A stretch of 64,000 nt of DNA from a virus. Location: positions 64,314 through 128,313 of IMG/VR virus record IMGVR_UViG_3300020048_000039; one strand, written 5' to 3'. The notes below the pieces were generated by a model that saw nothing but the letters and a program-made list of their open reading frames with translations, did no database searches and was not told the DNA's origin. The number at the start of each line of letters is the position of its first letter. Within the stretch, counting starts at the first letter, position 1. Shown in pieces: positions 1-64,000 of this stretch. The position numbers and the translations under genes are program-made.

Positions 1-570
1 CACAAGGCAATCAGGCATTATATAGCAATACTACTGGTATTAATAACATTGCACAAGGCAATTCTGCATTATATAGCAATACTACAGGTGGTGACAATAT
101 TGCACAAGGCTATTCTGCATTATATGGCAATGTTACAGGTAGTAATAACATTGCACAAGGCAATAATGCATTAGTCAACAATACTACAGGTAGTCATAAC
201 ATTGCACAAGGCAATAATGCATTAGCCAGCAATACTGAAGGTAGTTATAACATTGCACAAGGCAATTCAGCATTATATAGTAATACTACAGGTTATGATA
301 ACATTGCACAAGGCAATTCAGCATTATCTGCCAATATAAGTGGTTATAATAACATTGCACAAGGCATTCAGGCATTAATGGCTAATACTACAGGTTGTGA
401 TAACATTGCACAAGGAGTACAAGCATTATATAGCAATACTACAGGTTGTAATAACATTGCACATGGCTATGGAGCATTATCCAGCAATGTAAGTGGCTAT
501 GATAACATTGCACAAGGCTATGGAGCATTATCCAGCAATGTAAGTGGCTGTAATAACATTGCTATTGGTT
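1..570 (+). repeat. 51-nt tandem coding repeat (11 complete cores plus a partial one)
   Basis: The a(c/t)attgc core recurs at 46, 97, 148, 199, 250, 301, 352, 403, 454, 505 and 556, exactly 51 nt apart. Confidence 0.95.
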
Positions 571-995
571 ATTCATCGGGTGCTGATGATTTACTCATTA
601 TATCTACAGAATGTAATCATGTGGTAATTGGCAATAACAGCACCACTTGTGCAGTAGCTAAAGTAGCTTGGACAACCACTTCTGACGAACGTGATAAAAT
701 GAACTTTGGCATAGTGCCATATGGATTGGATTTTGTAAATGAGTTGAATCCAATATCATATCAATTCAGGACATCAAGATGTATTGATGAACCAAGCGGT
801 GGAATAAAATATGGTTTCAAAGCACAAGACATATTAGCTTTAGAAGGTGAGAATCCTGTAATTATAAGTAATAATGACATTGAGCATTTGAAATACAATG
901 AGTCATCATTAATTCCAGTATATGCTAATGCAATAAAGGAATTGACGATTAAGATTCAAGAATTGGAAAATAGATTAACACTATTGGAAAAATAA
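1..995 (+). CDS. 5'-truncated tail fibre/adhesin-like protein: 17-aa NIAQGxxALxxNxxGxx repeats plus C-terminal intramolecular chaperone (peptidase S74-like) domain
   Basis: Frame 3 is open from the window start to the stop at 993-995; the track's Met at 378 is internal. Repeats are followed by TSDERDK...YQF...YGFKAQ...LIPVYANAIKEL and a terminal coiled coil, the typical S74 chaperone pattern. Confidence 0.8.
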   Translation, partial: QGNQALYSNTTGINNIAQGNSALYSNTTGGDNIAQGYSALYGNVTGSNNIAQGNNALVNNTTGSHNIAQGNNALASNTEGSYNIAQGNSALYSNTTGYDNIAQGNSALSANISGYNNIAQGIQALMANTTGCDNIAQGVQALYSNTTGCNNIAHGYGALSSNVSGYDNIAQGYGALSSNVSGCNNIAIGYSSGADDLLIISTECNHVVIGNNSTTCAVAKVAWTTTSDERDKMNFGIVPYGLDFVNELNPISYQFRTSRCIDEPSGGIKYGFKAQDILALEGENPVIISNNDIEHLKYNESSLIPVYANAIKELTIKIQELENRLTLLEK

Positions 996-997
996 TA

Positions 998-1006
998 GTA
1001 TTTATA
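998..1006 (+). promoter_or_regulatory. GTATTTAT motif (putative phage late promoter)
   Basis: GTATTTATA in the intergenic gap before ORF 1043; the same motif precedes many other genes. Confidence 0.6.
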
Positions 1007-1042
1007 TTAAAAATAACATTAAAAGCTAAAAACTAAGAAAAA

Positions 1043-1327
1043 ATGGCACTAATTAAAGATTACTATAATCCACAATTTAATTTAACCGTTGCTGGATGCT
1101 ACTGGAAAATAGAAGTAGATAATGGAATTCAGGGTGGGAAGGAAAAACTTAATGTGAGAATGAATTGCTTTAAAACTAAGGAAATTGCCGATACTAATCA
1201 AGATAAGTATATGGATTTTGATTTCCAATTTACGCCTGATTTAACAGACACAGCACCTAATTTCATTGCACAGGCATACACGTTTGTAAAAACATTGCCC
1301 GAATTTACAACTGCTGTTGACGCATAA
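1043..1327 (+). CDS. hypothetical protein (possibly tail-fibre associated)
   Basis: 94-aa ORF directly downstream of the fibre gene; no recognised motif. Confidence 0.7.
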   Translation: MALIKDYYNPQFNLTVAGCYWKIEVDNGIQGGKEKLNVRMNCFKTKEIADTNQDKYMDFDFQFTPDLTDTAPNFIAQAYTFVKTLPEFTTAVDA

Positions 1328-1351
1328 CGCTAAATAGATTAATTGTTTCAT

Positions 1352-1388
1352 AAATAACGAGTTTGTGTCAGACATAAACTCGTTATTT
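1352..1388 (+). terminator. intrinsic terminator hairpin
   Basis: Inverted repeat aaataacgagtttgtgtc / gacataaactcgttattt after the stop of ORF 1043. Confidence 0.75.
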
Positions 1389-1390
1389 TA

Positions 1391-1399
1391 GTATTTATA
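1391..1399 (+). promoter_or_regulatory. GTATTTAT motif
   Basis: Directly after the hairpin and 20 nt before ATG 1420. Confidence 0.65.
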
Positions 1400-1419
1400 T
1401 AAACCAAATACAATCTAAC

Positions 1420-1833
1420 ATGAATTACAGTACATTTGACACAAATAATTTCTTTATTAAGAAGGATAGTACCCTTCCTGAATTAAAATATCCACTTGTT
1501 CAACAATTAAGGGAACAATATGATATTAGCGATTCGATGCTCGAAAATGTCGCAGTCACATTCTCTATGATTGATGCAATGACTGGATTATATCGTATTG
1601 CGAATGTTGCTGGCAATCTTGTTATTGTTAATGACCCTGCTGCTCACCCTGACGAAGAAAAGTATACACTTACTTATAGATTCAAACTGAATGATACAAG
1701 AAAGAGTGGAAGGTTTTTGGGGGAATTTAAATTAGACGCACTTGGTGAGAATTGTGGGAAAATTACGTTGCCAGTCAATGGGTATATTAACATAATTATT
1801 TCAGATGGAATTACTAAAACTACAGTAATTTAA
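1420..1833 (+). CDS. hypothetical virion-associated protein (weak resemblance to BppU N-terminal Ig-like domain)
   Basis: FFIKKDSTLPEL...VTFSM...TYRF...GRFLGEF pattern; product assignment is weak. Confidence 0.45.
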   Translation: MNYSTFDTNNFFIKKDSTLPELKYPLVQQLREQYDISDSMLENVAVTFSMIDAMTGLYRIANVAGNLVIVNDPAAHPDEEKYTLTYRFKLNDTRKSGRFLGEFKLDALGENCGKITLPVNGYINIIISDGITKTTVI

Positions 1834-1836
1834 TTT

Positions 1837-1868
1837 CTTGCATTATTAGAATTTTTGAATTACTTTTG
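1837..1868 (+). promoter_or_regulatory. Bacteroidota sigma-A-type promoter (-33 TTG, -7 TAnnTTTG)
   Basis: cttg at 1837-1840 and TACTTTTG at 1861-1868, 17 nt before the helicase ATG. Confidence 0.65.
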
Positions 1869-1885
1869 CATACTAATATAATTCT

Positions 1886-4852
1886 ATGCAAGAGATACCA
1901 ATTTTTATTGTGCATTGTGAGCGAATACCACGAAGGCAAGCATACTATGTTAGGTTTCCACTTAATGATGGTCTTGTTGAAAAAATAAAAAGTCTTCCCG
2001 AAGACACCCGAAAATGGAGTGCTCTTAATTTGGCATGGGAAGTCAGTGCCTATTCATTATTCCTTTTAATTAAGAAGTACACTAAGTCAACCAAAATCCA
2101 TTTCGATTTCGGCAATGATATTAGCCGTGGAATATTTATTGAGCAGGTTAAGAAAATTGAGATTGCCGAAGAAGAAAAAAGACTATTCATTGCTGACCTT
2201 AATATAAAGAAAGAGCATTGGGTTAAATATAAGGAAGAACTCGAAACTGAATACGTTAAGTATAGTGATAAAATGCACGCATTACTTAACGGTGATGTTA
2301 AATTATACAAGCACCAAATCACTGCTGCTCTTTTCATGAATGCCACCCGAAATGCATTAATTTCACATGAAATGGGTCTCGGAAAGAGCTTATCTTCAAT
2401 ACTTTACGTTGAAATGAATAAATTCGATAAAGTAGTAGTTGTTACTCCAAATTCTTTAAAGTTTAACTATTATTATGAAGTGGAGAAGTTCACTCAAAGC
2501 AATTCACACATAGTCAAGTGGAGAAAGAATAAATGCAGTATTGAAGATGCAAAATACATTATTGTTAATTATGATTTCTTCAACCCAAGTAGTAAAGAAG
2601 CATTTAAAGCAAAATGGGATAAACTTAAGATTGGTAAGGTTGATGCAGTGATTTGTGACGAATGTTTTCCATATAATACACCCGTTGAAACCAATATGGG
2701 TTCAGTGATGATTGGTGATATTGTGAGCCATAAACTTAATGTTAAAATTATATCCTATAATCATAGATTAAAAAAAATTGAACTAAAATCAGTTAAGAGG
2801 TATTTATATAGAGGATATAAAGATATCGTTAAAATTAAATTATCGAACGGGAAAATAATTGAATGTACACCAGAGCATAAATTTTATTCTGTTGATAGAA
2901 ATAAATATATACCAATTAAGGATTTTAATTATGGAGAAAGACTATATGAATACGAGAAAGAAAAAAATATCGACAACAATAGTAGTCTGTCCACAATGTG
3001 GGGTGGAGTTCAAGCAAAAGCGAAGCTCACAAAAATTTTGTTCAAAAAGGTGTTCGGTTGCTTTTACTTCAAAAGAGAATATAATAAAAGCATTGAAGAC
3101 AAGAAAAATGAATGGGAATTTATCACCAATTGTGACGAGAAAGTGCCAACATTGCGAAAAAGATTTTTCTGTTCAAGAAAGAATAGTCCAAAGATTTTGC
3201 TCAACAAATTGTTCGGCAAAATGGAGAATGATGCAGCCAGAAATAAGAATGGTGGTATATACAAAAGAATCTGGTCAGAAGATTTCAAAAGCAATTACGG
3301 AAAGCTACATCAAAAAACCAGAATTGAGAGAGCGTCTCTCGAAGAGAATGAAAGAAGTCAATCCAATGTCTCTATTAATAAATATAGAAAAAATGAAAGC
3401 AAAAAAACTAAACAGTACTTTTCTTTCAAGAGGTGGAAATGGACAATTAACCAAACAGCAATTAAAATTATATGGAGCAATTTCTGGAATGACTCAAATG
3501 AAAATGGAATTAGCAATACCAGTATTAATGCCACTAAGAAAAATGAATTTAATAGTAACTTCACCACCAACACACTACAAGGTGGATATTGGAATACCGA
3601 GTCTGAATTTAGCGATAGAGGTGGATGGAAATTCCCACAAAACGAAGAAATGGAAATTTTTAGACAAAAGAAAAACGGAAATTTTAGAATTGTTAGGGTG
3701 GAAAGTATTGAGATTTTGGAATCAAGAGATAGACGAAAATTTGGAACAGGTGGTAGCCAAAATAAAGGTGTTTATGATTTAGAAATTGAAGATAATCACA
3801 ATTTTTTCGCTAATAATATACTTGTGAGTAATTGTCAGAAGCTCAAAAATATTAAAGCAAATACTTATAAGAATTTCAGCAAGACATTTAGAAAAGATGC
3901 ATTTAAGAATGAAAAGGTAAGTAAAATATTCTTATCTGGAACTCCTGCACCTAATCGTGCACATGAATTGTATTCGGTTTTAAACCAAATATCCCCAACT
4001 GATTTTGCAACAAAGAAATACTTTAATGAATATTATTGTGGTATGGTATATGATTTTACATATGGTTGGGGTTATGACCCTGACCAAATGGAAACTCGTT
4101 TTGAAGAACTCTATCACAAAATTGCACCATTTACTCATAGAAAGAGAAAATCCGAAGTACTGAAAGACCTTCCAGATAAAATCTATCAAAAGGTTATGCT
4201 GGAAATGGACGATAGTGAATATAAGATTTATGATGAAATAGAATCTGGTGTTGCTAATGAATTTGTATTGCACCCAAATGGCAATGCCTTGACCACAATG
4301 GTTCGTTTAAGACAATATACTTCACACATTAAAATTAAACCAGTTATTGAGTTGATTGAGAATATCTTAGAAACTGGTGAAAAGGTTGTGGTTGTGGATT
4401 TCTTTAAGGAAGGTCTTTATGAATTAAAGAAACAGCTTGGTGATGTAGCAGCACTGCATACTGGCGACCAATCACCCGAAGTACGTGCTGACTTAGTTAA
4501 AGAGTTCCAAGACCCAAACGGTAAGATAAAAGTATTCCTTGGCTCAATACAAACATGTAATTATGGTTTGACATTAACAGCAGCCAGTAAGCTATTTATT
4601 TTATCACTACCATTCAGTGTTGGGGAATACGACCAAGTTGCAGACCGTTTACATAGAATTGGTCAAAAGGATGTTGTGAATATCTATCCACTGATGTTCA
4701 GGGATTCTATTGATGAATATGTGTATGCTGCAATTGAGAGTAAGCGTAAGGAAATTGTTAAAGTAATTGACAACGAAGACTACGAATCAAAAGTCGGTGA
4801 ATCAATATTAAGTGAAGTCATTAAAAAAATAAAGGAAAAACATGGGAAGTAG
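1886..4852 (+). CDS. SNF2-family (HARP/SMARCAL1-like) helicase, intein-containing precursor; about 598 aa after splicing
   Basis: Walker A HEMGLGKS; Walker B VICDE|CQ split by the intein; motif III LSGTPAPN; motif VI QVADRLHRIGQ; HARP-like N-terminus. Confidence 0.9.
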   Translation: MQEIPIFIVHCERIPRRQAYYVRFPLNDGLVEKIKSLPEDTRKWSALNLAWEVSAYSLFLLIKKYTKSTKIHFDFGNDISRGIFIEQVKKIEIAEEEKRLFIADLNIKKEHWVKYKEELETEYVKYSDKMHALLNGDVKLYKHQITAALFMNATRNALISHEMGLGKSLSSILYVEMNKFDKVVVVTPNSLKFNYYYEVEKFTQSNSHIVKWRKNKCSIEDAKYIIVNYDFFNPSSKEAFKAKWDKLKIGKVDAVICDECFPYNTPVETNMGSVMIGDIVSHKLNVKIISYNHRLKKIELKSVKRYLYRGYKDIVKIKLSNGKIIECTPEHKFYSVDRNKYIPIKDFNYGERLYEYEKEKNIDNNSSLSTMWGGVQAKAKLTKILFKKVFGCFYFKREYNKSIEDKKNEWEFITNCDEKVPTLRKRFFCSRKNSPKILLNKLFGKMENDAARNKNGGIYKRIWSEDFKSNYGKLHQKTRIERASLEENERSQSNVSINKYRKNESKKTKQYFSFKRWKWTINQTAIKIIWSNFWNDSNENGISNTSINATKKNEFNSNFTTNTLQGGYWNTESEFSDRGGWKFPQNEEMEIFRQKKNGNFRIVRVESIEILESRDRRKFGTGGSQNKGVYDLEIEDNHNFFANNILVSNCQKLKNIKANTYKNFSKTFRKDAFKNEKVSKIFLSGTPAPNRAHELYSVLNQISPTDFATKKYFNEYYCGMVYDFTYGWGYDPDQMETRFEELYHKIAPFTHRKRKSEVLKDLPDKIYQKVMLEMDDSEYKIYDEIESGVANEFVLHPNGNALTTMVRLRQYTSHIKIKPVIELIENILETGEKVVVVDFFKEGLYELKKQLGDVAALHTGDQSPEVRADLVKEFQDPNGKIKVFLGSIQTCNYGLTLTAASKLFILSLPFSVGEYDQVADRLHRIGQKDVVNIYPLMFRDSIDEYVYAAIESKRKEIVKVIDNEDYESKVGESILSEVIKKIKEKHGK
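2663..3832 (+). mobile_element. intein (390 aa) inserted in helicase Walker B, between DE and CQ
   Basis: N-terminal C (CFPYNTPVET), block B IECTPEHKF, block F VYDLEIEDNHNF, C-terminal VSN followed by +1 Cys. Confidence 0.92.
2931..3782 (+). CDS. Zn-finger + Vsr/DUF559-like PD-(D/E)XK endonuclease nested in the +1 frame of the intein
   Basis: CPQC..FCSKRC and CQHC..FCSTNC repeats; C-terminal VDIG..NLAIEVDGNSH..D..K...LGWKVLRFWNQEI. Start at ATG 2931, or at ATG 2946 which has GGAG 9 nt upstream. Confidence 0.85.
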   Translation: MEKDYMNTRKKKISTTIVVCPQCGVEFKQKRSSQKFCSKRCSVAFTSKENIIKALKTRKMNGNLSPIVTRKCQHCEKDFSVQERIVQRFCSTNCSAKWRMMQPEIRMVVYTKESGQKISKAITESYIKKPELRERLSKRMKEVNPMSLLINIEKMKAKKLNSTFLSRGGNGQLTKQQLKLYGAISGMTQMKMELAIPVLMPLRKMNLIVTSPPTHYKVDIGIPSLNLAIEVDGNSHKTKKWKFLDKRKTEILELLGWKVLRFWNQEIDENLEQVVAKIKVFMI

Positions 4853-5201
4853 ATATGTTCATGGTATGAATCCGTTTCGTGATTTCTTAGTTGAGTCACT
4901 AAAATATGAATACAATATTGCAGGAAAAGCAGAAAAACGAGAGATTGACAACTCTTTTAAATATATTTTAGAAAACGTTTTGAATAACGGAAAAGAGGCT
5001 GTACATTTGGACTTTGAAATCATCGATAAAAACGGTTGGTATAGTGTTAGGGGTAAAAACCCGCCAAGTGCACTGTGGCTCAGTGGAATACTGGTCGAAA
5101 ATGTTGAGTATATGTTAGATGCCAAGTCATTCGAAATTGGTGATAGAAAGTACAAATACAACCAAAAAACAGGTGAATTAACTTTTAAATTAAAAAAATG
5201 A
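4842..5201 (+). CDS. hypothetical protein
   Basis: 119-aa ORF overlapping both neighbours in operon-like fashion. Confidence 0.7.
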   Translation: MGSRYVHGMNPFRDFLVESLKYEYNIAGKAEKREIDNSFKYILENVLNNGKEAVHLDFEIIDKNGWYSVRGKNPPSALWLSGILVENVEYMLDAKSFEIGDRKYKYNQKTGELTFKLKK

Positions 5202-6154
5202 AGAAAAGTGTTGCAGTATTGTTCTCAGGTGGATTAGACTCCACCTATTTGGTGTGGAAAAATTTATCGGAAGGAAACACAGTATTTCCAGTTTACATCG
5301 AAATCACTAACAATCAAGTTAAATCTGTTTTGGAGAAAAATAGAATTGGGTTGTTGCGTAGAGAATTTCTAAAGGAGTTTAAGACTCCAATTGGTGATTG
5401 GGAAGAACCACTCGCAAATATTAATTATTTGTTAAGTGTTGGTGTTGATGCAAATGAAAGTGCATTGCGTTTGAGACAATTACCTGTTTGGATGGTAGGA
5501 TTATCATTTATGCAAAGCATGAAAGTTGATGAAATTCAAATTGGCTATGTGTCAAATGATGATGCAATATCATATTTGGATGAAATTCAGGCTATTTACA
5601 AGTCTTATGAAAAGATTACGGAAACGACAATGATACCATTAACATTTCCATTAATAAAGAAACATAAATGGGAAATGGCATCTGAATTGCCAAATCAATA
5701 TTTGAAGTTGGTAATTAGTTGTGAGGGTGCTCATATTGTTAAAGAAAAGGACAGAGAATTAGTTTCGAAGAATGTATATGGTAGTAGTGGTGTAGCATCT
5801 GACCCTGATTATCTTATTGAGTATGAACCATGTTGTGATTGTCAACCCTGTAAAACAATAATGGCAACTGGAAGTTATTATGGTGTATATGAATTTCCTG
5901 AAAACTATAAAAAACGTGTTGTTTATAATCATATTTGGGCATTATATCGTGAGGGATATAAAATAACCGATAAAGATGGAAAAAATCCATGTGAACCTGC
6001 AACACTTGACTATGCGAAATTCACTCCATACCAAATGGAATTACCACTCGATTGGTGTAACTACATACCAACGTTAGATTGCTGCGCTTGGAAGGGTGAA
6101 GAGAAATTGGCTGACCTTGAAGCCGATGGATGTTGTGATATTAGAAAAGCTTAA
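5198..6154 (+). CDS. queC: QueC-like PP-loop ATPase (7-cyano-7-deazaguanine synthase family)
   Basis: N-terminal VAVLFSGGLDST PP-loop; Cys cluster SC...PCCDCQPC resembling the QueC Zn site. Confidence 0.65.
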   Translation: MKKSVAVLFSGGLDSTYLVWKNLSEGNTVFPVYIEITNNQVKSVLEKNRIGLLRREFLKEFKTPIGDWEEPLANINYLLSVGVDANESALRLRQLPVWMVGLSFMQSMKVDEIQIGYVSNDDAISYLDEIQAIYKSYEKITETTMIPLTFPLIKKHKWEMASELPNQYLKLVISCEGAHIVKEKDRELVSKNVYGSSGVASDPDYLIEYEPCCDCQPCKTIMATGSYYGVYEFPENYKKRVVYNHIWALYREGYKITDKDGKNPCEPATLDYAKFTPYQMELPLDWCNYIPTLDCCAWKGEEKLADLEADGCCDIRKA

Positions 6155-6169
6155 AACAAATAAAACTGA

Positions 6170-9100
6170 ATGGATAAATTAAATGTATTAGCAGAAATTA
6201 AGGGATTCCTTGAGGGTTATAATGACGATTTAAAATATTTGGTAAATGTCGAAACCGACAATAACACCAATATTGCAGATTGCGTCATTCATGAACCAAA
6301 TAAAGAGCCAAGGATTGTAAAAATTCCCTACGAACCTTTCTTATACATGAAAGACTTGGGTAAGGCTAATCATACTTTGTATGAAGGTCACACCGAAGAA
6401 TACATGGTGAGTAAACAAATTAAATATGGTATTACCATAGCTAAATTAAAAACTGGCAATCAGAAACGTTTGGTTAATGGATATTGCTATAAACTAACAA
6501 GTAGTAGGTCATATAATGATATCATCAACTATATTAGGGATGGTGGATTAAATCCATATGAAAAACTTGTAGATGATGATGGTAGGGTTGTTAACGATGC
6601 AAAAGGCGAACCAATTTATCCATATCGTGATTTATTTTATTCTGTGAGAGGAACTGAACAATTCTTTATATCGAAACAATGTCGTTTGTTTAAGGGTTTT
6701 GAGGAATATAAAGATGTTCACAAAGTTACATTTGATATTGAAACCACTGGTTTGAGGCATCAAATAGCAAGAATGTTTGCAATTGGTGTCAGAGATAATA
6801 GGGGATTTGAAACAATACTTGAATTGGATAAGTTAGATGACAATGAATCCGAAATCAGATTAATTCAAGACTTCTTTAATTTAATTCAGATTTTAAAACC
6901 TGCTGTAATTTCAGGATATAATTCCGAGAATTTTGACTTTGAGTTTATTCTTGGTAGAGCAAAAGTTCTTAAAATGGATTTGGAAGCAGTTCCCACAAGC
7001 CTCAAAGAAGGGGTTCATTTAAGGAGAAGACCCAATACATCTGTAAAATATGGTAATACTGCTGACAAATTTACTGCTACTGAAATGTGGGGTATTTCTG
7101 TTATTGATATTATTCATGCTACAAAAAAGACTGCTGCTGTTAATACCGAAATTAAAGCAACTGGCTTAAAATATATTGCCAAGCATGAAGGAATTGCGAA
7201 ACCAAATCGTACCTATATTAAGGGTGAAGATAATTCGATTGGAAACTTCTATGCACAAAATAAAACCTTTTTAATTGACGAAAGTAATAATTATATCCAG
7301 TTACCTGCTAAATATCAGGAAGTTGGAAAGAAATTATATGTTCTTCAAGGCAATAAAGGAAGGATTAGTGAAGCAAAGTACAAAGAAAAAAGAAACGAAT
7401 ATCTCAGCGAATGTCCAGAATTTGTAGAATGGTTTAGAAATGAAGCATTATCTAAAGGACTAATTACCTTTATTAGTGGTAAGAAACTTGTTAAGCAATA
7501 CTTGCTTGATGACCTTTGGGAAACTGAACAGGTTGACGAACTCTACAATCAATCATCTTTCATGTTAGGTAAGATTGTTCCAACTACATATCAGCGAGTC
7601 TGTACGATGGGTACTGCTGCTATTTGGAACTTACTTTTAACTGCGTGGAGTTACGAAAACGACTTAGCAATACCAATTTGTGATAAAACCATAAAATTTA
7701 GTGGTGGTTTGGCAAGGTGTTATAAAGTCGGATTTACAAGGCGAATCAAAAAGATTGACTACGCTTCCTTGTATCCTATGATACAGTTATCAGAAGATGT
7801 ATTCCCAATGTTTGATGTTACTGGCGTAATTAAAAAACTTTTACTTTACTTAACAACAACACGCAATATTTACAAGAAACTTGCAAATAGTGATGAACTT
7901 AATGAAGAAGAAGTCATGTTGTTGAAACAAATCGACCATGAAGTTCACATCAAGTATCTTAATAATACTCTGACAACCGAAGACCGTGCTATGTTTAAGA
8001 TTAAACAGCTACCTATCAAGATTTTGAACAACTCGTTGTTCGGTGCTTTGGGTTCTGCTATTTCGTTTAACTGGTCTGATAATGTTTGCGCTGCTCGTAT
8101 TACCTGTACTGGTAGACTTCACCTAAGACATGCAATTGATTGGTTTACTGATTATGATTGTGTGGCTTTACTTGCAGTAACTGACGGTATTAACTTTAAC
8201 TATCCCGAAAAGAGTAGAATTAGAGTTACTGACACTACTCAAACCATTGAAGATGAAGAACAAGATGTTGAAGAAATGTGGCAGTATGGTGGTAAGAAAG
8301 GCTTAAATGCACTTATAGAAAAGTACAATACAGAAGAAATGTCGTCACCATACATGTCTGTTGATGATGATGGAGATTCAATTTCATGTTTGAACCTTTC
8401 ACGTATTAACTATGCAACTCTTTCATTGGCAAAGGATAAGAAAACCAAAGAAATGAAAGAAAAGGTTAAGCTAACTGGTAACACCATAAAGTCAAAAGTA
8501 ATGCCAGAATATATCGAAGAATTTATCGATAAAAGCTTAACTATGGTACTTCATGGTCAAGGCAAAGAGTTTGTGGACTATTATTATGACTATTGTGATA
8601 ATATTCGTTACATGCAAATTCCATTAAAGAAAATTGCAAGTAAGAGTAAGATTAAAATGACTTTAGCTAACTACAAGAAAAGAGGTAAAGATAAAAATGG
8701 TAGGGATAAAGGTATTCAGGCACACATGGAACTTCTATTGGAAAAACGTGCCAAGATAGCCGAAGAACTTTTCGAAGTGCATAAAGAGTCATTTAACCTT
8801 ACTAAAATAAAAAAGGAACTAACTGCTGACGATAAAATGAAGTTTGTTGCCAACTACATGCCACAAGAGCCTGAATTAGATTCTGTTGTATATTATGTTA
8901 ATTCTGGCTACAGGAAATCGCATGGTGATTCACGAAAGATTGTTGATAAATTAACTGGTGAAGAAAGATTCTGTGCCACATTAATCAGCAATGAAGACTT
9001 ACTTGATAATCCAAGCATGACTGGTATCTATAACTACGAAAAATATCTTGATGCATTCAACAAACGTGTTGAGTCATTATTGGTTGGATTTGAACCTGAA

Positions 9101-9850
9101 ATTCAGCAAAAGATTTTAGTTAAGATTGCTCAAAAAGATAATGCGAAAACAAATGTAAGTAAAGGTGATTTAATAAAAGCAGGATTTACTCCTGATGATT
9201 TGGAATTAAAAAACTTTGATTCTGATGATTATGCTGAATCCATGTACTTAGAAGAAATGGAAGTTGATTTCTGGAATAAAACTGGATATGACCCAAGGAA
9301 AATCTGGAATGGATTTAAAATGAGGGAAGATTACAGAGTATATTATGAAATTTATGACGATGCTCTGGAGTTTTTAAATAAAAAGATGAAAGAAAGTGAT
9401 AAACCTGAAATAAAATCCATTAACGATGCGTATGGTGATGGTGATTTAGTTCTCATTAAAGATGGTAGTGAATATCACCTTGGTGCATATAATGGCACAT
9501 ATCTTCAAATTGTTAGAGAAGATGTAAAAGTGCCTAAACATCAAATCGAAGTTGAGCAAGAAAATAGGCGTATTGAGAATGAAAAAAAACTTGAAGAGTT
9601 GAGAGCCAATGAATTAACCACCAAAACTGATAGGGATGTTTTCTTAGATGCTCAACAGGCAAAACAAATAAAGTATTTCTCAGCGTTTAAACAGCAGTTT
9701 AACATTCCACTTACATTGACCATGAATGAATTATTTTCAGAAGTACCAAATGCAAAAGATGCTTTTGATGATTTTATTGCTGAGTCAGATGGAATGCTTG
9801 ATGAAGAAGCTTTGGAATATTCTGGTATTGATAACGATGATGATGTATAA
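6170..9850 (+). CDS. polB: family B DNA polymerase
   Basis: Exo I TFDIETTG, Exo II GYNSENFD, Exo III YLLDD, motif A KIDYASLYP, motif B KILNNSLFG, variant motif C AVTDG. Confidence 0.92.
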   Translation: MDKLNVLAEIKGFLEGYNDDLKYLVNVETDNNTNIADCVIHEPNKEPRIVKIPYEPFLYMKDLGKANHTLYEGHTEEYMVSKQIKYGITIAKLKTGNQKRLVNGYCYKLTSSRSYNDIINYIRDGGLNPYEKLVDDDGRVVNDAKGEPIYPYRDLFYSVRGTEQFFISKQCRLFKGFEEYKDVHKVTFDIETTGLRHQIARMFAIGVRDNRGFETILELDKLDDNESEIRLIQDFFNLIQILKPAVISGYNSENFDFEFILGRAKVLKMDLEAVPTSLKEGVHLRRRPNTSVKYGNTADKFTATEMWGISVIDIIHATKKTAAVNTEIKATGLKYIAKHEGIAKPNRTYIKGEDNSIGNFYAQNKTFLIDESNNYIQLPAKYQEVGKKLYVLQGNKGRISEAKYKEKRNEYLSECPEFVEWFRNEALSKGLITFISGKKLVKQYLLDDLWETEQVDELYNQSSFMLGKIVPTTYQRVCTMGTAAIWNLLLTAWSYENDLAIPICDKTIKFSGGLARCYKVGFTRRIKKIDYASLYPMIQLSEDVFPMFDVTGVIKKLLLYLTTTRNIYKKLANSDELNEEEVMLLKQIDHEVHIKYLNNTLTTEDRAMFKIKQLPIKILNNSLFGALGSAISFNWSDNVCAARITCTGRLHLRHAIDWFTDYDCVALLAVTDGINFNYPEKSRIRVTDTTQTIEDEEQDVEEMWQYGGKKGLNALIEKYNTEEMSSPYMSVDDDGDSISCLNLSRINYATLSLAKDKKTKEMKEKVKLTGNTIKSKVMPEYIEEFIDKSLTMVLHGQGKEFVDYYYDYCDNIRYMQIPLKKIASKSKIKMTLANYKKRGKDKNGRDKGIQAHMELLLEKRAKIAEELFEVHKESFNLTKIKKELTADDKMKFVANYMPQEPELDSVVYYVNSGYRKSHGDSRKIVDKLTGEERFCATLISNEDLLDNPSMTGIYNYEKYLDAFNKRVESLLVGFEPEIQQKILVKIAQKDNAKTNVSKGDLIKAGFTPDDLELKNFDSDDYAESMYLEEMEVDFWNKTGYDPRKIWNGFKMREDYRVYYEIYDDALEFLNKKMKESDKPEIKSINDAYGDGDLVLIKDGSEYHLGAYNGTYLQIVREDVKVPKHQIEVEQENRRIENEKKLEELRANELTTKTDRDVFLDAQQAKQIKYFSAFKQQFNIPLTLTMNELFSEVPNAKDAFDDFIAESDGMLDEEALEYSGIDNDDDV

Positions 9851-9864
9851 TATCGATACGAATA

Positions 9865-9872
9865 GTATTTAT
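9865..9872 (+). promoter_or_regulatory. GTATTTAT motif
   Basis: Intergenic, 16 nt before ATG 9889. Confidence 0.6.
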
Positions 9873-9888
9873 GTAGAAATACACAATC

Positions 9889-10521
9889 ATGGAATTTAAA
9901 AAGAAAGACATTGAAGAAATAATCGACACCAATGGAGAATTAATTGGATTAGATGATATACCATCAAACGATGCTAATGCCGACACTGCTGCTCACGGAA
10001 CGACTGACCAAAATGTAAAAATTGGTCAGCAACCGTTCCGATATGATATGTTGGGTCGTTTTGGCTTTAGTATGATGCCTTTTATGGAAGGTAAAGAAGA
10101 TTCTAAGGAAAGAACTGCACTTATAAACGATTTGGCTAAACTTAGTTACGATAATTATATACGTATAATCAGGCATTACTATAAGAACCCAAATAAATTA
10201 AAGGTTGACTATAGGATGCATTCAGAACACAATTTTGAAACACAGCCTGAACATAATATGGAAACTGATTTTGATTTTGCTGATATGATAATGAAAGTTG
10301 TTCAAAAGCATTTCGAAGATGCATTTAAAGAGCCTGAACAAATTGATGAATCTAAAGTTGTTGAGGATAAGATGCTTAACAAAAAGGGTGAAGATGAAAT
10401 AACTGACAAAACAGAAGACATAGGTGTTAGAGAAAAGAAACTCGAAAAGATTGCTGGCTTGATTAACAAATTGGAGAAGAAAGATATAGATAAACTTATT
10501 AATTTATTGGAGAGGAAATGA
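9889..10521 (+). CDS. hypothetical acidic protein, possible internal head protein
   Basis: 210-aa ORF preceded by the GTATTTAT motif, with FME/IDE/VVE motifs. Confidence 0.6.
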   Translation: MEFKKKDIEEIIDTNGELIGLDDIPSNDANADTAAHGTTDQNVKIGQQPFRYDMLGRFGFSMMPFMEGKEDSKERTALINDLAKLSYDNYIRIIRHYYKNPNKLKVDYRMHSEHNFETQPEHNMETDFDFADMIMKVVQKHFEDAFKEPEQIDESKVVEDKMLNKKGEDEITDKTEDIGVREKKLEKIAGLINKLEKKDIDKLINLLERK

Positions 10522-11450
10522 GAAAATTAAATACGTGCGAATTTATTAATAAAGCATTTGCTATGTATGGTAATAAATATGATTACTCCTTAGTAAATTA
10601 TGTGAACTCAAAAACAAAGATAAAAATTATTTGCTCAAAACATGGCACATTTGAACAAACGCCAAATAGCCATTTATGTGGATGTGGGTGTCCTAAATGC
10701 GGAGATTTATTAGTTAGTGAAAAAAAATGTGAAGATACAGACCATTTTATTAGTAGGGCAATTGAAAAACATGGTCATAAATATGATTATTCGTTAGTTG
10801 ATTATATTAATGTAAAAAGTTTTATCGTAATAATTTGTTGTGAGCACGGTAAATTTTCACAGCGAGCAAATGACCATTTAAATGGAAAGGGTTGTCCTAT
10901 ATGTGGAAAAATTTTAAAGGGAATTAAAATAAGAAAGAATACTGATTATTTTATTAATGAAGCAAAAAAAATTCATGGCAAGAAATATAATTATTCGAAT
11001 GTTGACTATGTAAAAAGTAAAATAAGCGTAAGCATCATATGTTCAAAACACGGTATGTTCAATCAAAAACCGAATGACCATTTAAATGGAAAAGGCTGTC
11101 CAACATGTTGTGAGTCCAACGGAGAAAATAAAATAAGAACTTTTTTAAATGAAAATAATATTAAATATATTAAAGAGAAAAAATTCAGTAATTGTATTAA
11201 CGTTAAAGAGCTTCCTTTTGATTTTTATCTTCCAGAATACGATGTTTTAATTGAATTTGATGGAGTGCAGCATTTTAATCCCATTAATTATTTTGGTGGA
11301 ATTGATGCATTAAATAATCAAATTATTAATGATAAAATAAAAAACGATTTTGCGAGAGTAAATAATTTTCATTTACTTCGAATACGATTTGATGAAATAA
11401 ATGAAATTAATAAAATCTTAAATACATATGAACCAATATTTAAAAGATAA
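10518..11450 (+). CDS. free-standing homing-endonuclease-like protein: 3 Zn-ribbon repeats + PD-(D/E)XK (Vsr-like) domain
   Basis: Repeats F I.KA...G.KYDYS.V.Y...IIC.KHG.F.Q....HL.G.GCP.C; C-terminal LPFDFYLP....LIEFDG.QH. Confidence 0.8.
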   Translation: MRKLNTCEFINKAFAMYGNKYDYSLVNYVNSKTKIKIICSKHGTFEQTPNSHLCGCGCPKCGDLLVSEKKCEDTDHFISRAIEKHGHKYDYSLVDYINVKSFIVIICCEHGKFSQRANDHLNGKGCPICGKILKGIKIRKNTDYFINEAKKIHGKKYNYSNVDYVKSKISVSIICSKHGMFNQKPNDHLNGKGCPTCCESNGENKIRTFLNENNIKYIKEKKFSNCINVKELPFDFYLPEYDVLIEFDGVQHFNPINYFGGIDALNNQIINDKIKNDFARVNNFHLLRIRFDEINEINKILNTYEPIFKR

Positions 11451-12177
11451 AACCTATAGGATACCACCAGATGTATTAAGGGGTATTAGTGTAGCCAAAG
11501 CGTCCACTTCAAATGGAAGTGGTCTTAAAAGAGCTAATTTTCTGCTTAAAAATGGTGTTATAACCTATCAAGCAATGAAAAGACTTAAGAATTATTTTGA
11601 TTATCACGACCCACAAACTGATGATAAAAATGAATATGCTCTTGCTGGTGGTGAATTAATGAAAAGCTTCATTCAAACAACACTTAATCAAGACCGTGCA
11701 GGTATAAAAAGGACTGTAGATACAAAGCGTGAAGCTATGCCTATCATGAACGAAGCCGAAAAGAAGAAAAAAGAAAAACCAGTTAAAAATGCCTGTGCTA
11801 TTATTGTTGACAAAGACAATAAAATATTGCTATTGAAACGAGCAGATATTGGTGAAATGTGGATGCCAAATAAATGGGCATTAGTTGGTGGTGGTGTTGA
11901 GAAAGGCGAAACACCTTTACAAGCGGTTGAGAGAGAAATTAAGGAAGAAACTGGTTTAGAAATCAAGAAATTTATTAGTTCATTTAATTTACAACTAAAC
12001 AGTACTAATAGTATTGAGTATATGTTTGTTTGTAGATTTGAAGGCGACCCAACCGAAGTGAATCTAAATCAAGAGAACATAAGATATGGCTGGTTTAGTA
12101 CTGGTGAAATGGATTATTTGGATACAGTCCCACATTTATTGGAATATATTACAATTGCTTTTAAAAGTTATGAGTAA
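11428..12177 (+). CDS. unknown N-terminal domain fused to a Nudix hydrolase
   Basis: Complete Nudix box GGVEKGETPLQAVEREIKEETGL; IMNE linker before the Nudix domain. Confidence 0.85.
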   Translation: MNQYLKDKTYRIPPDVLRGISVAKASTSNGSGLKRANFLLKNGVITYQAMKRLKNYFDYHDPQTDDKNEYALAGGELMKSFIQTTLNQDRAGIKRTVDTKREAMPIMNEAEKKKKEKPVKNACAIIVDKDNKILLLKRADIGEMWMPNKWALVGGGVEKGETPLQAVEREIKEETGLEIKKFISSFNLQLNSTNSIEYMFVCRFEGDPTEVNLNQENIRYGWFSTGEMDYLDTVPHLLEYITIAFKSYE

Positions 12178-12181
12178 TTCT

Positions 12182-12190
12182 GTATTTATA
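12182..12190 (+). promoter_or_regulatory. GTATTTAT motif
   Basis: Intergenic, before ATG 12225. Confidence 0.6.
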
Positions 12191-12224
12191 GTAAAATAAT
12201 ATTAAATATTTAAAACGAAACACA

Positions 12225-12464
12225 ATGAGCAGATTAGAAGATATTAGCTTACAATACAGAGAATGTAGTGTTGCTAAAAATGACTACGATAATAATGACG
12301 CATATGTTGCTGGACACCCTGACGCATTATCAACAGGTGATGCATTAGGTAAAGGTGAACAAAATGGTGAAGTAGGTAATGCTACTGACATTAAGACCAG
12401 AAGCATATTATTAACTAAAAATAAATTTAAAGGTGATAATTGTTATTACGCTGGCACTGCATAA
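12225..12464 (+). CDS. small hypothetical protein
   Basis: 79 aa with a weak internal two-fold repeat (R...KN.Y...N.Y). Confidence 0.65.
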   Translation: MSRLEDISLQYRECSVAKNDYDNNDAYVAGHPDALSTGDALGKGEQNGEVGNATDIKTRSILLTKNKFKGDNCYYAGTA

Positions 12465-12465
12465 T

Positions 12466-13371
12466 ATGTTGAATGAAACCAAGATATTGTTTAATAACAT
12501 CAAGAACTTTCGCCATCTTATAACAGAAGCGGTAAGTCAAAGTGACATGGAAAATTATATTAATAACCATGAGTTCATTTATATTTACTATACTGGTGAT
12601 GGAGAAAACAAAAGAGGTTGGAGAACAATTAGACCATATACACTTGGTACATCACCAAAAGATGGTCATTTATTATTGAGAGCATGGCAGGATAAAGGTA
12701 AAAGTGTTAGTAGAAGCCTAAATTTACGTGGTAATAGACATGATTATTGGACTGATGATTCTGACGGTAAAGTGAAACCCGGTTGGAGAATGTTTCGAGT
12801 TGATAACATCGAACAACTACTTCCAATTGGTACTAAGTTCAATTACTCCAATGGTGAAGTAATGATTCCACCTGATTATAAAGAAGGTACTGACAAAGGC
12901 ATGGCAACTGTTCTTGCGTGGGTTAGTACCGATAACGCACCTGTTGTGACTTCTGGAACAACCAGAATATCTCCCATCGCTACCAAAAGAGGTGATTGGA
13001 GTAGATTTGCTAATGGAAATGCAAACAATGTTAAAATTACAGCTAATGACGTAGAAAATTTACGTAATAAAGTTAATAGAGTTCTAAAAGAAAAAATTGG
13101 AAACTTCGATGTAGTTATTAACGACAGAAACGAATTTGAAGTCGTGCGTGCAAAGGATATTAATAATATACCAAAACAAGCAATTGTTGGTAGTTTAGCG
13201 AATTTATATGATACGCTTGTGAAATCACCAGCACCAACAGACCAATTCTATAAAACAGGCGGTCAGGAGATAAAAAATCAGTTGAAAAATAAGCTTAATC
13301 AAGCGAATACTGAAACAAATAACCAACAATCCCCAACAATTCCATTTGAAAAGAAAACTTTTTTCAAATAA
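12466..13371 (+). CDS. WYL-like domain protein
   Basis: YIYYTG...GWRTIRPYTLG...LLLRAWQ...GWRMFRVDNI matches the WYL pattern; ATG 12466 preferred over the track's GTG 12433. Confidence 0.65.
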   Translation: MLNETKILFNNIKNFRHLITEAVSQSDMENYINNHEFIYIYYTGDGENKRGWRTIRPYTLGTSPKDGHLLLRAWQDKGKSVSRSLNLRGNRHDYWTDDSDGKVKPGWRMFRVDNIEQLLPIGTKFNYSNGEVMIPPDYKEGTDKGMATVLAWVSTDNAPVVTSGTTRISPIATKRGDWSRFANGNANNVKITANDVENLRNKVNRVLKEKIGNFDVVINDRNEFEVVRAKDINNIPKQAIVGSLANLYDTLVKSPAPTDQFYKTGGQEIKNQLKNKLNQANTETNNQQSPTIPFEKKTFFK

Positions 13372-13375
13372 CAAC

Positions 13376-13384
13376 GTATTTATA
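13376..13384 (+). promoter_or_regulatory. GTATTTAT motif
   Basis: Intergenic, 22 nt before ATG 13407. Confidence 0.6.
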
Positions 13385-13406
13385 AAAAATAATAAAAATT
13401 TATAAA

Positions 13407-14093
13407 ATGGCAGATAAGATTAATTTAAATAGACTTAAGGATGAAATAGATAACCGTAAAAGGGAAAAGGGCATGGTTACGACCAACTCGAATGGTGTTA
13501 GCACAACTATGCCAGCACGTGATACCTTCCTAAACGGATTACTTGAATCATTCCAAACGGGTAGAGATACACGTTCATCGGTGGTGGTTAAAGAAGTGGT
13601 AAATAAGGTTGCTGAAAAAGCAGGTGAAACTGCACCAATACGTCAACAAGCTAACCTACCAATTCAGAATCATTCACAACAACCACAGAGAATATCAGAA
13701 GCAGACATGTCTGGTGTTGAAAGAGACGAACAATTGTTTCTTGACTTGCAAAAAAGGAGAAGCCTGACGTTGGCTGAATCAATTCAGGATTATTCTAAGA
13801 TTCCTAATGTTGGTGCTCCAATGAATACTCAACCAACAACCAATATGGGTGGTGGTATGATGATTAATGAAGCATATTTGACTGAGAATGTTAAAAATGT
13901 GGTTAACAATTACTTGGCTGAGAATTTCGGTCCCATCATCGAAGAATCCATTAAGAGTACAATTCTTGAAATGTATGCTCTTGAGAGAATTAAAACAGTC
14001 TTAGCAGAAAACAAAGATATGATTCGAGGGGTGGTGAAAGAAGTCATACAAGAAATTAGTGATAGAAATAAAGCAAGGAAAGCGCAATCTTAA
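13407..14093 (+). CDS. putative prohead core/scaffold-like protein
   Basis: Helical, many (I/L)xE motifs (ISE, LAE, INE, LTE, IEE, ILE, IQE); preceded by the GTATTTAT motif. Confidence 0.45.
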   Translation: MADKINLNRLKDEIDNRKREKGMVTTNSNGVSTTMPARDTFLNGLLESFQTGRDTRSSVVVKEVVNKVAEKAGETAPIRQQANLPIQNHSQQPQRISEADMSGVERDEQLFLDLQKRRSLTLAESIQDYSKIPNVGAPMNTQPTTNMGGGMMINEAYLTENVKNVVNNYLAENFGPIIEESIKSTILEMYALERIKTVLAENKDMIRGVVKEVIQEISDRNKARKAQS

Positions 14094-14109
14094 TTGCGCT
14101 TTTTTTTTT
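14079..14109 (+). terminator. intrinsic terminator
   Basis: aaagcgcaat-ctta-attgcgcttt followed by a T-run. Confidence 0.85.
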
Positions 14110-14121
14110 ACCTTTAATTCT

Positions 14122-14130
14122 GTATTTATA
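14122..14130 (+). promoter_or_regulatory. GTATTTAT motif upstream of the polyprotein
   Basis: Directly after the terminator, 18 nt before ATG 14149. Confidence 0.65.
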
Positions 14131-14148
14131 TATAATTAATATGGAATT

Positions 14149-17100
14149 ATGGCAATTTATAAGATAATAAAACCCATCGAAGAACTCTATAACAATGCAG
14201 ATGGTAATGATGATATTCTTTCAGATATTGGAACTACTGCCGAAGTTAGAATGGGACACACAATAACTCCAGATAACACAGTAAATGAGTTTGGCGGTGA
14301 TTCATTGTATTCACACGATGATAGTATTGGTGATGACGAATTTCCTGCTTATAATAATGCAGACTCTTCACCTTCAATAGAGAACAACCTAAATGCCAAT
14401 TCTGCAATGTATAATGAAGACTTGGAATATAATCATGTTAGTGATGCAACCCAAGACACATACGTAATAGGTGAAGAATTTCTTGGCACTGATAAGCGTT
14501 TTGAAGATGAATTTGAAATCTTTAAAAATCCCAAATCAATTAAAAACCTAAGAAAAGACATTAAAGGGATTATCGATATGAAAACTGGCGATTTTTATGT
14601 TGCCAACTATAATATGATGTTACATATTGATTTAGCACGATGGTTAAATGTGAAATTAGGTTTTAATATTCCCGAAAAATGGAATGATTTGTATGATGGT
14701 ACTACATACTTAGCAGTACAGAGACGCAAGGATTCTAATATTTTTGGTTTATCAGAAGTTTATACATATGAAGATTATAATATGGATGACTATGAAATCG
14801 AAAGAATCATAAGTGCATTTGAAAAAGCAAACCAAAAAAATCCTACAATAGAATTTAGTCTTGAGGGTATTGAAAGAAAAACTAAGCCAGAACCTGTTGA
14901 TGCATTAGATGAAAGAGTATTATCATCAATGGCTGGTAGTTCCAGCGTTGAAGTTAAACAGAAATGTAGATTAGCAGGCAACGGTAACACAAGCACACCT
15001 TGTAATCAGGGTGATATTGGTAATCTCAACATTAAGCCACTAAAAGAAGCATACGTCAATCTTCCATATAATAAAACGTATTGGGGATGGGTTTCACCAG
15101 AGAATCAATTTACACAAGTTCCTGAACTAAAACATGCAGCATTCATCGAAAAAAGATATCCCGACATGTGGGACACCGATAAAATATTCGACAAAGCATT
15201 TGCAGATGGATGGGTAAGAGTAATTTACGAATATTATCCAAATAGATACAAAGGTACGTTATCACTAAATGGTGGTGATGAAGAACGTGTTTTACATGTA
15301 TTAAAAAACATATTTCTTGATAGCATTAGGTGGAGTAATACTACAATTTATTTACAATTTGAGAATCCAAATACTTCACGTGTTTTTAACACTGGTGATT
15401 CAGAGGGTAAAGCAGAATTGGCTAATTATTTAGGTGGACTTAACGAAATAAATGAAGAATCATTGGGTGTTATTGATTATGAAGACGTAGAATTGAACAA
15501 TCCGATTGAAATGTTTAAAAATCCTAAATCACTGAGGAATTTAAAACCAAGCATCAGGGGAATTATTGATGCTGAGACTGGTGATTTATATGCTGCAAAC
15601 ACATCCAACTATTTCCACAATATGTTAATTAAGTGGCTTAATCAAAATGTTGGCACACATTATACTGATAATTATAACTTAATATATAAAAGTCCTGATG
15701 AACTTATTCCAGTCCAAAGAGACCAAAACACCAACGTGTTTAAATTAGGTGAAATGTATCCTACCAATCTTGATAAGGAAATGGAGGGTAGACGTGAAAT
15801 GCTTGCTAAAATAAAAAATGGTTTAGCATTGGCAAAACAAAAGAATCCAAGTATTGAGTTTATACCTCAAACAATCGATAGTATTGAAATGCATGAACAA
15901 TTAAATGAAGAGATTGATGCCAGTGAAGCATATAGAGATGAAGATGGATTGCAAACTATTCTTGATGGAAAACGTAATGTTGGTGGCTATGTAACATATA
16001 ATAGAAAAAATGTTATTCAGATGTTGGAAGATACTGGATTGAACATTCTCCCACTCAGTGATAATCCATATGGCTTAGTAATAGTGTTTAATGATAAAGG
16101 AAGAGAAAATGCAATGAGGTTATGGAAGTTTGCAATATCTAAGGGTGGTTATTTTCAAGATAGTACACCTGATGAAGCACGCTTTATTGGAAAAATGCTC
16201 GAATATACTGATACATCAATAGAAACCTATGTTAATAGAATATACGATGAAAACAGTCAGAGAAGAAAACAATCATTAAATGAAGATTTTGATGATAATA
16301 AATATGTTGCTGTAGTTACACCCGATATGCAATTAATTAAAGGTACTACACACAATGCAATTTTTAAACAATTATTTCCCGATATTGAAGGTTATGCTGA
16401 AAAATATGACCATGCATTCGAAAATGGATATGTTAGGGTTATATGGAATGAAAATGAATATCAGGGTCAACCAATAATACACGCCAGTTTCGAAGGTAAC
16501 AAAGCAAATCTGATTGCTGCCCTTAAAAGATTTTATTATAAAGAGATTATTACGAATAGAAGTAGTGTTAATATCGATATTTTTGAGACAGGTAAAAGTT
16601 TAGGGTTCATCTTACCAGAACAAAAACAGGCATTCAGTGCATTCATGAGTGGATTGACAGAAGATATTGAAGAGGGTGTTGGCGATAAATATGTTGAAAG
16701 AAAATATCATATGCAACCAGAGTTTGACGACTTTGAACAATTATATAGAAACAAGCTCAGTACCGAAGGGCATGACGAAGTTGTGTACGATGATACTAAT
16801 AAGGGTGGTACTTTAAGGATTATTAAGAACCCAAAATCATTGAATAGTGTTGGTGCGGATGTTAGAGGTGTTATAGATAGAGAAGGAAATTTTTATACCG
16901 AACAACGAGTATCTGGAAAGGTACATGTTGCAATTCTTGGTGTGTTGGAAGATTTGGATTTAATTCCAGAAGATTGGGATTGGGGTGAACACTTACCAAC
17001 AGATTTTATCACGGTGCAAAGAAGTAAAGATGAAAATGCTATTTTACTTAGTGAGAAGACCGAAATGATGACACCACCAGAAGAAAGAGACCCTGAATAT

Positions 17101-20100
17101 TATGGAGCAGGGTATTGGGAAAGTTTTCCATCGTATGAAGAAGCATATCCAGAATTTCAGAAATTTATTGATAGAGCTAAAGCAAAGAACCCAAGCATTA
17201 ATTTCATTAATGCAAATATCGTCTATTATGAGGGTAATGGTTCTAAAAATATAAAAGAATATAATAATTTTGATAATGGTGTTGACGGTTTGGAAAATAG
17301 TAGTACCTTTGCAGCCGAAATCCCTGTAAATACCAGTACTGAAATGATGACTGAAAATAAATTAATGTCTTTAAATGATTTACCATTCAAAGCGGATGTT
17401 GAAGCAATGGGGGGTAGTATTCATGCAGTGGGAGGAAGCGTGCGTGATTCATTCTTAGGTAAAGATTCGAAGGATTTGGATGTTCTTATTACTGGTGTTC
17501 CGCTTGATGACTTAGAAAGAATCGTTTCTAAATATGGTCGTGTTGACTCAGTTGGAAAATCGTTTGGTGTACTTAAGTTCATGCCAAATGGTGTAGATTT
17601 AGATGAACCTATTGACATTGCGATTCCAAGGACAGAGAAAATGACTGCTGGTGGTGGTCATAAAGACTTTGACGTAACTTCAGACCATACGTTACCGATT
17701 GAAAGGGATTTAGAACGTAGAGACATTACCATCAATGCAATTGCAAAAGATGCTAACGGTAATATTATTGACCCGTATGGTGGACAGGAAGACCTTAAGA
17801 ATAAAATAATCCGTGCAGTTAATCCACAGGCATTTAGTGATGACCCGCTTCGTATGCTCAGGTGTGTGGGATTTGCAAGTCGTTTTGGCTTTACTATTGA
17901 GCCAACTACAATGAAAATGATTCAGGACACTGCTGATAGAATTTCAGGTATTGCTACTGAAAGATTGTTAATTGAGTTTGATAAAATAATTAAAAAAGGT
18001 AACATTAGACTTGGTGTACAATTATTGAAGGATACTGGCTTATTTAAACATATCTTTGGATTTGACATACAGCAATCAACGATTGATAGAAGTCCGTTTG
18101 AAGAAGTACGTACAATGGGTGAATTTCTATACCTGTTAATACGTTTATCACCAAATCCTGCTGAATTTTACTTGGGTAAGTTTGCAACGGAAGATGCAAA
18201 ACGTGATAAGATATACAAAGAAATTAAGGCATTGGATATTGGTTTGAGTAATCAAAACGATAATCCAATTGCGTTAAGGTCTATTGCACATAACATGTAC
18301 ACGATTGCACCAGAATCTTTAGGTAGTGAAATATTACCAGAAGCACTTGAAATAGCTGCACAGGAATTGTTATCAGGTAAATATCCAAAGACTGTTGGAG
18401 AATTAGCTGTTAATGGAAATGATTTACTTGCAGCAGGTTTGAAGGGTAAAGAGATTGGTGATGCGCAGAGAAAAATGTTATTGAAAATATATTCAGATAA
18501 ACTTCCTAATGATAAGGATTCATTGTTAGCATTATTGGGTAATAATGATTTGGATGAAGCTAATTTAAAGAAAGCAGCAGAAATGGTGCGAAAATATACC
18601 GTAGATGAAAAAAAGGAAGATTTTGATGAAGGTGTTGGTGATAAGTACGCAGAAAGAAAATTTGGTATACCTGATGCTGGTGCTGAGTTTGATACACTAT
18701 ATAGGCAAGCAAAGGCTGTTAGTGGTGAAAAACCAGTGGCATATGTTAATGGTTTTAACACCAAGACGAATGCTAAAGAGCAATCACCAATTTTCTTGAA
18801 TCCAAAATCATTAAACGGATTTGATAATGCAGTACGAGCAATTTCAGATGAAAGTGGTAATTTATATGTGGCGCAAAAGAATTATGGATTTACTCATGGT
18901 GATATATCAGTAGCATTGGGATTTTTTAGAAGTAACTATCAAATATTCGAAAGCTACGATAGATATACAACGTATCATAGAGTAGATGCAATGCCAGCGT
19001 TTGGAATTTCACCAACAAATGAACAATATTTGAAGAAAGGTAATGAAGAAATTGTTGAGAATTTATTAAATGCTGCACGTCAGAAGAATCCACAATATGA
19101 TTTTACGACAGATTACTTTGAGTATGTGAGTGGTAAATACAATGATGAAGTTGGCGTTGATGAAGGTGTTGGAGATAAGTATGCTGAAAAACGTTTTGGT
19201 ATTCCTGATGCTGGTGCTGAGTTCGAAAAGAAGTACCAACAAAATAGATTAGTGATTGACGGTAATGAACCATTTGGTTATGTTAGTGATTTTATTGATT
19301 GGAAAGGTAAAACAAGTCCTGAAAAAGTGCCTGTTTACAAAAATCCAAAATCATTAAGAGATTTTGATTATAATGTAAGGGCAATATCTGATACACAGGG
19401 TAATTTATATGTTGCACTTGTTGACGAAGCATTCAATCATGGCGAAATGGCTGCACATATTGGTTTAATGAATGGTGATGATACTATATATGAGAGAATC
19501 ACTGATTTTCTATTACTAAATAGGGTCAAAGATAAGGATGTGTTTGGATTTGCTGATAGTAGTGAAGAAGAATATAATCAAAGTAATGAAGACCGTAAGC
19601 GTGTTACAGAATTGCTTAACATAGTTAAAAGAAGTAATCCACAATTTAAATTCATCCCAAAGTATTATGAAGAAATTACAGGAGATTTAAATGTTGATGA
19701 AAGTCTTGACGAAACAATAAAAGGTGGTAAATATATCATGTATCATGGTAGTAACCATGCATTCAATAAATTCACTGATGAATTTGTTGGTGGTGAAAGC
19801 GCAAACGACCAAGAAGGTGCTGGAATTTATTTCACAACATCTAAGGAAGAAGCTAATAGATATGGCAAATACATATACAAAGTACAGTTGAAACCAAGGA
19901 AGCTAACTAATATTGCAAACAAAAGATTTGTATCGGTAAGTGATATGACCAAGCTAATTAAAATGTCACCAACATGGAAAGATGATGTCCAAAATTGGGA
20001 CGAAAATATCATAAGAGGACTTGCAATTGCAATAAAAAGCATAATGGAATATTCTGACAATGAAAAAGATTTATTCCAACAGATTGAGCATGACTTCTTT

Positions 20101-20649
20101 AGGTATCAACCGAGATTATATGTTCAAGGAATGACAAAATTGGGTTATGATGGTCAGCTAATTGATAAGGATTATGAGGGTATTGTGCATATCATTGTTT
20201 ACAACCCTGAGATTATCACAATTCTCGAAAGTAATGTTGAAAATACCGAACCAATAAATGAAGAAGAAATGAGTAATATTGCTTATAGTGCTGTTGTGCT
20301 TGATAATGTATCACATCAGAAATTAGTTAAAGTGTTTAAACCTATGATTCCAAAGGATTGGGAAATTCTTGCACATCACATGACATTAAACTTAGGTGGT
20401 ATCGACCCTAAGTTTGAACAGGATTTGGGTCGTGACATTGAATTAAGTGTTGTCGATTATGCTATGGATGATAAAGTAATGGCTGTGGGCGTTGAAGGTT
20501 ATCCAACCAACAACAAGAAAGCACATATTACTATTGCCGTGAATAGAACTGTTGGTGGTAAACCTATGATGTCAAATGATTTAAGTGATTGGAAACCAAT
20601 CGAATTTCCATTACAAATAGATGGAACAATAACTGAAATAGAAAGATGA
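14149..20649 (+). CDS. 2166-aa modular polyvalent protein/polyprotein: repeated unknown domains, CCA-adding enzyme, ART fold, 2H phosphodiesterase
   Basis: Single uninterrupted ORF; domains recognised by motif and separated by hydrophobic-x-E linkers. Confidence 0.88.
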   Translation: MAIYKIIKPIEELYNNADGNDDILSDIGTTAEVRMGHTITPDNTVNEFGGDSLYSHDDSIGDDEFPAYNNADSSPSIENNLNANSAMYNEDLEYNHVSDATQDTYVIGEEFLGTDKRFEDEFEIFKNPKSIKNLRKDIKGIIDMKTGDFYVANYNMMLHIDLARWLNVKLGFNIPEKWNDLYDGTTYLAVQRRKDSNIFGLSEVYTYEDYNMDDYEIERIISAFEKANQKNPTIEFSLEGIERKTKPEPVDALDERVLSSMAGSSSVEVKQKCRLAGNGNTSTPCNQGDIGNLNIKPLKEAYVNLPYNKTYWGWVSPENQFTQVPELKHAAFIEKRYPDMWDTDKIFDKAFADGWVRVIYEYYPNRYKGTLSLNGGDEERVLHVLKNIFLDSIRWSNTTIYLQFENPNTSRVFNTGDSEGKAELANYLGGLNEINEESLGVIDYEDVELNNPIEMFKNPKSLRNLKPSIRGIIDAETGDLYAANTSNYFHNMLIKWLNQNVGTHYTDNYNLIYKSPDELIPVQRDQNTNVFKLGEMYPTNLDKEMEGRREMLAKIKNGLALAKQKNPSIEFIPQTIDSIEMHEQLNEEIDASEAYRDEDGLQTILDGKRNVGGYVTYNRKNVIQMLEDTGLNILPLSDNPYGLVIVFNDKGRENAMRLWKFAISKGGYFQDSTPDEARFIGKMLEYTDTSIETYVNRIYDENSQRRKQSLNEDFDDNKYVAVVTPDMQLIKGTTHNAIFKQLFPDIEGYAEKYDHAFENGYVRVIWNENEYQGQPIIHASFEGNKANLIAALKRFYYKEIITNRSSVNIDIFETGKSLGFILPEQKQAFSAFMSGLTEDIEEGVGDKYVERKYHMQPEFDDFEQLYRNKLSTEGHDEVVYDDTNKGGTLRIIKNPKSLNSVGADVRGVIDREGNFYTEQRVSGKVHVAILGVLEDLDLIPEDWDWGEHLPTDFITVQRSKDENAILLSEKTEMMTPPEERDPEYYGAGYWESFPSYEEAYPEFQKFIDRAKAKNPSINFINANIVYYEGNGSKNIKEYNNFDNGVDGLENSSTFAAEIPVNTSTEMMTENKLMSLNDLPFKADVEAMGGSIHAVGGSVRDSFLGKDSKDLDVLITGVPLDDLERIVSKYGRVDSVGKSFGVLKFMPNGVDLDEPIDIAIPRTEKMTAGGGHKDFDVTSDHTLPIERDLERRDITINAIAKDANGNIIDPYGGQEDLKNKIIRAVNPQAFSDDPLRMLRCVGFASRFGFTIEPTTMKMIQDTADRISGIATERLLIEFDKIIKKGNIRLGVQLLKDTGLFKHIFGFDIQQSTIDRSPFEEVRTMGEFLYLLIRLSPNPAEFYLGKFATEDAKRDKIYKEIKALDIGLSNQNDNPIALRSIAHNMYTIAPESLGSEILPEALEIAAQELLSGKYPKTVGELAVNGNDLLAAGLKGKEIGDAQRKMLLKIYSDKLPNDKDSLLALLGNNDLDEANLKKAAEMVRKYTVDEKKEDFDEGVGDKYAERKFGIPDAGAEFDTLYRQAKAVSGEKPVAYVNGFNTKTNAKEQSPIFLNPKSLNGFDNAVRAISDESGNLYVAQKNYGFTHGDISVALGFFRSNYQIFESYDRYTTYHRVDAMPAFGISPTNEQYLKKGNEEIVENLLNAARQKNPQYDFTTDYFEYVSGKYNDEVGVDEGVGDKYAEKRFGIPDAGAEFEKKYQQNRLVIDGNEPFGYVSDFIDWKGKTSPEKVPVYKNPKSLRDFDYNVRAISDTQGNLYVALVDEAFNHGEMAAHIGLMNGDDTIYERITDFLLLNRVKDKDVFGFADSSEEEYNQSNEDRKRVTELLNIVKRSNPQFKFIPKYYEEITGDLNVDESLDETIKGGKYIMYHGSNHAFNKFTDEFVGGESANDQEGAGIYFTTSKEEANRYGKYIYKVQLKPRKLTNIANKRFVSVSDMTKLIKMSPTWKDDVQNWDENIIRGLAIAIKSIMEYSDNEKDLFQQIEHDFFRYQPRLYVQGMTKLGYDGQLIDKDYEGIVHIIVYNPEIITILESNVENTEPINEEEMSNIAYSAVVLDNVSHQKLVKVFKPMIPKDWEILAHHMTLNLGGIDPKFEQDLGRDIELSVVDYAMDDKVMAVGVEGYPTNNKKAHITIAVNRTVGGKPMMSNDLSDWKPIEFPLQIDGTITEIER
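17356..18558 (+). other. cca: class II tRNA nucleotidyltransferase (CCA-adding/PAP family) domain in the polyprotein
   Basis: AVGGSVRD..LG...KDLD; ERRDITINAIA; DPYGG..DL...IIRAV; FSDDPLRMLR...FASRFGF; ERL..EF; C-terminal LAVNGNDL...GKEIG. No HD domain. Confidence 0.88.
19714..20268 (+). other. ADP-ribosyltransferase-fold domain (polyvalent-protein type) in the polyprotein
   Basis: MYHGS...GAGIYFTTS..EA.RYG..IYKV.L...LGYDG..I...HIIVYNP. Confidence 0.7.
20269..20649 (+). other. 2H phosphodiesterase domain (tRNA-ligase CPDase-like) at the polyprotein C-terminus
   Basis: YSAVVLD, then two HxT motifs (AHHMTL at about 20371, AHITIA at 20521), then GGKPMMSN. Confidence 0.8.
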
Positions 20650-20690
20650 CAAAAATTAAAAGATTAATAGCATTTGACTTTATGTTATAA
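20646..20690 (+). pseudogene. 14-codon relic duplicating the N-terminus of the downstream HAD gene
   Basis: ATGA overlap with the polyprotein stop; encodes MTKIKRLIAFDFML* versus the downstream MTTDNKIKRLQVFDFDGT. Confidence 0.5.
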
Positions 20691-20705
20691 TTTTTCATAA
20701 TTTTG
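20673..20705 (+). promoter_or_regulatory. Bacteroidota sigma-A-type promoter
   Basis: TTTG at 20673-20676, 21-nt spacer, TAATTTTG at 20698-20705. Confidence 0.55.
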
Positions 20706-20739
20706 TTGTTTTATAAAAAAAAACTAAAAGTTTTGTGAA

Positions 20740-21657
20740 ATGACTACGGATAATAAAATAAAGAGACTCCAAGTTTTTGATTTTGATGGCACATTAGCCA
20801 ATAGCCCAATGCCAGAAGATGGAAAAAAGAAATGGGGAGAGTTTCATGGTAAACCTTTTCCACATAAAGGATGGTGGGGTAGACCAGAAAGTTTAGACTT
20901 AGGTGTGTTTGACATTAAAATGTTTCCAAGCGTGCTTAATCAGTTGAAGCGTGAAGTTTCAACGCCTGATACGTATGTGATTATTCTCACATCACGTATG
21001 GAAAAACTACGTCCACAACTCAAAGCAGTTCTGGATGCAAACGCTGTTCATGTCAACGCACTTGATATGAAGCACAATGAATTAACGAAAGGTGAAAAAA
21101 TCTTGCGTTATATCGACCATTTACCTGACTTGGAAGAAGTAAGTGTTTATGACGATAGGGAAGGTGACATTGCATCTTATCAGGCAATAAGAAACAGAAT
21201 ACCAGAAGGTATTTCTTTTAATATTTATTTGGCTGATAGTGGTAAGTTTGGATTAGTTGAAGTGGAAAATAATGATAAGCTAACACATATTATTATGGAA
21301 GAAATTATAAACTTTGCTGATAGTGGTGAAATTTATCATGGGACACATGTTGGTGCAGCCATTAGTATTCAGCGTAATGGTGGAATGAAACTCAACACCG
21401 AACCATATATTTCTTTCACAAGTAAACCAAGTGTTGCAAAGTATTATGCTGAAATGAAAGGTGGTAGGGATAGGGGGATTATTTTGAGAACACAATTAAC
21501 CAACGATTTTAAACAATCACCAAAATTTGATAAAAAGGATGGTTATGAGTGGATAACAACACGTGAAATCCCATCAAGTGAGTTAGAGGTTATGACTTCA
21601 CAAGGCTGGATTCCATTAAATAAATGGGACTTTATTGATAAAGAAATTAAGACATGA
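20740..21657 (+). CDS. HAD phosphatase (Swiss-army-knife RNA-repair-like) fused to an ART-fold domain
   Basis: VFDFDGT, IILTSR, TKGEK, VYDDREGD; after the IIMEE linker, IYHGT...YISFTSKPSVAKYYA...GIILR...YEW. Confidence 0.78.
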   Translation: MTTDNKIKRLQVFDFDGTLANSPMPEDGKKKWGEFHGKPFPHKGWWGRPESLDLGVFDIKMFPSVLNQLKREVSTPDTYVIILTSRMEKLRPQLKAVLDANAVHVNALDMKHNELTKGEKILRYIDHLPDLEEVSVYDDREGDIASYQAIRNRIPEGISFNIYLADSGKFGLVEVENNDKLTHIIMEEIINFADSGEIYHGTHVGAAISIQRNGGMKLNTEPYISFTSKPSVAKYYAEMKGGRDRGIILRTQLTNDFKQSPKFDKKDGYEWITTREIPSSELEVMTSQGWIPLNKWDFIDKEIKT

Positions 21658-22025
21658 GAAAAATTTTAATTGCAGAGGACAATGAAATGAATTACAATCT
21701 ATTTTTATTAATGTTAAAGGACATTTTGAATATTATCATACTTCATGCTAATGATGGTAACGAAGCCATTGAACTCTGTGATTTAAATCCAGATATTTCG
21801 TTGGTATTAATGGATATTAACATGCCTAATATGAATGGTGAGGCTGCTGCTGTTGCAATTAAATTATCACACCCTAATATTCCAATTATATCACAAACAG
21901 CATATTCGATTACTGGAATGGTTAGTGAAGAAAATAGGTGGTGCTTCGAAGATTTTATTTCGAAGCCGATTGATAGTTCTTATTTAAAAAAACTTGTTAA
22001 GAAATATTGTCCAGATGAAAAATAA
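21654..22025 (+). CDS. single-domain response regulator receiver (CheY-like)
   Basis: ILIAEDN, LVLMDINMPNMNG, IPIISQTAY, FISKP; all five canonical receiver residues present. Confidence 0.9.
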   Translation: MRKILIAEDNEMNYNLFLLMLKDILNIIILHANDGNEAIELCDLNPDISLVLMDINMPNMNGEAAAVAIKLSHPNIPIISQTAYSITGMVSEENRWCFEDFISKPIDSSYLKKLVKKYCPDEK

Positions 22026-22032
22026 AACAACT

Positions 22033-22041
22033 GTATTTATA
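22033..22041 (+). promoter_or_regulatory. GTATTTAT motif
   Basis: Intergenic, before GTG 22056. Confidence 0.55.
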
Positions 22042-22055
22042 ATAAAAGAATTACT

Positions 22056-22790
22056 GTGGGAAAGAAATCAACAAAAGAAGAGTTTATTAAAAATGCTGTG
22101 AATATACATGGCAATAAATTTGACTATTCTAAAGTTGAATATATTGGTAATAAATCAAAAGTTATTATTAGTTGTCCACAACATGGTGAATTTTTACAGA
22201 GACCTAATGACCATTTAAGTGGATATGGGTGTAAAAAATGCCAATACTTTAAGACATCGAAAGAAAATAAATTTACTAATGATGAATTTATTGGTAAGGC
22301 AAGTAAATTACATAATAATAAATTCGATTATTCTTTAGTTGTATACGATGGATATGAAAAAAAAATAAAAATTATATGTAAAAAACATGGAATTTTTGAA
22401 CAAACTCCACATAGTCATTGGAGTGGCGCAGGTTGTCCTTCATGCTCCGAATCTCGTGGCGAAAAGAAAGTTGCAGAAATTCTAACTGAAAATAATATTA
22501 AATTTGTCAGAGAATTAACTTTTAGCGATTTAAAAGATAAATCTAACTTATTTTATGATTTTTATTTACCAGAACACAAATTATTTATTGAATATCATGG
22601 AATACAGCATTGTCGAAGCGTTGATTTTTTTGGTGGAAAGAAAGGATTGGTTGAGACAAGAAAACGTGACATAATCAAATATAAATATGCGATAAATAAC
22701 GGTTATAAGATAATCTGGATATTTAATATTCCACCAAATAATTTAAATGAAATATTAACAAAGAAATTGAAAGAAATATCAATAATATGA
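22056..22790 (+). CDS. Zn-ribbon repeat + PD-(D/E)XK homing-endonuclease-like protein (2 repeats)
   Basis: Paralogous to 10518-11450; CPQHG...HLSGYGC..C; FYDFYLPEH..FIEYHG.QH. Confidence 0.78.
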   Translation: MGKKSTKEEFIKNAVNIHGNKFDYSKVEYIGNKSKVIISCPQHGEFLQRPNDHLSGYGCKKCQYFKTSKENKFTNDEFIGKASKLHNNKFDYSLVVYDGYEKKIKIICKKHGIFEQTPHSHWSGAGCPSCSESRGEKKVAEILTENNIKFVRELTFSDLKDKSNLFYDFYLPEHKLFIEYHGIQHCRSVDFFGGKKGLVETRKRDIIKYKYAINNGYKIIWIFNIPPNNLNEILTKKLKEISII

Positions 22791-23593
22791 GTAAAGTATC
22801 GCCAAAATATTTACCACAAATAATAGCACCAATTGACGTAGTTTTAGAAAAGCTTAGAGAAATTGATTGTGATTATGAGTATATTCAAATAAATCCAGAT
22901 GAATTGAAGGCATCACAACCATTTACATTGTCTGATGATGTATATAATGCAGTAAATGATGATATGAACCCAATTTGGATTGATATTGATTCGAACATTA
23001 TTGATGGACATCATTCTTGGGTTAAATCATTGCATACCAATAAGCCAGTGATTGCAATTAAGTTAAGCTTAAATTTTATGGATGCTTGTAGAGTCTTAAA
23101 TAAGATTGAAGACATTTATGAATATGAAGAGTCTCGTCTAATGGAAGAAGAAGCACAAGGAGCAATAAACTATTATGGCAGTGACGAAAACCAATTTTTA
23201 AATGATTTAGAAGAAGATAATGCCAAAGTTCAATCGGAAACTCCAAGTCAAAACGAACAAACAATAATTGCATATCGAAAAGAACCAGTTAAGGAAAATT
23301 CAGTTGTTGGAAATTTTTTCTCACTTAAACCAATTGAAGGTTATAATAAATATGAAATAGAATTTAGTAATCTTCTTGACACACATGTATTGGGAATGAC
23401 ATATAAAGACGGTCAACAACCAGCAGAAATACTTGCAAAGATATGGTTTCCACACGTTAATTTCGAAAAACTAAGCGAACAATATAACATGCCGTCCATC
23501 AACTTAAAAAACAAGGCAATTGCTGAGAAAGCAATGAAAATTGGATATGATGGTATTAAATATGGCGATACATTAATACAAGGATTTAAATAA
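22787..23593 (+). CDS. ParB/Srx-like N-terminal domain + degenerate ART-like C-terminal domain
   Basis: PIWID...IIDGHH; LMEEE linker; IIAYR...GNFFS...AMKIGYDGIKY. Confidence 0.5.
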   Translation: MSKVSPKYLPQIIAPIDVVLEKLREIDCDYEYIQINPDELKASQPFTLSDDVYNAVNDDMNPIWIDIDSNIIDGHHSWVKSLHTNKPVIAIKLSLNFMDACRVLNKIEDIYEYEESRLMEEEAQGAINYYGSDENQFLNDLEEDNAKVQSETPSQNEQTIIAYRKEPVKENSVVGNFFSLKPIEGYNKYEIEFSNLLDTHVLGMTYKDGQQPAEILAKIWFPHVNFEKLSEQYNMPSINLKNKAIAEKAMKIGYDGIKYGDTLIQGFK

Positions 23594-23601
23594 TTTAAAC
23601 T

Positions 23602-23955
23602 ATGAGCACATTTAAAATTACAAACATAACCAATACGATTGGTAAACGTGAACCTAAATATAATTCTGTTTTAACAATAGAATATATCGATAAGATGATG
23701 AAGAAACATATCACAATTAAAGCAGGTGATACTATTTTCTTAACATTACCTTCTTTACCTATATCCGCACATAGTCTTAGGGTAAAGAACTTAATTACCG
23801 TTTCCGAAGTAAGTAGTGATGAATTAGCTGCTGCAATCCACGTTACCCCACCAAAGGTCGAAGCAAAGCCAATTACTAAAGAAGTTAAAGTTGATGTTGT
23901 CGAAGTAAAAGAACAAAAAAAAATAGTCGTGAAAAAGGAAAAAGAAGAAGTGTAA
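23602..23955 (+). CDS. hypothetical protein
   Basis: 117-aa ORF followed by a terminator. Confidence 0.65.
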   Translation: MSTFKITNITNTIGKREPKYNSVLTIEYIDKMMKKHITIKAGDTIFLTLPSLPISAHSLRVKNLITVSEVSSDELAAAIHVTPPKVEAKPITKEVKVDVVEVKEQKKIVVKKEKEEV

Positions 23956-23984
23956 TTACCTGATTATCATTTAGTAATATGATT

Positions 23985-24010
23985 AAAGCCAGTATTGTAC
24001 TGGCTTTTTT
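23985..24010 (+). terminator. intrinsic terminator
   Basis: aaagccagta-ttg-tactggcttt plus a T-run. Confidence 0.8.
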
Positions 24011-24052
24011 ACTTTTATTTCATCAGGGATTCAAGATTTTACTCAGTTTTGC

Positions 24053-24061
24053 GTATTTATA
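24053..24061 (+). promoter_or_regulatory. GTATTTAT motif
   Basis: Between the terminator and ATG 24101. Confidence 0.6.
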
Positions 24062-24100
24062 ATAAATTACATAAATTTATAAATTTTTATAAGCAGAAAT

Positions 24101-25483
24101 ATGGACGGAAAAATTAGGATTTTATATCATAATCTTGATGGAGCAGGTGTTAATTATTTTAGAACACTAACACCAGCAATGGAACTCGAAAGAAATCATT
24201 CAGATGAATTTTACGTGGAGATTAACCCCACATTGGATTTTAACGACCCAACAATCGTTGATTACTTGAAATCATTTCACATTATACATTATCATCGTCA
24301 ATTTTTAAATGACAGTAAGCAGATGTTAAACTTAGCAAATGAGTTAAGGAAATCAGGAACTGTTCTGATAGTGGATATTGATGACTACTGGCAATTGCAT
24401 AAGAAACATCCATATTATCATATGAGTCTCGAAAATAACCTTGCACAGCCAATTATCGAAAATCTTAAAATTGCTGATTATGTTACGACAACAACCGATG
24501 TTTTTGCAGAAGAAATTCGTAAAATAACTGGTAGAGAGAATGTTGAGGTACTTTACAACTCAATTGACCCTACATGGATGAAACAATTCCAGAATAATTG
24601 GACTGCTGACACTGATGGTCGTGTTAGAATTACTTATATGGCTGGTTCTTCCCACATGGGTGACGTTGAGCAACTTGAAGGCGTAATGAATGTATTGTCA
24701 TCAGACCCTGACCTTAAAGATAAGTTCAAAGTCATTATTGCTGGTTGGGACACAGAGGGTTCAACGACTGACATTACGTTTAATCAGGAGTTTGGAACTG
24801 AGCTACAGAAAAAGGGTTTGTGGACTAATGAAATCGTGAAAGCAATTAATAATTCAAAGGGAGATATTGATAAGATACTACATTTGCCTGCATCAATAAA
24901 AGAAAAATACAGAGGTAAAATATTTGACCAAAAGCAAAGAGATATTGCTTCGGAAGAAAGTGTTTATCTTGTGTATGAAAACATATTAACAGATAATCAT
25001 CGTATGATTAAAAATCCCGATTATTTGGAATGGCTTGGCAATTATGAAAGAAATGTAAACTATGAAGATGAAGGAAACTTTGCCAGACGTTGGACACAAA
25101 AAGCCAACACGTATGCACAAGTATTGGATGAAACCGATATTGTCATTGCACCACTTGCAAAAAATTCATTCAACTCAATGAAATCAAATTTGAAACAGGT
25201 TGAGTGTTGGACACGTAAACTTCCAATTGTTTGTTCAGATGTCGTGCCTTATAATGTACATGGGAAGCACATGGAAAATTGTGTGTTAATTCCATCAGAA
25301 AAGAACGCATACAAATACTGGCAAAAGTATTTAAAGAAACTAATATTAGATGCTGATTTAAGAAAAAGACTCGGTGAACAGCTATATGAAGACTTTAAAG
25401 AAGAGTATAACTTAGCATACGTAACGGCAAAACGTGCTGAATTTTATAAAGCATGCGTTGCCAAAACATTAGAACTCGCATAA
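24101..25483 (+). CDS. GT-B fold glycosyltransferase (GT4-like) with a large insertion
   Basis: GVNYFRTLTP, IVDIDDYW, VLYNSID, ITYMAGSSH..D, DIVIAPLAKNSFNSMKSNLK.VE, LKKLILDADLRKRLGEQ. Confidence 0.8.
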   Translation: MDGKIRILYHNLDGAGVNYFRTLTPAMELERNHSDEFYVEINPTLDFNDPTIVDYLKSFHIIHYHRQFLNDSKQMLNLANELRKSGTVLIVDIDDYWQLHKKHPYYHMSLENNLAQPIIENLKIADYVTTTTDVFAEEIRKITGRENVEVLYNSIDPTWMKQFQNNWTADTDGRVRITYMAGSSHMGDVEQLEGVMNVLSSDPDLKDKFKVIIAGWDTEGSTTDITFNQEFGTELQKKGLWTNEIVKAINNSKGDIDKILHLPASIKEKYRGKIFDQKQRDIASEESVYLVYENILTDNHRMIKNPDYLEWLGNYERNVNYEDEGNFARRWTQKANTYAQVLDETDIVIAPLAKNSFNSMKSNLKQVECWTRKLPIVCSDVVPYNVHGKHMENCVLIPSEKNAYKYWQKYLKKLILDADLRKRLGEQLYEDFKEEYNLAYVTAKRAEFYKACVAKTLELA

Positions 25484-25484
25484 T

Positions 25485-26468
25485 ATGGGAAGAAGATTCA
25501 AGAAAATATTGCTATGGATTTATCTTAAAATTCACTTGACCTTAGTGAACATCAGTATTGCGTTATATAATACTGAGGAAGAGATACTTAAAGCCGACCC
25601 GTTTGATTTAAAGGAAGGTGATAAGAAAATCCAGAGAATGCGTCATAGAAATCAGGTACTGGAAAAGTTCTATGCTGGAAAGCGTGATGAAAAATATGTA
25701 CAGGATTTCTATGAAATTCTAAAAGGAGCAGATAAATTCATGAAAAATTCTACACAACAACAATTTGCTGTTGCAACAGATAAACACTTACGTTTCACAG
25801 GGAAGGACGAGTCTGGAAGACGTTATGATACGTATGGCTATTTCGATAATAAACACAAACATGCAGGTAAGACACTTGGTGAGGTACTGGCATTAGAGTT
25901 TGAAGAAAGACGTACAAAAGACGATAATTATGATTTGCTTTATATCTTTGAGAACCAACCAATTGAAGTTGGACTTGCAAAAATAATGGATGTTGTCGAA
26001 AAAACCGACAAAACAATTGAAGTTCCAGAAGTTATTTATACTGCTTCGGAAGATGGTGGATTAAATGAACGTCTTACTGGTGATAAAATTTCAGAAAACA
26101 TATTCGAAGTGAAGGATAATTTAAAAAAATCTCAGTCATTCGAATTTCCAATTAAAGCGTTTCGTGATGATGAAAACATTGTCAATAAAATAGAACAATT
26201 AGCTGATTGTGTACATGTTAAGCAGACTGCTTTTGAATACAGACAATTAGAGTTTTTTATACCTGTGAAGTATAAAACAGAAGAAATTACAGAAGATTCA
26301 CAAATATTCTTGGATTTGATAAATATTAAAGGTATCTTTGTCAAAAATAAGTACGGAGAGATAATTGGATTTGGTATCACCAAGTTCATAAAAAGAATGA
26401 AACATAACAGTACACATGAAGTATGGAAGTTCGATGGAATTGAAATGCAGAATGTAGGATTATTTTAA
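25485..26468 (+). CDS. hypothetical protein
   Basis: 327-aa ORF with a hydrophobic N-terminal segment; no recognised family. Confidence 0.7.
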   Translation: MGRRFKKILLWIYLKIHLTLVNISIALYNTEEEILKADPFDLKEGDKKIQRMRHRNQVLEKFYAGKRDEKYVQDFYEILKGADKFMKNSTQQQFAVATDKHLRFTGKDESGRRYDTYGYFDNKHKHAGKTLGEVLALEFEERRTKDDNYDLLYIFENQPIEVGLAKIMDVVEKTDKTIEVPEVIYTASEDGGLNERLTGDKISENIFEVKDNLKKSQSFEFPIKAFRDDENIVNKIEQLADCVHVKQTAFEYRQLEFFIPVKYKTEEITEDSQIFLDLINIKGIFVKNKYGEIIGFGITKFIKRMKHNSTHEVWKFDGIEMQNVGLF

Positions 26469-26480
26469 AACCAAATACAC

Positions 26481-26915
26481 ATGGCATCAGATTTTTTAAA
26501 AAATTTACAAAAAACCGTTGACTCAGGCGAGTTTAACTCAGAAGCAGCAAAAAAAATAAATGAGCTTACTAACCTTGTTGAAACCAAAAATTATGATAGG
26601 GATGCTCTTGACAAAGCATATGAGGAACTGAAAAAGGTTCAACCTGAAATCATTACCGAAGAAGAAGCAGCATCACTTAAAATGGCATATGATGAAAAAA
26701 TGCTCGAAATTAAGAAACAGGATGCTGTTAATGCACAAATTGCTACTCTTATTGATATTGAAGATATAGTTAAAGCAAGCATTGCAGACATGTTTAGCTT
26801 TATAGATGAACTTGATGAACAATTTACAAAAGAGTTTGAGGCAGAAGACCCATTTTTTGGCGACTTACACCTTAAAATTGAACAATTGAAATCCAAATAC
26901 AAATCACTAATTTAA
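26481..26915 (+). CDS. hypothetical acidic helical protein
   Basis: 144-aa ORF in the operon. Confidence 0.7.
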   Translation: MASDFLKNLQKTVDSGEFNSEAAKKINELTNLVETKNYDRDALDKAYEELKKVQPEIITEEEAASLKMAYDEKMLEIKKQDAVNAQIATLIDIEDIVKASIADMFSFIDELDEQFTKEFEAEDPFFGDLHLKIEQLKSKYKSLI

Positions 26916-26929
26916 AACAAAAACAATTT

Positions 26930-27394
26930 ATGGCAAAATTTGAAGTAGCATCCGAAGATGTAGAAAAAATCTTCGATGAAGTACGTGACAACACGACAAT
27001 TCCCCATTGGGTAGAGTTTAAGGTTCTCTGTAACAACAAACAAAAAGAGGTTTGTAAGCTCGTTAAATCAACAGACCTTGTGGAACTTCTTACAGAAGGA
27101 CTGAATTTCGCAGTTATCATCAACGAAGAAATTTTTGATGAACTCCCAACCGACATGAAAATCATGGTAATTGATGAATGTCTTGCAGGTGTCGCAGTAA
27201 GTGATACTGATGCATTGTCAGTAGAAAAAACAAACTTTAATACACACAGAGGTGTATTGCAGAAATATGGTGGAGATAAAATCATTGTACTTCATGAATC
27301 GATTAAGAGTCTTTATGACGCAAAGAAACAGAAGGAAGATGAAGCCAAAGCCATAACAAAGGGTAAGAAGGGCAGAAAACCAAAGGCAGAATAG
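26930..27394 (+). CDS. hypothetical protein (weak similarity to phage metallopeptidase-like fold, no HExxH)
   Basis: FAVIINEEIFDEL...MVIDECLAG pattern; basic C-terminal tail. Confidence 0.45.
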   Translation: MAKFEVASEDVEKIFDEVRDNTTIPHWVEFKVLCNNKQKEVCKLVKSTDLVELLTEGLNFAVIINEEIFDELPTDMKIMVIDECLAGVAVSDTDALSVEKTNFNTHRGVLQKYGGDKIIVLHESIKSLYDAKKQKEDEAKAITKGKKGRKPKAE

Positions 27395-27417
27395 TTATTT
27401 TTTGTTTTATATTATGG

Positions 27418-27447
27418 AAATCCAGACAAGTTGTCTGGATTTTTTTG
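27418..27447 (+). terminator. intrinsic terminator
   Basis: aaatccagacaa / ttgtctggattt plus a T-run. Confidence 0.85.
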
Positions 27448-27454
27448 TTTATAA

Positions 27455-27463
27455 GTATTTATA
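27455..27463 (+). promoter_or_regulatory. GTATTTAT motif heading the baseplate operon
   Basis: After the terminator, 16 nt before ATG 27480. Confidence 0.65.
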
Positions 27464-27479
27464 GAAAAACTAATTATAA

Positions 27480-27878
27480 ATGAACACATATAATATTAAG
27501 TTTCCCCTTACTGATGATGTTGTAACAAACACGTTTTTCCAATTAACTCAAGTAACTAAAGATGCACTTCGTTCCGATTTAGTATTGCTTTTACTTACTC
27601 AAAGGGGTGAAAGATATTATGAACCAGACTACGGTACAAATTTATTGAAATATTTATTTGAACCAAACGATACTTCAACAGCACAAGATATTGAAGAGGA
27701 AATTAAAAGAACTGTTTCACTATACATTCCAGTACTTACAATTAATAAAGTTACGTTTAATTGGAATGTTGATGATAGTGGCGAACCAATACCAGAAACA
27801 CAACTAAATGTTAATGTTAAATTTACATATAGTGAAGATGTGTTTAGTGAAGGTGGCGAATTAGATTTAAATTTTTAA
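27480..27878 (+). CDS. baseplate wedge protein, T4 gp25/GPW-like
   Basis: LLLLTQRGERYYEPDYGTNLLKYLFEP...IEEEIKRTVSLYIP. Confidence 0.88.
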   Translation: MNTYNIKFPLTDDVVTNTFFQLTQVTKDALRSDLVLLLLTQRGERYYEPDYGTNLLKYLFEPNDTSTAQDIEEEIKRTVSLYIPVLTINKVTFNWNVDDSGEPIPETQLNVNVKFTYSEDVFSEGGELDLNF

Positions 27879-27888
27879 AATATAAGAT

Positions 27889-29730
27889 ATGGCAACAACA
27901 GATACAACAACGAATGTAATCAGATATGGCTCAAGAACATTTAGCGAAATCAGAACTGACTTAATATCGTTAATTAGACAAACTTATCCCGAAGTTCTTT
28001 CAGACTTCACAGATTCAAGCGTTGGTGCAATGCTTATTGATTTAAATGCTGGTGTAGCCAATAATTTAAGCATAAATACCGATAGAGTATTTCAGGAGAC
28101 CCAACTTGAATATGCACAGCAAAGAGCATCAATTCTTAATATTGCAAAAAACATGGGATTTAATATTCCAGCAAACAGACCATCTGTAACGGTTGTTGAT
28201 TTTACTGTCTTAATTCCAGTTTTAGGTAATAGTCCAGATGCTTCATATTATCCTACTTTAACTGCTGGAGCACAAGTGATTGGTGGTGGAAAGATATTTG
28301 AAACACAAAATACTATTGATTGGAACTCACCATATAGTGAAATGGGAGACCCTAACCGTAAATGGATTCCTAACTTTAATTCAAATGGTATTATTATAAA
28401 TTATAGTGTTACTAAAAGAGAAGTAGTGTTTAATGGCAGTACATCAATATATAAAAGAGTTATTAGTAGTAGTGATGTTACGCCATTTTTTAAAATTGTT
28501 CTTCCAGACCCAAATGTAATTGAAATAGATAGTATTATTTTAGTTGAAGGAACAAATGTTGAAACTCCAACTGCCGATGTGTTTAGTTCTTCACCAAATA
28601 GATATTATGAAGTGGATTACTTGGCTCAACAAAAGGTATTTGTTGAGAATACTTCGGCAGTAAAAGATATTTCAGGTGTTAAGGTTGCTCGTTGGCTTGA
28701 TGTTACAAAGAAATTTATAAAGGAATTTACGACAAATGGATATTGCCAGATAACTTTCGGCAGTGGTGATTCAGATGCCAACGCATTTAAATCAGGTTTC
28801 CTTAAAGAAGGCGTAAGTAACAAATATTTTCTCGAAAACTTTTTAAATAACACTGCATTAGGTGAGAAACTAAAAGCAAATTATACTTTGTTCATTAAAT
28901 ATAGAACAGGTGGTGGAAGTACATCTAATGTTGGCGCACAAGTACTGACACAATTAGGCAACTACGAATTAATATGTAATGGTGCACGTCAGGATTATAA
29001 ACAAAATGTTGTTAGAAGCTTAACCGTAAATAACCCAATTCCTGCAATTGGTGGTAATGATGGACTTAGCACTGAGCAAATCAGACAGTTAATAAAATAC
29101 AATTTTTCTTCACAGAATAGGGATGTTACGCTAAGTGACTACTTATTGCAGATATATAAGATGCCGGGTAAATATGGCTCACCATTCCGTGCCAATTCAT
29201 CTAAGGTTGATAATAAGGTAGTTATCTCCGTATTGGATATCGCTGCCGATGGAACACTTTCAAATTCGAGTAATACGTTACTTAAAGACAATATCACTGA
29301 ATATCTAAGTAATTTCAGAATGATGAACGACTACATTGAAGTTAAGGACGGTAGAATATTTAACTTAGCATTTGATATTGATGTATATGTCGAAAATACT
29401 GCCGACAATACTATCGCCAATACTATCATAACATTAGTTAGGGATTATATGAACATCAACAATTATGAAATGAACCAAAATATTTTCCTTGGTAAATTAC
29501 AAAGAGAAATAATGGATGCAAATGGTGTTATAAATGTTATTGACATTAAAGTATATAATAAAGTTGGTGGTCAATATTCAACCAATCCAGTTTCACAAGA
29601 ATTGGTGAGTACAACTACTGGTGAGATAAAAATAATTAACAACACAATTTATTCTGCTCAAGACTCAATGTTCGAAATTAAATTCCCAACAAAAGATATT
29701 AGAGTATTTCTAAGGAAGAATGTTATATAA
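27889..29730 (+). CDS. baseplate wedge subunit, T4 gp6-like
   Basis: YGSRTFSEIRTDL...LIDLNA; ITFGSG; YRTGGG..SN; NPIPAIGGND...QIRQ...RDVT.SDY. Confidence 0.85.
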   Translation: MATTDTTTNVIRYGSRTFSEIRTDLISLIRQTYPEVLSDFTDSSVGAMLIDLNAGVANNLSINTDRVFQETQLEYAQQRASILNIAKNMGFNIPANRPSVTVVDFTVLIPVLGNSPDASYYPTLTAGAQVIGGGKIFETQNTIDWNSPYSEMGDPNRKWIPNFNSNGIIINYSVTKREVVFNGSTSIYKRVISSSDVTPFFKIVLPDPNVIEIDSIILVEGTNVETPTADVFSSSPNRYYEVDYLAQQKVFVENTSAVKDISGVKVARWLDVTKKFIKEFTTNGYCQITFGSGDSDANAFKSGFLKEGVSNKYFLENFLNNTALGEKLKANYTLFIKYRTGGGSTSNVGAQVLTQLGNYELICNGARQDYKQNVVRSLTVNNPIPAIGGNDGLSTEQIRQLIKYNFSSQNRDVTLSDYLLQIYKMPGKYGSPFRANSSKVDNKVVISVLDIAADGTLSNSSNTLLKDNITEYLSNFRMMNDYIEVKDGRIFNLAFDIDVYVENTADNTIANTIITLVRDYMNINNYEMNQNIFLGKLQREIMDANGVINVIDIKVYNKVGGQYSTNPVSQELVSTTTGEIKIINNTIYSAQDSMFEIKFPTKDIRVFLRKNVI

Positions 29731-30497
29731 TGGAAGTAATAAAAAAAACTATACTACAAGTACTTACAACTGGTATAACTGCTACTACATCTGGAAATAA
29801 GTATATTATTATTCCAGATACTGGTGCAACTTATTCCATGACGTTTGGAATAGTCTCAAGTGATGAAGAAATAGGTTTTTTTGATGCATATACGTTTAAT
29901 GACCCATATTATTACTATGATGTATCTGGTGATACTAATATGGCAAAATTTGAATCAATGTTAAGTGGTGGCACAGGTGTTCCACCAATCTTATATGATA
30001 GCGGTGGATATGCAACTACGGATGAATTTACTGGCGATACCGTAACATATGTTGAGGTAACAGGTACATCACTAAGTAGGTTATCTGAATTGAGAAAGTA
30101 TACAATTACGAATGTTTTCTCAAAACAATATATTACTGGTGGTACAACTAATGTTGATGGCGTTGATGTTGCTGTATCGAATACGGGGTCAAGTATAACA
30201 TATTATCTCAGTGGCATTAAATATATTGATGTGATTAGTGGTGCTTCATCTGGAATTACTTATAATATTTTTACACCACAAGGAATTACGAGTGCAAACT
30301 TTATTGATGTACCATATTATAAAAACCCCAATAAAGAGAATATTATTAGTCAGCCAAATATTGATGATGATGTATTTATAGTTAGACAGGAAACATCAGC
30401 ATTTGAGAATAACTATAGACTTGAATACATTAAAAATTTAAGTGATTTAATCACATATGCTGGTGGAAATTACTTCAACATAATAAACAACTCATAA
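29730..30497 (+). CDS. putative virion structural protein
   Basis: Thr/Gly-rich beta-type sequence inside the baseplate operon. Confidence 0.55.
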   Translation: MEVIKKTILQVLTTGITATTSGNKYIIIPDTGATYSMTFGIVSSDEEIGFFDAYTFNDPYYYYDVSGDTNMAKFESMLSGGTGVPPILYDSGGYATTDEFTGDTVTYVEVTGTSLSRLSELRKYTITNVFSKQYITGGTTNVDGVDVAVSNTGSSITYYLSGIKYIDVISGASSGITYNIFTPQGITSANFIDVPYYKNPNKENIISQPNIDDDVFIVRQETSAFENNYRLEYIKNLSDLITYAGGNYFNIINNS

Positions 30498-30500
30498 ACA

Positions 30501-31334
30501 ATGGGAAATCAACACACATCTAAGCCATACACAGAATTAGAACTTAATGAAATTGTTTCGTTCTATAAATCTGGTATGTCATTTACTATGATTGGTAAAT
30601 TATTTAAAAGACAGAAAAACACAATAAAAAGCATTGTTGTTAATTCTGGCGTTTGGGTTGAAAATAGAAATGATGTAAAAATTATCTTTAACGATAAAGA
30701 AATTGAAACAATAAAAAAAATGTATACGATTGACATGTTAAATACTACTGCAATTGGTAAACATTTCAATGTTTCATCAACACCAATAAGAAAAGTACTA
30801 AAAAATGCTGGTTTATTGAGAATAGGGAAAAGTAATGGACAAAAAATTATTCTATCAGAAGAACAAAAGAAAAAAATTGTAAATTTATACTTAAATGAAT
30901 ATAAAAATACATTTGAAATTGGTGAAATTATTGGATGTTCAAGTAGCTATATTAATAATGTCTTAATTAAAATTAGATGTTTAAGAACTAAAAGTGGTGG
31001 TGCTTCCGTTGGATTAGTTAAACGTTTTAGTGGCGTTAATTACGATGAATATCTTTTAAAATTGCCAGAACAAGAAAAATATAGAAGGAAAGTAATTGCT
31101 TTGACTAATAAGCAACCAATTAAAACATTAAATAATTACGAAAAGCGAGGTGTTAGTGGCATTGATGGCGCATATCATTTAGACCATAAATATTCTATAT
31201 TGGAAGGTTTTAAAAATAATATTGAACCAAACATTATTGCAAGTTTGAATAATCTTGTATTTATATCTTGGAAAGAAAATGTGAGTAAACGCACAAAATG
31301 TTCAATAAGTAAAGAGCAATTAATAAATATTTAA
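30501..31334 (+). CDS. free-standing HNH-like endonuclease with N-terminal HTH repeats
   Basis: Three helical HTH-like repeats; C-terminal YHLDHKYSI..GF.NNI...I.SLNNL.FI.WKEN.SK. Confidence 0.7.
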   Translation: MGNQHTSKPYTELELNEIVSFYKSGMSFTMIGKLFKRQKNTIKSIVVNSGVWVENRNDVKIIFNDKEIETIKKMYTIDMLNTTAIGKHFNVSSTPIRKVLKNAGLLRIGKSNGQKIILSEEQKKKIVNLYLNEYKNTFEIGEIIGCSSSYINNVLIKIRCLRTKSGGASVGLVKRFSGVNYDEYLLKLPEQEKYRRKVIALTNKQPIKTLNNYEKRGVSGIDGAYHLDHKYSILEGFKNNIEPNIIASLNNLVFISWKENVSKRTKCSISKEQLINI

Positions 31335-31337
31335 ACT

Positions 31338-32243
31338 ATGGCGACAGGCATCATGGGTATAACAAGACCCTCAGACGTAAGTATCAATGATATTGAAATG
31401 TATTTTAATTATGCAGTAGATAGATACTCACCAAATAATACAATTGTTACGTTAAATCCTTCGGAAGTACTAAGTTATTGTACATTACCGTCAGGTGACA
31501 CTAATTATGTTGGTGGTTATGAAAATCTATTAGAAGGATTATATAATTTAACACTACCTGCTTCAACATTTAATCGATTGGGGATTTACACAATTTACAT
31601 TAAACCTAAAATGGTCACAACTACAATTGTCGATTGTAGTGTTTTATCTGCTTTACCTACAGTAAAGGGAATAGTCCTCAATGGTTCAGACCCTGCACTT
31701 GCTGGATTAACAAGTAACAATGCCTTACAAGGGTATAGAATAGAATATCTTAGTGTTGACGGAAATAAGATAAGAAATACAGTAAGATATGTTGTTACTT
31801 CGAATAAAGTTAGGGTAGTAAATGAAAACATTGGTAATACGAGTCAAAAAGCCAATAGATATATTTTTGACGATAGTGGAAGTTTGTTATTCTTACAGTT
31901 AACCCCAAGTAGTTCATCTGACGTAAAACCAAATGCAACACCTTTCATTGGAAATCCTAATCAAACTATATTGATATCAAACACATATTTCTCACCATTG
32001 GTGGTTGAAGTTACTTTAGTTGAAAATACTATTGATACAATATCTGATATTATTGCTGGTGAGCAGGTTAAAGATGTTCAGAGTGGTATATTAACATACT
32101 ACGATGCAAATAGAGTAATCACAAAACAATTTAATTTGTTCGAGATTAAGGATGATGTTCTGGACGTTCCACTATATGAAGTGAAGGAAAAGAGAACAAC
32201 AATTGACGAATCACAGGACTTTGCAGCAGTAATTGCACCGTAA
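31338..32243 (+). CDS. putative virion structural protein
   Basis: 301-aa ORF in the baseplate operon. Confidence 0.55.
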   Translation: MATGIMGITRPSDVSINDIEMYFNYAVDRYSPNNTIVTLNPSEVLSYCTLPSGDTNYVGGYENLLEGLYNLTLPASTFNRLGIYTIYIKPKMVTTTIVDCSVLSALPTVKGIVLNGSDPALAGLTSNNALQGYRIEYLSVDGNKIRNTVRYVVTSNKVRVVNENIGNTSQKANRYIFDDSGSLLFLQLTPSSSSDVKPNATPFIGNPNQTILISNTYFSPLVVEVTLVENTIDTISDIIAGEQVKDVQSGILTYYDANRVITKQFNLFEIKDDVLDVPLYEVKEKRTTIDESQDFAAVIAP

Positions 32244-32266
32244 TATTCTCATAATATAAAATAACT

Positions 32267-32304
32267 GAAAAATCCCGAACTAATAATTTGGGATTTTTCT
32301 TTTT
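32267..32304 (+). terminator. intrinsic terminator
   Basis: gaaaaatccc...gggatttttc plus a T-run. Confidence 0.75.
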
Positions 32305-32307
32305 ATC

Positions 32308-32316
32308 GTATTTATA
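32308..32316 (+). promoter_or_regulatory. GTATTTAT motif
   Basis: After the terminator, 16 nt before GTG 32333. Confidence 0.65.
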
Positions 32317-32332
32317 TAGAAATATAAAGCTT

Positions 32333-35300
32333 GTGGCAAAAGTAAAAGTTGTAAACAATAATCTTGACCAGAATTTAAATGGTGATTATTTTAATAATAT
32401 TCCATCCCAAACAATATTCTCGTTTGGTGGTTTTTCGGTTACATCGAATTTTGATGGAAGAACACCAATCGATTATACGAATACATTAAGTTCGTTTGTC
32501 CGTGCAGTTACATTGGATACTATGGGTGTTGATGACACGCAATCTCAAATACTACATGAGTATGCAACTAATGTTGTTCTTAATCTTGATAAATCTGACT
32601 TAAATACATTTATTAGATTTGGTTCGGCATACGAATATTTAAGGGTGGCAATTGAAACAATTGTGACTAATTATCCTTATAGTCTTTTCTTAAATTCACA
32701 GGTAGATAGAGCTGGTAACGCTACATATACTAATTATAGCTACAGTGTTGTTACAGATACATGTACTTTTGACGTGCCAATTAGCTGCATAAATGGTTCA
32801 TTCGATTTAGTATATAATGCTGGTAATGTTGGTCTGCCAAGTAATAAACCATTAAAAAATCTAAACCTTTCATACGATAAGTATATTATTTGGACAGCAT
32901 CTAACCCAAGCAATAATTCGAGTGCTATTATTGGATATACTGGAAATTCATCAGGACGACCTTATTTAACCATCAAAGCTAAAGGTAATCCCTTTTCTGT
33001 TGGTGTAACAGGTAGTACTGCACATTTGGATTTTCACATAAAACCAAATAATTTTATTTTCGAAGAATTTAGGGCACTTTTAAATGACTATGAGAAATAT
33101 ATTCTTTCTACAAGAGTAACTGGAAGTTCTGCTGGATTCCAATTTAGTTTGAACGAACCCACTTTACTTGATGATGGTAATATTGTATATTCTAATACTG
33201 TTTTATCTTGGACAACATCAGATAAGTATAATATTGACATTAGTAATTCTTCATATAAGAACTTTTTGGAAATATTATTAACAATTGGTGATAAATATGA
33301 TAGAATTAAGACGGACTTAATCGCAAGATTTTTGACACCAGTATCGCTAAAAGCATATGACCTTACCGAAGAAGGTAAGATGACTAAACTACTTAGGATA
33401 TATGGTGCTGAGTTTGACCAAATAAGGGAATTTATAGATTCATTAACATATATCAATAAAGTAACCTATGATAAAATAAATAATATTCCAGACCAATTAA
33501 TTAAGAACCTTTCAAGAACATTCGGATGGAATTATTTTTCATTAGTTAATGAAGATGAATTAGTTGAAAGCTTTTTAACAATCGATGAAAACGAAAGAGA
33601 CTTAAATCAGGATTTACTTCCAGCAGAAATTGATATTGAGCTATGGAGACGAATCTTAATCAATAGTAATTATTTTTGGAAGACAAAGGGTACAAGAGAA
33701 GCAATTAAATCAATGTTTTTGCTAATTGGTATTCCTGAACCATTCATTAATATCACCGAATATGTTTACACAGTCGAAGGAAAGATTAACCCAAATACTG
33801 TTCCGTTAATACAATCAGAATTTCCTAATAATTCATTGCCTTATGATAACAGTGGTTATCCTGTTGCACCAATAGAATCACCAACATTTTTCTTTCAAAT
33901 GTCTGGTGATACTGATAGTGGTCAGGCATATATGAATAATTTCAGAACAGCAGGTTTTAATTTAGATAGAACAATAGATAATAAGAAATCTTGGTCACAG
34001 AGTGGCGCAACCTATAGAATTGATGACACCACCCCGCAGTACTATCAAGAAGATAGTAAATTGGTTCTCAATACTAAAGAAGTTGATATTGCTCTCGATA
34101 CTGCTCGTGGTATAGAATATGATGTTTATAATTATATTCTAACTGACTTTGCTGCCAATTCAAGTGGCTATACAATGCCATATTCATATGTAAATATTTC
34201 ATTAGGATATAATGGTACTGAAAATACATTCCCACTACCTGATGCATATACGTCAGATAAGGTTCGTGGCGACCTTGAAGTTCGCTTCAATGGCATATTA
34301 TTGAATGCTCCAAAGAGTGGTCTTACAACAGGTTATACTACGAATGCTGACTATATTATTGATGAAGTTAGCAAGACTTTCACATTAACTGGACAAACTG
34401 GTGCTATGTATGCTCAAAATAATGCCAGACGTAGGGACGTAATTCAGGCTACGTTTGTATATTCAGGTGGTACGCACTCATTGAGTGGTATTACTGTTGA
34501 GTATATTGTTACAAGAGTAAATGCAAATGTTAGTGGAACTGCAATTCCATTACCAACAATGCCACGTGGTGATGTTCAGGTTACTATTAATGGTATTTCA
34601 CTTACTAAGGGTACTCCACAATTTGTTGCGGATTATATTGTTGACCCATACAACACAACTGGCTCAAGTCAGATTATTATTCAGAATCAAGAAGTAATTT
34701 CTTATTTAAGAACTAATCCTGTTGTTCAGATTGCCTATGTTGACGTTGTTGGTAGTAATGATATTTCAGCAAGAAGTGAAGTGGTTAGAGTTGATAGTTT
34801 TAATAGTGGGAAGATATATTTCAACCAAGGTGCAAATAAATATGTTTATAAAATGAATTATAAGGCTAATAATGCCTCAGACATCAAAGTATTGGTGGAT
34901 GGTATTGCATTAGAGCCAAATACTGATTACTCAATTAATGTACAGAATTTATATGAAATATTCTTGCCAAAAGGAATTAGATATGGCAGCATAATTACTG
35001 TTTATTACCTTGTTGGTGACAGTGCATTGTTTCATCCAGTGGTAAATGATGTTTTTGGAGTTGGAGATATTAGCAAACTATCTTTCCTTGAGTTCATGGA
35101 ATTGATACAAAGAAAGATGATTAACGCCAGAAACAGAAAGACAATTTCTGACTTCAAAGGTGGTTGGTATCCTTCGTTGGAGAGAATATATTTAGAATAT
35201 ATGAGAAGGTCATTACTTGCAAATAACGACCCATTACAGTCAAATGGATATACTTTTGCAAATCTCTATCCATTCTTAAGTAAGTACAATGCTTTTTTCC

Positions 35301-36697
35301 AGAAATTCGTTGACGAATTATTACCTGCGACCATAATTTTAAGAAAGTCTGGGTTAATGGTTAGAAATAGTATTTTCACTAAACAAAAGTTCATGTACAG
35401 GCGTGGAGTTAATCTATATGCTAATGGTTCTACGACAATAGATAAAAGAGGTGATTCCATGTACATGTATATGGGTGATGATGGTAGCTTATTTAAAATT
35501 AAAGAACCAGATGAAATTATATTACATGTTGACACAGTACAGGGTTCATTAATTGGTACAAGTATTGATATTAGAACAGGTGGTATGAATATTCTTGGAA
35601 ATAATATTCTTACATCATATGGAATTATGTACAAAAAAAATACAGATACTACATGGAAGAGCATGTCAACAAATGGTTCATTAGGTGTTAATAATTTTAC
35701 AAAATCAATAAGTGGTACAACGTATGGCTCAACATATGAATATAAAGCATTCGTTGAATCCAATATTTATGGATATACTGGTGCTACATTAACTACTGTA
35801 ATACCTGCTGCTCCTGTTGTCCCACCAGTTCCAGTAATTCACACCATTTCTGGTACTTCTGGAACAAACACAATTAATAGTGGTGGTGAGAATATTGTTG
35901 GATATTCGGATGTTACTTATTATGGTATGCAATATAGAGAAGTGGGTGCGATAAGTTCAAATATTACTGTAAGTCCACTATTATTGAATTTTAGCGCAAT
36001 TACTGCAAGTAAAAACGTAATAGTAACTGGTGATACATGGAATACAACATCAGTTGTTAAAAATGCTGGTCTTACTTGGATTACTGCTGCTTCACCAATT
36101 CTCCCATCACCAACTGGTACAATTAGTGCAATTAGTGTAGCTGCAAATACTGGTGCTACAAGAACAGGTGTCGTATGCTATGTACCAAGTGTTGGTTCAA
36201 CTAAATATGTTACGGTCAATCAATCTGGTGCTACAACACCTGTTAAATCAGTATATACCACATGTATTTCATCACAAACACTTCCCTTATCAGCGTGTAC
36301 TTATGGTGATTTAAATCCATTATCAATACCAATTGGTCAAAGTTATTCTGTGTCATTAAATTGGTCGGCTACACATCCTAAAACTTTAGGAATACTACCT
36401 TCTTATCATAAAATATGTGTAACTTGTAATTCTGTAGTAGTATTTTCTTGTGAATTTAGTAGTAAATTAGCATGTAATTGTAGTGGTAGCGTTGGTAATT
36501 TTTTAATGTCAAATACTGACAATATTCAAATTATAACATGTGCCACAATAAATAATACTACGTATAGTGCACCATCAGCATCTGCTGTAAGTATTAATAG
36601 TGTAACAAGTAGTTATGGTTATACAAAGGGTGTTTATCCCTATAATACATCAATATCTGCTGCAACTGAATATACTCCAGTAGGTCTACCAGTATAA
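32333..36697 (+). CDS. large baseplate/tail protein (gp7/P2 gpI-like wedge segment, Ig-like C-terminal repeats)
   Basis: IPDQLIKNLSRTFGW...LWRRILINSNYFWKTKGTREAI; repeated VRFNGILL/VTINGISL/VLVDGIAL units; Thr/Ser/Cys-rich tail. Start moved to GTG 32333, after the terminator and motif. Confidence 0.65.
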   Translation: MAKVKVVNNNLDQNLNGDYFNNIPSQTIFSFGGFSVTSNFDGRTPIDYTNTLSSFVRAVTLDTMGVDDTQSQILHEYATNVVLNLDKSDLNTFIRFGSAYEYLRVAIETIVTNYPYSLFLNSQVDRAGNATYTNYSYSVVTDTCTFDVPISCINGSFDLVYNAGNVGLPSNKPLKNLNLSYDKYIIWTASNPSNNSSAIIGYTGNSSGRPYLTIKAKGNPFSVGVTGSTAHLDFHIKPNNFIFEEFRALLNDYEKYILSTRVTGSSAGFQFSLNEPTLLDDGNIVYSNTVLSWTTSDKYNIDISNSSYKNFLEILLTIGDKYDRIKTDLIARFLTPVSLKAYDLTEEGKMTKLLRIYGAEFDQIREFIDSLTYINKVTYDKINNIPDQLIKNLSRTFGWNYFSLVNEDELVESFLTIDENERDLNQDLLPAEIDIELWRRILINSNYFWKTKGTREAIKSMFLLIGIPEPFINITEYVYTVEGKINPNTVPLIQSEFPNNSLPYDNSGYPVAPIESPTFFFQMSGDTDSGQAYMNNFRTAGFNLDRTIDNKKSWSQSGATYRIDDTTPQYYQEDSKLVLNTKEVDIALDTARGIEYDVYNYILTDFAANSSGYTMPYSYVNISLGYNGTENTFPLPDAYTSDKVRGDLEVRFNGILLNAPKSGLTTGYTTNADYIIDEVSKTFTLTGQTGAMYAQNNARRRDVIQATFVYSGGTHSLSGITVEYIVTRVNANVSGTAIPLPTMPRGDVQVTINGISLTKGTPQFVADYIVDPYNTTGSSQIIIQNQEVISYLRTNPVVQIAYVDVVGSNDISARSEVVRVDSFNSGKIYFNQGANKYVYKMNYKANNASDIKVLVDGIALEPNTDYSINVQNLYEIFLPKGIRYGSIITVYYLVGDSALFHPVVNDVFGVGDISKLSFLEFMELIQRKMINARNRKTISDFKGGWYPSLERIYLEYMRRSLLANNDPLQSNGYTFANLYPFLSKYNAFFQKFVDELLPATIILRKSGLMVRNSIFTKQKFMYRRGVNLYANGSTTIDKRGDSMYMYMGDDGSLFKIKEPDEIILHVDTVQGSLIGTSIDIRTGGMNILGNNILTSYGIMYKKNTDTTWKSMSTNGSLGVNNFTKSISGTTYGSTYEYKAFVESNIYGYTGATLTTVIPAAPVVPPVPVIHTISGTSGTNTINSGGENIVGYSDVTYYGMQYREVGAISSNITVSPLLLNFSAITASKNVIVTGDTWNTTSVVKNAGLTWITAASPILPSPTGTISAISVAANTGATRTGVVCYVPSVGSTKYVTVNQSGATTPVKSVYTTCISSQTLPLSACTYGDLNPLSIPIGQSYSVSLNWSATHPKTLGILPSYHKICVTCNSVVVFSCEFSSKLACNCSGSVGNFLMSNTDNIQIITCATINNTTYSAPSASAVSINSVTSSYGYTKGVYPYNTSISAATEYTPVGLPV

Positions 36698-36729
36698 AAA
36701 AAATAACAATAAAACTTAAATAAATAAAA

Positions 36730-37680
36730 ATGCCATATATTCCACCACCACCAACACCAGAAACTCCTTGGACAACAACTCCTTTAAAATCAGGAGCGAT
36801 TCCAAGTAATTCATATACTTGTGTAATTGGTAGCCTATCTGCTAATACATTATATGAATATCGTGCAATCATGTCTATTGGTAGCAGTACTTATTATGGC
36901 GAAACATATCAAATTACGACATTACCAGAAGTAAGTACATTACCTAAAGTTAAAACTGGTAATGCTGGTGGTATTACTGCAATCGCAATGCAAATAACTG
37001 GTAATAGTGTGACAGGTGGTACGGAAATTGTCGAATATGGCTTTTTATATACTTCTAATTCATCTTATGCTACAGAAACCACATTAATATATGAAAACTA
37101 CCCCAATGTTAACAAAAAATGGATATCTGGAAGTATTGGTTTAAATGTTCCGTATTTCACAGTTGGAACAAATATCATAATTCATCTTCTTCCAGATTCC
37201 ACAGTATATTATCGTGCATTTGCGAAAAATGCCAGTGGGGGGATTGGATATGGTGTAATTAAGACGGCAGACACTTTACCAAGCACTCCACCAACCACCA
37301 CACTTAGGATTAGTAGCACTCTTCCTGAAACGTATGGGGATGGAATTATTAATATTACAGGTGGAATATCAGGCGAAATTATCGATTTACAAATAGTTAT
37401 AACAGAAGATGATGGTATTCAATATCAAAGTCTTTCATTTACTGGAGCAATTGGTGATGGAACAGGAATTGTTTTAGATAATAATTTAATAACTCCACGT
37501 ATGTCAGTTAATGGACATTCTACATTAGATGGCTCTGGTGAGGCTACATCAATATTCGAGTTTAATCCATATAATACAACTGCTTATGCTGATGTTACAA
37601 TTAGTGGTAGAAATAGTGGTCTGCCCCTGCCAACAGGTTTTGATAAAACAACCAGAATCATACCAATTGCAAATGTATAA
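36730..37680 (+). CDS. putative virion protein with FN3/Ig-like repeats
   Basis: LSANTLYEYRA...YYGET and LLPDSTVYYRAFAKN...YG FN3-like motifs. Confidence 0.55.
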   Translation: MPYIPPPPTPETPWTTTPLKSGAIPSNSYTCVIGSLSANTLYEYRAIMSIGSSTYYGETYQITTLPEVSTLPKVKTGNAGGITAIAMQITGNSVTGGTEIVEYGFLYTSNSSYATETTLIYENYPNVNKKWISGSIGLNVPYFTVGTNIIIHLLPDSTVYYRAFAKNASGGIGYGVIKTADTLPSTPPTTTLRISSTLPETYGDGIINITGGISGEIIDLQIVITEDDGIQYQSLSFTGAIGDGTGIVLDNNLITPRMSVNGHSTLDGSGEATSIFEFNPYNTTAYADVTISGRNSGLPLPTGFDKTTRIIPIANV

Positions 37681-37699
37681 TTTAATTATAAAATAAGTC

Positions 37700-37708
37700 G
37701 TATTTATA
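37700..37708 (+). promoter_or_regulatory. GTATTTAT motif
   Basis: Intergenic, before ATG 37727. Confidence 0.6.
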
Positions 37709-37726
37709 TCAAAAGCATAATTAACA

Positions 37727-39514
37727 ATGGCATTTATAGAAAAAGAAGACCCAGTAGTACTAAACATTATGTTGACATCAAAAGGTAGAGAACAACTATC
37801 TGCTGGTGCTTTAACATTCTCATATTTTGTTGTTGGTGATAGTGAAATCGACTATAATTTCATTAGAGAAATTAGTGGTCAAACAGACCCAACATATAAA
37901 CCATTTGATTCGAGTATCATAAGACCGAAAGATAAAAATCCACAGATTATATCATTCATACCAAGAAACATTACTGGCACTACTGGTAGTACAACAGGTA
38001 ATTCTTTCAATGTATTATCCACAATATCACCAATATCTTATGAAGTGGTAAATACTGCAAGTCCTGTTGGATTTTTCACAGATGGTGGTACAACATTTAT
38101 TACTGATAGCAATCACGTTAAGCAACCAGATGCAATGGTACATATGAGTGGTGTTACGGGTGGAACAATTTTAAAACTAAGGCAAGCACCAGCATATGGT
38201 GTAAGTGCATTAGAACCATTGGTTGGAGATTATGTTTTAGTTAAATGGGCACTTGTTTCGCACACGACAGGATATACTGTAACGAAAGATGTCCCAACCC
38301 CATACTTAATGTATCAAATCACAAGTATAAGTGGTAGTTTAGCAGCAAATACGTTAAGCGTTGGTGTTGATAGAGAGCTACCCAACTTCTTGGGATATAC
38401 TCCAATAGTTAATGCAGGTGCGTTAATCTATAGCAGTGGTATTACAACATCAAATCAATTTGGAACTGACTATCTTAGTGAAAGTACATTAAATTTCTTA
38501 CAGAATTATCAGTGTGGTATTGATAATTTTCCGTTCTGGAAAATGTCGATTGTTTTCACGGAAGAAATTGCTGGTATTCAAATTGATGATAGAAAATTTG
38601 GACAATTTAATAGTAGAGCATATGGTGGATTTGTTTCATACATTCAAAATCAAGCACCGCTTTACAAGAAATTAGGAATCATACATTATACAAATAATTC
38701 ACCTGCTAATACATATGGTGAAGAGTTCTACAATAATACCCCAACATTAGATATCCCAACAATAATGTGGCATAAATCAAGTGGTGCTACTTTAGGAACA
38801 AAATTGAAGGCATTTGGAAATAAGAAATTATTAACAGGGTCAACAAAATCCCTTAATATTGATTATTATGATTTGGCAGATGCATTGGGTAATGTCGTTG
38901 GTAAAGTATTCAATGGGTTGAAAATATTTGTTATAGAAGACCAAGAACTATTATTTGCTATGTCGTATAAATCCAATAGGTCTTGGACATTACCAAATTA
39001 TATTGTTGGTGGTGGCAGTAGCCTTTGTCCGTCATGTCCTATTTACAGCACACTTTATTTTGGGTCTGTTGACTCGTTCTATAATGCATTATTGACACTT
39101 GAAAATGGAAATGGTCAAGTACAAACTGTGAGATTTGCATATACATTAAATGCATATGTGGAAGATGCATATATTGATGGTGGTATTAATTCTTCAATAA
39201 CAGAATTGAAGTATTCTATTGATGGTGGCAATATTTGGGTAAGTGTTTATACTCTAACTGCAAGTGTTGCTGATGGTGAACAATATGGACATGCGGAAGA
39301 CAGTCAAACATACAGTGGAACATTCACCATTCCAAACATTTATGATATGTCACAAGTTAGAATCAAACTTACTTATGAAAATTATATTGATGGATTTATA
39401 ACTAAAACTGGTAGTGGATTTGTTATAATTGACAGTGTTACGGTTGATAATGGTAATTGTACCATTGCTTGTGACAATAAATTTGATGGAGAGAATTTAA
39501 GTTGTACAATTTAA
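37727..39514 (+). CDS. putative tail/baseplate structural protein
   Basis: LNIMLTSKGREQLSAG...YFVVGDSEIDY N-terminus; structural-gene context. Confidence 0.55.
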   Translation: MAFIEKEDPVVLNIMLTSKGREQLSAGALTFSYFVVGDSEIDYNFIREISGQTDPTYKPFDSSIIRPKDKNPQIISFIPRNITGTTGSTTGNSFNVLSTISPISYEVVNTASPVGFFTDGGTTFITDSNHVKQPDAMVHMSGVTGGTILKLRQAPAYGVSALEPLVGDYVLVKWALVSHTTGYTVTKDVPTPYLMYQITSISGSLAANTLSVGVDRELPNFLGYTPIVNAGALIYSSGITTSNQFGTDYLSESTLNFLQNYQCGIDNFPFWKMSIVFTEEIAGIQIDDRKFGQFNSRAYGGFVSYIQNQAPLYKKLGIIHYTNNSPANTYGEEFYNNTPTLDIPTIMWHKSSGATLGTKLKAFGNKKLLTGSTKSLNIDYYDLADALGNVVGKVFNGLKIFVIEDQELLFAMSYKSNRSWTLPNYIVGGGSSLCPSCPIYSTLYFGSVDSFYNALLTLENGNGQVQTVRFAYTLNAYVEDAYIDGGINSSITELKYSIDGGNIWVSVYTLTASVADGEQYGHAEDSQTYSGTFTIPNIYDMSQVRIKLTYENYIDGFITKTGSGFVIIDSVTVDNGNCTIACDNKFDGENLSCTI

Positions 39515-39521
39515 ATAATTA

Positions 39522-39530
39522 GTATTTATA
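39522..39530 (+). promoter_or_regulatory. GTATTTAT motif
   Basis: Intergenic, before ATG 39545. Confidence 0.6.
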
Positions 39531-39544
39531 CAAAACAATAAATA

Positions 39545-40309
39545 ATGGCAGCACTTAGTGGACACACAGTCTTCACATCATACATATTAGTACCAACTGG
39601 AAGTTCTCTTGGTTATGGTTATAGTAAATCAATACATTGTAACTACATTAAATCCATTTCATTTAACGTAAATCCGTATCAGCAAGAAATTATCATGAAT
39701 TTTGCGAGTATGAGTGATTGGAAATTTCTTAGCGACAATATTAATAATGGAACTGGATATACTGTAAATAGAATATATGCACTTGTTCAGGTTGTATCTA
39801 ATAGTGGCTTTACCGAGATGTCAGACATTAGACCAACTGCAAGTCAATGGAGAATATATGAATTAACCAACCAAATACTAACACACGGTATTGGAACTCC
39901 GCTTACTGCTGATTTTATTACAGGTCAAGCATTTAAAATCTCGTTAAAGGATTATTTTAATACAGATGTTTTCCCAATATACAAACTAAGTGATTATATT
40001 AAATACCCAACAAAACAGCCAAATGCCGATAATGAATTATGTTTCGGTGATGAAACATTCTTCTTGGGTAATGTATCAACTAACATTAAAGCAATTGCAT
40101 ATACACTTGATGTTCCAATCATATTAAATTTAAATGAATTTAATTCAAGCACAAATGCAACATGGAATAAAGAGCTTGATAAGGTTGTAATAACTGAGAT
40201 TGGCATCTATGATACCCAAAAGAATTTAGTTGCCATTGGCAAGCTCAATAACCCCATCCAGAAGGATAACTCTATTGCCAGAACCATTGTATTCGATGTG
40301 GACTTCTAA
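39545..40309 (+). CDS. putative tail collar/fibre-attachment structural protein
   Basis: C-terminal ITEIGIYD....LVAIGKL..PI.K motif typical of tail-collar-type domains. Confidence 0.55.
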   Translation: MAALSGHTVFTSYILVPTGSSLGYGYSKSIHCNYIKSISFNVNPYQQEIIMNFASMSDWKFLSDNINNGTGYTVNRIYALVQVVSNSGFTEMSDIRPTASQWRIYELTNQILTHGIGTPLTADFITGQAFKISLKDYFNTDVFPIYKLSDYIKYPTKQPNADNELCFGDETFFLGNVSTNIKAIAYTLDVPIILNLNEFNSSTNATWNKELDKVVITEIGIYDTQKNLVAIGKLNNPIQKDNSIARTIVFDVDF

Positions 40310-40389
40310 TTCCTATAAAATATTATAAGAATTTATAGTTTTTTATAAACTTCTGCGTATTTATTATAAATTACGATAATTTATAATAT

Positions 40390-40623
40390 ATGAAAGATAT
40401 ACAAGTACTTAACGAAACAAAACCAAAGTCTGTTATAATCGATGGCGATTTACACAACAGCTTCAAAATGCTATGCAAAGGCAAGAGCATGAAAATTGGT
40501 GGGGTAATTGAAGACCTGATTAGGTTATACCTTCACAACCCCAAAAGAATACAAATATTAATTGAAGAATCAAAAGATGCACCATTTATTGCTGCTGATG
40601 GAACGAAATACAATACAAAATAA
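40390..40623 (+). CDS. small ribbon-helix-helix-like DNA-binding protein
   Basis: KSVIIDGDLHNSFKMLCKGKSMKIGGVIEDLIRLYL; GTATTTAT at 40357. Confidence 0.6.
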   Translation: MKDIQVLNETKPKSVIIDGDLHNSFKMLCKGKSMKIGGVIEDLIRLYLHNPKRIQILIEESKDAPFIAADGTKYNTK

Positions 40624-40630
40624 TAATTCT

Positions 40631-41245
40631 ATGGAAAAGTACATCTGGTCATTAGATATCAGCACAACGAATATTGGTAGTGCATTATGGGATTCACAGG
40701 GAAAACTGATTGAACTTAAACACCTTAAATTAAAACTTGGTAAAGACGTGCCAATTGAAGACCGTGAATTACATAAAGCCGAAATATTCAGGAAATACGT
40801 TATGGAATTTAAATCACGCATTTTACATGAACTAAATGGTGAGCTTATTCAGATTATTGTTGAAGAACCACTTGGTGGAAGCAATAATCCAAGTACTGCT
40901 TCAATGTTGTTTGGTTTCAATGGAATTTGCAGATACATACTATACAGAATATTCAATATTCACCCAATAAAAATTTCAGTTCATGAGTCCAGAAAGCTAT
41001 TTTGCAGCGAATTAGTGCGTACTTCTTACAACAAAAAAGGAGAGAAATCTGAAACACTCTCATTTCCAGTTGAATACAGAGATAAAAAGAAGTTGTATAT
41101 CTGGGAAAAAGTTTGTAAATTAGAGCCACAAATTACATGGTTCTATAAGAAGGATTCTACCGAGCCAAAAGACATGTGTTTTGACATGTCAGACAGCTAT
41201 GCTGTAGGGTATGCAGGACTAAAAACATTAAAAATCATCAAATAA
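40631..41245 (+). CDS. RuvC-like Holliday junction resolvase
   Basis: WSLDISTTNIG, IIVEEPL, DMSDSYAVG acidic tetrad; ATG 40631 preferred over 40562. Confidence 0.78.
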   Translation: MEKYIWSLDISTTNIGSALWDSQGKLIELKHLKLKLGKDVPIEDRELHKAEIFRKYVMEFKSRILHELNGELIQIIVEEPLGGSNNPSTASMLFGFNGICRYILYRIFNIHPIKISVHESRKLFCSELVRTSYNKKGEKSETLSFPVEYRDKKKLYIWEKVCKLEPQITWFYKKDSTEPKDMCFDMSDSYAVGYAGLKTLKIIK

Positions 41246-41586
41246 TGGAAAAAGAAAAAATTGCTATCGAAGAATTTATTGCAGATGCTGAAAAGTATTG
41301 TAAATATTTTAAAGAACTAAAGGAAGAAAGGGGTATTGATATTGCTGTCATAGACTTATGTGAGGGCAATCTTAAGGCTGGTAAAAAATTTCCATACATA
41401 ATTGTAGAAGGTCAGGAAGAAACTGACAGACATAAATATGATGGGGAATATCCACCAATATTGTATGTTGTTAAAAGAAAGTCAGATGAAAAATATTTTG
41501 GAATTGATACATATTGTATGAAAATTCAAGATAAATGGTTAACAGAACTGCATACTGTACTTGTATATGAAAAAAAGTGGCAATAA
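41245..41586 (+). CDS. hypothetical protein
   Basis: 113-aa ORF, translationally coupled. Confidence 0.65.
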   Translation: MEKEKIAIEEFIADAEKYCKYFKELKEERGIDIAVIDLCEGNLKAGKKFPYIIVEGQEETDRHKYDGEYPPILYVVKRKSDEKYFGIDTYCMKIQDKWLTELHTVLVYEKKWQ

Positions 41587-41895
41587 ATGACCAGTATTTA
41601 TTTAATTCAGTCGTTAGAGAACAGTTATTATAAGATAGGTGTATCAATGCATCCACAAGTACGTCTTAAGCAGCACCAAACTGGAAATCCGTCACCAGTT
41701 AAGTTGATTGAAATATATCGTTCTGATTTAGCGTATAGAATAGAGAAAGTTTTACATAGGAGATATGCTTATTTAAAAAAAGAAGGTGAATGGTTTGATT
41801 TGTCCATTGCTATTGAAGTTTCATTCATTGACGAATGTAAAAAAATTGAAGAAAATTTAATTTTCATCGAAAAAAATGGCAATGTATTTATATAA
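41587..41895 (+). CDS. GIY-YIG superfamily (T5orf172-like) protein
   Basis: IYLIQ...YYKIGVS..P..RL...QTGNP...E..LH..Y....GEWF. Confidence 0.85.
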   Translation: MTSIYLIQSLENSYYKIGVSMHPQVRLKQHQTGNPSPVKLIEIYRSDLAYRIEKVLHRRYAYLKKEGEWFDLSIAIEVSFIDECKKIEENLIFIEKNGNVFI

Positions 41896-41899
41896 ACCC

Positions 41900-41930
41900 T
41901 TGTATCTTTGGGTTTTTCGTTGTAGTTTTG
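41900..41930 (+). promoter_or_regulatory. Bacteroidota sigma-A-type promoter
   Basis: TTG at 41900-41902, 20-nt spacer, TAGTTTTG at 41923-41930. Confidence 0.55.
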
Positions 41931-41968
41931 ACGAAAATTTATAAATAATTTTATTTAATCCGTAAAAC

Positions 41969-43414
41969 ATGAAGAAAGAAAGAATTGAACAAGCAGTGGC
42001 TGTCATCAACTATGCTATAAATAATAATGTTAGCGTAAAAGAAGCATCTGTAAAGATGGGATATGCTGACACCTATGTGAAAAACATTAAAGCAGTAGTT
42101 TATGATGAATATAATGCTGGTACATTAGATGACGAATTGTTCACATTATTTGACACTGCATATCAAGAATACCGAGGAAAAGGTAATAAAACAGACGAAC
42201 CAATTCCACAACCAAAAACAAGTTCTGGTGAGCAAACAATTTTCAGCCAAGATGGAAATGTCGCCAGTATAGAATGGAAATCAGGCTCAAATTATCCTGC
42301 TGACCACATCAAAACATTAGACCAGTTGCTTAAAGCAACACAAGTCGATAAATCCCTCTGGAGAGTAAAAGATTACACAGTAAACAAATGGGATGTAACC
42401 GCAGTTATCGATAAAGAACCACGAACATTTCAAAACTTTCAAGTAAAAGCTCGTTTGGAGAAAGACATCCAAACATCGCATGAACGTATGATTGGTGATA
42501 TTTTTAAAGAAATGACCGCCAACTATAAAGCACCTATCTTTAAGATTGCCGACCATCAAAGAAGTGTATTTGACCCATCAAAAGAAAATAATCTTTTCGA
42601 AGTTACATTATTCGACTTACACATCGGTAAATTGGCTTGGGGTGGTGAAACTGGCGAGAACTACGATACTAAAATAGCTCGTCAGAGATTCTTAACTACA
42701 GTCGAAAAACTCATTGAGAGAGCATCAGGATTCAATTACAATAAAATTCTATTCCCTGTCGGTAATGACTTCTTTAATTCTGATACGATATTAAACACTA
42801 CAACTGCTGGCACACCACAGGATGAAGACCTTAGATGGCAGAAAACCTTTAAAGTGGGTTGTGAACTACTTGTAGATGCAATTAATACTTTAAAACAGAC
42901 AGGTGCACCTGTGGATGTCTTGGTAATACCCGGTAATCACGATTTTGAACGTAGTTATTATCTTGGAGAATTTCTCTCAGCATGGTTTCGTAATGACACA
43001 GCAGTAAACATTAATAACAGTGCTTCACCACGTAAATACTACCGCTTTGGTAACACCCTTTTAGGATTTACTCACGGTAGTGAAGAAAAGGAAGCAGCAT
43101 TACCTATGCTTATGACAATTGACATCGAGTCAAAACCAATGTGGAGTGATACTATGTTCCATGAATGGCATCTTGGTCATATTCACAGAAAACGTGATAA
43201 GAAATACACAATTCAGGATGTACAAAGGACTGTTAACGAAGACCTTGGAGTTACCGTTAGATATCTCTCAAGTCTCACAGGCACAGAAGAATGGCATCAT
43301 AAAAAAGGTTTTGTTGGAGCAACAAAAGCAGGGGAAGCATTCATTTGGAATGATAAATATGGTCTCATTGCTCATTTAAACGCAAATTTAATAATAGAGA
43401 AATATGAAGAATAG
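41969..43414 (+). CDS. calcineurin-like metallophosphoesterase with N-terminal helical domain
   Basis: FDLHIG, VGNDFF, IPGNHD, GFTHG, HLGHIH. Confidence 0.82.
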   Translation: MKKERIEQAVAVINYAINNNVSVKEASVKMGYADTYVKNIKAVVYDEYNAGTLDDELFTLFDTAYQEYRGKGNKTDEPIPQPKTSSGEQTIFSQDGNVASIEWKSGSNYPADHIKTLDQLLKATQVDKSLWRVKDYTVNKWDVTAVIDKEPRTFQNFQVKARLEKDIQTSHERMIGDIFKEMTANYKAPIFKIADHQRSVFDPSKENNLFEVTLFDLHIGKLAWGGETGENYDTKIARQRFLTTVEKLIERASGFNYNKILFPVGNDFFNSDTILNTTTAGTPQDEDLRWQKTFKVGCELLVDAINTLKQTGAPVDVLVIPGNHDFERSYYLGEFLSAWFRNDTAVNINNSASPRKYYRFGNTLLGFTHGSEEKEAALPMLMTIDIESKPMWSDTMFHEWHLGHIHRKRDKKYTIQDVQRTVNEDLGVTVRYLSSLTGTEEWHHKKGFVGATKAGEAFIWNDKYGLIAHLNANLIIEKYEE

Positions 43415-43973
43415 TTTAATTAGTTTAGCAAAAGGTAAAGGTAAAGCTTTACCTGCAAAAGTAGGTCTGCCATTAAATTCTGCTGACAAAAAAGCAATGG
43501 TGAAAAAGCCAGTGCCAAAAGTGGTTGAGAAGCCTAAGACCAAAGAAGAAGAACGTGACGAAAAAGCAAAAGAAACAGTTGAAAAATTGCTTCAAGGTGT
43601 TGAGTTCACATCAATTAAACCTGTGGTAGAAATCGAAGAACCCATAAAAGCCGTACAAGGAGAAGGAGTGGAATGGCTTGAAGAACAAGTTACTTCATTA
43701 ACTGAGCAATGTGATTTACTTAAAGCCGAAGCAAACGAAGCAAAAGAGAACTATGCAAGACTTTTTCAGGATTATCAGAAAAAGGGTAGTAGTTCCGATG
43801 GTTTAGGTGAAGAAACAGCAAAACAGAATGTTTTATTTTTGTTTAAGCAACTACAAGCAAACATGTTTGGGCAAAACCCACAACACGAAGTATACGAATT
43901 TATCTACATTAAGCCATTATTAGTACAGCTTATGCAGCTATTTCCATTTACCGAAGAGTATCGTCAGTTTTAA
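43404..43973 (+). CDS. hypothetical coiled-coil protein
   Basis: 189-aa ORF. Confidence 0.7.
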   Translation: MKNSLISLAKGKGKALPAKVGLPLNSADKKAMVKKPVPKVVEKPKTKEEERDEKAKETVEKLLQGVEFTSIKPVVEIEEPIKAVQGEGVEWLEEQVTSLTEQCDLLKAEANEAKENYARLFQDYQKKGSSSDGLGEETAKQNVLFLFKQLQANMFGQNPQHEVYEFIYIKPLLVQLMQLFPFTEEYRQF

Positions 43974-43990
43974 TTTTTGAATTTATTTTT

Positions 43991-44028
43991 AAATTGCTTC
44001 AAAACTTATTGTTTTGAAGCAATTTTTT
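43991..44028 (+). terminator. intrinsic terminator
   Basis: Perfect 15-bp stem aaattgcttcaaaac / gttttgaagcaattt. Confidence 0.85.
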
Positions 44029-44043
44029 ATATACATTTGTGGC

Positions 44044-44181
44044 ATGGTAAAAAAACGTAAATGGACGTATGTAAAATGTAAGGAAAAAGCATCCTTATAT
44101 TCAAGTAGATTCGAGTTTCAAAAACTTGATAATGGTGCATATGCTGCTGCGTTTAGAAACAATTGGAAAAGTGAAATATAA
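44044..44181 (+). CDS. 45-aa mini-ORF equal to one DNA-binding repeat of the GIY-YIG endonuclease at 51827 (relic or mini-protein)
   Basis: MVKKRKWTYVKCKEKASLYSSRFEFQKLDNGAYAAAFRNNWKSEI; not in the ORF track. TACATTTG at 44032-44039 lies only 4 nt before the ATG. Confidence 0.5.
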   Translation: MVKKRKWTYVKCKEKASLYSSRFEFQKLDNGAYAAAFRNNWKSEI

Positions 44182-44190
44182 ATTTAAACC

Positions 44191-45222
44191 ATGACAGTTA
44201 GAGGACAAGAATTTCATTCAATTATTAATAACGTTTTTGGCGAAGTAAATGGTTTGCAAGTATCTGAGCAACTGCAAATTAACTGTCCTGCTTGTCAAGA
44301 AAGAGAGGGTTTAGCATATCCTGACGGTAAGTTCAATTTAGAAATTAATACTGCCAAGAGAATGTTTCGTTGTTGGAAATGTGATGAACCACGATTTTCT
44401 GGTTCGTTAGGTAGGCTTATTAAATTATACGGTTCACGTATTGATTATGAAATGTATAAGTCCTATGCTCAAATTTATACTGATTATAGTGATGATTATG
44501 ATGGGGATGATGATGTTGAGTATGTTGGTGTAAAACTTCCCGAAGAAACAATTTCATTTGCGAACTTGGAAGTTGGAAATCCTGAACATTTTGAAGCCTA
44601 TAACTATTTAGTTGCTGAAAGAAAAATATCGAGAGACATAATATTGAAATATCGGCTTGGTTTTTGTACTACTGGAAAATATGCTAAAAGAATAATCATT
44701 CCGTCATTTGACGTGAATGGTGAGGTTAATTATTTTGTTGCAAGAAGTTATGACCCGAAAGTAAAGAAATTAAAATATTTGAATCCAAAAGTAGATAAAG
44801 ATAAGATAATTTTCAATGAAGGTCTTGTAAATTGGGATTCCTTAGTATTTATTGTTGAAGGAGTGTTTGACATGTTTCATGTACCTAATAGTATACCTAT
44901 ATTGGGGAAAAATATTTCAGAAACCCTTTATTTGAAATTAAAAGAATTTAAGCCTAAAATTATTGTTCTTTTAGACCCAGATGCATGGAAAAATGAAATG
45001 GAAATCTATCATACTTTAAAACTAATATATGATGATGAAGAGGATGAAAATAATATTCGAATCACAAATTTAAAAGGAAATTATGATATTGATGAAATTA
45101 ATAAAAATTTAGGAAAAGATGAAATCATTAGATTGATATATGGTGCAAGAAAATTAAATAATAATGATTGTTTTGACAATAAAATGACTTATGAAAAAAA
45201 TAAATTTAGAAACATTTATTAA
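44191..45222 (+). CDS. DNA primase (Zn finger + TOPRIM)
   Basis: NCPAC...CWKC; RIIIPS...YFVARS; IVEGVFD; LDPDA. Confidence 0.88.
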   Translation: MTVRGQEFHSIINNVFGEVNGLQVSEQLQINCPACQEREGLAYPDGKFNLEINTAKRMFRCWKCDEPRFSGSLGRLIKLYGSRIDYEMYKSYAQIYTDYSDDYDGDDDVEYVGVKLPEETISFANLEVGNPEHFEAYNYLVAERKISRDIILKYRLGFCTTGKYAKRIIIPSFDVNGEVNYFVARSYDPKVKKLKYLNPKVDKDKIIFNEGLVNWDSLVFIVEGVFDMFHVPNSIPILGKNISETLYLKLKEFKPKIIVLLDPDAWKNEMEIYHTLKLIYDDEEDENNIRITNLKGNYDIDEINKNLGKDEIIRLIYGARKLNNNDCFDNKMTYEKNKFRNIY

Positions 45223-46120
45223 TAGAGCTAATTTAATATATTTGGGATTCTACGATTATTCTATTTCTAAATATAATGGAATGAAAAACACATTAGAAAT
45301 TAAGTGTAAAAAGCATGGTACTTTTCAACAAACACCAGATAGTCATTTACATGGTCATGGTTGTCCTGAATGTGGGAAAGAAAAAAATTCACAAAAATTT
45401 ATTAAATTAAAATCTGATTTTATTAATGAAGCGAATATTTTACATAAAAATAGATATAACTATTCAAGTGTAAATTATATTGGAGCAAGAAATAAAATTC
45501 AAATACTTTGTAATAAACATGGTGTATTCATGCAAACACCTGATAGTCATTTACGTGGTAGAGGATGTCCGAAATGTGTAAATAGGAATTGTACGACAAT
45601 GGAATTTATTGAAAAGGCTAATTTTGTACATGATTATAGCTATAGTTATGAACAGACCAACTACATTAATCCAAAGTCTAAAATAACTATATGTTGTTCA
45701 AAACATGGTGAATTCACACAAACACCAAACAGTCATTTGAATGGTAGTGGATGTCCAGTATGTAAATCCTCTAAGGGCGAATTATGTGTTATTAAATTTT
45801 TAAAATTAAATAACATTGAATATATAAGACAAAAAAAATTTAAGAATTGTAAACATAAACATCTTCTTCCTTTTGATTTTTACCTACCACAACATAACAT
45901 ACTTGTAGAATATGATGGTGAACAACACAGTAGACCAATAAATTTTTTTGGAATTTCAAGTGATATCGCAGAATTAAATTTTCAGAAATTAAAATTATGT
46001 GATGAAATAAAGAGTAAATATGCTATGGATAATAACATTTATTTAATTAGAATATCACATAATATTAAAAACATTGAACAATTTCTTAAAAATAATTTGA
46101 ATTATCTCAACAAATCCTAA
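45191..46120 (+). CDS. Zn-ribbon repeat + PD-(D/E)XK homing-endonuclease-like protein (3 repeats)
   Basis: Third paralogue of 10518 and 22056; C.KHG.F.QTP.SHL.G.GCP.C x3; LPFDFYLP..NILVEYDG.QH. Confidence 0.8.
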   Translation: MKKINLETFINRANLIYLGFYDYSISKYNGMKNTLEIKCKKHGTFQQTPDSHLHGHGCPECGKEKNSQKFIKLKSDFINEANILHKNRYNYSSVNYIGARNKIQILCNKHGVFMQTPDSHLRGRGCPKCVNRNCTTMEFIEKANFVHDYSYSYEQTNYINPKSKITICCSKHGEFTQTPNSHLNGSGCPVCKSSKGELCVIKFLKLNNIEYIRQKKFKNCKHKHLLPFDFYLPQHNILVEYDGEQHSRPINFFGISSDIAELNFQKLKLCDEIKSKYAMDNNIYLIRISHNIKNIEQFLKNNLNYLNKS

Positions 46121-46752
46121 TGATTATAAAGGAAGAAGATACAATCCTAATTCAAGAAACCTTGGATGGGAATCAGGCAGCACAAAAAACTTTATACGAT
46201 AAGTACAAAATAATAGTAAAAAACTATCTAAAATTCAAGTATCCAAATAGTTATGAGATAGATGATGATGTTTCTGAAATTATGATTAGTGTCATAATGG
46301 ATTTACAAACGTTTGATGCCACCAAAGGGAAATTTAAGACTTGGGTGATGACAATCGCTAAGAATCACATGATTGATAGGTGGAGAGATAAAAAATTAAA
46401 ACTTACTTCATTTGATAATGTTTCCATTTGTACACTACAAATGGATGGATGGTCAGAAAGCTATACTGCTGTTTCAAACGATGGCTTCGCAAATACAAGT
46501 GTTAGCGTTTCAGATAATGTTAATAGTGTATTCACATCCACAAATGACTTAGATAATTGTAGCTCAATTAATTTCATATCAACGCAGCTATCACCGTCTG
46601 ATTATACTTTGTTGAATATGAAATATGTGCAAGGCTATAATTATCGTGAAATAGGTAGTGAATTTAATGCTACAAGTAGTACGATTAGTAATAAAGTAAA
46701 TTATATTAAAACTAAATTAAAAAAGAATTATCCTGAACTGGTCGAAGATTAA
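46120..46752 (+). CDS. sigma-70 family (ECF-like) RNA polymerase sigma factor
   Basis: AQKTLYDKY; FDATKGKFKTWVMTIAKNHMIDRWR (region 2); LSPSDYTLL.MKY.QGYNYREIG...STISNKV (region 4). Confidence 0.85.
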   Translation: MIIKEEDTILIQETLDGNQAAQKTLYDKYKIIVKNYLKFKYPNSYEIDDDVSEIMISVIMDLQTFDATKGKFKTWVMTIAKNHMIDRWRDKKLKLTSFDNVSICTLQMDGWSESYTAVSNDGFANTSVSVSDNVNSVFTSTNDLDNCSSINFISTQLSPSDYTLLNMKYVQGYNYREIGSEFNATSSTISNKVNYIKTKLKKNYPELVED

Positions 46753-46754
46753 AT

Positions 46755-46785
46755 AAAAAAAAGGGTCGCATTTAGCGACCCTTTT
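46755..46785. terminator. bidirectional intrinsic terminator
   Basis: aaaagggtcgc-attta-gcgaccctttt with A-run and T-run, between the convergent sigma and Hsp20 genes. Confidence 0.88.
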
Positions 46786-46786
46786 C

Positions 46787-47200
46787 TTACTGGATTTGGA
46801 TTTGCTTCTTACTCAATTTTTTTTCTTCTTTTTTAATCTTTGGAAGAATTGTGGTAAGTACGCCATCCTCAAATGAAGCTTGAATGTTATCTTTATCAAC
46901 CGTTTCTGGAAGGGTAAATGATTTTTGATACATACCTATGAACGATTCCTTACGATTATATTTAACATCTTTAACTTCTTTGCGTTCAGCCTTAATTGTT
47001 AAGGTGTTTTTGTCTACATCAATTGATGTGTCTTCTTTTTTTATTCCAGCTAAATGAAATTTAACAAGAAATTCATTATCGTTTTCGATAATATCGTGAA
47101 TTGGTTGCATTATTGTTGGTGTTTCGAAAGGGAATGTGAAGAAATCATCAAATAAATCCCTGAATAATACTGGTTTTGTGTTGTTTCCTAATAGTAACAT
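46787..47200 (-). CDS. hsp20: small heat-shock protein (Hsp20/alpha-crystallin)
   Basis: DIIENDNEF...LAGIKKED..I.VD.N.LTI.AER...G.YQKSF.LPE.VD...I.ASFEDGVL...LPK. Confidence 0.92.
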   Translation of the reverse strand: MLLLGNNTKPVLFRDLFDDFFTFPFETPTIMQPIHDIIENDNEFLVKFHLAGIKKEDTSIDVDKNTLTIKAERKEVKDVKYNRKESFIGMYQKSFTLPETVDKDNIQASFEDGVLTTILPKIKKEEKKLSKKQIQIQ

Positions 47201-47373
47201 AGTTTTTAGATTTTAATAAGATTATTTTTGGCATATTTAATCGAATTTTGTGCCAAAGATGAAAAATGCGACATTTTAACATATAGTACGACAATTTGGC
47301 AACAAATAATATTAATTTTTTTTTATTGTACAAGTATTTATTTTAAATAATTACACAATTAGCTTCATTTCAC

Positions 47374-48222
47374 ATGAGAAAATATGATATTAATGAAAAC
47401 TTTTTTGAAACAATTGATTCGGAAGAAAAGGCATACTTTTTGGGATTTTTATATGCCGATGGATATATAAACGAAAATTTAGGAATGGTGGATTTGACAA
47501 TACATAAACAAGATGTTGAAATATTGGATATTTTTGTCAAATATTTATTTCCAAATGGTAGACCAATAAAAATAATTCGTAATGATTATAGAAGATTGGT
47601 TATTAATTCTAAAAAAATTGTTGCTGATTTAAATAGGCATGGATGTTTTCAAAAAAAGACGTTTTTATTGGAATTTCCTTCGACAATTAATCATGAATTT
47701 ATTCATGATTTTATTAGGGGATATTTCGATGGTGATGGATGTGTTACCAATAATGACGGTGCGTTACGTATTTCGATAATTGGGGCAATTAATTTTTTAA
47801 ACGGTATTAAACATGTTTTTAATGAAAATTGTAATACTAATAATACAGTTTATGATGATAGACATCCAGAAAGAAATAATAATATTCGTGCTTTAAGATA
47901 TGGGGGGAATATATTAATAAATCGCATTTTTCATTACATGTATGATGACTCAACAATATGCTTGAATAGGAAAAAAAATAAATTCCTTGATATATTAAAA
48001 GATATGAATTACTTTTGCAATAAAGAATTTAGTAGGAAATCTCATGAAAAATATTATAATTATGATGGCATTGAATACAACAAATCGGATTTGGCTGATA
48101 TCTTATCTAAGAAAACAAACATTCTTTCATCAACAATAAGAAGAAAATTATATAATGGATGGACAATTGATGAAATTATTAAGATTCCACTTAATCATAG
48201 AAGAAAAACAATAAATAAATAA
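47374..48222 (+). CDS. free-standing LAGLIDADG homing endonuclease
   Basis: KAYFLGFLYADGYI and FIRGYFDGDGCV motifs. Confidence 0.88.
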   Translation: MRKYDINENFFETIDSEEKAYFLGFLYADGYINENLGMVDLTIHKQDVEILDIFVKYLFPNGRPIKIIRNDYRRLVINSKKIVADLNRHGCFQKKTFLLEFPSTINHEFIHDFIRGYFDGDGCVTNNDGALRISIIGAINFLNGIKHVFNENCNTNNTVYDDRHPERNNNIRALRYGGNILINRIFHYMYDDSTICLNRKKNKFLDILKDMNYFCNKEFSRKSHEKYYNYDGIEYNKSDLADILSKKTNILSSTIRRKLYNGWTIDEIIKIPLNHRRKTINK

Positions 48223-48226
48223 AATT

Positions 48227-51200
48227 ATGATAAATACAGTTTGTCATCTTGCCGACATACATATCCGAAAGAGTCCAACAAGGAACGCAGAATATGAAAA
48301 GGTCTTTAAAAATGTTATAGAATCCCTAACGAAGAAAAAACCAGATAGAATTGTAATTGTAGGCGACTTAGTTCATGATTACCTTGATTTACAGGGTGAA
48401 CAACTAATACTTGCAAGTAATTTCCTTGATGATTTAAGTAAAATTGCCCCTGTTCGTATAACAAGAGGAAACCATGATTGTAGAAAAAAGAATCTGAATC
48501 GAGTTGATTCAGTAAAGGCAATTGTAGATACTCTGCATAACAACAATGTGCTGTATTATGGTGAGACTGGTTTTTATGTTGACGATAATGTGATGTGGGG
48601 AGTCTGGCATCACGGTGAAAAAAATAATAATCCTTGGAAGTCAAAGGATGGTAAAAAAATCGACAAACTTAAATCTTTAAGCGGATATACTACAATAGAT
48701 TTATTCCACGACCCAATTAATGGCTGTATTTCCACAACTGGATTTGAAATGAAAAGCAAATCCTATTATAAGGTATCCGACTTCAAGGGCGACATATCTA
48801 TGCTTGGAGATATCCATAAACTTCAATACTTCGATAAAGGAAAGAAAGCCTATTGTAGTTCATTGATAGCACAGGACTTTGGCGAGGCTGATGACAATTT
48901 CCACGGATATTTATTGTGGGATATTAAAAAGGGTAAAGCCGAAGAAGTTCCAGTTGCAAGCGACTATTCATTTAAAAATATTAAGATTACACCATTTACT
49001 GATTTCGAAGACTTAGATTTCGAAATTGATAACCCAACAGATAATATGAAAATCAGATTTGTTTGGGGTACGTTACCACAAGGCAGAACTAAGGATGGTG
49101 AAAGGAAATTAATACAATATGTAAATAGCAAGTACAAGAATTGTATATATTCACATAAGAACGAATTTCTTGCAAACGAAAAAGTTGAGGTTAACGAAAA
49201 CGTTACTTTAGAAAACATAACAGATAAAGCAGTACAGCATGAAATTATCAAAGATTTCTTAATTAAAATTGGTACTGATGAAAAGGTCATTGCTGATGTT
49301 CTTGCTCTTGATGAAGAAATATTGGCGTTGATTGATGTTACTGACGACACAAGTACTGAATGGAGCATTATTAAGTTCGGTGGTACTAACTTCATGTCTT
49401 ATGCTCAATTAGATATTGATTGGCGTGATATGGATGGATTATTTCAGATAACTGGTGAGAATACCGCAGGTAAGACAACTATTATGAAATTAATATCATA
49501 TATCTTGTTCGGAAAAACACTTGAAACAGAAACACGTGTTAAGTTCGGTGATTCACGTTTTGTGAACAATAGGAATGGTGCTGATTATTGTGATGGATAC
49601 CTTGTAATAGAAGCCAATGGTGAATATTATGGTATTAAGAAGAAAACAGTAATCGAAAAAATGAAAGATGGTTCAGTTAAAGGCGCACCAACTACATTGA
49701 GTTATTATTTACTTGCAACACCAGACGATGAAATGAATGATAATAATTCATTGGAAACACTGGATGAAGACCGTAGAGTAAAAACACAGAAGATTATTGA
49801 GGGTATTATTGGTTCATATGAAAACTTCAACCGTATTGTTATGACCACATCAGATACACTTAATAGAATCCTTTCAAATGATATGGCTGTCTTCATTGAT
49901 TCATTATTGTTTGACTCAGGTTTGGATATATTTGATAAGAAACTTGAAGGGTTTAAAGTACATCAGAAAAAAATTAACGAAAAGTCGAGAGTTACTTGTA
50001 ATGTGGAAAATACAGAAGCACAAAACAAAACATTATTATCAGAAATAGCAATTCTTCAATGCGATATTGATACAATAGAAACTATTGACTTGCCAGATGT
50101 TCAAACAAGAATTACAACAGGTAGAACCTATGTTGAAACTCTAACGAAGAAACTATTCAAAATAAACCCCGAAATCTACAATTTAAACGTAGAAAGCACC
50201 AAAGAGAGTATTGGCATCCACGAAAAGAATATAGTTGATTTAAAGGCACGTAAAGCGGTTTTAGAGGTAGGTATTGTCCCACTGAAAGAAAAATATGATG
50301 AAAAACGTCTTGCTGACTTACTTGTGAAGAAAGACGAACAGAAAGCCAAAGAATATGCGTTGAAATTGGAGATAAAAGATGAAGAAAGTAAGATTAGTAC
50401 ACTTACCCACGAAAAAGAAATCGTAAATGGTAAAATCTTTAATCTTAAAAAAGACGGTCTTAAAAAGAAAGAAGAAATTGCCGAACTACATGCAAGTAAG
50501 ACTTGTCCTACTTGTGGTCAGGTATTAACAGCAGACCATCAAGCACACATTGATGAAAGCGTTCAGAAAACCGAAAAAGAAATGTTCGTTATTGCCGACC
50601 AAATTAAAGAACATTTGGCTACAATTGGAAGTACGAATGTCACAATTGAAACACATAAGATTGAAATCGCTTCAATTAAGGAAGATATCGAAAAGAAAAG
50701 TTTTGAAATGGAAGATACTCTAAATGAAATAGGAGTACTTACCAACGAAAAAAATGATGTTGAGAAGCGCAAAGAAATGCAAGTAGAGATTGACTCCATT
50801 CCGATGAAGATTCAAAATGAAGAACTTAAGATAGATATACTTCAACAGAAAATCGACAATTACGACAACAGCCTGAAACAAATTGAAGAAAATCATAATA
50901 TCGAAAAAGGCATGATTGCTGCAAAGTCTAAAATATCGTTACTTGAAGCAGAAGAAAGTGAAGATAAAGAAGATATTTACATTAAGAAGACTGCAATTGG
51001 TGAAAAGCGAGTTAAAATCAAAAATAATGATGTTTTGATGGCAGAATTTAAGATTCAGGAATATCAGGACATGGTTTTGGGATTATATAAGAAATGTGTA
51101 CATAGGGATGGTATTCCCCGTCAAATGTTGGCAAACTATATCTTACCAAAAATAAACGTTACTTTGGAGAACATATTATCAGTTGCACCATTTAAAGTAT

Positions 51201-51547
51201 GGCTTGATGCAGATGACCTACGACCTAAGTTAGTGTATAACAACAGACCCGCATCAATCATTGATTGCATATCTGCCAGTGGTAAAGAAAGAACGTTCTC
51301 AAGTATTGTATTGAAGTTTGCGCTGAATCAAATTAACGTTAAAGCAAAACCGACCATCTTCCTATTGGATGAAGTAATGGGTAAGTTAGACCCAAATGCT
51401 GTAGAAGAATTTATCGAAATGCTACAAATAATAAAAACACAAATGAAGAAAGTACTGGTAATTGAGTTGGTGCACGAAATTAATCCAGATTACTTATTAT
51501 CGGTACAATTAAGTGAAGAAGGAATATCATCAGTAACAATTGAATAA
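48227..51547 (+). CDS. fused Mre11/SbcD nuclease - Rad50/SbcC ATPase (T4 gp47-gp46-like)
   Basis: HLADIH, VGDLVH, RGNHD, LGDIH; Walker A GENTAGKTT; Zn hook CPTC; signature ASGKE; Walker B FLLDE. Confidence 0.88.
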   Translation: MINTVCHLADIHIRKSPTRNAEYEKVFKNVIESLTKKKPDRIVIVGDLVHDYLDLQGEQLILASNFLDDLSKIAPVRITRGNHDCRKKNLNRVDSVKAIVDTLHNNNVLYYGETGFYVDDNVMWGVWHHGEKNNNPWKSKDGKKIDKLKSLSGYTTIDLFHDPINGCISTTGFEMKSKSYYKVSDFKGDISMLGDIHKLQYFDKGKKAYCSSLIAQDFGEADDNFHGYLLWDIKKGKAEEVPVASDYSFKNIKITPFTDFEDLDFEIDNPTDNMKIRFVWGTLPQGRTKDGERKLIQYVNSKYKNCIYSHKNEFLANEKVEVNENVTLENITDKAVQHEIIKDFLIKIGTDEKVIADVLALDEEILALIDVTDDTSTEWSIIKFGGTNFMSYAQLDIDWRDMDGLFQITGENTAGKTTIMKLISYILFGKTLETETRVKFGDSRFVNNRNGADYCDGYLVIEANGEYYGIKKKTVIEKMKDGSVKGAPTTLSYYLLATPDDEMNDNNSLETLDEDRRVKTQKIIEGIIGSYENFNRIVMTTSDTLNRILSNDMAVFIDSLLFDSGLDIFDKKLEGFKVHQKKINEKSRVTCNVENTEAQNKTLLSEIAILQCDIDTIETIDLPDVQTRITTGRTYVETLTKKLFKINPEIYNLNVESTKESIGIHEKNIVDLKARKAVLEVGIVPLKEKYDEKRLADLLVKKDEQKAKEYALKLEIKDEESKISTLTHEKEIVNGKIFNLKKDGLKKKEEIAELHASKTCPTCGQVLTADHQAHIDESVQKTEKEMFVIADQIKEHLATIGSTNVTIETHKIEIASIKEDIEKKSFEMEDTLNEIGVLTNEKNDVEKRKEMQVEIDSIPMKIQNEELKIDILQQKIDNYDNSLKQIEENHNIEKGMIAAKSKISLLEAEESEDKEDIYIKKTAIGEKRVKIKNNDVLMAEFKIQEYQDMVLGLYKKCVHRDGIPRQMLANYILPKINVTLENILSVAPFKVWLDADDLRPKLVYNNRPASIIDCISASGKERTFSSIVLKFALNQINVKAKPTIFLLDEVMGKLDPNAVEEFIEMLQIIKTQMKKVLVIELVHEINPDYLLSVQLSEEGISSVTIE

Positions 51548-51570
51548 TATGGTTTTTAAAAAAGTTCAGG

Positions 51571-51579
51571 GTATTTATA
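51571..51579 (+). promoter_or_regulatory. GTATTTAT motif
   Basis: Intergenic, after the SbcCD fusion. Confidence 0.5.
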
Positions 51580-51638
51580 AATGATTCGAATTATTTTAAA
51601 TTATAAAAAATGGATTTAAAATTTTTAAATGGGATAAT

Positions 51639-51830
51639 ATGAGAAATGTTGAGAAAGAAAAGGCAGAACTAATAAAAAAATCATTACTTCTTATTCAGAA
51701 AATTGCTAATAACGACATTGGTGACTTAGATGGTAGATTTACTTCCGATGATTTTGATTCAGAAGAATTGTTGTTGTTAGTCAAGGATGCAAAAAAAATC
51801 ACAAGTAATGTTCATTGGAAATTAACATGA
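51639..51830 (+). CDS. small hypothetical protein
   Basis: 63-aa ORF with ATGA overlap to the next gene. Confidence 0.55.
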   Translation: MRNVEKEKAELIKKSLLLIQKIANNDIGDLDGRFTSDDFDSEELLLLVKDAKKITSNVHWKLT

Positions 51831-52879
51831 GAAAGAAGATGCCTAATGGATATTGGACATATGAGAAATGCTTCGAAGCAGCAAAATCGTGTACCAGTAG
51901 AACTGAATTCATATTAAGGTATGCCACAGCATATTCATATGCAAAAAAAAATATGTGGCTTGATGAATTTTATTCACATATGAAATTACTTGGAAATAGA
52001 CATAAAAGATGTATCTATTCTTATGAATTTATTGAAGAAAAATGTGTGTATGTTGGGTTGACATATTCTATTTCTGCGAGAGAAATGTATAGAAATTCTA
52101 ATGATAGAGACCAAGTAACTAAATACATCAACAAAACAGGATACGAGCCAATAATAAAACAATTGACTGATTATGTTGAAGTCGAAATTGCATCTAAATT
52201 AGAAGGAGAATATCTTAAACAATATGAAACAGATGGGTGGAAAATATTAAACGTTGCTAAAACAGGTGGTATCGGGGGGAATAGTTTGATTTGGACTAAA
52301 GAATTGTGTGATATTGAAGCAAAAAAATTTAACACAAGAAATGATTTTCGAATAAAATCGATAAGTGCCTATGGCTCTGCTTGGAAGAATGGGTGGTTGA
52401 ATGATATCTGTTTGCATATGGTTGACGGAAGAGTAATTTGGACTAAGGAAAAATGCATGAATGAAGCCAAATTATATGTCAATAAAAAGGAGTTTCAAAG
52501 AAAGTCATGTGGGGCATATAAATCTGCAATAAAAAATGGGTGGCTAAATGAAATATCATTACATATGAACAGACCCAAACGAACAACTAAGTGGACGTTT
52601 ATTAAATGTAGTGATATTGCAATAAAATGTAATAATAAAAAAGAATTTAGAATTATGTCAAGTGGGGCATATCAATCAGCAATGAGAAATGGATGGCTTG
52701 ATAGTATATGTAAGCATATGGATAGGCTACCCTATAATGTAATATATTGGACAAGGGAAAACTGTGAAAATGCAGCAAAAGAATGTAAAACGAAAATAGA
52801 ATTTTATAATAAATTTAGCGGGGCATATTATAGAAGTCGTGTAAATGGATGGTTGAATGAATTTTTTGAAAACAAATAA
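51827..52879 (+). CDS. GIY-YIG homing-endonuclease-like protein with WT.EKC repeats
   Basis: CIYSYEF...VYVGLTY...R...E..Y...GW..LN; at least four WT..KC...A.....EF....GAY..A..NGW units; ATG 51827. Confidence 0.78.
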   Translation: MRKKMPNGYWTYEKCFEAAKSCTSRTEFILRYATAYSYAKKNMWLDEFYSHMKLLGNRHKRCIYSYEFIEEKCVYVGLTYSISAREMYRNSNDRDQVTKYINKTGYEPIIKQLTDYVEVEIASKLEGEYLKQYETDGWKILNVAKTGGIGGNSLIWTKELCDIEAKKFNTRNDFRIKSISAYGSAWKNGWLNDICLHMVDGRVIWTKEKCMNEAKLYVNKKEFQRKSCGAYKSAIKNGWLNEISLHMNRPKRTTKWTFIKCSDIAIKCNNKKEFRIMSSGAYQSAMRNGWLDSICKHMDRLPYNVIYWTRENCENAAKECKTKIEFYNKFSGAYYRSRVNGWLNEFFENK

Positions 52880-52889
52880 TAAAATCAAT

Positions 52890-53351
52890 ATGGAAAATAA
52901 AAATTGGGATTTAAAATTTATGGAGCTTGCTGACCACGTAGCACAGTGGAGCAAAGACCGTAGCACTAAAGTAGGTGCTGTTATTGTAAGCGATGGCAAC
53001 CCAATATCTATGGGTTATAATGGATTTCCACGTGGAGTCGATGACGATATTGAGGAAAGACACGAAAGACCTTTGAAATATGATTGGGTACTTCATGCCG
53101 AAGAAAATGCTATTATTAATGCTGCAAGGCAGGGTAATAGAACTATGGGTACTGATATGTATGTAAACTGGTTTCCATGCTCAAAATGTGCAGGTCAAAT
53201 TGTAAATGCAGGAATTAAAAGACTTTTTTGCGATAAAGAGCCTGATTTTGATAACGTTACATTTGGAGCAGGATTTAGGCTGGCATTACAAAAATTAAAT
53301 GAAGGTGGTGTGAAAATCATATACATGGACTACGATGCACATAGACAGTAA
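52890..53351 (+). CDS. dCMP deaminase
   Basis: STKVGAVIV, GYNGFPRG, HAEENAI, PCSKCA; ATG 52890. Confidence 0.9.
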   Translation: MENKNWDLKFMELADHVAQWSKDRSTKVGAVIVSDGNPISMGYNGFPRGVDDDIEERHERPLKYDWVLHAEENAIINAARQGNRTMGTDMYVNWFPCSKCAGQIVNAGIKRLFCDKEPDFDNVTFGAGFRLALQKLNEGGVKIIYMDYDAHRQ

Positions 53352-53934
53352 AACATATTGGACAAAGGAAGTTAATAGGTATAATACTATTCAGCCTAAA
53401 ACACAAATTGTGTTGGCTACGAGTTTGAGAAAAGACCATAATCATATTTTAAGGTTGCAGCACAAAGAATTTGGCAAAACAAAAAAATGGAATACCTATA
53501 CTATTTCAAGAGAAGGATTAGTTTACCAACACTATGACCCAAAGAATCACACAGATTTCCTTGGCATTAAAGAAGCCGACAAGCAATCGATTTCGATTGT
53601 GTTAGAGAACATGGGTAGTTTATATGAACTACCTGACGGAACACATATCAATTGGCTTAACGAAGTCTGTGATGTAGATAGAGTTGTTGAGAAGAGTTGG
53701 CTTGGGTATAATTATTGGGAAGGTTTTACTGGTGAACAACTTGAATCAACAGCCGAACTATGCGCAAGCCTTTGTGATGAATTTGGTATTCATAAAAAAA
53801 TTATGGAATTTCATAATTTTCACAAGGATACGCAAAAATTCAGAGGTATTGTTTTCAGAAGTAATTATCTTGAGAGCACAAGTGATATCAATCCATTATT
53901 CGACATTTATGATTTCGATGAAATGCTTCGATAA
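53335..53934 (+). CDS. N-acetylmuramoyl-L-alanine amidase (Amidase_2/PGRP)-like protein, degenerate active site
   Basis: QIVLATS, YTISREG.VYQ, SISIVLENMG, FT.EQ.ES..EL...LC..FGI, FHN, DINP. Confidence 0.65.
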   Translation: MHIDSKTYWTKEVNRYNTIQPKTQIVLATSLRKDHNHILRLQHKEFGKTKKWNTYTISREGLVYQHYDPKNHTDFLGIKEADKQSISIVLENMGSLYELPDGTHINWLNEVCDVDRVVEKSWLGYNYWEGFTGEQLESTAELCASLCDEFGIHKKIMEFHNFHKDTQKFRGIVFRSNYLESTSDINPLFDIYDFDEMLR

Positions 53935-53940
53935 TTTACA

Positions 53941-53949
53941 GTATTTATA
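53941..53949 (+). promoter_or_regulatory. GTATTTAT motif
   Basis: 13 nt before ATG 53963. Confidence 0.6.
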
Positions 53950-53962
53950 TGAAAACCAAGAT

Positions 53963-54463
53963 ATGAGCGATATTAATAAGAAAAGCACGCCAGACCAAAT
54001 GAGAGTTCTTCTAAAAAGAATGCGTGAAGGGAAATATGATGCAAATGAACCACAAGAACAACCCAAAAAGAATTTGGGTGTTCGTGACATGCTAAAAATT
54101 ACACGTAGGTTGCATGAAGAAGAAGAAATCGAAAAAAGGAATGCTTCGAACTTAAAAAATGTTTATGACCAGCCAGCAGAAGAAAAGAAATTTATGGACT
54201 ACTTTAACGACATTAATATTAGCGTTAAATTTAAACCTTTGGATGTTTATGAAAATCTTGTGCTTTGGGATGGTGTTGTGGATGGAATTATTGAATTTAT
54301 ATATAGCGTAACTCCATATGATGACACATCAAAGGTAACATTCGATTATTTAGAAGGTTATTCTCCAGACAATCCAAAAACTGCTGAAATCATTGAGAGA
54401 ATTAAAACTTATTACGAATATGTGTTCAAACCATATTGGTTAGAGAATGTTATTCAAAAATAA
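53963..54463 (+). CDS. hypothetical protein, possible internal head protein
   Basis: ATG 53963 preferred over the overlapping 53684 call; contains an LHEEEE motif. Confidence 0.6.
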   Translation: MSDINKKSTPDQMRVLLKRMREGKYDANEPQEQPKKNLGVRDMLKITRRLHEEEEIEKRNASNLKNVYDQPAEEKKFMDYFNDINISVKFKPLDVYENLVLWDGVVDGIIEFIYSVTPYDDTSKVTFDYLEGYSPDNPKTAEIIERIKTYYEYVFKPYWLENVIQK

Positions 54464-54554
54464 TTACTGTATTTTGTAACCTTTTTGTGATGACTTACGT
54501 ATAATGAAAAGAATTGTAAACAAACAAACAATTTAACAATCAAATTTAAATAAC

Positions 54555-55382
54555 ATGGAAACCCCTAATGAAGTAAAAAACGAAGTAGTAGCCAAAGTAA
54601 AAAGCCTGAAAAATTTTAATTACAATATTAACCTGACCCAATTAATACTTGGTGTATTGGTTTTATTGGTTTTACTTTTTGGTGGATGGAAAATATATAA
54701 CAACAAAGTAAATAAACTTGAAGCCAAAATTATTTCTGACACAAAAATAAAGAATGCATTACAAGCAGAAGTTACATATCACATTAATAAAGAAGGTGAA
54801 ATGACTGCACAAAAACTTACATTAGAGGGTAAAGTTAAGGATTTAGAAAAAGCAAACAATAATCTAAGTGAAAGCCAGAAAGAATTATTGAAACGTGTTA
54901 AGGAAATCGAAAAAACTAATTCAATCATTGCTGCTGCACTTATTCAGACTAATGTTAAAATAGATTCGTTACGTGCTGGAAAAGTGGTTGTTAACGATGC
55001 AGATACAAGCGTTACTGTGAGCGACAGTCTACCTGAAATCCAATATGACTTTAAAATTGGCAATGTAGTACCATCATATAAAGGTGTTAAGCCAACATTT
55101 AAAATTAAGTTACTTGAACTTCCAAATCAGCAATTTGTGGAATATCATTGGGCAGATAGTAAAAAAGAAGGATATCCAATTTCATTCAGTGTTTCGAACT
55201 CAAATAAATATTTCAAAACCACAGGCATTGAGAGTTATACCATTCCACTACCAAAACCAGTTCTTGACCCAACTGGTTGGCAAAAGATAGGAAGTTTCTT
55301 TAAAAAGACTGGTGATAATCTACTTTATATAGGGATTGGTGCGGGTGTAGGTATTGCTACATATGTACTTATCGTGAAATAA
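54555..55382 (+). CDS. membrane-anchored coiled-coil protein (spanin-like candidate)
   Basis: N-terminal TM LILGVLVLLVLLFGGW, coiled coil, beta region, C-terminal hydrophobic YIGIGAGVGIATYVLIV. Confidence 0.5.
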   Translation: METPNEVKNEVVAKVKSLKNFNYNINLTQLILGVLVLLVLLFGGWKIYNNKVNKLEAKIISDTKIKNALQAEVTYHINKEGEMTAQKLTLEGKVKDLEKANNNLSESQKELLKRVKEIEKTNSIIAAALIQTNVKIDSLRAGKVVVNDADTSVTVSDSLPEIQYDFKIGNVVPSYKGVKPTFKIKLLELPNQQFVEYHWADSKKEGYPISFSVSNSNKYFKTTGIESYTIPLPKPVLDPTGWQKIGSFFKKTGDNLLYIGIGAGVGIATYVLIVK

Positions 55383-55467
55383 TATACCAAAACGTATTAA
55401 TCAGAACAACATGCATTAAATATGATGCGTGTTATTTTGGTTTGTGCACATTTTTTAAGTCTTGTGA

Positions 55468-55475
55468 GTATTTAT
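55468..55475 (+). promoter_or_regulatory. GTATTTAT motif
   Basis: 20 nt before ATG 55496. Confidence 0.55.
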
Positions 55476-55495
55476 GTTTAACTTATATACATTAT

Positions 55496-55702
55496 ATGGA
55501 TAATACTGATATTAAAGCAATCGTCAAGGACGAAATTAAGAAGTTGGTTAACGATTCTTTGGATAAGGAAATTGCGAGAATTATGCATAGTTCCAACAGC
55601 AAAACAAGGGATGAATTAATTAAGACAATGAAAGATAGTTTAGAGGCTGTTTATAAAATGTTATGGGTGAAGCGTGATTTTTGGAAGACGGACATTAAGT
55701 AA
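55496..55702 (+). CDS. small helical hypothetical protein
   Basis: MDNTDIKAIVKDEIKKLV...; ATG 55496. Confidence 0.6.
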   Translation: MDNTDIKAIVKDEIKKLVNDSLDKEIARIMHSSNSKTRDELIKTMKDSLEAVYKMLWVKRDFWKTDIK

Positions 55703-55707
55703 TTGTT

Positions 55708-58293
55708 ATGAAAAATATTAAAGAAGAACAATCATTCAAACCAACATTAAAACAACCATCTGGCGATTTAGCTAAAGGGTATGAATCTAATTTTAAAAAA
55801 ACCATGAACCAAGACCAAGTAAAATTAACTGAAACAGATGGTTTGTTAACTGAAAAAGAACAGTCCCTAAAGAAAAAAATCTTTAGTTTGGCTAAAATGG
55901 AAGCACTGGTATTTGCTGACCCTAAATTGGCAAGTGTATATGACGATATGTCTGAAAATGGTGAAGAAAAATATGGTTATCATTATAATGAAACCATTAT
56001 GAATATGCTTTTTAATGATTATGTACTAAACAGTCCACGATATTTAGAAAAGTATAAAATGTCTAAACCATTAAAGAAGAAAAGACGTGATAAAAGCGGT
56101 ATTAATCAGATGAAAAAAGCTGGTGATGTTGCAATGCATAAGAAACCAGTAAACCCAATACAAACAACTCCTGCAACGACAGGTGTTAGTGAAGAAACAG
56201 GTGCTGCATCTTCGGGTGCATTTGCACCAGCATTAGGTTATAAAGAACCAGTCGATGAAACCACAACATCCGCATCATCAGGTGCTTATGCAGGTCCTGC
56301 TGCTTGGGGTGGTGGTGATTTAATGAAAGGTGGTAAAAGCAAAGCAATGCGTAAACCAATTTGGCAGGGTGGCACGATTATACAGGAAAGCAATTATTTA
56401 ACTGACCCATCTGCATTTGCAAAATATGTTGACTTCTTAAATGAAGAAGTAGAAATTAATCCATCTGCACAACAAGAGCCAAATGTTAAGCCATATACCA
56501 ATCCTGCAGTTAATAATAAAATTATTGATAAGACAGCAGCGTTTAGTAGTAACACAGTAAAACAATGGGATAAGCCAGATACTGAACTTGAATTACATAC
56601 ACTTAAAAATGGTACAATGGATGAACCTAATTTAAAAGAAGACGGAACTGCTGGTGATGACTTAATTGAATTTGACGTACCTGATTGGGCAATGTCAACA
56701 TTAATTAATGGTGATTCATCAGGATTGGAAGGTGATGATGAAATGAAGATAGACAATTTCGTAAAGAAAGCTGTTCAACAATATGGTAATGCTAATTTCA
56801 TGTTGGGTGATGTTGATGGTAAGGATAATTTAGGGTTCAGGACTTCAAACGATATTGATGGTTTAGGTACTAACGTATATAGAGTCTATTTAAGACCATC
56901 AAAAGCATCTAATCCAGTTGATGATACCAGTGCGAGTGATAGAATGTATAATTCAGATTCGTGGGTTCAGGCACAAAGAGACGCAGAAGGTCTTGATGAA
57001 AAAGCAACCTCACCATCACAACAGCGTTTGTTTGGCATGGCACATGCAGCACAAAAGGGTGAAATACCCATGAGTAAACTTGGCGGTGCAGCTAAAAATA
57101 TTGCGCAAACAGTAAAACCTAAAGATGTAACTGACTTTGCTTCAACGAAATACGATGAAATGGATGAAACCGCACAATCAATAATAGATGATAAACCCGA
57201 TTCAGTAGCAAAAGGCATACCAACTGGCACTGTTAGTACGGGTAATGTTCCAGTTGGTTTAGTAGATATGAAAGAAGACATGGACTTATTAAACGAAATA
57301 AACAACGAGTTGAATGCTTATTCGATTCACCACAAAAAATTAAAACAAATGTCAGAAGACCGTAAGCCTTCATCTTTAGTAATGAAAGACCGTCTTGGTG
57401 CTGAAAATGCAACAAACTTCAAGAAAGATTTTAATGATAGTGATACCAAAGAAATCATCAACATCGAAAAGGAACTTGAATATGCTGACCAGCAAACTGA
57501 CGTTCCTGCTGACCCACAAAAATTAGCACAGGATATTGAAAAGAACGAAATTAAAACCACAAAGGGTGAAGCTTTTAAAAATGTAGGCAATTCTACTAAC
57601 GATAAGGGTGACGAAATACCAAAACGTAATATGACCACACCTGAACAGGATGAAGTTAATTTATATCGTAAAGGTATGCATAGTTTGGTTTATGATAACA
57701 AGCCAGACCAACGTTTCGAAGACCGTATGAAAGCTGACATGGGTGATGCTGTTTATGAAATCAGAGAAAAACAAATGGATGCTTTCGGTAAAGCACCAAT
57801 GTATAATAAAGAAGCACAGCCAACACAAGCTACAAAAGCTAATAGAACTGAGTTTGATAAACAAAAGTCTGGCTGGAACGACCCTAAAGGTCTTAGCGAA
57901 TCAATGATAACTGGTAGATACCGTAACGAACTCAATAAGAGCAAAATCATTGACTTCCAGTTAAATGAGGTTAAAATGGTAACTAAAATACCCAATAGTT
58001 TATTCCCATTGGATTTTACTGGTCTTGGTAATACACTTAATGGTAAAACCGAAGACTATAAGGTTAGCGTAAATGAAACAGTTGTTTCAATACTTGACGA
58101 AAACAAGTTCTACACTGACGGTAAACAAATTTTCGCAATCAAAAATCCTAAACAGAGTTTGAATGAAGAAAAGAAAGAACCTAAACCACCAGTAAAATTA
58201 ACCGAAGAAGTTGAAAAAATGAAGCATTTACTTGGTTATAAAGGAACTGACTTTGTGAGCACAAATAACGTAAAGAAAAACAGAGGATTCTAA
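55708..58293 (+). CDS. 861-aa modular internal head-like protein with many hydrophobic-x-E linkers
   Basis: IKEE, LTE, VSEE, VDE, IQE, LNEE, LKE, LDE, MDE, MKE, MSE, LSE, LNEE, LTEE linkers separate short modules. Confidence 0.65.
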   Translation: MKNIKEEQSFKPTLKQPSGDLAKGYESNFKKTMNQDQVKLTETDGLLTEKEQSLKKKIFSLAKMEALVFADPKLASVYDDMSENGEEKYGYHYNETIMNMLFNDYVLNSPRYLEKYKMSKPLKKKRRDKSGINQMKKAGDVAMHKKPVNPIQTTPATTGVSEETGAASSGAFAPALGYKEPVDETTTSASSGAYAGPAAWGGGDLMKGGKSKAMRKPIWQGGTIIQESNYLTDPSAFAKYVDFLNEEVEINPSAQQEPNVKPYTNPAVNNKIIDKTAAFSSNTVKQWDKPDTELELHTLKNGTMDEPNLKEDGTAGDDLIEFDVPDWAMSTLINGDSSGLEGDDEMKIDNFVKKAVQQYGNANFMLGDVDGKDNLGFRTSNDIDGLGTNVYRVYLRPSKASNPVDDTSASDRMYNSDSWVQAQRDAEGLDEKATSPSQQRLFGMAHAAQKGEIPMSKLGGAAKNIAQTVKPKDVTDFASTKYDEMDETAQSIIDDKPDSVAKGIPTGTVSTGNVPVGLVDMKEDMDLLNEINNELNAYSIHHKKLKQMSEDRKPSSLVMKDRLGAENATNFKKDFNDSDTKEIINIEKELEYADQQTDVPADPQKLAQDIEKNEIKTTKGEAFKNVGNSTNDKGDEIPKRNMTTPEQDEVNLYRKGMHSLVYDNKPDQRFEDRMKADMGDAVYEIREKQMDAFGKAPMYNKEAQPTQATKANRTEFDKQKSGWNDPKGLSESMITGRYRNELNKSKIIDFQLNEVKMVTKIPNSLFPLDFTGLGNTLNGKTEDYKVSVNETVVSILDENKFYTDGKQIFAIKNPKQSLNEEKKEPKPPVKLTEEVEKMKHLLGYKGTDFVSTNNVKKNRGF

Positions 58294-58661
58294 TGAATTA
58301 CGAATTAATTACAGAGAAAGAATTTGATGCTGCATGTGCAAAATTTACACCACCCAAGTGGATTGTGTTTACTTTCAAATATTTTTCGAAAAGTACAGAG
58401 AAGAAAGATTTAAAAGTAAGTAATATTATTGTAAACACATTACTTGTAGCATTCTTTGCTATGATGTTAGGTGTAATTCTTGATGCACCCACACAATATT
58501 TAATTCCTTTCATTATCATATATTGTGGATTGTTAATACCAATGGTAGGATTAATGTTTGCTGCTGCAAAGTTTAATAATCTGAGACACGATAAAATCAG
58601 AAAAGAACTTGGTGGAATCACCAAAAGCGAATATGAAAAATTGGTCTATAAATTTGCATAA
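58293..58661 (+). CDS. two-TM membrane protein
   Basis: Two hydrophobic helices (IIVNTLLVAFFAMMLGVIL; YLIPFIIIYCGLLIPMVGLMFAA). Confidence 0.65.
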   Translation: MNYELITEKEFDAACAKFTPPKWIVFTFKYFSKSTEKKDLKVSNIIVNTLLVAFFAMMLGVILDAPTQYLIPFIIIYCGLLIPMVGLMFAAAKFNNLRHDKIRKELGGITKSEYEKLVYKFA

Positions 58662-58682
58662 GTAATTTTTACTATATTTTAT

Positions 58683-58715
58683 AATGGAGTGTTGGGTAAT
58701 CATCACTCCATTTTT
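58683..58715 (+). terminator. intrinsic terminator
   Basis: aatggagtg...cactccatt plus a T-run. Confidence 0.75.
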
Positions 58716-58732
58716 ATTAAACACAAATCTAA

Positions 58733-58741
58733 GTATTTATA
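58733..58741 (+). promoter_or_regulatory. GTATTTAT motif upstream of the endolysin
   Basis: After the terminator, 15 nt before ATG 58757. Confidence 0.65.
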
Positions 58742-58756
58742 GAAAACTATGAAACT

Positions 58757-59443
58757 ATGGCAACAACTATTTCAAAAAAAAGGTTAACAAAACTAAACTC
58801 TGTTTTAGGTCTTGACTGCTCAAAATATCAGAAGGATATTAATTGGGCAAAAGCAAAAGCAGCAGGAATCGAATTTGCTTTCATTAAGGTTACAGAAGGT
58901 ACAACAGGTCACGAGGATAGTATCTATAATCTTAAAACAAGAGTTCAATCAGCACAAAAGAATGGTGTAAAGGTCGGTTATTATCACTTTGCCCGACCCG
59001 GTAATGTTGATAATCCAGAACAAGATGCAAAAGAAGAAGTTGATAATGTAATTGCACATATTGGATTTCTACCAAAAGCAAATTTACCATTGGTTCTTGA
59101 CATTGAATCATATTCCACTCAAATGGTATGGAGCAATGCTGAAAAGATTGACCATATGAATAGATTCGTAACTGCATTCATTGCTGGTATGAATGCTCAT
59201 GGTATTACTACGATGTTCTATTCATATAAAAGCTTTGCTGATACTACAATGAAACCATTATTTGGAAAACAACCACTATGGATTGCAGCGTATGTTGGTA
59301 ATCCAGAAGCTTCTTTACCAAAAATTCCAAATGGTTGGACAGAGTGGAAAGTATGGCAATTCACAGATAAAGGTAGAGTTGATGGTCATGATGGCGACCT
59401 TGACTTAAATATAATGAAGAAAGATTATCTAAAACAATTTTAA
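58757..59443 (+). CDS. GH25 muramidase (endolysin)
   Basis: GLDCSKYQKDINW, FAFIKVTEG, GYYHFARP, LVLDIE, LWIAAY, WQFTDKG, DLDLN. Confidence 0.92.
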   Translation: MATTISKKRLTKLNSVLGLDCSKYQKDINWAKAKAAGIEFAFIKVTEGTTGHEDSIYNLKTRVQSAQKNGVKVGYYHFARPGNVDNPEQDAKEEVDNVIAHIGFLPKANLPLVLDIESYSTQMVWSNAEKIDHMNRFVTAFIAGMNAHGITTMFYSYKSFADTTMKPLFGKQPLWIAAYVGNPEASLPKIPNGWTEWKVWQFTDKGRVDGHDGDLDLNIMKKDYLKQF

Positions 59444-59872
59444 ATGGCAACTTCTGGTCAGAAGTATATCATTGTGAAGGACAGAGTTGAGATATATAAA
59501 GACTTCGCACTGAATCTACTTTACTATATTAATTATTATTATATTGATTATGAGAGCATTAATACTGATGAAGATATTAATAATCATTTTAATTGGTGTT
59601 ACAATAAGGTATGTGATGAATTTAAGTTGGAAGGTTTGGATTTTAGCAAGAATGCTGGAATAAGAAAATATTTTAATGCCTACTATTATTATAACTTCTA
59701 TAAGGTAGACTTCAAGCAAGACACGTCATTAAAATATTATGAAAATTTTTGGAAAACTATTTTCGAAATCGAGAAACAAAAGAACAAAAACATCATCAAT
59801 GTTTTGATTGAAATATATACCATGTTTGACAAATCTGTTAATCAAGAAAAAAATATTTTGGAAATTGTTTAA
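59444..59872 (+). CDS. hypothetical protein
   Basis: 142-aa Tyr/Phe-rich helical ORF. Confidence 0.65.
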   Translation: MATSGQKYIIVKDRVEIYKDFALNLLYYINYYYIDYESINTDEDINNHFNWCYNKVCDEFKLEGLDFSKNAGIRKYFNAYYYYNFYKVDFKQDTSLKYYENFWKTIFEIEKQKNKNIINVLIEIYTMFDKSVNQEKNILEIV

Positions 59873-59878
59873 AAAGTC

Positions 59879-59909
59879 TTGCATAGAGTATTTAATATAA
59901 CTATCTTTG
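59879..59909 (+). promoter_or_regulatory. Bacteroidota sigma-A-type promoter
   Basis: TTG at 59879-59881, 20-nt spacer, TATCTTTG at 59902-59909. Confidence 0.55.
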
Positions 59910-59950
59910 TTGGTGGAAAAAAATAATATTATTTAAACTTAAAAAATGCT

Positions 59951-60250
59951 ATGGCAAATTTAAAAATTGACCTCTTAAACAAAATTAACAACGAAAAGTA
60001 CTTTAAAGAACTTGAACTTGTACGTCTTGCACAAGACCCAAACATGAATTACGAATACAAAATCGAAGCAATGACGAATGAACTTGCAAAGATTGCAATT
60101 TTAAATGCACAATTGGGTGGCGTTGAGCAATACTTTCAAGAACCCGCACCACAACAGCAACCTGCACCACAACCTGTAGCAGAACCTGCACCACAGGTAC
60201 AGCAAGCTCCTGCTGGACAAGTTCATCAGGGTCAAACACACGGAGAGTAA
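59951..60250 (+). CDS. hypothetical protein with a Pro/Gln/Ala-rich tail
   Basis: 99 aa with PAPQ repeats. Confidence 0.7.
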   Translation: MANLKIDLLNKINNEKYFKELELVRLAQDPNMNYEYKIEAMTNELAKIAILNAQLGGVEQYFQEPAPQQQPAPQPVAEPAPQVQQAPAGQVHQGQTHGE

Positions 60251-60253
60251 ATC

Positions 60254-60451
60254 ATGGATATAATAGCTGAAATCTATCAGTTTTTATTTATTTCTTCAAT
60301 CGTTTTCATTGTCTATGTCCTTGGTGATTTAGCGATGAAAACGATTGCAAGATTTGCTTTTAAAACTGAGACAAGATTTTCTCTCGTCATGTGGGAAAAG
60401 CTCATTCTTTGGGCATCAATTGCTATGTTTTTTACCTATATAATAAATTAA
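60254..60451 (+). CDS. small two-TM membrane protein (holin-like topology, unproven)
   Basis: 65 aa with two hydrophobic segments. Confidence 0.55.
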   Translation: MDIIAEIYQFLFISSIVFIVYVLGDLAMKTIARFAFKTETRFSLVMWEKLILWASIAMFFTYIIN

Positions 60452-60931
60452 ATGGATACAACAATTAGTGACGCATTAAATGCGATAACAGGATACCTTA
60501 TCACCATCAAAAGAAATACATTTGAAGGCTGGTATGAACTTGAAATAGGAATACCGATTGATTGGGTGTTTGACGAGAATGATGAAATTAAATGTGAAGT
60601 CTTAGAAGAATCAAAGACAGGGAAACTAATAAACGTATCGCCTAAAAATGTCGATGTCCCAATTGATGCACTTGTTACATTTGTTGAAATAATAATCGAA
60701 ACCAACTATAGAATTGCAGAAAAACAACAAGAGTTTGAGAATAAAATGTTGGAAATGAAGGTTGAGTTAGAAACAAAAGCCAAAATTTTCTATAAAGAGC
60801 TTGACGAACTCAGGGAAAATTCATTTGCAATTGCCAATGAAAATTTTACAAAAACCATTCGTCCAGAAGAAGAAAAAAAGAAAAGAGCATATAACAAAAA
60901 ACCAGTTGTCTTTACTGGCACAACTTCTTAA
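60452..60931 (+). CDS. hypothetical protein
   Basis: 159-aa ORF with a C-terminal coiled coil. Confidence 0.7.
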   Translation: MDTTISDALNAITGYLITIKRNTFEGWYELEIGIPIDWVFDENDEIKCEVLEESKTGKLINVSPKNVDVPIDALVTFVEIIIETNYRIAEKQQEFENKMLEMKVELETKAKIFYKELDELRENSFAIANENFTKTIRPEEEKKKRAYNKKPVVFTGTTS

Positions 60932-60940
60932 ATAAAAATT

Positions 60941-61291
60941 ATGTCTATTGATAAAAAAATACTCTCTGTCGATAGTGATGTTGATGACATAGACTATGTT
61001 GCCTTTACTACGTATCTACAAGAAGATACTAAAAGGAAACTGGATATGGTATTTGCTGAAATTGATAGACAAGGAGAAGACTATTTGAAAGAAATTGAAG
61101 AAAAGAAATTCCGTCAGAACATCGAAAAAGCTAAATTTGTCAAGTACATCATGAAGTACATTAAAGGTGTTTATACCGTAGAAAGGCTAATGGGATACGA
61201 ATATGCTGATGTTCTATACATGTATCAGGAACTAAAGGAAAAGAGAAAATCCAAACTTAAAACTTTTTTCGACTTTTTATTTAATTTATAG
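60941..61291 (+). CDS. hypothetical protein
   Basis: 116-aa ORF. Confidence 0.65.
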   Translation: MSIDKKILSVDSDVDDIDYVAFTTYLQEDTKRKLDMVFAEIDRQGEDYLKEIEEKKFRQNIEKAKFVKYIMKYIKGVYTVERLMGYEYADVLYMYQELKEKRKSKLKTFFDFLFNL

Positions 61292-61321
61292 TTGGTAGTT
61301 CAAAAACTTTGACTACATTTG
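61292..61321 (+). promoter_or_regulatory. Bacteroidota sigma-A-type promoter
   Basis: TTG at 61292-61294, 19-nt spacer, TACATTTG at 61314-61321. Confidence 0.55.
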
Positions 61322-61349
61322 CACAATACAAACCCTTAAAAAATTTAAA

Positions 61350-62189
61350 ATGGCACAATCATTATTTGACAGCGTTTTTAACAGAACAACCATTTATGAA
61401 ACATTGTTCTTTAACGTAAAAGCAGTACTGGAACACCCAACACTGGAAGACCTCGAAGCAAACAACAAACCAATGTATGAACGTTGGAAATATCTTTCGA
61501 AAACAAAACACAACTATGACATTGACTTGGAATTTCCTGACATCCAAGACCCTAAAGACCACGGCAACATGGTATATGAAGAATACGCTATTAAGTATCC
61601 TGAGTTCACGAGAATTGTAGCAATCACATATGCTTCCTTTAATAAGGATAGTGGTACTATCAAAAGAGACTTTAAGAAAATTGTAAGTGAGGATGAAAAA
61701 CTCGTTATTGATACGTTCATGGATGTTCTCTATAAACTATCCAGTGATGGAATTGCATCATCACCACAATTTTTCCCAGTATTATGTGGTCACAACATAA
61801 TTGGATATGATATTCCTTTATTAATTAAACGTTATGTGAAATATTACATAAAAAAAGACGAAAACAAGGAAAAACCAATTATCGAGAATAAACAACTACC
61901 ATTCATCCTTAAAAGATGCTTAGATACAAAACCTTGGGACTCAGGTACTATTATTGACACAACCAATGTGTGGAAGCTTAACGGAAGCGATTATATGCCG
62001 TTGATGCTTGTTTCTGACTTTCTTGGATTAAAGAAAACTGTTGACGTACTACCACTCAATGAATTAAGCAAGTATTATTGGGATAATGTAGAGGAAAAAC
62101 CCAAAGAAACACTGGAATATATTGCACTTCAATCGGCAACACAAACCAATCTTGTTATGCAATTGATGAATGAACTAAGACAGTTCTAA
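61350..62189 (+). CDS. DnaQ/PolB-exonuclease-like protein, probably catalytically inactive
   Basis: LFFNVKAV (Exo I), PEF.RIVAI, LCGHNIIGYDIP (Exo II), KPW...IDT..VW, YIALQS (Exo III). Confidence 0.7.
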   Translation: MAQSLFDSVFNRTTIYETLFFNVKAVLEHPTLEDLEANNKPMYERWKYLSKTKHNYDIDLEFPDIQDPKDHGNMVYEEYAIKYPEFTRIVAITYASFNKDSGTIKRDFKKIVSEDEKLVIDTFMDVLYKLSSDGIASSPQFFPVLCGHNIIGYDIPLLIKRYVKYYIKKDENKEKPIIENKQLPFILKRCLDTKPWDSGTIIDTTNVWKLNGSDYMPLMLVSDFLGLKKTVDVLPLNELSKYYWDNVEEKPKETLEYIALQSATQTNLVMQLMNELRQF

Positions 62190-62213
62190 GCTTAAAACTT
62201 CTTTTATTAAATT

Positions 62214-62249
62214 AAAAAGGAATAGATGTGACAATTTATTCCTTTTTTT
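62214..62249 (+). terminator. intrinsic terminator
   Basis: aaaaaggaata...tattccttttt plus a T-run. Confidence 0.75.
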
Positions 62250-62258
62250 GTATTTATA
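62250..62258 (+). promoter_or_regulatory. GTATTTAT motif
   Basis: Abuts the terminator, 18 nt before ATG 62277. Confidence 0.65.
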
Positions 62259-62276
62259 TCTATAAAAGAAATAGAT

Positions 62277-64000
62277 ATGAATTTAGAATTTGGAAGTTCA
62301 ATAAATATTAAGTCGCTTTGCGCTACTGCAAACGTTATGGGCAGTATGTTTGATATTAATAAACAACCACAATTTGTGGGTGAATCAATTTTTGATTATA
62401 GTGATACTACTGGATACACGTGGACTGCTGTCAATGGTGTGATTACAACCGATTATCCTATTGATTGGTCGGCATTGGGATTTGCTGTTGATGCTTATTT
62501 GGATTTTATTTATATTGATGACATTTCGGAATATGATTATTTGGGTGTTAAAATATTGGCTATTGATGGAAGTACTCTTACATTATCCGATGCCAGTATA
62601 AATTTTGGTTATATTCCTCCGTATACCATTTTACTAATCAGTGCCTACCAAGGAGAACAATTTCTTTATTCCAATGTGAGATATGGTTATCAAGCATTAC
62701 GCTGCAATACTACAGGTTATAATAACATTGCACAAGGCAATTATGCATTATATAGCAATACTACAGGTAGTTATAACATTGCACAAGGCAATTATGCATT
62801 ATCTGCCAATACTACAGGTAGTTATAACATTGCACAAGGCAATAATGCATTAGTCAGCAATACTGAAGGTAGTTATAACATTGCACAAGGCAATTATGCA
62901 TTACAAGCCAATACTACAGGTAGTGATAACATTGCACAGGGCGGTTCGACATTACAAGCCAATACTACAGGTAGTTATAATATTGCACAAGGCATTTGTG
63001 CATTATATGCTAATACTACAGGTAGTAATAACATTGCACAAGGCTATCAGGCATTATCTACCAATGCAGATGGTGTTGATAACATTGCACAAGGCTATCA
63101 GGCATTATCTACCAATAGTAATGGTAGTAATAACATTGCACAAGGCTATTTGACATTATTCAGCAATGATACAGGCTGTAATAACATTGCACAAGGCTGT
63201 TGTGCATTACAAGCCAATACTACAGGTTGTAATAACATTGCACAAGGCTTATGTGCATTACGTACCAATACTACAGGTTGTAATAATATTGCACAAGGCT
63301 ATTTTGCATTACAAGCCAATACTACAGGTATTAATAATATTGCACAAGGCGTTTCGGCATTACAAGCCAATACTACAGGTAGTAATAACATTGCACAAGG
63401 CTTATGTGCATTACGTAGCAATATAAGTGGTATTAATAACATTGCACAAGGCGGTTTTACATTACAAGCTAATACTACAGGTGGTAATAACATTGCACAA
63501 GGCTATTGTGCATTACGTAGTAATACTACAGGTATTAATAACATTGCACAAGGCTATTTGACATTGATTGCCAATACTACAGGTAGTAATAACATTGCAC
63601 AAGGCTGTTATGCATTATATGGGAATACTACAGGTAGTTATAACATTGCACAAGGCTTATGTTCATTACGTAGCAATATAAGTGGTACTTATAACATTGC
63701 ACAAGGCGGTTTTACATTACAAGCTAATACTACAGGTAGTAATAACATTGCACAAGGTTATGGGGCATTACAAGCTAATATTACAGGTTGTAATAACATT
63801 GCACAAGGCGTTTCGGCATTACGTAGTAATACTACAGGTTGTAATAACATTGTACAAGGCTTATGTGCGTTATATAGCAATACTACAGGTTGTTATAACA
63901 TTGCACAAGGCTTATGTGCATTACGTAGCAATATAAGTGGTTGTGATAACATTGCACAAGGCAATCAGGCATTATATAGCAATACTACAGGTAGTTATAA
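62277..64000 (+). CDS. 3'-truncated tail fibre/adhesin-like protein with 17-aa repeats (missing from the ORF track)
   Basis: Hand translation MNLEFGSSINIKSLCATANV...YSNVRYGYQALRCNTTGYNNIAQG... stays in frame to the window end. Confidence 0.82.
   Translation, partial: MNLEFGSSINIKSLCATANVMGSMFDINKQPQFVGESIFDYSDTTGYTWTAVNGVITTDYPIDWSALGFAVDAYLDFIYIDDISEYDYLGVKILAIDGSTLTLSDASINFGYIPPYTILLISAYQGEQFLYSNVRYGYQALRCNTTGYNNIAQGNYALYSNTTGSYNIAQGNYALSANTTGSYNIAQGNNALVSNTEGSYNIAQGNYALQANTTGSDNIAQGGSTLQANTTGSYNIAQGICALYANTTGSNNIAQGYQALSTNADGVDNIAQGYQALSTNSNGSNNIAQGYLTLFSNDTGCNNIAQGCCALQANTTGCNNIAQGLCALRTNTTGCNNIAQGYFALQANTTGINNIAQGVSALQANTTGSNNIAQGLCALRSNISGINNIAQGGFTLQANTTGGNNIAQGYCALRSNTTGINNIAQGYLTLIANTTGSNNIAQGCYALYGNTTGSYNIAQGLCSLRSNISGTYNIAQGGFTLQANTTGSNNIAQGYGALQANITGCNNIAQGVSALRSNTTGCNNIVQGLCALYSNTTGCYNIAQGLCALRSNISGCDNIAQGNQALYSNTTGSY
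62722..64000 (+). repeat. 51-nt tandem coding repeat (25 cores, no indels)
   Basis: The core recurs every 51 nt from 62725 to 63949. Confidence 0.95.

Follow-up and report, generated by a model that had tools for sequence, protein, structure and literature searches.

A predicted homing endonuclease gene overprinted in the +1 frame of a phage helicase intein

The window analysed here is a 64,000-nucleotide stretch of DNA from an uncultured jumbo phage, and all features described below lie on its plus strand. At positions 1886-4852 it holds a gene for an SNF2-family helicase, taken from the ORF list, that is open from end to end and encodes a 988-aa precursor including an intein (Pfam SNF2-rel_dom, E 6.7e-21; Helicase_C, E 2.3e-11). 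Megablast of the helicase gene against GenBank phages returned no match, and relatives were reached only at the protein level. The N-extein (1886-2662) ends in ...VICDE, the Walker B site or motif II of the helicase, and the C-extein (3833-4852) starts with CQKLKN, the rest of SNF2 motif II. Both junctions were placed by jackhmmer and by comparison with intein-less orthologues, which read VICDE|SQKLKN; the insertion point is helicase motif II (DE|C...SN|CQKLKN).

The 390-aa insert between the exteins (2663-3832) was assigned by its sequence and structural model to the class-1 inteins with a Hint fold, and is predicted to be active in splicing. The sequence-only reading had placed an intein with a stop-free frame at these positions, and profile searches agreed: frame 0 contains no stop, and Pfam Intein_splicing matched insert residues 14-390 with a gap of about 240 aa mid-match (E 1.7e-15; 57.6 bits against a cut-off of 35.8). 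The insert carries Cys1, Thr69-x-x-His72 and Ser389-Asn390, followed by Cys+1. C1, at the N-terminal junction (...VICDE|CFPYNT), and N390 are invariant in 65 relatives, and block B reads T69-P-E-H72, with H72 conserved in at least 90% of the same set. The +1 residue after N390 is Cys in the window and either Cys or Ser in relatives. The penultimate residue is Ser389 rather than the usual His; relatives encode His in 45/65 cases and Ser in 18/65. A penultimate His is usual in known inteins, yet not obligatory. A group I intron was considered and rejected on the grounds of the open frame, the conserved Hint lobes and the intein-type junction residues.

AlphaFold2 (AF2) modelled the N-terminal Hint lobe (intein residues 1-100; 2663-2962) with a pLDDT of 93-98 per 10-residue block. 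The C-terminal lobe (residues 341-390, blocks F/G, ending ...NILVSN; 3683-3832), recognized by a jackhmmer match to the C part, contains strands at 341-352 and 370-389 with pLDDT values of about 96-97. The stop-free intein-frame linker that joins the lobes (residues 101-340; 2963-3682) matched no Pfam domain and was modelled at a pLDDT of 41-70, in line with the earlier observation that the central intein frame lacks endonuclease motifs.

The same DNA read in the +1 frame encodes a second protein. The nested gene (2931-3782, from the ORF list) specifies 283 aa followed by TAG, and its product was modelled by AF2 with a mean pLDDT of 91.5. A Shine-Dalgarno-like AAGGA (2918-2922), read from the sequence and included in a Shine-Dalgarno scan of all loci, lies 8 nt before the ATG at 2931; a second ATG in the nested frame is found at 2946. 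The +1 frame is open over 307 codons (2859-3782), that is, from 72 nt upstream of ATG 2931. A coherent +1 protein had been noticed from the letters, and its domain content was substantiated by translation and alignment. The nuclease contains two copies of a CxxC...CxxxC zinc ribbon: ribbon 1 (C20, C23, C39, C43; 2988-3059) and ribbon 2 (C72, C75, C90, C94; 3144-3212), all four cysteines of the latter being invariant in the alignment (A1), with C90 and C94 at least 90% conserved across 73 sequences. These are followed by a helical region (3213-3485; AF2 helices 92-184) with RM..NPM and RGGNG motifs in conserved columns, which is presumed to bind DNA. The N-terminus, comprising the zinc ribbons and the helical region, was matched by PHROG families of phage HNH endonucleases over their N-terminal parts, and no NUMOD family was detected in it at E <=0.1.

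The C-terminal part of the nested protein (3486-3779) is a Vsr-like/DUF559 domain, assigned from invariant columns, PDB profile matches and Foldseek. Profile searches of both frames found an intein in one and a DUF559 nuclease in the other, the +1 product matching PF04480 (DUF559) at E 4.6e-14 (52.6 bits, cut-off 20.6). A PDB profile search retrieved 3hrl at 1e-13 and 3r3p at 1e-3, and Foldseek matched the model to 3r3p (the I-Bth0305I catalytic domain; TM 0.74), 3hrl (DUF559; 0.75) and 1vsr. Because the match is confined to the C-terminal 100 residues, the Foldseek E-values for the whole 283-aa model (3e-3 to 2e-2) lie above the tool's 1e-3 line; the fold match was judged by TM-score to target, the probability value and the sequence-profile match. 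None of the residues D219, E230, D232, H236 and D245 varies among 73 sequences that share 28-71% identity. They were compared with the catalytic sets of Vsr (D51/H64/H69/D97) and I-Bth0305I (D196/N208/H213/D222) through an HMM alignment, with a one-residue uncertainty at the His. Taken together, the profiles and the model support the assignment of the nested product as a DUF559/Vsr-like (EDxHD-type) nuclease and predicted homing endonuclease. Neither a second copy of the nuclease nor another intein was found in the 128-kb record, which is about 39% complete.

Each frame thus has its own homology, with a confident fold for the nuclease and for the Hint lobes of the intein. Over the overlap the intein frame contains 0 stops in 281 codons, whereas the third frame of the insert contains 66. 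When the nuclease protein was held fixed and its codons were resampled synonymously, a mean of 26.4 host-frame stops arose; shuffling within the ORF gave a mean of 13.0. Neither procedure reached 0 in any of 20,000 trials. In the window's ordinary genes the same relative frame has 14.9% stops and a longest open run of 51 codons. Relatives whose copy of the gene holds a canonical LAGLIDADG intein, with its endonuclease in frame, served as a control: the +1 frame of that intein contains 28-39 stops. With the two frames in this phase, a stop can arise in the host frame only where a nuclease codon ends in T, and NNT always has an NNC synonym; all such stops can therefore be removed without changing the nuclease protein. 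In the nuclease, T-ending codons preceding codons that start with AA, AG or GA number 0/97, compared to 43% in the window's other genes, and third-position T is used in 20% of codons versus 41% in the comparison. Chance openness of both frames is excluded; the sequence-only reading had called it very unlikely in such AT-rich DNA. At 3695-3722, as read from the sequence and from the column counts of the two alignments, the two folded proteins each have a conserved motif on the same bases (intein R-V-E-S-I-E-I-L-E, nuclease G-W-K-V-L-R-F-W-N).

The layout is not confined to the window. The best 80 of at least 305 IMG/VR matches and the best 80 of 385 genome matches were classified. Among the phage and IMG/VR loci classified, +1 nesting was found in 79/86 (window included), and among the bacterial or archaeal genome loci in 68/80 of those best matches; in neither set was the nuclease in frame with the intein. 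Over the 20,219 overlapped codons of the 79 nested phage and IMG/VR loci, 953 host-frame stops would be expected and none occurs, so the stop depletion extends from the window to the family. Five free-standing nuclease homologues have 7-16 stops in the corresponding frame. No break interrupts the host frame of the window or of 147 relatives, and a single stop occurs only in two relatives (L026 and L068). All 79 nested hosts matched the N and C parts of the intein, with C1...[HS]N|[CS] in motif II, and the composite is found at this motif in 16 or more host-protein groups that are unrelated to one another; in some relatives this is the Walker B site of clamp-loader (DnaX-like) genes. Since nesting recurs in about 150 loci from phages and many bacterial phyla, we conclude that it is the usual arrangement in a large family that has gone unannotated.

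Divergence by codon position separates the roles of the two frames. In the exteins and splicing lobes the third host codon position diverges fastest (0.3-0.6). In the overlap the first host position, which is the third of the nuclease, becomes the fastest (0.35-0.48) and the third host position the slowest (0.14-0.30), and the intein-frame linker displays a codon-position pattern without protein-level constraint. These results show that, where the frames overlap, it is the nuclease frame that is under protein-level selection, and that the intein frame there is constrained essentially only against stops, via the choice of base at the third position of nuclease codons. The locus is a large natural dual-coding case of such syntactic selection, one frame being constrained only against stops and the other selected as protein.

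The insertion site was also examined in orthologous phage helicase loci. It is uninterrupted in 69 of them (DESQKLKN; VICDE|SQKLKN), and 4-5 carry this intein. An apparent 936-nt insertion in some orthologues proved to be a BLAST alignment artefact of the Walker A intein. Within one orthologue group the intein is sporadic, and no member has the intein or the nuclease without the other. Divergence of the nuclease and of the splicing domain is correlated (Spearman 0.39); since this correlation is only modest, strict co-transfer as one unit is not proven.

These observations make it very probable that the insert is a composite mobile element, in which a class-1 intein at motif II is overprinted by a +1 homing endonuclease gene of the free-standing type. 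In the mechanism we propose, the helicase mRNA would be translated in two ways. Ribosomes in the helicase frame would produce a precursor in which an unstructured linker of about 240 residues joins the two Hint lobes, and the intein would splice out of this precursor to restore DE-CQKLKN in a helicase of about 598 aa. Initiation at the internal Shine-Dalgarno/ATG (2918-2922 / 2931) would yield the 283-aa nuclease (33 kDa). When relatives co-infect, this enzyme may cut those of their alleles that lack the intein (...GATGAA|AGTCAGAAA...), and repair by recombination would then copy intein and nuclease together. The interpretation first offered from the sequence is in this respect supported by computation, every computational test suggested with it having turned out in its favour, with expression, splicing and cleavage standing as predictions.

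Several other explanations were weighed. The contig is metagenome-derived with a depth of only about 5x, and two compensating frameshift errors might in principle mask an ordinary in-frame endonuclease domain. Were the nuclease frame alone real, however, about 13-26 stops would be expected in the intein frame, which has none, and contigs of an independent sample and of a second study cross the region without insertions or deletions. About 147 independent loci, some of them in finished genomes of cultured phages, show this phase too; because the layout recurs, an assembly or sequencing artefact is already refuted and its probability is negligible. Homologues, too, are stop-free in both frames, apart from the single host-frame stops of L026 and L068. 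A decaying relic, in which one of the two products has already lost its activity and the open frames are recent leftovers, would suit homing-cycle theory, which predicts endonuclease decay after fixation, as well as the Ser at the penultimate position of the window's intein. It is nevertheless very improbable given the catalytic residues held invariant in sequences of such low identity, the wobble-position substitution pattern in the nuclease frame, the conserved splicing residues and the lack of any stop in 20,219 codons.

A programmed +1 ribosomal frameshift could instead fuse the N-terminal Hint lobe to a nuclease without a start of its own, and the 72 open nucleotides upstream of ATG 2931, which extend further in some relatives, are compatible with this. 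That open stretch is, however, unconserved and variable in length, and no conserved slippery site was seen. An ATG stands a few codons ahead of the first zinc ribbon in nearly every locus, free-standing homologues begin at the same point of the protein, and an SD-like motif at 4-12 nt with an ATG is present in 49/79 loci; such a fusion is therefore very improbable. By a simple rule 30/79 loci have no SD-like motif; among them are several AT-rich phages, which may infect hosts that do not rely on SD. There is also a small chance that the nuclease is active without driving homing and helps the phage in another way, for instance by acting to exclude or degrade the DNA of its rivals, with the intein serving only as a safe harbour. 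Free-standing relatives do exist outside inteins, and cleavage of the target is itself a prediction from sequence. Against this stand the sporadic intein in one orthologue group, with nuclease and intein present or absent together, the recurrence of the composite at one motif across those 16 or more unrelated groups of host proteins, and the proven homing activity of the closest structural relative, I-Bth0305I (PMC3239194). The composite homing element remains the preferred interpretation.

Out-of-frame intein endonucleases have been published (in 1998 and in 2025-2026 preprints) for other nuclease families, and the present layout is thus a variant of a known design. For the earliest report (Gorbalenya 1998, PMC147447), the papers that cite it differ as to the strand of the dnaX case, sense or antisense. 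A published '+2 ORF' LAGLIDADG-like system shares a continuous intein, an unstructured in-frame middle, an overlapping sense-strand endonuclease ORF, purifying selection on the endonuclease frame and an SD before the nested start, and its proposed origin is the secondary invasion of a mini-intein. It differs in its LAGLIDADG-like nuclease, compared to the zinc-ribbon and DUF559/Vsr-like protein found here, always in +1, with hosts that are mainly phage SF2 helicases and a family that spans many phyla. Non-canonical inteins of actinobacteriophages (bioRxiv 10.1101/2025.01.02.630785) likewise have endonucleases encoded outside the intein frame, including Vsr-like enzymes associated with full inteins whose in-frame region has no recognisable structure. 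There, however, the Vsr-like genes are antisense, the sense-strand example that lies out of frame, in frame 3, is EndoVII-like, and the hosts are DNA polymerase, minor capsid, terminase and ThyX genes, with no helicases. The window shows features of such inteins: an endonuclease ORF lies between the lobes in another frame, the intein frame is uninterrupted, and the fastest-evolving codon position switches phase inside the overlap. That preprint calls such architectures rare, whereas here one architecture is the rule for a nuclease family of about 150 loci. Literature searches for inteins with an alternative reading frame in phage helicases returned nothing relevant, and those linking inteins and DUF559 nothing related.

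The catalytic domain finds its best fold match in the prototype EDxHD homing endonuclease, I-Bth0305I (Taylor et al. 2011, PMC3239194; 3r3p, TM 0.74, profile E 1e-3). Both have an equivalent catalytic Asp/Glu/His/Asp set, an N-terminal DNA-binding region (presumed in the present nuclease) ahead of a C-terminal Vsr-like domain, and an occurrence in phages. I-Bth0305I differs in residing in a group I intron and in carrying NUMOD repeats, compared to the intein and zinc ribbons here, and by sequence the nuclease is nearer DUF559 (3hrl, E 1e-13). NUMOD repeats are a feature of this prototype and not of the catalytic family. The 'hidden' HNH endonuclease of ShiLan (Arsenault et al. 2025, PMC11855218) is also overprinted on an in-frame stop-free insertion, in phage methylase genes, but that insertion yielded no intein splicing domains and its enzyme belongs to the HNH type.

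In fractured genes (Dassa et al. 2009, PMC2677866), the halves of a split intein flank a free-standing endonuclease gene of the Vsr-like or GIY-YIG type, whose 3' end shares 6-69 bp with the downstream intein part; the published model has a free-standing endonuclease gene invading an intein. They share with our family a Vsr-like (EDxHD) endonuclease gene in the intein linker and a location in phage DNA-metabolism genes. The difference is that in a fractured gene a stop followed by a second start divides the intein between two genes, whereas here the intein frame spans the whole nuclease gene, and hence a single-chain precursor is encoded. The present family looks like a plausible unbroken counterpart of fractured genes, and L026 and L068, with their one host-frame stop each, could be steps towards splitting.

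A wider reading, which we hold tentatively, is slightly less likely than not: the +1 zinc-ribbon/DUF559 gene together with its intein may be the obligate, ancestral form of a very large family at Walker B/motif II of P-loop NTPases, never in-frame. If so, this type of nuclease would be unable to serve as an intein domain, for instance by having to dimerise as a free protein like I-Bth0305I; overprinting on a stop-free spacer would be a stable end state rather than a rare accident, and the overprinted form would be the unbroken precursor of 'fractured gene' split inteins. The P-loop NTPase targets concerned are SNF2 and DEAH helicases, clamp loaders and helicase-methylase fusions, and the spread covers phages and more than 10 bacterial phyla.

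The family is a potential source of many natural endonucleases predicted to be aimed at conserved helicase DExH codons, and of inteins predicted to tolerate a disordered insert of about 240 residues. Nested genes of this type are missed by gene callers. They are unannotated even in finished genomes of cultured phages that carry the composite; cultured carriers include Corynebacterium phage phi673 and the Vibrio lentus phage 1.194.O with its relatives.

The helicase gene of the window (1886-4852, plus strand) encodes a 988-aa SNF2-family protein (Pfam SNF2-rel_dom, E 6.7e-21; Helicase_C, E 2.3e-11) interrupted by a 390-residue insert (2663-3832). Both ends of the insert matched Pfam Intein_splicing (E 1.7e-15), and its middle was without a recognisable domain. 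The junctions, ...VICDE|CFPYNT... on the N side and ...NILVSN|CQKLKN on the C side, place the intein within helicase motif II (Walker B; DExH, then the 'LKN' of SNF2). The residues Cys1, Thr69-x-x-His72, the terminal Asn390 and Cys+1 are all present. Structure prediction in the intein frame was confident for the Hint lobes, the terminal splicing parts (pLDDT 93-98 for residues 1-100; ~96-97 for strands 341-352 and 370-389), and gave pLDDT 41-70 for the 240-residue linker between them.

The same DNA is open in the +1 frame from 2859 to 3782, where an ATG at 2931 begins a 283-aa protein; the third frame contains 66 stops. Two CxxC...CxxxC zinc ribbons form its N-terminal part and a DUF559 domain (PF04480, E 4.6e-14, exceeding the curated cut-off) its C-terminal part; in the helical region between them, RM..NPM and RGGNG are conserved. 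Its predicted structure (mean pLDDT 91.5) best matched the catalytic domain of the homing endonuclease I-Bth0305I (3r3p, TM 0.74 to target), a DUF559 structure (3hrl, 0.75) and E. coli Vsr, and a 73-member profile of the nuclease matched 3hrl (E 1e-13) and 3r3p (E 1e-3). D219, E230, D232, H236 and D245 are invariant among the 73 members and align with the catalytic Asp/His/Asp set of Vsr and I-Bth0305I (PMC3239194). Matches of the N-terminal half to PHROGs that are annotated as HNH endonucleases of phages indicate a putative DNA-binding module common to phage homing enzymes. HMM searches of the two frames returned an intein in one and DUF559 in the other; the intein of the sequence-only reading is borne out by the Pfam match and the class residues at both junctions, and its Vsr/DUF559-like nuclease by the PF04480 and fold matches.

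Both frames are open beyond chance. In the window's other 35 long genes, 14.9% of codons in the equivalent of the intein frame are stops, and the longest open run there is at most 51 codons. When the nuclease protein was held fixed and its codons resampled from window usage, the intein frame acquired a mean of 26.4 stops (minimum 13); when the synonymous codons of the gene itself were shuffled, the mean was 13.0 (minimum 4). Neither procedure reached the observed count of zero in any of its 20,000 trials, in agreement with the earlier judgement that such an overlap is unlikely without selection. An intein-frame stop arises when a nuclease codon ending in T precedes one starting with AA, AG or GA. 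Of the 97 nuclease codons followed by such a codon, not one has T as its last base, compared with 43% elsewhere, and third-position T overall is 20% in the nuclease gene against a comparison value of 41%. Under the genetic code any NNT codon can be exchanged for a synonymous NNC codon, and the linker can therefore stay open without any change to the nuclease. Frameshift errors in the assembly, the artefact that the sequence-only reading had named, were sought in contigs of another sample and of another study; these showed no indels and, as the stronger argument, the layout recurs widely; assembly error was therefore rejected.

Selection on each frame was compared in a codon alignment of the window gene with four intein-bearing orthologues (L006, L007, L089 and L118). 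The host third position diverges fastest in both exteins (0.40-0.60) and likewise in the two Hint lobes (0.24-0.47), the pattern that a translated frame should show. Within the overlap the fastest is the host first position (nuclease third; 0.35-0.48) and the slowest is the host third (nuclease second; 0.14-0.30). This shift of one base identifies the nuclease as the protein conserved there, in agreement with its high pLDDT relative to the linker. The intein-frame product of the overlap differs at 46-61% of amino acids and diverges freely, constrained only against stops. At 3695-3722 the intein motif RVESIEILE, the strand that runs into block F, shares its bases with GWKVLRFWN of the nuclease; each is majority-conserved across the family, and the phase may owe its fixation to this compatibility.

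As a tblastn query, the nuclease matched 40 GenBank phage genomes (Vibrio, Corynebacterium and Pseudomonas phages), always beneath an annotated helicase CDS. All five inspected, finished genomes of cultured phages (MG592563, JQ177061, NC_042354, MT104474 and OZ196825), carry it in the +1 frame of a helicase with an intein at DE|C...HN|CHH; only the helicase is annotated, and neither intein nor nested gene is. A pattern scan of IMG/VR yielded at least 305 confirmed relatives; the best 80 of these, the five phages and the window made up the 86 loci that were classified. In 79 of them a longer ORF encloses the entire nuclease gene, the host codon phase always being one base behind that of the nuclease. 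Each of these 79 hosts matches the window's intein in both Hint lobes, with C1...[H/S]N|[C/S] in motif II. Their 20,219 overlapped codons contain no host-frame stop, against 953 expected from within-gene synonymous shuffles. Five free-standing nuclease genes serve as a natural control, since the corresponding frame contains 7-16 stops. The expectation that homologues keep both frames open held for these 79 loci and failed for two further nested ones, each with one host-frame stop within the overlap (L026, TGA 3069-3071; L068, TAG 3249-3251), which may be a recent mutation, a recoded stop codon, an error of assembly or a stage in a transition to a split intein ('fractured gene'). Species-representative genomes of bacteria and archaea gave 385 matches; of the best 80, 68 were nested in the same phase (including Chloroflexota, Proteobacteria, Cyanobacteria, Bacteroidota, Verrucomicrobiota, Planctomycetota, Firmicutes and Patescibacteria) and the other 12 were short free-standing genes. 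No in-frame fusion of nuclease to intein was found in the 86 viral loci or these 80 genome matches.

The composite occupies at least 16 unrelated host protein groups, including SNF2 helicases, ResIII/DEAH helicases, clamp-loader AAA+ proteins, helicase-methyltransferase fusions and multidomain proteins of ~1,900 aa, in three registers around the same motif (DE|CH, DExH|[C/S] and DExHK|C). One ResIII helicase (L063:1980-5873) carries this overprinted intein together with another whose in-frame domain is LAGLIDADG_3 (Pfam). In L031, L032, L033 and 12 more loci (host group 2), the composite lies in the Walker B motif (LLDE|CHxLT..AQ) of phage/CPR clamp-loader (DnaX-like) genes.

The general design, an out-of-frame endonuclease within an intein, is already published. 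Gorbalenya 1998 is reportedly to be credited with an alternative-ORF endonuclease in the Synechocystis dnaX intein. A 2026 preprint describes cyanobacterial dnaX inteins with a LAGLIDADG enzyme in a '+2 ORF', using frame-specific dN/dS and noting a disordered in-frame region; the DnaX-like hosts of the L031 type are the same gene type, but the nuclease differs. Antisense LAGLIDADG, antisense Vsr-like and frame-3 EndoVII-like endonucleases, termed rare, were reported in actinobacteriophage inteins (bioRxiv 10.1101/2025.01.02.630785), where Vsr-like endonucleases are said to be otherwise known only with split inteins, as in the 'fractured genes' of Dassa et al. 2009 (PMC2677866). A 2025 paper reports an out-of-frame HNH concealed in an insertion that is not an intein (PMC11855218). 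None of these cases has a sense-strand +1 zinc-ribbon/DUF559 endonuclease in motif-II inteins of helicases or clamp loaders, or its breadth; the window composite is therefore a new form of a known design, of moderate novelty.

Evidence that the composite is mobile came from a C-extein search, which retrieved 80 loci for orthologous helicases in related large phages (54-79% identity). Motif II is uninterrupted in 69, nearly always as ...GATGAA|AGTCAGAAA... (DE-SQKLKN, Ser at +1). Only the window, L006, L007, L089 and L118 carry the motif-II intein, always together with the nuclease and with Cys at +1. In about 18 orthologues, Walker A is occupied by another intein, of canonical type (GLGK|...THN|T; for example L096:660-2000, L113:2660-4001 and L115:2660-4001), with an in-frame LAGLIDADG domain and Cys, Ser or Ala as first residue, depending on the contig. 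Its +1 frame contains 28-39 stops, an internal control indicating that ordinary inteins of the same gene are not dual-coding. L089 and L118 carry both inteins; the window has only that in motif II.

Taken together, the computational results confirm the observation of the sequence-only reading and support its interpretation, a model in which the helicase mRNA would be read two ways. Translation in the helicase frame would yield a precursor from which the intein splices despite its long disordered linker, restoring DE-CQKLKN, while internal initiation at AAGGA-N8-ATG would produce free nuclease. This signal is present in the window, and 49 of 79 loci have a comparable SD and ATG shortly before the first zinc ribbon. 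The nuclease would then cut intein-less alleles in co-infecting relatives, and repair would copy the composite as a whole. The origin was probably a single invasion of a mini-intein linker by a free-standing endonuclease gene, with the composite then spreading among Walker B sites; the free-standing relatives and shared phase fit this scenario, and the modest co-divergence of nuclease and Hint (rho 0.39) neither proves nor contradicts it.

The source record is a 128-kb IMG/VR contig of estimated completeness 39%; the window has a G+C content of 32.5%, with all long ORFs on one strand. A 318-aa ORF (5198-6154) separates the helicase gene from a family-B-like DNA polymerase gene (6170-9850, 1226 aa); it has an SGGLDS PP-loop motif at its start (QueC-like by eye), and its product may be a nucleotide or DNA-modification enzyme. 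An open-ended ORF at 3-995, with many tandem NIAQGNSALYSNTTG-like repeats and a coiled-coil-like tail, has the appearance of a fibre protein.

What the first reader, a model, noticed from the sequence alone, without database searches (positions are those of the whole stretch)
14479..19713. Five divergent copies of an unrecognised NPKS domain with invariant Asp, Gly, His and Arg
Seen: copies at about 14479-14913, 15460-15912, 16675-17259, 18631-19164 and 19165-19713. They share (K/L)NPKS-x(6-7)-(R/K)(G/A)(I/V)(I/S)D-x(2-3)-G(D/N)(L/F)Y ... H ... (Q/H/N)R ... (K/S)NP-x(2-3)-F. Sequence between the motifs has diverged strongly. Inference: conserved polar residues suggest an enzymatic or nucleotide-binding fold, and the diversified paralogues suggest an arms race, each copy addressing a different host target or signal.
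Basis: partly seen in the sequence, partly recalled or inferred. Interest (0 to 1): 0.7.

Follow-up and report, generated by a model that had tools for sequence, protein, structure and literature searches.

The report
New repeated domain in phage toolkit protein
Five old, diverged copies of an undescribed ~150-residue domain sit inside one 2166-residue multi-enzyme protein of an uncultured large phage; the domain belongs to a big family found only in uncultured phages, matches no known family or fold, and its unchanging Asn-Pro, Arg, Gly, His and Arg residues point to a catalytic or ligand-binding site whose function is still unknown.

Summary
All five copies lie in one ORF (14149-20649, +, 2166 aa). 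That ORF also carries a CCA-adding tRNA nucleotidyltransferase, an ART-PolyVal ADP-ribosyltransferase and a 2H phosphoesterase, so it is a phage polyvalent protein.

A profile of the five copies finds 728 protein clusters among 1.84 billion. Members occur as solo ~150-200-aa proteins, as tandem solo genes and as arrays of up to six copies. They are often fused to, or sit beside, CCA-adding enzyme, ART-PolyVal, 2H, NUDIX and GNAT domains.

- **No known family:** no Pfam, PHROG or PDB sequence match, and no hit in 50,697 GenBank phage records.
- **Conservation over 249 copies:** N 0.99, P 1.00, R 0.92, G 0.99, H 1.00, R 0.98. The Asp is only 0.76.
- **Leader:** most units begin with E|GVGDKYAEKxFxIP, with Glu at -1 in 92%.
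- **Age and turnover:** the paralogues are old and have positional orthologues. Copy number in the syntenic slot varies from 1 to 5, and one cassette is swapped exactly at the leader.

My best reading is an autonomous effector module with a catalytic or phosphate-ligand site, possibly freed by cleavage after Glu. Function is unproven. The scan noted this domain before on other DNA.

The parts
14149..20649 (+). One ORF of 2166 aa: a polyvalent protein. Order: N-term - NPKS1 - X1 - NPKS2 - X2 - NPKS3 - CCA - NPKS4 - NPKS5 - ART-PolyVal - 2H.
14467..14919 (+). NPKS copy 1 (aa ~107-257). Its leader is degenerate (EE|FLGTDKRFEDEF).
   Evidence: E 1.4e-56
15448..15942 (+). NPKS copy 2 (aa ~434-598). 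Its leader is degenerate.
   Evidence: E 1.2e-62
16675..17253 (+). NPKS unit 3: leader GVGDKYVERKY after IEE, then the core from 16759.
   Evidence: (E 6.6e-58)
18631..19164 (+). NPKS unit 4: leader GVGDKYAERKF after FDE, then the core from ~18724. This cassette is swapped relative to the L006 orthologue.
   Evidence: (E 3.2e-61)
19165..19734 (+). NPKS unit 5: leader GVGDKYAEKRF after VDE, then the core from ~19261. It is 85% identical to the L006 orthologue and was used for the pLDDT-89 model.
   Evidence: (E 1.7e-64)
15079..15468 (+). X1: first copy of a second internal repeat (aa ~311-440, 'GWVRVIY').
   Evidence: E 2.7e-7 against X2; homologues in L006 and L017
16303..16683 (+). X2: second copy of that repeat (aa ~719-845). 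It gives a weak Tox-ART-HYD1 hit (E 0.058).
17425..18561 (+). Class II CCA-adding tRNA nucleotidyltransferase module: PolyA_pol head plus RNA-binding neck at aa 1093-1305, with body and tail to ~1471.
   Evidence: E 1.6e-20 and 4.1e-15; phrog_2244, E 6e-60
19723..20217 (+). ART-PolyVal ADP-ribosyltransferase domain.
   Evidence: 38.5 bits, cut-off 31.2; phrog_25279, E 6e-22
20281..20589 (+). 2H phosphoesterase-like domain with HxT-type motifs HHMTL and AHITIA.
   Evidence: tRNA_lig_CPD, E 0.0027, below cut-off; phrog_36523; relatives hit 2_5_RNA_ligase2 and Acb1
14082..14109 (+). Terminator-like hairpin (GCGCAAT/ATTGCGC plus T10) at the end of the upstream gene.
   Evidence: read directly
14123..14130 (+). 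TATTTATA promoter-like box 19 nt before the ATG. The same box precedes at least 13 other genes in the window.
20740..21657 (+). Downstream gene resembling HAD_SAK_1 / polynucleotide-kinase-phosphatase. It is syntenic in L007.
11428..12177 (+). Upstream NUDIX hydrolase gene in the conserved flank. NUDIX is fused to NPKS proteins in other phages.

Best explanation
The NPKS stretch is a real, undescribed domain family, comparable to the 'LPD' domains of phage polyvalent proteins.

**Anatomy (shown or predicted).** The unit has two parts. The first is an optional two-helix leader that starts G-V-G-D-K-Y-A-E-K-x-F-x-I-P directly after a Glu. The second is a ~120-residue alpha/beta core. Its predicted six-stranded sheet has order 1-3-2-4-5-6 with flanking helices. 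The core is built around Asn-Pro after strand 1, Arg at the start of strand 2, a Gly hairpin, His at the N-terminus of the first core helix, Arg at the end of strand 4, and a second Asn-Pro before the last strand.

**Function (inferred).**
- Each unit is an autonomous effector, because the same unit exists as solo proteins.
- The unchanging polar site catalyses a reaction on, or binds, a common phosphate-bearing ligand. Candidates are a nucleotide-derived signal or an RNA or tRNA 3' end.
- The variable remainder sets specificity.

**Deployment (inferred).** Phages deploy several old paralogues together with CCA-adding, 2H, NUDIX, ART and GNAT enzymes as a mix-and-match toolkit. In the polyprotein the units are probably separated by cleavage after the Glu that precedes the leader. 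This would resemble T4-type prohead-protease processing of capsid cargo.
For: **Shown**
- Five significant copies in one ORF.
- A family of 728 clusters. The listed top-150 proteins carry 1 to 6 copies.
- 45 solo proteins of <=215 aa, and tandem solo genes in L008, L009 and L014.
- Conservation over 249 copies: N 0.99, P 1.00, R 0.92, G 0.99, H 1.00, R 0.98. No copy has lost the site.
- Confident model: pLDDT 89.2, pTM 0.83.
- Fusion partners among 45 long members: CCA in 14-15, ART-PolyVal in 11, 2H families (three overlapping Pfam models, 3-4 members each), NUDIX in 3, GNAT in 3. A second set of 35 agrees.
- In L008 two solo NPKS genes are directly followed by a solo CCA gene.
- Leader: Glu at -1 in 130 of 141. 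A stricter pattern that includes the Glu is followed by NPKS in 152 of 153.
- Cassette swap: identity to L006 resumes exactly at E|GVGDKY and drops after LDE|A.
- Phages carrying solo units have T4-type head genes. G001 has Gp23 (E 2e-67). G001 and G002 have the gp21-type protease Peptidase_S77 (G002: E 4.9e-10, 35.7 bits, one in-frame TGA). L010 has a T4-type portal next to an NPKS gene.

**From the literature**
- T4-type and giant-phage prohead proteases cut after Glu. T4 Alt is cut at ITE-6 and LTE-619 (PMC5694885).
- T4 internal proteins are diverse defence proteins that share only a capsid-targeting leader (PMC3012670).
- Polyvalent proteins are predicted to be injected and processed. Repeated paralogous predicted-enzyme domains (PBECR x4) have precedent (PMC5512222).
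Against: - No biochemical or proteomic data exist.
- No structural or sequence relative gives a chemistry.
Covariation places the His-adjacent and Arg-adjacent columns near the D/E-S motif and the C-terminal Asn, but at modest rank and with some geometric tension.
- The domains are acidic, which argues against broad RNA binding.
- The Glu at -1 may simply be part of the motif. Position -3 is hydrophobic in only ~57% of cases. phi-x-E is common in this Glu-rich protein.
- No prohead protease, portal or Gp23 was found in the 39%-complete contig of this phage.
- In this lineage the gene sits among replication-type genes (PolB, NUDIX, HNH), not head genes.
- Five partial contigs with solo units show no CCA enzyme, including one that is 70% complete. 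A dedicated link to CCA is therefore not obligatory.
Confidence: 0.42

Rival explanations
1. NPKS is a non-catalytic capsid-internal or ejection protein module. It would be the counterpart of T4 internal proteins or of the paralogous inner-body proteins of giant phages. In this reading it serves to load itself and fused enzymes into the prohead, or it acts as a stoichiometric inhibitor of host defence proteins. The conserved residues would then be structural or would contact a phage partner.
For: - Short N-terminal leaders end in phi-x-E before the conserved motif. Examples are MKILE|G, MKYLKRFE|G and the 'IIKEEI' type, which the polyprotein's own N-terminus MAIYKIIKPIEE resembles.
- T4-type head genes occur in carrier phages.
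- Tandem arrays of diverged solo genes recall the variable T4 internal-protein loci (PMC3012670).
- The domains are acidic.
Against: - 98-100% conservation of His and Arg across ~25%-identical copies is unusual for inhibitors that would face different targets.
- In this contig the leader and the GVGDKY motif occur only on NPKS units, not on other candidate cargo.
- No packaging evidence exists.
Confidence: 0.22
2. NPKS is an accessory substrate-recognition or end-processing domain of the phage CCA-adding enzyme. It would stand in for the HD domain of E. coli Cca, with each paralogue presenting a different damaged tRNA end.
For: - Of 47 CCA modules in family proteins, 25 are followed and 24 are preceded by NPKS.
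- L008 has the operon solo-NPKS x2 then CCA.
- 2H, HAD and NUDIX enzymes are nearby.
Against: - The data set was selected by NPKS, so adjacency is biased.
- About half of the family is solo, and NPKS-only arrays are common (99 single, 31 double, 9 triple).
- Contigs with solo units lack CCA.
- The surface is acidic.
- NPKS is also fused to ART, NUDIX or GNAT without CCA.
Confidence: 0.12
3. NPKS is a self-cleaving module. The invariant Asn-Pro after strand 1 would undergo Asn-mediated autocleavage, as at the N|PTH site of FlhB/EscU, and so help to dismantle the polyprotein.
For: - Asn-Pro is 99-100% invariant and lies in a loop right after the first strand of a small alpha/beta domain.
- The resemblance to NPTH is recalled from general knowledge only.
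Against: - Solo proteins need no dismantling yet keep the motif.
- No FlhB or EscU structure appears among the fold hits.
- The position after Pro is variable (K 0.69).
Confidence: 0.04
4. NPKS is a structural virion repeat or an inert spacer.
For: It is repeated, and it lies in a protein of a class predicted to travel with the virion.
Against: - No match to any structural or virion family in Pfam, PHROG, PDB or BFVD.
- The core is compact and confidently folded, with conserved polar residues.
- It exists as solo cytoplasmic-type proteins.
Confidence: 0.03

Closest known systems
LPD domains (large polyvalent-protein-associated domains) of phage and conjugative-element polyvalent proteins (Iyer, Burroughs, Anand, de Souza, Aravind 2017, PMC5512222)
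   Same: - A globular domain of unknown function that occurs mainly inside multi-domain phage proteins carrying ART-PolyVal, 2H and GNAT domains.
- It also occurs as solo proteins.
- It has strongly conserved polar residues, like the 'potentially enzymatic' LPDs.
- Its architectures are mosaic.
   Different: - It matches none of the LPD models held in Pfam.
- That paper does not mention CCA-adding enzymes in polyvalent proteins.
- The host proteins here lack the MPTase peptidase domain.
PBECR predicted-RNase domains repeated in Helicobacter prophage polyvalent proteins (PMC5512222)
   Same: Several diverged paralogous copies of one small, putatively catalytic domain lie in one polypeptide. They are extensively duplicated and rearranged between relatives, giving dozens of architectures.
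   Different: - No sequence hit to PBECR1-5.
- No barnase, RelE or EndoU chain appears among the fold-search rows shown.
- The secondary-structure order differs.
T4 internal proteins IPI-III and Alt, with their capsid-targeting leader and gp21 processing (PMC3012670, PMC5694885)
   Same: - Small, diverse proteins with a short N-terminal leader ending in Glu.
- Carrier phages have T4-type portal, Gp23 and gp21-type protease.
- Alt is an ADP-ribosyltransferase cargo, and ART-PolyVal is fused here.
   Different: - A conserved 14-residue motif and a conserved folded core follow the putative cut site, whereas T4 internal proteins share only the leader.
- Neither packaging nor cleavage has been shown.
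Multifunctional tRNA-end repair proteins: E. coli-type Cca with an HD phosphohydrolase domain, and 'Swiss-army-knife' RNA repair proteins (Pfam HAD_SAK_1 context)
   Same: A CCA-adding enzyme is joined to end-healing enzymes (2H here, with a HAD-type gene next door).
   Different: NPKS is not an HD, HAD or 2H domain and has no shown phosphoesterase activity. It also occurs without any CCA enzyme.

Membership tests
Phage polyvalent proteins (Iyer et al. 2017), applied to the host ORF | Many unrelated effector-type domains in one polypeptide encoded by a phage | tested here: met
   2166 aa with CCA-adding, ART-PolyVal, 2H, 5 x NPKS and 2 x X domains on an IMG/VR virus contig.
Phage polyvalent proteins (Iyer et al. 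2017), applied to the host ORF | A hallmark domain of the class, such as ART-PolyVal, scoring above the curated threshold | tested here: met
   PF18760 scores 38.5 bits against a cut-off of 31.2, E 2.5e-9.
Phage polyvalent proteins (Iyer et al. 2017), applied to the host ORF | Built-in processing peptidase (MPTase-PolyVal). This is frequent in the class but not obligatory. | tested here: not met
   No peptidase family in the Pfam scan at E<=1.
Phage polyvalent proteins (Iyer et al. 2017), applied to the host ORF | Delivery into the host together with the DNA (virion packaging) | not testable with these tools
   This needs virion proteomics. Only indirect hints are available.
Pfam-held LPD families (LPD1 to LPD39), applied to the NPKS domain | Sequence match to the family HMM | tested here: not met
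   No LPD family for the full protein at E<=1. None recurs among the 50 rows of A3 (45 solo proteins plus the five window copies) at E<=1, nor among 45 long members at E<=1e-4.
LPDs not deposited in Pfam (defined only in the 2017 FTP supplement) | Match to the authors' alignments | not testable with these tools
   The supplement is not held.
T4-type capsid-targeted cargo (internal proteins, Alt) | Short N-terminal leader ending in a phi-x-Glu prohead-protease site | tested here: inconclusive
   Glu at -1 of the GVGDKY motif in 130 of 141. Position -3 is I, L, V, F or Y in ~57%. The Glu could instead be part of the motif.
T4-type capsid-targeted cargo (internal proteins, Alt) | A gp21-type prohead protease encoded by the same phage | tested here: inconclusive
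   Found in G001 (E 2.9e-31) and G002 (E 4.9e-10), which carry solo units. Not found in this phage's contig, which is 39% complete.
ADF-H/gelsolin-like and NFACT-R (DUF814) folds | Significant structural superposition | tested here: inconclusive
BECR/PBECR metal-independent RNases | HMM match to PBECR1-5, or a barnase/RelE/EndoU-like fold | tested here: inconclusive
   No Pfam hit. No such chain appears among the fold-search rows.
Known nucleotide-signal sponges and phosphoesterases (Tad, Acb2, macro, 2H, HD, PHPT1) | Sequence or fold match | tested here: inconclusive

The most novel reading that the evidence does not exclude
NPKS is a new-fold family of phage counter-defence effectors. These would be enzymes or high-affinity binders acting on phosphate-bearing immune signals or on damaged or modified tRNA 3' ends. 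They would be shipped as arrays of specificity paralogues, cut apart after Glu by the head protease, and delivered with the DNA.
Probability: 0.25. Interest if true: 0.8.

Novelty: new variant of a known kind. Interest (0 to 1): 0.55.

Why it matters
- **Scale.** The family is large (728 clusters at 50% identity) and appears in none of 50,697 GenBank phage records searched, nor in PHROGs. It is absent from Pfam, PHROGs and the PDB.
- **Structure.** A high-confidence model has no structural neighbour.
- **Likely chemistry.** The residue pattern looks like that of an active or ligand site.
- **Company it keeps.** It travels with enzymes already tied to phage-host conflict over tRNA ends and nucleotide signals: CCA-adding, 2H/Acb1-like, NUDIX, ART and GNAT.
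- **Payoff.** Finding its ligand or reaction could reveal a new counter-defence chemistry.
- **A testable by-product.** The Glu-leader boundary is a concrete handle on how polyvalent proteins lacking their own peptidase are dismantled.

Tried and rejected
- **Family libraries.** Pfam and PHROG scans of the whole protein, of the 50 rows of A3 (45 solo proteins plus the five window copies) and, for Pfam, of 45 long members found no family for NPKS.
- **PDB by sequence.** Profiles of 5 and of 50 sequences gave only chance hits, E>=0.07.
- **Fold searches.** Two models were searched with Foldseek PDB, Foldseek BFVD and VIA-align wide. Nothing was significant.
- **ESM Atlas.** Only unnamed viral clusters came back, and no structure search was possible.
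- **GenBank phages.** megablast of the ORF and tblastn of copy 5 and of P0082 gave no match.
- **Bacterial genomes.** Presence in bacterial genomes is therefore untested.
- **Gene context.** Gene context on the 330-400-kb contigs that carry P0008, P0021, P0126 and P0166 could not be read.
- **Recent in-place duplication.** Rejected by the tree.
- **General RNA-binding repeat.** Disfavoured by the acidic pI.
- **GVGDKY or 'IIKEEI' leader as a general cargo tag in this phage.** Not supported. In the 128-kb contig both occur only on this protein.
- **Mean-field DCA.** Run on 253 copies (Meff 230). It recovered strand pairings but could not settle whether the invariant residues cluster. Couplings between invariant columns are artefacts.
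- **Head genes in this phage's contig.** Peptidase_S77, Portal_T4 and Gp23 were not found, but the contig is only 39% complete.

Full report
**Where it lies**

The window is the second half of a 128,313-bp IMG/VR virus contig that CheckV rates 39% complete. That implies a phage of roughly 300 kb. GC is about 0.32 and nearly all genes are on the + strand. All five reported stretches lie in frame in a single ORF, 14149-20649 (+), of 2166 aa.

Pfam and PHROGs recognise three parts of this protein:
- a class II CCA-adding tRNA nucleotidyltransferase: aa 1093-1305, PolyA_pol E 1.6e-20, RNA-binding neck E 4.1e-15, phrog_2244 E 6e-60
- an ART-PolyVal ADP-ribosyltransferase: aa 1859-2023, 38.5 bits against a cut-off of 31.2
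- a 2H-phosphoesterase-like C-terminus with two HxT-type motifs

The protein is therefore a phage 'polyvalent protein' in the sense of Iyer et al. 2017 (PMC5512222).

Neighbouring genes include PolB, two HNH homing endonucleases, a NUDIX hydrolase, a HAD_SAK_1/PNK-like gene and a receiver domain. A terminator-like hairpin (14082-14109) and a TATTTATA box (14123-14130) precede the ORF.

**Observation check**

Piecewise BLASTP links all five copies, with E-values from 1e-4 down to 3e-28. Their alignment (A1) shows invariant N-P-K-S, D, G, Y, H, G, R, N-P and F at 27-38% identity to copy 1. An HMM of the five finds exactly these five places in the contig. The starts given for copies 3-5 are the first Gly of a conserved leader, GVGDKYAE(K/R)xF, so they mark real unit boundaries.

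There is also a second internal repeat, here called X1/X2 (aa ~311-440 and ~719-845).

**The family**

The five-copy profile finds 728 clusters at 50% identity in 1.84e9 proteins. Of these, 415 have E<=1e-10 and 51 have E<=1e-30.

Among the best 150 proteins:
- copies per protein run 1 (85 proteins), 2 (50), 3 (11), 4 (2), 5 (1) and 6 (1)
- lengths run 125-2235 aa
- 45 are solo proteins of <=215 aa

In IMG/VR the domain occurs in three settings:
- solo genes
- tandem solo genes (L008, L009, L014)
- large ORFs with 1-4 copies (L006, L017, L019, L021, L026)

All sources are metagenomic and all names are 'hypothetical protein'. Neither copy 5 nor a solo member hits any of 50,697 GenBank phage records by tblastn.

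Over 249 aligned copies the conserved residues are:

| Residue | Fraction |
|---|---|
| Asn of NPKS | 0.99 |
| Pro of NPKS | 1.00 |
| first Arg (VRA/VRG) | 0.92 |
| hairpin Gly | 0.99 |
| His | 1.00 |
| second Arg | 0.98 |
| Asp | 0.76 |
| second Asn-Pro | 0.84 / 0.88 |
| two Phe | 0.88 each |

**Is it a known family or fold?**

No Pfam or PHROG model covers it. This holds for the whole protein, for the 50 rows of A3 at E<=1, and for 45 long members. PDB sequence searches with both profiles give only chance hits.

Two AlphaFold models were made. One used five sequences (pLDDT 76.5). The other used 50 sequences for unit 5 with its leader (pLDDT 89.2, pTM 0.83). The good model has two leader helices followed by beta-beta-beta-alpha-(alpha)-beta-beta-alpha-alpha-beta-alpha.

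Structural searches found nothing significant:
- Foldseek against PDB: nothing below E 0.7.
- Foldseek against BFVD: nothing below E 0.012, at TM 0.26.

These values are below what the tool's own notes call a typical best score for unmatched models.

Mean-field DCA on 253 copies (Meff 230) recovers a sheet of order 1-3-2-4-5-6. It gives modest couplings linking the column before His and the column before the second Arg to the D/E-S motif, and linking the second Arg to the C-terminal Asn. The result is inconclusive.

**The leader and the cut-site idea**

Solo proteins start with a short leader, for example MKILE, MKYLKRFE, or an 'IIKEEI'-type helix. This is followed by GVGDKYAEKxFxIP, a second helix and then the core. 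The polyprotein's own N-terminus (MAIYKIIKPIEE) resembles the 'IIKEEI' leaders.

Key counts:
- The residue before the motif is Glu in 130 of 141 cases. Position -3 is I, L, V, F or Y in about 57%.
- A stricter pattern that includes the Glu is followed by an NPKS core in 152 of 153 cases, and once by a CCA module. About 62% of cores have the motif upstream.
- In this contig the motif occurs only at the three units of this protein.

Literature context: T4-type and giant-phage prohead proteases all cleave after Glu. T4 Alt is cut at ITE-6 and LTE-619 (PMC5694885). T4 internal proteins are diverse anti-defence proteins that share only a capsid-targeting leader (PMC3012670).

Carrier phages of solo units do have T4-type head genes:
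- G001 has Gp23 (E 2e-67).
- G001 and G002 have the gp21-type protease (G002: E 4.9e-10, 35.7 bits, one in-frame TGA).
- L010 has a T4-type portal next to an NPKS gene.

For this phage's own contig none of these genes was found, but 61% of the genome is missing. I treat cleavage after the Glu as a reasonable hypothesis, not a result.

**Evolution**

In a FastTree of 249 copies the window's copies form three old lineages: 1+2, 3, and 4+5. Inter-copy distances are 1.3-3.9. Each copy has a much closer positional orthologue elsewhere, at 0.18-0.86.

Against the closest relative, L006, identities are:

| Module | Identity to L006 |
|---|---|
| NPKS5 | 84.7% |
| ART | 83% |
| 2H | 77% |
| CCA | 62% |
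| NPKS4 | 39.6% |

The low-identity block begins after '...NNDLDE|A' and ends exactly at 'E|GVGDKYAEK'. This is a cassette swap at unit boundaries.

Related phages L007, L017 and L021 share the flanking genes (PolB, NUDIX, three small genes, then downstream genes). In the same slot they carry proteins of 491, 2381 and 1292 aa with 1, 3 and 3 NPKS copies. More than 50 architectures occur among about 200 family proteins.

The paralogues are therefore ancient and individually maintained, while their combination turns over quickly.

**Function**

Fusion partners among 45 long members are CCA (14-15), ART-PolyVal (11), 2H families including Acb1-like (three overlapping Pfam models, 3-4 members each), NUDIX (3) and GNAT (3). 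A second set of 35 gives the same picture. In L008 two solo NPKS genes directly precede a solo CCA gene.

On the other hand:
- Five partial contigs with solo units have no CCA enzyme, including one that is 70% complete.
- NPKS-only arrays are common.
- The domains are acidic: median pI 5.5, and 4.6-4.9 for the window copies.

Taken together, I read NPKS as an autonomous effector unit. Its invariant Asn-Pro/Arg/Gly/His/Arg constellation would form a catalytic or phosphate-ligand-binding site, and its variable remainder would set specificity. It is deployed with tRNA-end and nucleotide-directed enzymes.

This is an inference at about 0.4-0.45 confidence. The rivals are an internal-protein-like cargo or inhibitor module, a dedicated CCA accessory domain, an Asn-Pro self-cleaving module, and a structural repeat. 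They are listed with their tests in the rival explanations.

**Comparison and novelty**

The host protein is a member of the known polyvalent-protein class. The NPKS domain behaves like an LPD of that class, and like the multiply repeated PBECR domains described there. It matches no deposited LPD model and none of the 50,697 GenBank phage records searched.

The scan has noted the same domain before on other DNA: e1-5368849 and e1-5368853 (first-reader notes, another genome) and e1-3474631 (two copies of an unknown fold).

I rate it a new variant of a known kind, of moderate-to-good interest. It is a large, structurally unmatched family with an apparent active site, and no function is known yet.

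Noticed in passing
window 999-62258 (e.g. 1392, 12183, 13377, 14123, 22034, 24054, 27456, 37701, 39523, 58734, 62251): The box (g)TATTTATA lies 12-45 nt upstream of the start codons of at least 13 + strand genes. Genes behind it include the polyprotein, a baseplate-region gene and a virion structural protein. Its complement TATAAATA gives 24 matches against 14.3 expected, and no shuffle reached 24. It is probably a phage promoter class.
   Followed up: partly
window 15079-15468 and 16303-16683: A second internal repeat (X1/X2, 'GWVRVIY/GYVRVIW') alternates with NPKS copies 1-3. X2 and a solo neighbour gene in L014 (5457-5972) both give weak Tox-ART-HYD1 hits (E 0.058 and 3.3e-4). It may be a divergent ART-like domain.
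   Followed up: partly
L007, L017, L021 compared with window 6170-26468: Flanks are conserved and syntenic: PolB, a 210-aa gene, NUDIX, three small genes, then a ParB-like gene and a glycosyltransferase. They enclose a hypervariable slot holding polyvalent proteins of 491 to 2381 aa. In L007 and L017 the 2H domain is a separate gene.
   Followed up: partly
L006:3640-8568 and L006:8567-12460: The closest orthologue of the 2166-aa protein is read as two abutting ORFs in different frames (1643 + 1298 aa). This could be a frameshift, a sequencing error or a true split just before the CCA module.
   Followed up: no
window 10518-11450 and 22056-22790: Two paralogous HNH/treble-clef homing-endonuclease genes (phrog_559, E 3e-76 and 1.8e-57) flank the block that contains the polyprotein.
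   Followed up: no
window 21654-22025: A stand-alone response-regulator receiver domain gene (PF00072, E 1.8e-16) lies in the phage, directly after the HAD/PNK-like gene.
   Followed up: no
window 1-64000: ARAGORN finds no tRNA gene in the window, although the phage encodes a complete CCA-adding enzyme. The other half of the contig was not scanned.
   Followed up: partly
L030 (G002:C1:132144-132554, - strand): The gp21-type prohead protease match in G002 contains one in-frame TGA.
   Followed up: no

Follow-up and report, generated by a model that had tools for sequence, protein, structure and literature searches.

Linked CCA-adding-type nucleotidyltransferase, 2H phosphoesterase and HAD phosphatase domains of giant phages as a candidate module for tRNA 3' ends

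A class II nucleotidyltransferase (NTase) of the CCA-adding type, a 2H phosphoesterase and a DxDxT phosphatase of the HAD type (together referred to here as the trio) are encoded side by side in a giant phage and its relatives. With moderate confidence, they are proposed to form one functional module, which would make tRNAs with CCA-3'OH from incomplete or blocked ends. The window, i.e. the whole stretch of DNA analyzed, comprises 64,000 nucleotides of IMG/VR virus record IMGVR_UViG_3300020048_000039. According to the ORF list, a single uninterrupted ORF (14149-20649, plus strand) encodes P0001 (2166 aa), which carries the NTase and the 2H domain in the same chain, and the HAD domain is found in the next gene, P0002. 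This was the arrangement described in the initial annotation, and the presence of all three domains was confirmed, with scores far beyond chance. Pfam and PHROG matches and an internal self-comparison divided P0001 into 12 modules, in the order acidic N-terminus, R1, X1, R2, mid, X2, R3, CCA NTase, R4, R5, ART-PolyVal and 2H; apart from the NTase and the 2H domain, the chain has NPKS repeats in five copies, two repeats of another kind and an ART-PolyVal domain. These extra modules, the ART-fold C-terminal domain of P0002 and the Rec gene behind it go beyond the initial annotation. The features are as follows.

14149-20649, plus strand: P0001, polyvalent-type protein, as judged from the single ORF, domain matches and internal repeats
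14149-14466, plus strand: acidic N-terminal region (tblastn, 45-82% identity; in 41 of 47 distinct loci)
14467-14919, plus strand: NPKS repeat R1 (self-comparison and alignment; unassigned family; optional in relatives, in 16 of 47 distinct loci)
15448-15924, plus strand: NPKS repeat R2 (self-comparison and alignment)
16660-17178, plus strand: NPKS repeat R3 (self-comparison and alignment; EGVGDKY linker, 16672-16692, before R3)
17371-18603, plus strand: class II CCA-adding-type NTase (aa 1075-1485, head to tail; no HD domain)
18625-19158, plus strand: NPKS repeat R4 (self-comparison and alignment; EGVGDKY linker before R4)
19159-19722, plus strand: NPKS repeat R5 (self-comparison and alignment; EGVGDKY linker before R5)
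19723-20253, plus strand: ART-PolyVal ADP-ribosyltransferase domain (YHGS 19741-19752, GIYFT 19822-19836; Pfam PF18760, phrog_25279)
20266-20646, plus strand: 2H phosphoesterase, 127 aa, predicted 2',3'-cyclic phosphodiesterase (HMT 20377-20385, HIT 20524-20532)
20740-21657, plus strand: P0002, 305 aa, two domains (HAD_SAK DxDxT phosphatase and ART-fold C-terminal domain)
20749-21282, plus strand: HAD domain of P0002 (aa 4-181; Pfam HAD_SAK_1 and fold)
21319-21594, plus strand: ART-fold domain of P0002 (aa 194-285; YHGT, SFTS, EW)
21654-22025, plus strand: stand-alone receiver (Rec) gene, candidate 'cRec' (Pfam Response_reg 1.8e-16)

The NTase matched the Pfam families PolyA_pol (1.6e-20) and PolyA_pol_RNAbd (4.1e-15), with tRNA_NucTran2_2 (0.0016) below its cut-off, and the PHROG family tRNA nucleotidyltransferase (6e-60). 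The nearest solved structures were CCA-adding enzymes (6ibp, 8e-30; 1miv, 2e-28), and the NCBIfam model of the Bacillus-type CCA enzyme, NF009814, was aligned over positions 23-392 of 396 (2.3e-50). Class II head motifs A-E were all present at aa 1095-1279 (GGSVRD/DLD, RRDITINA, DPYGGQEDL, DDPLRMLR and ERLLIEFDK), with GGSVRD at 17431-17448, DLD at 17473-17481, RRD at 17716-17724, DDPLR at 17839-17853 and ERLLIEFDK at 17959-17985. The flexible loop that joins motif A to motif B was intact, and the tRNA-holding neck, body and tail were recognized from the PolyA_pol_RNAbd match and the coverage of NF009814. All scores were below the curated cut-offs of the CCA equivalog models (the best, NF009814, reached 171.8 vs 290 bits), and they do not tell apart enzymes that add CCA, CC or A. 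The enzyme was 48-68% identical in nearly all related loci, and its sequence indicates a divergent phage lineage rather than an orthologue of a named bacterial enzyme.

The 2H domain, when scanned alone, matched Pfam tRNA_lig_CPD (PF08302) with a borderline score (6.1e-5; 23.1 bits vs cut-off 23), and the same family was matched by 46 of its 52 homologues (best 6.1e-11). Its two motifs, H2077-M-T2079 and H2126-I-T2128, showed no variation among 11 homologues and a conservation of 90% or more among 52. The AlphaFold model (pLDDT 97.4) was superimposed on the catalytic domain of CNPase (2xmi) with a VIA Z of 13.3 and an rmsd of 2.2 Å over 125 of 127 residues, while all other 2H-fold entries gave Z values of 7.4 or less. 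The best Foldseek matches were all CNPase or RICH, and Trl1 (6u05) was also listed. Another phage, L146, carries a 2H domain of this family in fusion with a P-loop kinase, like the fungal Trl1 KIN-CPD healing unit. The domain is assigned to the CNPase/Trl1-CPD branch of the 2H superfamily and is predicted to be a 2',3'-cyclic phosphodiesterase; its family comprises 1109 representative clusters in public data.

In the HAD domain, motifs I-IV (D14-F-D16-G-T18, T84/S85, K117 and D138-D139) were invariant or nearly so in 57 sequences, with DFDGT at 20779-20793, LTSR at 20986-20997 and YDD at 21148-21156. The Pfam match to HAD_SAK_1 (1.3e-5) was exactly borderline (25.6 bits vs cut-off 25.6); PF10307 was found precomputed on many of the homologues, and the one in L080 scored 2.8e-10. 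The best structural matches were Pnkp1 (4xrp, Z 13.0) and T4 Pnkp (5uj0, Z 12.9, rmsd 2.4 Å, 127 residues), with other HAD enzymes within about one Z unit of them in the ranking. Pnkp1 is part of the Pnkp/Rnl/Hen1 repair complex, and the HAD domain of T4 Pnkp clears RNA of cyclic phosphates as well as of 3'- and 2'-phosphates (PMC3592404).

For the C-terminal domain of P0002 (about 120 aa), Pfam gave PTS_2-RNA at an E value of 0.1, and ART-PolyVal matched five of 11 homologues at 0.017 or weaker. An identity as Tpt1/KptA RNA 2'-phosphotransferase was considered from the comparison with 9ld3 (Z 9.6, rmsd 2.3 Å over 82 aa) and rejected, since the match is confined to the NAD-binding C-lobe (residues 92-180 of 9ld3). 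Tpt1/KptA has two lobes, and the Arg-His-Arg of its catalytic tetrad is on the N-terminal RNA lobe. The ATG of the following Rec gene overlaps the P0002 stop codon (ATGA), and a Rec homologue lies at the same place in three loci (L036, L039 and L066). The Rec gene is a possible accessory of the module, its membership being uncertain.

Of 50 distinct related phage loci surveyed around the HAD domain, 47 had both the NTase and the 2H domain upstream of it on the same strand, with NTase, 2H and HAD following one another in this order. A single ORF encodes both the NTase and the 2H domain in 22 loci, and in three the whole trio is fused. The fusion orders seen in relatives are CCA-2H, 2H-CCA-HAD, 2H-HAD and CCA-HAD. 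The initial annotation had tied its proposal to the occurrence of the three domains together in related phages, which is what these loci, with their several permutations of fusion, display. In a second survey, centred on the 2H domain, the NTase was present in the same chain in 40 of 64 long representatives, five of which also had the HAD domain. Among 2H loci of at least 50% identity with DNA reaching far enough on both sides, NTase and HAD were adjacent in all but L130, where no NTase was detected upstream of the 2H domain. The NTase-2H unit is a separate gene in many relatives, and compact 2H-CCA-HAD proteins of about 700 aa also occur (P0181 and P0251). In contrast to the nearly universal trio, the ART domain, the Rec gene and the ART-like C-terminus of the HAD protein occur in a minority of loci only. 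No cultured relative of this clade was found in the phage collection.

The remaining modules of P0001 are more variable. The acidic region upstream of the NTase is kept in most relatives, at times as a separate ORF. Alignment of the NPKS repeats revealed invariant N-P-K-S, D, G, Y, H, R and N-P positions, and R5 gave weak ART-like leads in Atlas. The ART-PolyVal domain was recognized (PF18760 2.5e-9, 38.5 bits vs cut-off 31.2; phrog_25279 6e-22) but is optional, being present in two of 47 distinct related loci. Relatives gain, lose, split and reorder modules of this type, and the NPKS repeats and the ART are lineage-specific additions outside the conserved core. Judged by domain make-up and module shuffling, P0001 can be classed as a polyvalent protein sensu Iyer et al. 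2017 (PMC5512222), i.e. a very large phage chain of independent enzymatic domains, including ART-PolyVal and 2H, that are shuffled, duplicated, split and lost. The kit was regarded as free-standing in the initial annotation; in this phage it is built into a polyvalent protein, and relatives may lack the other modules of that protein. Iyer et al. 2017 regarded polyvalent 2H domains as RNases or 2'-5' signal degraders, as they were never found with RNA ligases, and the term 'CCA' occurs nowhere in that paper, which mentions no CCA-adding enzyme; the 2H domain of P0001, in contrast, is evolutionarily tied to an NTase and a HAD phosphatase. Polyvalent proteins are packaged in virions and enter the cell with the DNA; the P0001 gene sits between replication genes and a baseplate gene, a position that is no direct evidence of such packaging.

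In the pathway that we infer, including its substrates, regiochemistry, step order and source of damaged ends, the CNPase/Trl1-CPD-type 2H domain would act first, opening a 2',3'-cyclic phosphate to give a 2'-phosphate and a free 3'-OH. The Pnkp-like DxDxT phosphatase would then remove the remaining 2'- or 3'-phosphate, and the class II NTase would add the missing C, C and A. The initial annotation had proposed a sequential pathway of this kind as an answer to host-inflicted damage. The three-step pathway itself has good support from the linkage and the folds; repair after attack by the host is just one of two uses considered likely.

The other use concerns the tRNAs of the phages themselves. 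Five complete relatives (327-365 kb) carry 36-65 tRNA genes each, and about 93% of 109 tRNA genes examined had no encoded CCA. A tRNA-Met gene on the same contig as P0001 likewise has none, and tmRNA was present in both relatives examined (G001 and G004). Exactly one class II NTase, that of the trio, was found in each complete relative. With their own tRNA genes lacking CCA, maturation of phage tRNAs is at least as likely a job of the module as damage repair; these tRNAs would be its assured clients, and tmRNA probably another. The earlier argument, that the lack of a tRNA gene in the window favours end repair, does not hold in view of these genes. RNA ligases were absent from G001, differed among the other genomes and were never adjacent to the trio, and a search of two relatives' tRNA arrays for self-cleaving ribozyme families gave no match.

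The presence of two healing enzymes implies that phosphorylated ends are also expected. Since such ends come from metal-independent RNases, the module probably has a second task in restoring tRNA tails that nucleases of the host or of competitors have cut, and host damage may be the source of the phosphorylated ends. Ends with a 3'-OH, which need no healing, are expected from the regular 3' processing of bacterial tRNAs and from RuvC-type cleavage by Cas12a3. Cas12a3 immunity, reported in 2026, cuts tRNA CCA tails (PMC12851939). That the trio is a dedicated countermeasure against tRNA-tail-disabling immunity, delivered as an injected, protease-processed polyvalent protein with an NAD+-dependent side branch, is a tentative and rather doubtful reading. 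In this reading, the immunity to be countered would include Cas12a3 tail cutting, HEPN/Cas13 acceptor-end cuts leaving cyclic phosphates and CCA-end pyrophosphorylation, and a KptA-like ART fused to the HAD domain, with the coupled Rec, would handle 2'-phosphates or ADP-ribose cyclic phosphate.

The same genes can be read without a common pathway, the NTase CCA-tailing phage tRNAs and tmRNA and the 2H and HAD domains being neighbours with separate jobs, e.g. in the metabolism of nucleotides or ADP-ribose derivatives together with ART, NUDIX and Rec genes. The numerous CCA-less tRNA genes and the single NTase per genome agree with this, and NUDIX, ART-fold and Rec domains, which Iyer et al. 2021 (PMC7824862) link to NAD+/ADP-ribose processing, are encoded in the block as well. 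However, proximity alone would not yield repeated fusions in different orders, the 2H domain is of the RNA-end CPD/CNPase type, the HAD domain ranks nearest, by a narrow margin, to polynucleotide phosphatases, and the accessory domains (ART, Rec and the ART-like HAD tail) lack the near universality of the trio; we consider separate jobs unlikely. Very unlikely is a role against immune signalling, in which the 2H domain would break down cyclic (oligo)nucleotide messengers of immunity in the manner of T4 Acb1 or of the viral 2'-5' phosphodiesterases, with the HAD domain dephosphorylating the products and the NTase being unrelated. Signal degradation was proposed for the 2H domains of polyvalent proteins (PMC5512222), and Acb1, like further viral phosphodiesterases, has the 2H fold (Z about 5-7), but the match to Acb1 (7t27; Z 7.3, rmsd 3.9 Å) is far inferior to that with CNPase (Z 13.3, rmsd 2.2 Å). 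The Acb1 profile PF23474 matched neither the domain nor its 52 homologues, and Pfam LigT matched one homologue of the 52 and not the domain itself. Moreover, the close relative L002 has a separate LigT/Acb1-like 2H domain (Pfam Acb1 1.5e-7, the positive control for the profile) directly after the 2H orthologue, indicating that the two types are distinct and not redundant. These results and the tight fusion of the 2H domain with the NTase disfavour the Acb1-type identity, which the initial annotation had kept as its alternative.

It would be still more surprising if the NTase were a poly(A) polymerase or RNA tailer that marks host RNAs for decay or modifies non-tRNA RNAs, with ends prepared by the 2H and HAD domains. 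Its head also matches PcnB (TIGR01942, 1.3e-28) and, at about 1e-18, poly(A) polymerases of solved structure, and its scores against the equivalog models are low, as given above. The best matches, however, were consistently CCA enzymes, and PcnB aligned with the head only, whereas NF009814 alone aligned over its full length, including body and tail. The ERLLIEFDK of P0001 also fits the neck motif ERxxxExxK, which is of the CCA type, and the phage genomes need CCA activity for their own tRNAs.

E. coli Cca, the subject of Yakunin et al. 2004 (pmid 15210699), is reportedly a multifunctional enzyme of CCA addition and repair, in which a class II NTase is followed by a C-terminal HD domain. In both, a class II CCA-adding head is combined in one unit with activities, predicted ones in the trio, of a 2',3'-cyclic phosphodiesterase and a phosphatase; these presumably free blocked tRNA 3' ends so that CCA can be added. 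The NTase heads are homologous (NF008137, 8.5e-42, positions 3-207 of 409, head only), but the body and tail are Bacillus-type in the trio, and P0001 has no HD domain (no Pfam HD match at E ≤0.1). Healing is performed by HD in E. coli Cca and would be performed here by a CNPase-type 2H and a DxDxT HAD domain, fused or adjacent in variable order. The trio would be a non-homologous analogue of E. coli Cca, not a member of its group.

The 2H domain resembles vertebrate CNPase and the fungal Trl1 CPD in fold and in its tRNA_lig_CPD match, although with 127 aa it is stripped down compared with the CNPase domain of about 210 aa; the HAD domain has the DxDxT motif of T4 Pnkp and Pnkp1, which are also, by a narrow margin, its best fold matches. 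Trl1-CPD yields 3'-OH/2'-PO4 ends (PMC6379707). The RNA-repair section of the jumbo-phage inventory (PMC7824862) treats such items separately, mostly as serving RNA ligases. That section describes neither a conserved gene order of NTase, 2H and HAD nor their fusions, and a full-text search for the three terms together did not find them either. The Trl1, CNPase and Pnkp systems feed an RNA ligase, whereas the trio has no linked kinase or ligase and RNA ligases are wholly missing from one complete relative. The healed end would be handed to a CCA-adding enzyme rather than to an RNA ligase.

Spare tRNAs and anticodon repair by T4 Pnkp and ligase are the known phage answers to tRNA-disabling immunity, a fast-growing field in bacteria. 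If the proposed pathway is true, the trio would be a third, ligase-independent answer, aimed at the acceptor end, and the compact natural 2H-CCA-HAD fusions are well suited to biochemistry. The trio is also relevant to the way in which giant phages obtain functional tRNAs from 36-65 genes without encoded CCA, and would give a concrete, testable function to polyvalent 2H domains that were formerly assigned to RNA cleavage or signal degradation.

The window covers the latter half of a 128-kb virus contig from IMG/VR, to which CheckV assigns a completeness of 39%, indicating a phage genome of about 330 kb. It has a GC content of ~32% and carries nearly all of its genes on the + strand. A single unbroken ORF, P0001, encodes both a CCA-type nucleotidyltransferase (NTase) and a 2H domain, and the next gene, P0002, encodes a HAD domain, confirming the arrangement of three domains described for this locus in the initial annotation. 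The modules of P0001 were delimited by Pfam, PHROGs and self-comparison:

14149-20649, +, P0001, 2166 aa
P0001, first module, +, acidic N-terminus
P0001, +, five NPKS modules (R1-R5) of ~170 aa each, an unrecognised family with an invariant NPKS motif
P0001, +, a further unrecognised module, X, present twice (self-comparison)
P0001, aa 1075-1485, +, class II nucleotidyltransferase (domain matches)
P0001, aa 1859-2035, +, ART-PolyVal ADP-ribosyltransferase (domain matches)
P0001, aa 2040-2166, +, 2H domain of 127 aa at the extreme C-terminus (domain matches)
20740-21657, +, P0002, 305 aa, next gene after P0001
21319-21594, +, C-terminal ART-fold domain of P0002, ~120 aa, with YHGT, SFTS and EW motifs

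Judged by its predicted domains, P0001 has the architecture named polyvalent protein by Iyer et al. 2017 (PMC5512222). Look-ups of the NPKS repeat and module X in the ESM Atlas scored <0.9 and are leads only, as is the ART-like nature of the nearest named clusters for NPKS. A near-identical linker, (D/E)EGVGDKY(A/V)E(R/K)(K/R)(F/Y), precedes R3, R4 and R5 (16672-16692, 18628-18648 and 19162-19182), and could be part of the NPKS module or a processing site.

Co-occurrence of the three domains in related phages, on which the initial annotation had made its own reading depend, was found in a HAD-centred scan. Searching IMG/VR with a HAD alignment gave 80 loci, which formed 61 clusters at 95% identity; counts were restricted to 50 of them, in which the DNA upstream extended for ≥5 kb. 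The NTase and 2H domains were both encoded upstream of the HAD domain and on the same strand in 47 of these, almost always in the order NTase, variable insert, 2H, HAD; the three clusters lacking the trio contained the most distant HAD homologues (≤42% identity). A single ORF encoded NTase and 2H in 22 of the 47 clusters, and three-way fusions were present in three clusters (L042, L077 and L079) and in the short locus L071, with the order 2H-CCA-HAD in L071, L077 and L079. Other modules were optional (NPKS in 16 of the 47, ART-PolyVal in 2, the C-terminal domain of P0002 in ~8). At least ten relatives had an ORF boundary ~50 nt upstream of the NTase domain, indicating that its fusion to the upstream modules in P0001 is lineage-specific.

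An exhaustive HMMER search with the 2H domain returned 1109 representative clusters. Among the best 150 of these, 64 exceeded 250 aa; the NTase was in the same chain in 40 of the 64, and the HAD domain as well in five, including the compact 2H-CCA-HAD proteins P0181 (698 aa) and P0251 (711 aa). A 2H-HAD fusion was also found among the long representatives. For the locus scan the closer 11-sequence alignment was used, the 52-sequence alignment being too diverse. Homologues of the 2H domain with at least 50% identity adjoined an NTase and a HAD domain wherever the fetched DNA extended far enough, except at L130, where no NTase was detected within 8 kb upstream of the 2H; homologues below 50% identity sometimes lacked these neighbours.

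The 2H domain, modeled with high confidence (pLDDT 97.4), has two H-x-T motifs, both conserved among homologues. In a comparison with 48,161 representative PDB chains, the catalytic domain of CNPase stood alone at the top (Z 13.3, rmsd 2.2 Å, 125 of 127 residues), and all remaining 2H enzymes, including LigT-like proteins, Usb1 and Acb1, scored Z ≤7.4. Foldseek gave the same outcome, with the fungal Trl1 kinase-CPD structure also among its matches, and the Pfam family tRNA_lig_CPD was matched by 46 of 52 stand-alone homologues (best 6e-11). The initial annotation had offered degradation of cyclic-nucleotide signals, as by Acb1, as an alternative role for this domain. Acb1 does share the 2H fold, but its Z score in the model-based comparison was only 7.3 against 13.3 for CNPase, the domain matched neither the Acb1 nor the LigT profile, and one relative (L002) bears a second, genuinely LigT/Acb1-like 2H domain directly after the orthologue of the P0001 2H. 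The signal-degrading role is thus disfavoured.

The same relative, 81% identical, encodes a polyprotein of ~3000 aa (L002:685-9739) in two frames that switch just before the NTase domain, a change that may be genuine or may stem from faulty assembly; a GNAT acetyltransferase, the LigT/Acb1-like 2H and a further C-terminal domain are extras absent from the phage of the window. An unrelated phage contig encodes a minimal 2H of the same family joined in one protein to an AAA_33 P-loop kinase (L146:7434-8369); this resembles the KIN-CPD healing arrangement of Trl1, the fungal tRNA ligase, although no ligase domain is present.

The NTase carries the complete set of five class II motifs. Its closest solved structures are Firmicute CCA-adding enzymes (8e-30 and 2e-28), with A-adding enzymes and poly(A) polymerases matching at ~1e-20 to 1e-18. 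Only the Bacillus-type CCA model aligned over the full length (23-392 of 396), the PcnB and E. coli-type Cca models covering the head alone, yet scores were under the equivalog cut-offs for all models. On sequence the NTase is therefore placed among CCA-type enzymes as a divergent member, a placement that covers type but not exact specificity. That it is a poly(A) polymerase is less likely, since the alignment to CCA enzymes runs over the full length.

Four HAD motifs are invariant across 57 homologues of the P0002 HAD domain, which matches Pfam HAD_SAK_1 exactly at threshold. Structurally it came closest to Pnkp1 (Z 13.0), from the bacterial Pnkp/Rnl/Hen1 repair complex, and to the phosphatase of T4 Pnkp (12.9), with other HAD enzymes within ~1 Z. 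Sequence-profile searches of the PDB with the 2H, HAD and P0002 C-terminal profiles gave nothing meaningful, and fold comparison alone was informative. The C-terminal domain of P0002, whose YHGT, SFTS and EW motifs are invariant in 11 homologues, has a fold like that of the NAD-binding lobe in KptA/Tpt1, the RNA 2'-phosphotransferase (Z 9.6, rmsd 2.3 Å over 82 aa), and is matched weakly by the ART-PolyVal and Tpt1 profiles. Since the RNA lobe is absent, it is not a Tpt1. BLASTP detected no similarity between this domain and the ART-PolyVal domain of P0001, their likeness lying in motifs and fold only.

Five complete relatives, of 327-365 kb, each encode exactly one class II NTase, that of the trio. 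No canonical Tpt1/KptA was found in the five. Their RNA ligases vary (none in one, RtcB only in one, Rnl1 and Rnl2 in three) and are always encoded at a distance from the trio; Rnl1, Rnl2 and RtcB were not found on the 128-kb contig, a result uninformative alone since the contig represents 39% of the genome. The initial annotation had argued for end repair from the lack of tRNA genes in the window. This argument was overturned by the complete relatives, which have 36-65 tRNA genes each: across 58 kb of tRNA arrays taken from two of the five, CCA is encoded in just ~8 of 109 genes, and the sole tRNA gene on the 128-kb contig also lacks it. For this phage clade, CCA addition is plainly a housekeeping requirement. 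No self-cleaving ribozyme of a known family was found in the same 58 kb at E 0.01, so that nothing here explains why maturation of the phage tRNAs would itself yield cyclic-phosphate ends.

The arrays are tightly packed (spacers of ~5 nt) and include, in both relatives, a tmRNA (L083:8329-8694, 87 bits; L084:9756-10121, 105 bits). They also hold tRNAs of undetermined type and a predicted CUA-anticodon tRNA ('tRNA-Pyl'), which hints at possible stop-codon suppression. Beside the arrays of these two relatives, archaeal-type RNase P RNA is weakly matched (L082:533-742 and L085:7608-7806; ~26-27 bits, E ~1e-3, far under the gathering score), which might reflect chance or a minimal RNase P RNA encoded by the phages. 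Searches of GenBank phages by blastn and tblastn found no cultured relatives, matches being limited to the generic CCA head (coliphages), the HAD domain (uncultured 600-kb phages) and the 2H domain (Agrobacterium phage Atu_ph07, 30% identity).

The genes surrounding P0001 and P0002 were as follows:

10518-11450, +, HNH homing endonuclease (phrog_559, 3e-76)
11428-12177, +, NUDIX hydrolase (2.4e-19), just upstream of P0001
12433-13371, +, 312-aa protein (sub-threshold WYL match, 0.0028), just upstream of P0001
21654-22025, +, stand-alone CheY-like receiver (Response_reg, 1.8e-16); its ATG overlaps the P0002 stop (ATGA)
22056-22790, +, HNH homing endonuclease, paralogue (phrog_559, 1.8e-57)
24101-25483, +, 460-aa protein (weak glycosyltransferase matches only)

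The NUDIX and 312-aa genes show synteny with the trio across 36-40 related loci, and possibly provide an NAD+/ADP-ribose or nucleotide-sensing context. The receiver, found at the same position in only three related loci, retains the acidic pair, D53, T81 and K104. Stand-alone 'cRec' domains of phages were proposed by Iyer et al. 2021 to process cyclic phosphates and ADP-ribose derivatives near RNA-repair genes, and the receiver may be such a domain. Together with the C-terminal domain of P0002 it may be an extra belonging to the module. The two HNH genes bracketing the conserved block look like mobile insertions in an otherwise syntenic region. In this neighbourhood the 460-aa protein is much the best conserved (~80% identity over 69 related loci), and it is therefore probably essential and perhaps structural.

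Sequence, fold and comparative genomics best support ligase-independent healing and rebuilding of tRNA 3' ends, in line with the single sequential pathway proposed in the initial annotation. Observed are the identities of the domains, their folds and motifs, and their linkage; regiochemistry, step order and substrates we infer. The 2H domain, of CNPase/Trl1-CPD type, would open a 2',3'-cyclic phosphate, the Pnkp-like HAD domain would remove the monoester phosphate, and the NTase would restore missing nucleotides. Enzymes of the CNPase/Trl1-CPD branch yield 3'-OH/2'-PO4 ends (PMC6379707), and the HAD domain of T4 Pnkp strips 2'-, 3'- and cyclic phosphates (PMC3592404). Housekeeping addition of CCA to the phage's own CCA-less tRNAs accounts for the NTase, but as the only function would leave unexplained why it is repeatedly fused with a 2H of CPD type and a phosphatase resembling Pnkp. 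Host systems attacking tRNA tails do exist: Cas12a3 cuts the CCA tail, one among the enzymes studied being from a Bacteroidetes bacterium (PMC12851939), and cleavage of the acceptor stem by Cas13 HEPN is reported in a preprint. The tRNA-end pathway of the initial annotation is supported at the level of sequence, fold and comparative genomics; host-inflicted damage, to which it had been attributed, probably makes up just half of the picture.

Work by Yakunin and colleagues in 2004 is said to have found cyclic phosphodiesterase, 2'-nucleotidase and phosphatase activities in the HD domain of E. coli Cca, and the NCBIfam model of this type is named 'multifunctional CCA addition/repair protein'. 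The concept of healing combined with CCA addition is thus already known from E. coli Cca; the phage trio differs in using two unrelated folds, 2H and HAD, instead of HD, and a Pfam domain search detected no HD domain in P0001. No account of the linked trio emerged from a full-text literature search for all three terms at once (Burroughs and Aravind 2016, NAR 44:8525, on RNA-repair syntax and SAK proteins, lay outside its scope). In jumbo-phage surveys, 2H proteins, stand-alone SAK-type HAD proteins and CCA enzymes appear as separate repair items, mainly tied to ligases (PMC7824862). With 1109 representative 2H clusters, the family is large.
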